Shown: positions 1 through 15,912, numbered from the stretch's first letter. The stretch: DNA of 15,912 nt from Octopus sinensis (GCF_006345805.1 NW_021825346.1:1-15912), one strand, 5' to 3'. Notes: generated from the letters alone by a model not told the origin. Program-made: numbers and translations.

Positions 1-1660
1 TAAGTGATATTTATATGTGATATTTATATGTGATATTTGTAAGTGATATTTATATGTGATATTTATATGTGATATTTATAAGTGATATTTATATGTGATA
101 TTTATATGTGATATTTATATGTGATATTTATATGTGATATTTATATGTGATATTTATAAGTGATATTTATATGTGATATTTATATGTGATATTTATAAGT
201 GATATTTATATGTGATATTTATATGTGATATTTATAAGTGATATTTATAAGTGATATTTATATGTGATATTTATAAGTGATATTTATATGTGATATTTAT
301 AAGTGATATTTATATGTGATATTTATAAGTGATATTTATATGTGATATTTATAAGTGATATTTATATGTGATATTTATATGTGATATTTATATGTGATAT
401 TTATAAGTGATATTTATAAGTGATATTTATAAGTGATATTTATATGTGATATTTATAAGTGATATTTATAAGTGATATTTATAAGTGATATTTATATGTG
501 ATATTTATATGTGATATTTATAAGTGATATTTATAAGTGATATTTATAAGTGATATTTATATGTGACATTTATATGTGATATTTATAAGTGATATTTATA
601 AGTGATATTTATAAGTGATATTTATATGTGATATTTATATGTGATATTTATAAGTGATATTTATAAGTGATATTTATAAGTGATATTTATATGTGATATT
701 TATATGTGATATTTATATGTGATATTTGTATGTGATATTTATAAGTGATATTTATATGTGATATTTATAAGTGATATTTATATGTGATATTTATATGTGA
801 TATTTGTAAGTGATATTTATATGTGATATTTATATGTGATATTTATAAGTGATATTTATATGTGATATTTATATGTGATATTTATAAGTGATATTTATAT
901 GTGATATTTATATGTGATATTTATAAGTGATATTTATAAGTGATATTTATATGTGATATTTATAAGTGATATTTATATGTGATATTATAAGTGATATTTA
1001 TATGTGATTTTATATGTGATATTATATGTGATATTTATAAGTGATATTTATATGTGATATTTATATGTGATATTATATGTGATATTTATATGTATGTGAT
1101 ATTTATATGTGATATTTATAGTGATATTTATAAGTGATATTTATAAGTGATATTTATAAGTGATATTTATATGTGATATTTATATGTGATATTTATAAGT
1201 GATATTTATAAGTGATATTTATAAGTGATATTTATATGTGATATTTATAAGTGATATTTATAAGTGATATTTATAAGTGATATTTATATGTGATATTTAT
1301 ATGTGATATTTATAAGTGATATTTATAAGTGATATTTATAAGTGATATTTATATGTGATATTTATATGTGATATTTATAAGTGATATTTATAAGTGATAT
1401 TTATAAGTGATATTTATATGTGATATTTATATGTGATATTTATAAGTGATATTTATAAGTGATATTTATAAGTGATATTTATATGTGATATTTATATGTG
1501 ATATTTATAAGTGATATTTATAAGTGATATTTATATGTGATATTTATAAGTGATATTTATATGTGATATTTATATGTGATATTTATATGTGATATTTATA
1601 AGTGATATTTATAAGTGATATTTATATGTGATATTTATAAGTGATATTTATATGTGATAT
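1..1660. repeat. 13-bp minisatellite GTGATATTTATA(T/A), roughly 127 units, running off the left edge
   Basis: Unit read directly, e.g. 4-16, 17-29, 30-42. Two main variants differ at position 13, with rare substitutions and 1-nt deletions. The array ends at ...gtgatat|tcctgctg. Confidence 0.98.
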
Positions 1661-1994
1661 TCCTGCTGTCCTCTTTTGACAGTTTCCCTATTTCTTGATT
1701 CACGTACATACATAACAAACAAACATAACTCACAAACAAAAAAATTGCGTATTATGCATATTATAAATGTTTAATGTTATTAATAAAAATTGTTGCTAAT
1801 AATTCTGTCTTTTATTAATTATTCAACTCATTAACCATAATTTAACTATAAATGTTAGAACTACCATTTCTTTATTTCTTAATTCTTTTGATATCAATCT
1901 GCCTGAAACTATCCCAAGTTCTATGATACAAATTCTTTGTTTTAAAGTGATCTTTCCATCAAAATTCCATGTTAACTTATATTCCAAACATCAG

Positions 1995-2080
1995 CTTACA
2001 AGTAACAAAGTTATCTAATAAACTCTTCATTGTTCTCAAAATTATTGGAAACCAAGACATTGTATTTCAACAGAAATATG
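1995..2080 (+). CDS. Putative internal exon (phase 2 to 1) of the PLAT-like repeat gene: xLQVTKLSNKLFIVLKIIGNQDIVFQQKY
   Basis: Acceptor aacatcag|C at 1993-94 and strong donor G|gtaag at 2081. The phase-1 G joins AA at 2258 to give GAA in frame. LQVTKLS resembles IVMTRLL at the start of exon 5555. The acceptor is only moderate. Confidence 0.55.
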
Positions 2081-2257
2081 GTAAGAAAAAGGTTAATGTT
2101 AAGAAAATCAGTCATTTCTTGTTGAGGAATAACTCAGATCTCAAGATGTCAAGTAATTCACCACTTTTTACAGCACATTTCTTTTTTTTTATATAAGGAA
2201 TCACAACTGCTATACCATCCTTTATATTACTTTTTTAAAATTTTCTTTCTTTTCTAG

Positions 2258-2490
2258 AATCTGTGTGGAAAATAGAATTAACCTCACAATCCAAACTAAC
2301 AGGAAATATAGAAGAAATAAAAATATTTTATGCAGTGTTTGGCAGTGAAACAAAATCATCACAAGGTCTAACTTTAAAGAAATTAGCTGATCTCCCCACA
2401 TTCTCTGCTTTTACCAATATTGGAAATATAAGCATTGGTGAGGTTGAAATAGCCTTTGAAAACAACAGCAAATCTATTGACTTATCCAAA
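2258..2490 (+). CDS. Exon A1 (phase 1 to 0), N-terminal part of PLAT/LH2-like module 1: ESVWKIELTSQSKLTGNIEEIKIFYAVFGSETKSSQGLTLKKLADLPTFSAFTNIGNISIGEVEIAFENNSKSIDLSK
   Basis: Long polypyrimidine tract ttttctttcttttctag|, 233-nt open frame, donor AAA|gtgag. Alternating hydrophobic beta-strand pattern. FG and IGEVEIAFEN match the PLAT pattern as I recall it. Confidence 0.8.
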
Positions 2491-3182
2491 GTGAGAATTT
2501 TTACCTTCTTGAATTCTGTAATTGCATTTTTTTTTTTATTTTAATTCTTTGCTTATTTCTTGTAACTATTGCTATTATTGATGTTGTTATTAAAGTCCTG
2601 ATCAGCCTTGACAAGAGAACCTAAGATCTTTATTCAGTCAGTCTTTCTTTTTCTGAGATAATATGGTGTTATAGTGTGGATCCTCATCCACTTGTACATT
2701 GTTTATTGGCACTGTAATGTTCTTGTTGCCACTGTTATGTTGTGGCAGTTTTCCGCATCTTATTATCTCTGACTTGTCTCTCATGCTATCATTGAGAGGT
2801 CCACAAGACAATGACTTTGAAACATCTATCCTGACAGTAACCCAAACTTGTATATATCACGTAACTGACACTGACTCCAACTGAGAACTCGTACAATGAC
2901 CCTACTACTACTGAACACCTACAGCAATGGACTGTCTTACTTTATGGTGGCTGGATCATACCACTTTGTCCTGTGGAAAGGGGGTGTACCATTTTCTTGT
3001 GTTAGTATAAACCTATATTCATTTATTTTTATGAATACTTTTTTAATATGTTCAAAGTGTTGCTCCGCTAACTCTTTATCAAAATATCATTGAAATAAGG
3101 GAAATATTAGAATGAAAGTAGAAATAAGATATATAAAAAATATTGTAGTTTACAATATCTTTATATATCTTTCCTTCTCAAA

Positions 3183-3569
3183 TGAACCCTAAACACCTTC
3201 GAGTGATGGGACCAGCAAACCAGTTATTTTTGCCACTCTTTAGTACTAGACACTGCTAGAGATAGCAGTAGCTCATTTCTACTCTCAATATATATATATA
3301 TATATATAAATTCAAGCAACACAGAGTTGTTGATTTTTCAAGAAGCTAAAAATCTAGGTTTAAAATCTCTCTAAGAGATGATTGCTGTTGCTTTTTAGCT
3401 TGTTGCAAAATCAGCAACTGTGCACTGCTTGAATTTATATATATATTGCAAGCAGAATCAAGCTACTGCCATCACTAGCAGATGAACTGTCCAGTACTGA
3501 AGAGAGGCAGAAATAGCCCGAAACGATACTGGTATGCTAGTCCCATCACTAGAAGGTGGTAAGGGTTCA
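3183..3569. mobile_element. Foldback/MITE-like element with ~170-bp imperfect inverted arms
   Basis: 3183-3352 pairs with 3393-3569 (tgaaccct...agggttca; agtgatggga/tcccatcact; both arms carry a (TA)n followed by aattcaagca). Spacer about 40 nt. No clear target-site duplication. Confidence 0.8.
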
Positions 3570-3789
3570 CCCTCCTGCTTGCAATATATTTGATGCAGCT
3601 GTGCATAGTTAACCAGCTAGAAGTGATATCCTCATGTGGCAAAAAAATCGCAGTGAAGTCTGATCCAATGGAACAGCCATGTTGAAGTGACTACAAAGAT
3701 TACTATGTGTGTGTGTGTGGTGTGTGTGTGTGGTGTGCATGCATATATGTGTGTGTATGCGTGTATTTATATTTATACACGTAAATGTC

Positions 3790-5115
3790 AAATGATGAAA
3801 TGAGTGCTCAACACCACTTTGGTGGATATATAATTCTTTTATTTGTGAATTATGTCTAATTGGTTTCATGTTAAGAAAAGTAGGAAAATATCTTAATTTT
3901 TCAAGCTGATCACATGGATAAAGGCGTTCACCTCCATTTTGGGAAACAGTCTCACTTTGTTCATGGGACTTCTCTTAAATTCGCCTAAATAAAGCAATGA
4001 ATCAATGACTCCAAAGGACATTACTTTCGAGTGGCTTCTTTCAAGTGTTTGTCTTCCTTGAATTTGTCTTTTGGGTAAATTTTTTTGTGGTTAATTATTT
4101 TGCATTATTCGTTTTTGTTCTGAGCATGATGTTTTTCTACTTGTATGTTGAGTTAGTTCGTCATTGGGGCATATTTCCTTTTTTGTGAAGTTTGTGTGCT
4201 ATGTGTGTTCATGTTTAGAAAAGGGGCTCTCCTGGTGGGGTTACTTTCGTTTCTACAGGGTCTTCTTTGAAGTATTTGTGTGTAAAATATTGCTTGTGTA
4301 TGCAGGGAGAGAAGGATTCATCCCCAATGTTTAAGATGTTATCTGTTGATTGTATAATGTTTAATTTTTCAGTAATGCAGAGTTCATATTTGATACCCTG
4401 TCCTCTGTATTTTTTTGACTTTGGTAATAATTTTCCATTCTATCTGGGATATATTCTATCTGTGATCCATATCATATTTGATAGGGATGTCGCATGTTTT
4501 TTGTTTTCATTTCTGAATGATGCAAAATGTTGTGTATACCTTTCCTTGAATGAGTTGCCTGTCATTCGGATATATGTCTTTGCTATTCCGTTGGGGTCCA
4601 TCATCTTGGCTTTGTATATGGGTTCTTTCTTGAGACAGTTGTTGTTTTGAGAGCAGCAGTTTGAGGATCCGAAGTTGCATTGTCTTTCTGGGGTGTTTCT
4701 GGTGTGTTTATGTTTATTGTGATTAAGTATTGTTAACCCTATATTGGGGCAGCAGCTATAGCTAACTTTAACAGTGTTGCTGTTGAAGATCTTGAGGTAT
4801 TTGTGTAAATGTGGAAAGTGATTGTCTATAAATTTTATGAATTCCCTAACTATGTTAGTAGCTACGTTCATGCTATAAGGTGGCTTGAACCAGAAGGTTT
4901 TCCTCTGTCTGTATCTTCTTGGTCTGTTTATATTTGGTTCAATGTAGTGTATACTGTTTTTGAAGTTGGACTTTTATAATGCAGCATTATGATATGAAGC
5001 AGCTTTTTCAAAAGTGTCTTTGTCAACAGATAAATTGGAGATCCACTTACTAACGTTGTTAACTATCGATTTAATTACTGCTGGTGGGTGTTTGGAACAT
5101 ATGTCTGTGTACAAG
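3790..5115 (-). mobile_element. Penelope-like retroelement (probably Naiad clade), 3' part: RT thumb, linker, GIY-YIG endonuclease, 3' UTR; decayed
   Basis: Minus strand reads YTDICSKHPPAVIK...WFKPPYSMNVATNI...KIFNSNTVKVSYSC...CNFGSSNCCSQNNNCL...IYKA...TYIRMT..FKERY..H...IEWKI...ELCITEK...LN...CIH. It has stops and frameshifts. The left boundary is approximate. Confidence 0.9.
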
Positions 5116-5300
5116 GCTTATGAACACAAGAAAGTCATTACTCTTTCATGATAATTCCTACTGGGTAAAAAGGAACGGAGACAAGCTATTTCATGTGACA
5201 ATGAGGAGCTATGACAGTACAGAGATAGCTGACCTTGTAGGCTTTTATATCCTAGATGCCCTTAAAAAAGAAATAAAAGAAGCTAACATTGGTTTATACA
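5116..5300 (+). mobile_element. Inverted RT-core fragment of the same Penelope-like family
   Basis: RKSLLFHDNSYWVKRNGDKLFHVTMRSYDSTEIADLVGFYIL...NIGLY matches the PLE RT pattern RKSLLF..FDVTMGSYDGAE.CELVG..GLYRDD and breaks just before RDD. Confidence 0.88.
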
Positions 5301-5302
5301 AG

Positions 5303-5419
5303 TTATATGAGTCTTGGATGAATGATATAAATGCATCATTTAATGTCATACAGAATTACACACACACACACTAAATGACATATTTTCTGAATTTATATTT
5401 CAGACAAAAATTGGCTGTT
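5303..5419 (+). repeat. Direct duplicate of the intron end, acceptor and start of exon A2 (partner about 9075-9295); pseudo-exon
   Basis: 5371-5419 vs 9247-9295: 46/49 identical. 5319-5342 vs 9092-9115: 23/24 identical. Both copies contain a (CA)n tract. Confidence 0.9.
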
Positions 5420-5554
5420 AGAATGGGTGAAAAATATTGATCATAACACCACTCATAGAGGCAACAACTGCCCTTCTATCAGTGTAGACATTTGTGTTAA
5501 TTTAAATATATAATAAAACTAATCAGCTAACAATTTTCTTCTATAATTTTTCAG

Positions 5555-5648
5555 ATTGTCATGACAAGATTACTTACTGGTGAAGAATATGGTTGTGCTA
5601 ACATACACAAGACAAACTCACCTGAATATTCTTGTAAACTCCTGCACA
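5555..5648 (+). CDS. Exon B1 (phase 0 to 1), C-terminal part of module 1: IVMTRLLTGEEYGCANIHKTNSPEYSCKLLH
   Basis: Acceptor ttttcttctataatttttcag| and donor A|gtaag. Phases fit both neighbours. TGEEY plus a Cys pair resembles the end of a PLAT domain. Not in the ORF track. Confidence 0.75.
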
Positions 5649-6239
5649 GTAAGATTACATTTAACAACTAAATCAACCACCTTTAGTCTCTCTAATTGGT
5701 ACAGCTATTAAAAGGGAGCGAATCATTTTGTAATAATTCAAAGTAGAGTTAGAAATTTGAAATTGAAATTAGGGAAACTCAAGGAAAATATGCATAGAAT
5801 TCACATATTGTTTTGGGTACTTGATACAAATTTCTTAAAATTTCATGTCATTGATAATCATGAGTAGCACTATTTTATTCCTTTGATAAATAATCAGTAT
5901 GGCATGAGATCACATAAAGAACTTGTTCTGTGTGATCTTGTGCTAGTTTCTGTGTAATCAATGAAACGAATGAAGAAATAAAAGGTATCTCTAGTAAGTC
6001 CCTTAATGAATTAAAGCTTCAGATGAGTCGAGAATCTCTCTAGTATTAGGGGTTAATTGAAAGTGCTTATAAATCTGTGGATTACATCTCTACTGTAAAA
6101 CAGAAAAACAAGTAATGAATGGTTAATCTTACAAGTTCACAGGTATATGTCTTAAATTACTGAATAGGTCTTAGAGTGTGTGTATATATATATATATATA
6201 AACTGAGGTTGCAAGTGCTGGTGGTAAACTTTGTGAAAT

Positions 6240-7758
6240 TTGAAAGCATGAACCGATTTCATTACGCAATATTTTAATAAGGAAAAGCAATAGAAAACTC
6301 CAGCTAGGCAACAAGTATTTACTCACTATCAACTTTTATTTCCTGTCTTATAAGTGTTCAATGTGGCCACCACCTGCAGCATGGGCAACATCAATGCGAT
6401 AACAGAATTCCTCCCAGATGTGTATCAGCATATCATGATCCACTGAGTTGATAGTGTTGTTATTCTATGTTTATGATTATCGAAGTTAGTGGGTAGTGGT
6501 TGAATTTTCTAAGTTTTGAATGGCTGCCACAGAGGCACTGTAGTCACGTTGTTCTTCTGGCAACTTTCAGTTGTTTCTTTACACTCAGAATGGTGAGTCC
6601 TCAGCAAAAGGTGCTCTGTGTTCTTGAGTTCACAAAAACAAATTCGGTTGTCAGGGTGCAGTGTGCTTTGTGAAGGTGATTCGACATTAATCTGCCCTGT
6701 CCTAAGAACATTCGACGGTGGTTTCAACAATTGCAAGACAGTGGGTGTCTGTGTAAAAGGAAAAAGTCCAGGACAGCCACGAGTTTCGGAGAAGCAAGTG
6801 GCAAGAATCCATGCAGCGTTTAAGGGGTGCCCGCAGAAGTCCAAAAATCGAGCTAGCTGTGAGCTTGTGATCCCTCAATCCACTCTCTGTTGTGTGCTAA
6901 GATGTCTACATTTGAAACCATACAGACTATGCCTAGTTCAGGCACTTACCAGTGAAAAGAGGAAGCAGATGGAATTTTGCAAATCAATACTGGAGATGAT
7001 GGAAGTTGAAACCTTCATTTCATGTTTAATTTGTAGTGATAAAGCAACTTTTCACTTGAATTGCACAGTCATTCGTCACAATGTGTGTATTTGGGGACCA
7101 GAGCACCCACATGAAACAGTTGAGGACAAAAGAGATTCCCCTAAGGTAAACGTCTTCTGTGCTGTGTCTCAGGAGAAGGTTCATGGTCCCTTTTTCTTTG
7201 AAGGAAACACCGTTACAGGACAAACCTATCCCAATATGCTCCAAAACTGGCCCTTCACTTCACTACAAGCAGATTTGTATAACTTCATTTTTTAACAAGA
7301 TGGAGTTCTGCCCCATTGGTACCTGATGGTTCGAGCTTTTTTAAATGAAAAAGTGCTCCAGTGATGGATTGGTCAGAAAGGGGCCCAAGACTTTGCTCTT
7401 TGTGCTTGGCCTTTGAGATCCCCAAACCTCACCATGTGTGATTTTTTTCCGTGTGGGAATATATAAAAGATTACGTTTATGTTCCACCACTACCCACTAA
7501 CCTCGATGACCGTAAACATCGAATAACAACAGTGATCAACTCAGTGGATCGCGATATGCTGATATGCATCCGGTAGGAATTCTCTTATTGCATTGATGTT
7601 GCCCATGCTGCAGGTGGTGGCCACATTGAACACTTGTAAGACAGGAAATAAAGGTTGATTGTGAGTGAATATTTGTGACATAGCTGTAGTTTTTCTATTG
7701 CTTTTCTTTATTAAAATATTGCATAATGAAATCAGTTCATCCTTTTTGAATAACCCTG
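6240..7758 (+). mobile_element. Tc1/mariner DNA transposon (rosa/DD41D/Visitor-like) with long inverted repeats
   Basis: Right end ...ttttgaataaccctg|TA followed by (TA)n. 6248-6501 is the inverted copy of 7485-7742, about 30 differences in about 255 nt by manual count. The left terminal ~12 nt no longer match. Confidence 0.9.
6590..7639 (+). pseudogene. Decayed DDD transposase with an N-terminal HTH (DUF4817-like)
   Basis: MVSPQQKVLCVLEF...KSPGQPRVSE...SDKATFHLN...RDSPKVNVFCAVS...GPFFF...F*QDG..PHW...WPLRSPNLTMCDFF...GGHIEHL*. Several premature stops (e.g. 7293, 7362) and two frameshifts (about 6765 and 7450). Confidence 0.92.
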
Positions 7759-7896
7759 TATATATATATATATATATTATATATATATATATTTAAATAA
7801 TGAGGGAGATAAATTAATATTAATTTTAATATCAATTTAAAACCAGTAGTCTAGCATGCAAAAAATCTGAGAAATCAGAGAAAATTCTGATATATT

Positions 7897-8051
7897 TGTA
7901 TATTGGCAGGGCAAGACTGCTAGGTAGTCGGCCGTATGCTACAAATAGATCATCAACGATCAAACTACAAAGAAAGTTCTCTGTAGTTTGATCGTTGACT
8001 ATCTATTTCTAGCATACGGCCGACTACCTAGCAGTCTTGCCCTGCCAATAT

Positions 8052-8054
<3 letters not shown>
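7897..8054. mobile_element. 158-bp near-perfect palindrome (MITE-like) in a TA-rich context
   Basis: tatattggcagggcaagactgctaggtagtcggccgtatgcta... is mirrored by ...tagcatacggccgactacctagcagtcttgccctgccaatata. About 78-bp arms, 4 mismatches, 2-nt centre. Confidence 0.92.
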
Positions 8055-8096
<42 letters not shown>

Positions 8097-8381
8097 CAAT
8101 AATAGAGACTAAGACATTTAAAAAAATTTTTATTAGTGGGGCCAGCATATAAAAAAGAAGACTGATTCAGGTGAAATTATTTGTATAATTATAATAAGGG
8201 CTTAAAAAACATTTTCTATCCTATTTGCTGAGAAATAGACTCCCAATTGTCTTGCCACTAAAAATAGTCGCAAACACATGTTGAATTTGATGCAACAAGC
8301 CAACTGAAATCATCAATAAAATAGATGGCCCTGGATTAGCTAATTTCTACCCAATGGCTTTTCTGTCTTCGGCAGGACATT

Positions 8382-8786
8382 CATATTTCATTTCATTTAC
8401 TTGTTTCAGTCATTTGACTGTGGCCATGCTGGAGCACCGCCTTTAGTCGAGCAAATCGACCCCGGGACTTATTCTTTGTAAGCCCAGTACTTATTCTATC
8501 AGTCTCTTTTGCCGAACCGCTAAGTGACGGGGACGTAAGCACACCAGCATCGGTTGTCAAGCAATGCTAGGGGGACAATCACAGATACACACACACACAC
8601 ATATATATATATATACATATATACAACAGACTTCTTTCAGTTTCCGTCTACCAAATCCACTCACAAGGCATTGGTCAGCCCGGGGCTGTAGCAGAAGACA
8701 CTTACCCAAGATGCCACGCAGTGGGACTGAACCCGGAACAATGTGGCTGGTTAGCAAGCTACTTACCACACAGCCACTCCTGCGCC
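8382..8786 (-). mobile_element. Full-length tRNA-derived SINE resembling an abundant octopus family
   Basis: Minus strand begins ggcgcaggagTGGCTGTGTGG (A box), then GGGTTCAGTCCC (B box), an internal (TA)/(TG) tract and a (TGAAA)-like tail. The family assignment is from recollection. Confidence 0.85.
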
Positions 8787-9164
8787 TATATCTCATTTAT
8801 TTTCTATATATGTCCTGGTGAAGACAGAAAAGCAATTAGGCAGATCTAGAAATTAGCTTATCTAGGGCAGGCTGTTTTATTAATAATTTCAGTTGGCTTC
8901 TTGCGTCGAATTCAAGACATGTTTTATATTTAAGAGATGCAGAATTATTTACATTATTTACATTATTTATATTATATACATCTCTACTTCTTACCGCACT
9001 GCCACATCATTACTTTTTGCCATACTACCAAATCATTATATCACTACTTCCACAAGTCCTAAATGATGTGACAAATTATGTGTGCCTGAAGTGAATGATA
9101 TAAATGCACCATTTAGTAAGTGTCTTAAAGATTTATATATATTTATTTATGTGTGTGTATGCAC

Positions 9165-9190
9165 ACACATATACACACACACCACACACA

Positions 9191-9247
<57 letters not shown>
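9165..9247. repeat. (CA)n microsatellite about 30 nt upstream of the exon A2 acceptor
   Basis: Direct reading. It is the source of the spurious TH-repeat ORF. Confidence 0.97.
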
Positions 9248-9251
<4 letters not shown>

Positions 9252-9279
9252 AGACATATTTTCTGAATTTATATTTCAG

Positions 9280-9506
9280 GCAAAAATTGGCTATTGAAAG
9301 TTATTTCTCCTGAAGAACACAAACGAAATTTCACTGTAGAAATAATTCAAGACAAGTTATCTTCTTCCTCTAGAAAATTCATATGGAATCACTTCTCCGT
9401 GTATGGAGATAGTTATATTAAGCATTTCAATCTGAAAACATATGAAGAGGGTGAAATCACAAGTCTAAAACTCCATTTCTTCCATCAAATTCTAAAGATC
9501 AGTGAA
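9280..9506 (+). CDS. Exon A2 (phase 1 to 0), N-terminal part of module 2: SKNWLLKVISPEEHKRNFTVEIIQDKLSSSSRKFIWNHFSVYGDSYIKHFNLKTYEEGEITSLKLHFFHQILKISE
   Basis: Acceptor atttatatttcag|GC, 227-nt open frame, donor GAA|gtaaaa. W at position 4 as in A1. GEITSLKLHF resembles the lipase-PLAT GELxxLKLxW strand. Confidence 0.82.
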
Positions 9507-9899
9507 GTAAAATTATATTTTTAATCTATTGAAAAATATCTAATGACAATAGAGGGGCAGAGTGCAATTTTTAGGGGAGTGAATTTGATACTTCAAAATG
9601 TCTGGGTCCAGACTCTTAGTGGAACCAACTTTACTGCTACTTCTTTTCTAAAACCTCCAATGATGGACAGCCCTAAACCTGTCCCTCACTACACACAATC
9701 TACCCTATCATCTTTCATCCCCTTTTTTCTTCATCCTATCACTCATCCTTTGTTTCTACCCTGTTCCCTGCCTTATTCCCTCCCTCTTCCCCTCCTACTT
9801 ACCATCCCCCATCCCTCTGCCTTGATTCATCTCCAGCTCTCTCATTTCTTCTTCTGTTATAGGGGGCTGGTTTAGAGCCTTAACCTTGCAAATTACAAG

Positions 9900-10200
9900 G
9901 CAATCACCACTAGTGTTGATGTCAGAACAAAAAGTAACCCCTGTAAAGAGGTTGGCATTAGGAAGGGTGTCCAAGCCAAAAAAACCATGCCAAAGTAGAC
10001 AATGGTGCATGACAGCCCTCCAATTCGTCTGATCCTGTCAAACTGTCTAACCCTGCCAGCTTGGAAAATGAATATTAAATAATGATAATGATGGAAATGG
10101 TGATGAAGATAGTGGTGGGGTGATACTACTGCTGCTGCTGCTGCTGAAGGTGGTGATGGTAGTGATAATAATTGTGATGATGGTGACAGTGATGATGAAT
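9900..10200 (+). mobile_element. Degenerate SINE 3' half (GGTTGGCATTAGGAAGGG domain plus RTE-like tail) running into ATG/GGT/CTG low-complexity repeats
   Basis: 9950-9977 ggttggcattaggaagggtgtccaagcc and the tail ctaaccctgccagcttggaaaatgaatattaaa(tga)n match the reverse complement of 15084-15241. Confidence 0.7.
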
Positions 10201-10737
10201 ATCCTTGTGCCAATGTAATGAACTACCCCCGCCACACACAAAGTGTCGCCCTACCACCTGAGCAACTGAAAATTCACCTCCAATATCATTTAATTCTTAC
10301 TGGTTTATTCCACTTCACCATATATAGGTACCCCAAATGGTACATCTTATGGCTGTAAGCAGTGGAAGCAGTATGCAATTGTCGACTGTTCTACTGTACC
10401 TCAGTACTAAATCCACATCTACTCTTTTAATTAAAAAGAAAAATGTTAATAACCCATTGATAGCTACATCTGGTTAGGAGACAAGTCAATCGATAGAATC
10501 TATTTATCAAACTTTCGTAATATAAATATCATTGGTTGTTTGATTGATTGAGTGATTGACTGATTTGGAAGTGGGTGGGATGGAAAGTATTTAAAGTGTC
10601 TCCCCCATGAAACGTTGACAGAAATAGAGAATGTGAGGACAAACAACATCAACACCTTGACAAGAAACTGAAGCAAATCATAATCAGTGTTCAATCAGGT
10701 GAGTTATATTAATGATATTTCAAATCTATCATTTCAG

Positions 10738-10837
10738 ATAAGTTTGATCGACAATTACTCAGAGTATAAGTTCAGAACAAATGGTGAAAGCAAAATTCTG
10801 AATAATTTGGTGAAAGCATTTTCTCAAATAACAAAAG
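10738..10837 (+). CDS. Exon B2 (phase 0 to 1), C-terminal part of module 2: ISLIDNYSEYKFRTNGESKILNNLVKAFSQITK
   Basis: Acceptor tctatcatttcag| and donor G|gtatat, 100 nt open. EY.F aligns with EEYG of B1. Not in the ORF track. Confidence 0.78.
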
Positions 10838-11499
10838 GTATATGGTGTATGTGAAATTGTCGTATTTAAATACTGTTTTTTTTAAATGTTAGACATCAAC
10901 ATCAAGTATAATCAAACACACTCATACACATAGACACATTCATACACATACACATACTCGCATTAATACACACTCATACAGAGAGATACAGATGCATACA
11001 TATGCCCATACTTTCATCACATGTACACCAACATAAACCGGTTGGGTGGATAATGTAGTGAACAGTCAACCCAGGAGTATTTTCCAGAGGTGATTTTGTC
11101 AATGTCCAGGAATCAAATCTTCTGGACTTTTCAGTGGAGAACAATATGGAATGTTAAACATTATGGTTTGAGGTGATAGAATATTTAAAAGTCATAGTAG
11201 TGAGAAGTGTGGAGATGTCATTATTGGGAGAAAAAAAGGAGTTCTAGAACAAACTACCATGTTTAATTAAATGGAGAGATTGGTAAAAAAGCCAAACTCA
11301 TTATCTTCAATTTGGTTTTCAAGTCTCTCCTCATCTAAAGTCATAGATGTTGAATAATGATGTAAAGCAGGGGCAGACCAAAGGGAGTGCCTGAGAAGCA
11401 CTCAAGAAAAGATGTGCACCCTTCTAAATAATGTTATTATGCCCTTTTCTCCTGGAATAATATTCCCTTCTGACCTTGTGCCCTCCTTTTGAAAAATTT

Positions 11500-11785
11500 A
11501 ACCACTCCTGACTAAAAGAGTATGGCTGCAAATACAAGAGGCCAAAACGAAGTTCCTCCAAAGGATCTCTGGAAAAACTTAACAAAATGTGTAGTTCAGA
11601 GATTATGGAGTCTCTCCAGGTCAAGTCACTACTTTTTTACATTGAGAGGTCATGGCTCTGGTATGAAGGACATGAATGACATAGAACGACATAAGAAAGA
11701 CTCAAAGGACAGATACTTCAAGCCAAGCCATCCTGCAGGAGATCTAGCAGTAGACCAAAATTGAGATGACTGGATTATATCCCTT
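11500..11785 (+). mobile_element. RTE-clade LINE 3' ORF fragment, decayed
   Basis: TKRVWLQIQEAKTKFLQRISGKT*..SSEIMESLQVKSLLFYIERSWLWYEGH...QILQAKP...RPKLR.LDYI matches the RTE C-terminal pattern QAAEM.FLRR..G...RSS.IRE.L.VEPLL..IERSQLRW.GH...RP..RW.DY. Confidence 0.8.
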
Positions 11786-11854
11786 ATTATCTATTCAAGA
11801 AACGGTGTGTATGTGTGTGTAAATACACACACACACACACATTTTTGCATATTG

Positions 11855-11965
11855 TTAACATGAAGGACATCCAGCCATAGAAGATCTGCTTCAACAAATT
11901 CCATCTGCTCCATGCATGAATGGAAATATGGACGCCAAAATAATGATGCTGATGATGATGTTAGC
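11855..11965 (+). mobile_element. Truncated SINE 3' tail with (ATG)n end
   Basis: gaaggacatccagccatagaa...ccatgcatgaatggaaatatggacgccaaaa(tga)n, the same tail type as 9950-10090 and 15084-15241. Confidence 0.7.
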
Positions 11966-12177
11966 TGTCTGTTCATCATTTGATGTTGTCATCAGCTAGT
12001 TCTTGGGTGCAAGAATTTCTCCCAGACTGAATGGTTCCTCCAAATTGATGGCATCGATGACTGAGATAGGCAATCCTCACATGAAGCAGAATTGGACTTC
12101 TCCGATTAATAATAATGTTTGTGTTTCAGAGATATTTTTGTCAATCTTAAATTAAAATTTCTTTCTTTATTTTTTAG

Positions 12178-12219
12178 AGAAAATACATAATGATGAAACG
12201 AGTCCCTCCATGGAAACAG
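12178..12219 (+). CDS. 42-nt symmetric (phase 1-1) linker exon: EKIHNDETSPSMET
   Basis: Very strong acceptor tttctttctttattttttag| and donor CAG|gtaat. Open in the frame required by its neighbours. Confidence 0.62.
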
Positions 12220-12277
12220 GTAATGATATTTTATCATGTATCATCTCATAATTTTTGTTTATCAAGTTTTCATTTTG

Positions 12278-12392
12278 CAACCACACTGTTTCAAGTTCAG
12301 TCCCACTGCATAACACCTAGAGTAAGTGTCATTTACTATCGCCCTGGGCCAAAAAAAAACCTACTGTCTTGTGAGTGTATTAGGTTAGAGAC
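12278..12392 (+). mobile_element. Degenerate 5' fragment of the same SINE family as 8382-8786, in the opposite orientation
   Basis: aaccacactgtttcaagttcagtcccactgcataacacctagagtaagtgtc...cttgtgagtg aligns with the reverse complement of 8655-8750. Confidence 0.7.
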
Positions 12393-13457
12393 TTTGTAAT
12401 TATTCTCTGACTATCATTGGAATGGTTTCCACTTAATGTCAAATATTGAAAATCTTTGTCAGGTCATATCATGGTTTGATAGCTATGGAAACTGGCTAAT
12501 GCCTCTTAAATATGACTTTATGACTGGGGAGGGTCTTTTCTCAAAACTCAACTCTGTATTTGAGTGAAAGTTTAATAACTACACCAAGAATATCTAAACG
12601 AGTGTAACCGTTTATTATCACATTAGTGTTCAAATATTCTAACTTTGTTTTAATTATGATAATTCTGAAAATAATGAAAATTTCAGTAGAATAGATTTAT
12701 CCTTATTAAGCTGGTGTTTGACAGTTGAATAACTTCACCAAGAATTCTTGTATGAGGACAGGGAGTTAAGTGAGGTTAACAAACTTAATGAAGTGACTCA
12801 ACCACGCCAAAATATTTTTTATCAATTAACTCTTAATATCATATTGAAAAATGCCCAAGTCAAAAGCCCTGTCTTATGATTCTGTGAAAGAACAAAAGTG
12901 AATGATAGATGAGATAGAGTTTTCTCGCTTGCATTAGATATTTCCTCACTTCCTTCCATATGAATGTAAACAAGGTTTGTTTATTTCTTTATGACACAGG
13001 AAGTAAAGAATTAAAAATTACACTCTTTATAGAAAGAAAAATCATTAGTATTAATGATAATCAATGTCAAAAGGAATGAACACTACTTCAACATTCAAAC
13101 TATGTAAAAAAATTTAATTGTACCATGCAGCAGAGAGGATATGAGATCCAGTAAGAAAAGATATCACTATACTTCACTGAAGTAGTCTAATAAGACCAAA
13201 CCATATCTACACTTATTATTCTTACTTACCAATGACGAGACTCGTTTCCTACAGTATGTCCCCATTCGACATTTTTATTAATTTTTATCCTGGAATCGAC
13301 ACTTGATTTTGATGGTAATTGTCGCTAAGGCTAATTAATTTTCTTTTTAATTACATTAGTAATTTTGAAAGATGATAATATTTTACATTAAGTATATTAG
13401 CTGCTACTTAAGTATATATAAAATATTATTTGATTATCTTATTGTTTTCTTCTTTAG

Positions 13458-13525
13458 ATATTAGCCTCCTTGCAGTCATGATATTATTCTTGCTCAGCAT
13501 CAACATCATCCTCAGTATCAAGTAA
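13458..13525 (+). CDS. Probable terminal coding exon with hydrophobic anchor: DISLLAVMILFLLSINIILSIK-stop
   Basis: Acceptor ttattgttttcttctttag|AT, phase 1. Encodes 20 mostly hydrophobic residues, then AAG TAA (stop 13523-13525). Alternative donors (A|gtatc, AA|gtaac) cannot be excluded. Confidence 0.7.
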
Positions 13526-13682
13526 CTCATATATTATTAATCTTTTCTCTCATTTTGTTTCCTTTTTGTTAGTATATATGTATGTGTTAGTATATATGCA
13601 TGTGTGCATTTGTGTATATTAGTGCATATATGTGTGTGTATGTGTGTATATATGTATGTATATTTATATGTATATATAAAAT

Positions 13683-14336
13683 TAAATAATAAGGGTAGAA
13701 ATTGATATTAATCAATTAAAACCAATGGCTTAGCATATTTAAAAAATATGAAGATTAAAAATTGTGTTACATACAAAATTTAGAGGACTGACCTCTAAAG
13801 TGGACATCCTATATGCTAAACATAGACGTCAAATCACCATTACCACGAAGAATGTGTTCTCAAGAAAAATCTCAGCAAAAAACCAAAATGTAAAAATAAG
13901 CAAGACAAATGAAAATATACAAAATAAAAAAACGATTACCTATGTACCATTTTACGTATATGGACACGCAAATATCTGCAAGATCGTCAGCATAGTCTGT
14001 CATTTACAAAACATGATTTCCAGAACTAGATACAGAACACTCAACCGAAATCCAGCATGTATAAAGTTCTACAATTTATATTTAGCTGTATCTTTCAAAT
14101 GCCTTCACTTTGGCGCGTTGAGATTGGAAACTACTCTGCAGTTAATAAATTCCAGCAGCCAATTTACCAGTTGGATTTTTTAGATATGCTAAGCCACTGG
14201 TTTTAATTGATTAATATCAATTTCTAGCCTTATTATTAAATTTTAAATAAAAATGTCCTCTAACTTGTAAATTAGCTGCTGGAATTTATTAACTGCAGAG
14301 CAGTTTCATATTTTAGTGGTCAGTCCTCTAAATTTT
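13683..14336. mobile_element. Composite foldback element with three interleaved inverted-repeat pairs, flanked by (TA)n-rich tracts
   Basis: a 13683-13748 pairs with a' 14175-14240; b 13775-13800 with b' 14311-14336; c 14128-14174 with c' 14259-14306 (4 mismatches in 48). Confidence 0.8.
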
Positions 14337-14340
14337 ATAA

Positions 14341-14368
14341 ATATATATATATATAGTACACACACATA

Positions 14369-14401
<33 letters not shown>

Positions 14402-14599
14402 GTGGTACATTTATATATATATATATAGTGGTACATTTATATATTTGTTGTGCAAGATTTTTTATGTGAAGTCGTGTGTTGAAACAGATATTGTTATATT
14501 CCAGAATGGTCATTTTGCCAGTTTAGCCGAAATAAGATTAAGATTAATGTAAAAAATAAATAAAACTGAAGCAAAATAACACCAAATATATAGTGTGTG

Positions 14600-14650
<51 letters not shown>

Positions 14651-14745
14651 ATATATATATGTGTATATATATATAGTGCATATATATATATATATATATA
14701 CATGCATACATACATATATACATGCATACATACATATGTACATGT
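14341..14745. repeat. Compound (TA)n/(TACA)n microsatellite field interrupted by a ~140-nt AT-rich segment
   Basis: Direct reading. It generates the YI-repeat ORFs on both strands. Confidence 0.93.
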
Positions 14746-14749
14746 CTAG

Positions 14750-15057
14750 ATATGGTGATGATGGACTCTCCTGTCAAAGACAATGTAGGAGTGTCCAGCA
14801 TTTTGCCAAACAACCAGCACAAACGATTTGTTTTTCAGTGATCAAATGTATGTGCTGTACATTAACTCACTTCTTTAGTCAAGTCAACGCTGCCTGAACA
14901 GGTGCACTGTGCACCATGTGTCAGGTGTTGAAGTGCAGAGCAATGTGAGATGAAGTGTTTTGCTGGAGAGTATGATGCACCAACCAGTCTAGGAATTGAA
15001 ACCATGATCTCATGATCGTGAGTGCAACATCCTAACCTCTAGGCCATGTGTCTTCCC
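14750..15057 (-). mobile_element. Degenerate tRNA-derived SINE of a second family
   Basis: Minus strand ggaagacacaTGGCCTAGAGG (A box), ttaggatgttgcactcacgatc, GGTTTCAATTCC (B box), then gcaaaacacttcatctcacattgctc. The 3' boundary is approximate. Confidence 0.72.
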
Positions 15058-15082
15058 TGTATGTATGTATGTATATATATAT

Positions 15083-15331
15083 ATCATCATCATCATCATC
15101 ATCATCATCGTTTAACGTCCGTTTTCCGCGCTAGCACGGGTTGGACGGTTTCGACCGGGGTCTGGGGAGCTCGGGACTGCCCCAGGCTCCAGTCTAGTCT
15201 GGCAGTGTTTCTACAGCTGGATGCCCTTCCTAACGCCAACCACTCCGCGAGTGTAGTGGGTGTTTTTTACGTGCCACCTGCACAGGTGCCAGAGGGGTCT
15301 GGCATCGGCCACGTTCGGATGGTGCTTTTTA
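15083..15331 (-). mobile_element. Well-preserved SINE 3' half (GGTTGGCGTTAGGAAGGGCATCC domain, possibly Meta-type, with RTE-like tail and (ATG)n)
   Basis: (CAT)n at 15083-15109, then gtttaacgtccgttttcc..., ggatgcccttcctaacgccaacc at 15219-15241, and an internal ggtg.tttttacgtgccacc repeat. CpGs are retained, suggesting a young copy. Confidence 0.8.
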
Positions 15332-15912
15332 TGGGGGGGTGCAGAAATATAGGGGAGCACAGTGGGAGGGGTGGTTCAGAGGACAGGTACTAGTCAAGTA
15401 GAACGTAGGATATCGAGAGAGGGGTAATGCATGGTGAAATAGCGTATTGAAGAGGGGGGTTCAAAGAGTAGACACCTATAATGGTGGTGGGGGTGCAGAA
15501 ATATAGGGGAGCAGCGTATTGAAGAGGGGGGTTCAAAGAGTAGACACTATAATGGTGGTGGGGGTGCAGAAATATAGGGGAGCACCAGTGGGAGGGGTGG
15601 GCACCAGTGGGAGGGGTGGTTCAGAGGACAGGTTCTAGGCAAGTAGAACGTAGGATATCGAGAGAGGGGTAATGCATGGTGAAATAGCGTATTGAAGAGG
15701 GGGGTTCAAAGAGTAGACACCTATAATGGTGGTGGGGGGGTGCAGAAATATAGGGGAGCACCAGTGGGAGGGGTGAGCACCAGTGGGAGGGGTGGTCCAG
15801 AGGACAGGTTCTAGGCAAGTAGAACGTAGGATATCGAGAGAGGGGTAATGCATGGTGAAATAGCGTATTGAAGAGGGGGTTCAAAGAGTAGGACACCTAT
15901 AATGGTGGTGGG
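15331..15912. repeat. ~176-bp G/A-rich tandem repeat with an internal 19-bp duplication, running off the right edge
   Basis: gtagaacgtaggatatcgagaga recurs at 15398, 15643 and 15819 (spacings 245 and 176). The first interval includes a ~70-nt partial duplication. gcaccagtgggaggggtg is doubled within units. Confidence 0.95.

Follow-up and report, generated by a model that had tools for sequence, protein, structure and literature searches.

The window analysed here, an entire unplaced contig of Octopus sinensis of 15.9 kb, carries the middle and the end of a genuine gene that is already annotated in part. With a probability of about 0.72, its six exons (E2 to E7) encode modules 3 and 4 (M3 and M4), a stalk and a transmembrane segment of an octopod type I membrane glycoprotein, which would be non-catalytic and contain at least one module of the PLAT type. 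The topology and the fold proposed in a preliminary description of this DNA are largely right.

That description had presented a seven-exon reading frame, and this model was rebuilt exactly, giving an open frame of 282 aa that ends with a TAA at 13523-13525. All seven exons show a pyrimidine tract plus AG acceptor, a GT donor and compatible phases, and the frame contains the four N-glycosylation sequons expected in it (NIS85, NNS97, NFT154 and NYS219). It was also correct that the list of ORFs catches only three of the exons, which are E2, E4 and E5. The frame is not a hidden one, as five of its seven exons were already within a RefSeq model. The segments considered are the following:

1995-2080, + strand, proposed E1: open AG..GT segment in a dispersed repeat, within the intron upstream of E2; rejected.
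2258-2490, + strand, E2: first exon of module 3 (M3a; SVWKIELT...DLSK), with a phase-1 intron before it and a phase-0 intron after it.
5555-5648, + strand, E3: second exon of module 3 (M3b; IVMTRLLTGEEYGC...EYSCKLLH), with the Cys120/Cys133 pair.
9280-9506, + strand, E4: first exon of module 4 (M4a; KNWLLKVISPEEH...KISE), both junctions as in the NCBI model P0001.
10738-10837, + strand, E5: second exon of module 4 (M4b; ISLIDNYSEYKF...SQITK), present in P0001.
12178-12219, + strand, E6: short stalk exon (EKIHNDETSPSMET), present in P0001.
13458-13525, + strand, E7: transmembrane exon (DISLLAVMILFLLSINIILSI), with the TAA at 13523-13525.

The junctions E3-E4, E4-E5, E5-E6 and E6-E7 are those of P0001, and the E2-E3 junction (..SK/IVMTR..) agrees with the paralogues and with the exon boundaries of the LOC115217915 locus. 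Exons E2 to E5 have similarity support from tblastn with paralogues, and for E2 the eight paralogues used as queries gave E-values down to 5e-31. At the nucleotide level, E2 and exon 6 of LOC115217915 share 84.5% identity, their alignment has no indels and the splice sites are conserved; E3 is 88% identical to exon 7 of the same gene, and E4 is 79.5% identical to the M4a exon of LOC118768046 (locus L002). The homologue of the short E6 is exon 8 of LOC115217915; the two splice sites are conserved, and there is an in-frame indel of 6 nt. Together with the introns around them, E2, E3, E6 and E7 follow the order of exons 6-9 in LOC115217915, with a nucleotide identity of 72-83%, and the exon maps of the paralogues P0007 (locus L001) and P0003 (L002) show the same positions and phases as E2-E7. 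Judging from these comparisons, the six exons E2 to E7 are real, so that of the seven phased exons first proposed only exon 1 has to be removed.

Exon 1 is not supported and corresponds to a spurious open segment that arose by chance. The 596 nt upstream of E2 contain 19 alternative phase-compatible open AG..GT segments, and at least one such segment was found in 90% of the shuffles of the region upstream of E2. Positions 1954-2094 of the window, which span E1, match positions 30801-30942 of L002, where the copy of the repeat lies downstream of the last exon of another paralogue, and also match positions 12595-12735 of the window in inverted orientation. Furthermore, positions 2063-2257, which include the E1 donor, are homologous to an intron of LOC115217915, and residues 1-25 of the AlphaFold model have a pLDDT below 50. 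The E1 peptide is unlike that of the M2b exon of the family (KLKNM..YSC..YHEC). A frame-1 read-through at 2081-2152 (KYGKKK..ISHFLLRNNS) was considered as a degenerate M2b relic, and was rejected because 2063-2257 has its homologue in an intron of the paralogue and 1954-2094 belongs to the repeat.

The NCBI entry at the locus, "uncharacterized protein LOC115227221, partial", comprises E3-E7 and lacks E2; P0001 is 100% identical to the rebuilt E3-E7, and starts at an internal Met within E3. The contig has a satellite of 13-mer units at its 5' end (4-1661) and a tandem repeat with a unit of 176 nt at its 3' end (15513-15912), and the NCBI model is partial because these satellites cut the contig. 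Presumably, the parts of this copy that encode its signal peptide, M1, M2 and tail would lie beyond the satellite repeats that terminate the contig. Rfam and tRNA scans of the window gave no matches.

The protein belongs to a multigene family, including LOC115217915, LOC115217968, LOC106873229 and relatives, which from the database comparisons is restricted to octopods. A profile search against 1.84 billion representative proteins recovered 27 family proteins, and all 10 clusters that were looked up contained only sequences from Octopus sinensis, O. vulgaris, O. bimaculoides or Argonauta hians, annotated as "uncharacterized" or "hypothetical". The window protein matches eight paralogues with E-values from 1e-78 to 5e-36 and 48-75% identity, and it has the marks shared by the family, which are the W-x-I/V-x-L/V starts of the modules and the ..EEYGC..YSC.. 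block; the family alignment shows W, ELT, K, T, L, EEYGC, N, C and K without variation. One O. sinensis chromosome carries several of the members, and in L001 a neighbouring paralogue lies at a distance of 6 kb. No lipase domain (PF00151) or any other Pfam domain was detected in the full-length paralogues, and no literature on the family was found in searches for PLAT plus octopus, tandem extracellular PLAT, novel octopus gene families and six LOC identifiers; the family is uncharacterised.

Full-length members begin with a signal peptide, which is followed by the modules M1-M4 (about 90-115 aa each), by a short stalk with a single transmembrane helix after it, and finally by the tail. A long and a short exon make up the coding sequence of each module, with phase-1 introns on either side, and therefore whole modules can be gained or lost in frame; their number does vary, M4 being missing in some paralogues and an extra block being present in others. 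The stalk, the transmembrane segment and the tail are encoded by separate exons. The cytoplasmic tails are of 50-190 aa and contain a conserved Y-x-N motif and a distal Y-E-E/D-L-like motif. The paralogues have a signal peptide and a single strong hydrophobic segment, N-glycosylation sequons are in excess in the family (135 versus 81 expected from shuffles), and the annotation of LOC115217968 includes both soluble and transmembrane isoforms. From these sequence features, the family members are single-pass type I membrane glycoproteins, and the extracellular, membrane-anchored tandem array that had been proposed is borne out.

With regard to the fold, AlphaFold2 models of the window protein and of P0003 (pLDDT of 79.5 and 79.7, respectively, from shallow alignments of 32-38 related sequences) are all-beta, with 8-9 strands per module. 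In Foldseek searches of the PDB with both models, the matches with a probability of about 0.97-1.0 were PLAT domains only (LPL, pancreatic lipase, PLRP1/2, 5-LOX, 8R-LOX, 15-LOX-2 and Rab6IP1), with rmsd values of about 3.6-6 Å over about 110-137 columns, and the best ones were lipase PLAT domains (probability 1.0, rmsd 3.6-5 Å, 117-137 columns). The E-values were modest (8e-4 to 0.1), and the matches belong to models with several modules. At least one module is thus predicted, from the modelled structures, to be a PLAT/LH2-type beta-sandwich of 8-9 strands, closest to the domain found at the C-terminus of lipoprotein lipase and pancreatic lipase, as the preliminary description had suggested.

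This assignment of the fold comes from structure prediction, and sequence comparison gives no link to PLAT. No Pfam match to PF01477 (PLAT/LH2) at E<=10 was found with the window protein, its two modules or 38 family members, and Pfam returned only chance matches to transmembrane segments, whether it was searched with raw open segments, with the spliced protein, with modules one by one or with the 38 members. A sequence profile search of the PDB at E<=10 gave nothing, and hhalign of M1-M4 against four lipase PLAT sequences from the PDB gave probabilities no higher than 1.5%, comparable to those of shuffled controls, and no detectable similarity of the modules to each other. With a lipase-PLAT HMM, a narrow profile made of mammalian lipases only, the real modules scored up to 4.0 bits and shuffled ones up to 8.7 bits, and a homologue search with the C-terminal domain of human pancreatic lipase (100% identical to 1lpa_B) recovered only 20 near-identical mammalian fragments. 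The lipase-PLAT sequence motifs cited initially are therefore below significance; the W-x-I/V-x-V/L first strand, the module size and the two paired cysteines of the last hairpin recall lipase PLAT domains at a level that is not significant.

These null results, the modest Foldseek E-values, the shallow alignments underlying the models and the presence among the matches of the tandem C2 domains of E-Syt2 (probability 0.77-0.87) would all be expected if the modules were a lineage-specific beta-sandwich that does not descend from PLAT/LH2, its likeness being convergent, generic or due to a bias of AlphaFold towards known folds. We regard this as rather improbable, since all the matches with a probability close to 1.0, with two models, are PLAT domains from four unrelated protein families, and the non-PLAT matches superpose badly, with rmsd values of 14-30 Å; the lipase-like size, first strand and Cys pair, not significant as they are, point in the same direction.

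The C-terminal membrane anchor of the preliminary description stands as far as a hydrophobic helix is present: the hydrophobic segment of E7 covers residues 260-282, with a helix at 256-281 in the AlphaFold model. The end of the protein is probably different from that proposed. The TAA overlaps a conserved phase-2 donor (AA/GTAAC, with the exon end at 13521), in such a way that it terminates the frame only if this donor goes unused. E7 aligns with the transmembrane exon of LOC115217915, where the position of the donor is identical, and the tail exon of this paralogue lies 4.9 kb downstream, farther than the contig extends here. Hence E7 most likely encodes a segment that crosses the membrane and continues into a cytoplasmic tail, the coding sequence of which would lie off the contig. 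If the frame did end at the TAA at 13523, the product would be a tail-less membrane-anchored or GPI-anchored form without a signalling tail. The in-frame TAA immediately after ..LSIK agrees with such a form, and so do the small residues (S, D) of the stalk before the C-terminal hydrophobic stretch, as GPI signals consist of small residues followed by a hydrophobic C-terminal stretch. Read-through isoforms are annotated in other family members, such as that in which the E5 donor is read through to give GIWCM and a stop, the annotated ending of the paralogues P0003 and P0006, and tblastn with eight paralogue tails detected no cytoplasmic-tail exon in the remaining 2.4 kb (13526-15912). However, given that the stop overlaps a donor that matches that of LOC115217915 in position and phase, that the distance to its tail exon exceeds the remaining contig, and that the NCBI model, flagged as partial, stops at ..LSI, we consider the tail-less form to be unlikely.

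It is still less probable that this copy is the decaying or incomplete product of a duplication, a pseudogene fragment whose exons are open only because it is recent and which gives no functional protein. Exon identity to LOC115217915 (84.5% and 88%) is no better than that of the flanking introns (81-92%), which implies weak constraint, or a copy that is young or decaying; 5' exons and a tail exon are absent from the contig, the NCBI model is partial with its internal Met start, and a near-identical O. vulgaris orthologue was not among the matches. Against this, the six exons are all open with every splice site intact, E2 and E3 show no indels in 327 nt versus 41 gap positions over the roughly 1,030 nt of intron that flank them, their dN/dS relative to LOC115217915 is 0.43, below 1, the missing exons are explained by the assembly break at the satellite ends, and NCBI predicts a gene here.

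PLAT/LH2 is known as a single accessory domain of lipases and lipoxygenases, cytoplasmic in polycystins and repeated in the cytosolic LOXHD1. The C-terminal domain of lipases (LPL, pancreatic lipase, PLRP1/2), which binds a partner or a lipid surface (colipase, GPIHBP1), is the best structural match, of similar size, also extracellular or secreted, and with a Cys pair in its last hairpin, like Cys120 and Cys133 of M3. By contrast, the octopod family lacks the alpha/beta-hydrolase domain, its modules form a tandem array that is held by a transmembrane helix, and they have no significant sequence or profile similarity to the lipase domain. LOXHD1, with 15 PLAT domains, is likewise made almost entirely of tandem, mutually divergent PLAT-type modules; it is cytosolic and membrane-associated, without signal peptide or transmembrane helix, whereas the octopod proteins have both, as well as sequons and disulfide-type Cys pairs, and no LOXHD1-like protein was among the 27 profile matches. 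Polycystin-1, PKD1-like proteins and PKDREJ are also membrane proteins that contain PLAT, with the single domain facing the cytoplasm, behind the first of their 11 transmembrane helices. In the octopod proteins the modules follow a signal peptide and precede a single transmembrane helix, and therefore they face outwards.

In their general organization, the octopod genes resemble immune-type receptor families that are clustered and have ectodomains of tandem beta-sandwiches, such as the vertebrate KIR and LILR. The shared traits are a signal peptide, tandem sandwich modules each bounded by phase-1 introns, a transmembrane helix and a tail with tyrosine motifs, as well as isoforms both soluble and membrane-bound, clustering of the genes, rapid divergence and a variable number of modules. 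They differ in the fold, predicted to be PLAT-like and not immunoglobulin, and in the tail motifs (YxN and YEEL-like), which do not have the canonical ITIM/ITAM spacing. To our knowledge, there is no described precedent for a glycosylated tandem PLAT-like array led by a signal peptide on a single-pass chassis with tyrosine motifs, and this architecture was not found in the literature searched. The novelty lies in the tandem extracellular PLAT-like architecture, as the PLAT fold itself is known.

A glycosylated PLAT-like chain would be exposed at the cell surface or, through donor read-through, be released in soluble form, and its modules, if the predicted fold is right, could bind a lipid-like, membrane or protein ligand. 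In the members with a tail, this engagement might be signalled via tyrosine phosphorylation, pYxN being the consensus for the SH2 domain of Grb2. It is a speculative and rather doubtful proposal that octopods have evolved in this way a new class of surface receptors, with a ligand-binding ectodomain made of a chain of extracellular PLAT-fold modules, possibly derived from a secreted lipase through its C-terminal domain, a tyrosine-phosphorylation tail, genes diversified in clusters and soluble and membrane isoforms. If true, these receptors would correspond, without the immunoglobulin fold, to immune-type or contact-chemosensory receptor families, possibly tuned to lipids or hydrophobic surface molecules. 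If the fold holds, it would provide the first structural and functional handle on a nameless, domainless orphan family of octopods, and would imply that lineage-specific receptor families can arise from a non-immunoglobulin fold. For the annotation of the genome, the analysis adds one valid exon, E2, to LOC115227221.

The seven exons proposed in the preliminary description were rebuilt from the sequence, and the frame was reproducible: all the exons have a GT donor and a pyrimidine-rich AG acceptor, their phases are compatible, and the spliced product has 282 aa, with the four sequons and the hydrophobic C-terminus described. The exons as rebuilt are as follows:

1995-2080, forward strand: E1, the 5'-most proposed exon
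2258-2490, forward strand: E2, first exon of ectodomain module M3
5555-5648, forward strand: E3, second exon of M3
9280-9506, forward strand: E4, first exon of module M4
10738-10837, forward strand: E5, second exon of M4
12178-12219, forward strand: E6, stalk exon
13458-13525, forward strand: E7, transmembrane exon

The frame is not new to the databases, as RefSeq already lists the gene itself; the novelty lies in the fold assignment and the architecture. The best match of the spliced protein was P0001, the partial product of LOC115227221 (173 aa, 100% identity), which begins at a Met in E3, stops at ..LSI in E7 and shows no difference over the E3/E4, E4/E5, E5/E6 and E6/E7 junctions. Eight paralogues matched E2, E3, E4 and E5 by tblastn, with E-values down to 5e-31, and the module-4 exons of LOC118768046 (P0003, in the 41-kb locus L002) match E4 and E5. 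In L001, the locus of LOC115217915 (P0007), exons 6-9 of this gene, together with the introns around them, run collinear with E2, E3, E6 and E7 (72-83% nucleotide identity), in such a way that acceptor and donor positions are identical. No indels were found in the 327 nt of E2 and E3, whereas the flanking introns show 41 gap positions over around 1,030 aligned nt, and dN/dS relative to LOC115217915 was 0.43. The paralogue matches, the collinearity and the indel and dN/dS values show that E2 is a valid exon, absent from the NCBI model.

The proposed E1 failed every test. Its peptide is unlike the well-conserved exon found at the preceding position in the family (VKLKNMxTSKIYSC...YHECSLxN), and no exon of this type was detected by tblastn anywhere in the window. 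Positions 2063-2257, including the E1 donor, are homologous to an intron of L001, and E1 lies inside an element of around 140 nt (1954-2094, upstream of E2) that is repeated in inverted orientation in the E6-E7 intron (12595-12735), with a third copy just past the last exon of LOC118768046 (L002 30795-30950). The 596 nt upstream of E2 hold 19 other phase-compatible open AG..GT segments, at least one such segment appeared in 90% of shuffles, and AlphaFold gave a pLDDT below 50 for residues 1-25.

A profile built from nine members and searched against 1.84 billion representative proteins retrieved 27 proteins only. Ten clusters were looked up, from Octopus sinensis, O. vulgaris, O. bimaculoides and Argonauta hians, and all ten are labelled uncharacterized or hypothetical; the family is also absent from the literature searched, in which no paper describes such an architecture. 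In full-length members a signal peptide leads into four modules and a stalk, after which come a single strongly hydrophobic segment and a tail of 50-190 aa; most tails contain the motif N-P/S-x-E/D-I/V-Y-x-N, and several a distal Y-E-E/D-L-like motif. Cys pairs close modules 1-3, and the ectodomains carry 135 sequons, versus 81 in shuffles. As each module is a long exon plus a short one between phase-1 introns, the boundaries fit the in-frame variation observed in module number, with P0007-P0009 lacking M4 and P0010 and P0033 having an extra block. Several genes of the family share one O. sinensis chromosome, CM016870.1, on which they form a local cluster. A second member lies in L001 (55623-59344, reverse strand), 6 kb downstream of LOC115217915 and in opposite orientation, its M2a exon (55925-55719) being 71% identical.

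The modules had been described as PLAT/LH2-like from motif resemblances, which are visible by eye and give weak alignments in the expected register, without statistical support. Pfam returned no family for the window protein, for single modules or for any of the 38 members, and a profile search found no PDB sequence. Compared by hhalign with a few aligned lipase PLAT domains taken from the PDB, the modules gave probabilities of 1.5% or less, and real modules scored no higher than shuffled ones with a lipase-PLAT HMM. These sequence methods were all negative; structure prediction was positive. AlphaFold2, run with the family alignment, modelled the window protein with a mean pLDDT of 79.5 (modules mostly 77-91) and a transmembrane helix at residues 256-281, and P0003 with a score of 79.7; the modules show 8-9 strands each. 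In both Foldseek searches of the PDB, the matches with probabilities around 0.97-1.0 are PLAT/LH2 domains (lipoprotein lipase, pancreatic lipases, PLRP1/2, 5-, 8R- and 15-lipoxygenases, Rab6IP1), these being matches assigned to the models as a whole and not to single modules. For most of them the rmsd is around 4-6 Å across 110-137 aligned columns, with E-values between 8e-4 and 0.1; the remaining hits have low probability and an rmsd of 14-30 Å. The predicted models make a PLAT-like fold the best-supported reading, with a probability of roughly 70%; this applies to the fold, and the modules may share descent with the lipase PLAT domain.

The hydrophobic segment described as a C-terminal anchor is present, but is probably not terminal. 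The stop codon at 13523-13525 (TAA) shares bases with a donor (ATC AA|GTAAC) that corresponds, nucleotide by nucleotide, to the phase-2 donor of LOC115217915 (GTC AG|GTAAA), 4.9 kb beyond which lies the cytoplasmic-tail exon of that gene. Only 2.4 kb of repeat-rich DNA follow E7 in the window, where no tail exon was found, and the NCBI model stops at ..LSI and is labelled partial. Since the stop overlaps a conserved donor, the remaining DNA is too short and the model is partial, E7 most likely encodes a normal transmembrane segment, and the tail that follows it would lie in an exon outside the contig. The window gene may also have a tail-less isoform produced by read-through of this donor.

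Read-through endings recur in the family. Several annotated members end where a module donor has been read through (..ITKGIWC[FI]), as P0003 and P0006 do (GIWCF and GIWCI), and read-through of the E5 donor in the window (10838-10854) would give ..ITKGIWCM-stop. Read-through of the E2 donor (2491-2544) would give ..SKVRIFTFLNSVIAFFFLF-stop, the same kind of ending as the annotated C-terminus of P0034, VRIFTFLNSVFAFLF. Such C-termini reflect either genuine soluble isoforms or an annotation error that keeps recurring. For LOC115217968, both membrane and soluble isoforms are annotated. The 10 kb past the last module exon of LOC118768046 (L002 30787-40787) yielded no exon for a stalk, transmembrane segment or tail, and the window has around 1.75 kb (10861-12608), including E6, that is extra relative to L002. 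Some paralogues may be secreted only.

In the probable mode of action, a single helix would keep the protein, a glycosylated string of PLAT-like sandwiches, on the cell surface, or donor read-through would release it. The chain of modules may bind a lipid-like or protein ligand, and members with tails could relay a signal via their phosphotyrosine motifs. The clustering, the variation in module number, the isoforms and the weak constraint suggest, by analogy, a resemblance to recognition-receptor families. The C-terminal PLAT domain of lipases is the closest fold to the octopod modules, but the architecture is not shared. LOXHD1, the closest all-PLAT protein, is cytosolic and its architecture is unlike that of the family. 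To our knowledge, polycystins are the only PLAT-bearing membrane proteins, with the domain on the cytoplasmic side, again a different architecture.

The window is an entire unplaced contig, since the longest contig found to carry P0001 has its exact length, 15,912 bp. Its 5' end (4-1661) is a 13-nt satellite, with 127.6 tandem copies of GTGATATTTATAT (94% match, GC 0.16), and its 3' end (15513-15912) a 176-nt tandem repeat, with a related 71-nt period reported from 15441 (96-98% match over 15441-15912 for both periods). As the contig starts and stops in such repeats, the gene is cut at both sides, and it was probably the satellite that broke the assembly and so cut off the upstream exons. A dispersed repeat at 15074-15333 has many copies in L001 and L002.

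The introns contain other elements. A stretch of around 70 nt (9224-9295), formed by (CA)n and a polypyrimidine tract with the acceptor and the initial 16 nt of E4 (TTTCAG|GCAAAAATTGGCT, coding KNW), is duplicated at 5348-5417, 155 nt upstream of E3, and likewise occurs at the corresponding place in LOC115217915 (L001 37899-37968), a gene that lacks module 4; it could be a remnant of ectopic conversion, or a decoy acceptor. An interspersed repeat of around 400 bp (8393-8790), without tRNA or Rfam matches, occurs over a dozen times in L002, on both strands (78-94% identity), and several times in L001, and has the look of a SINE-like element abundant in octopus. Two intronic open frames, mariner/Tc1-type transposase-like (6597-7292, forward strand, 232 aa) and with a GIY-YIG/Penelope-like domain (4440-4871, reverse strand, 143 aa) by eye, gave no Pfam hits at E<=10 and are probably decayed transposable elements.
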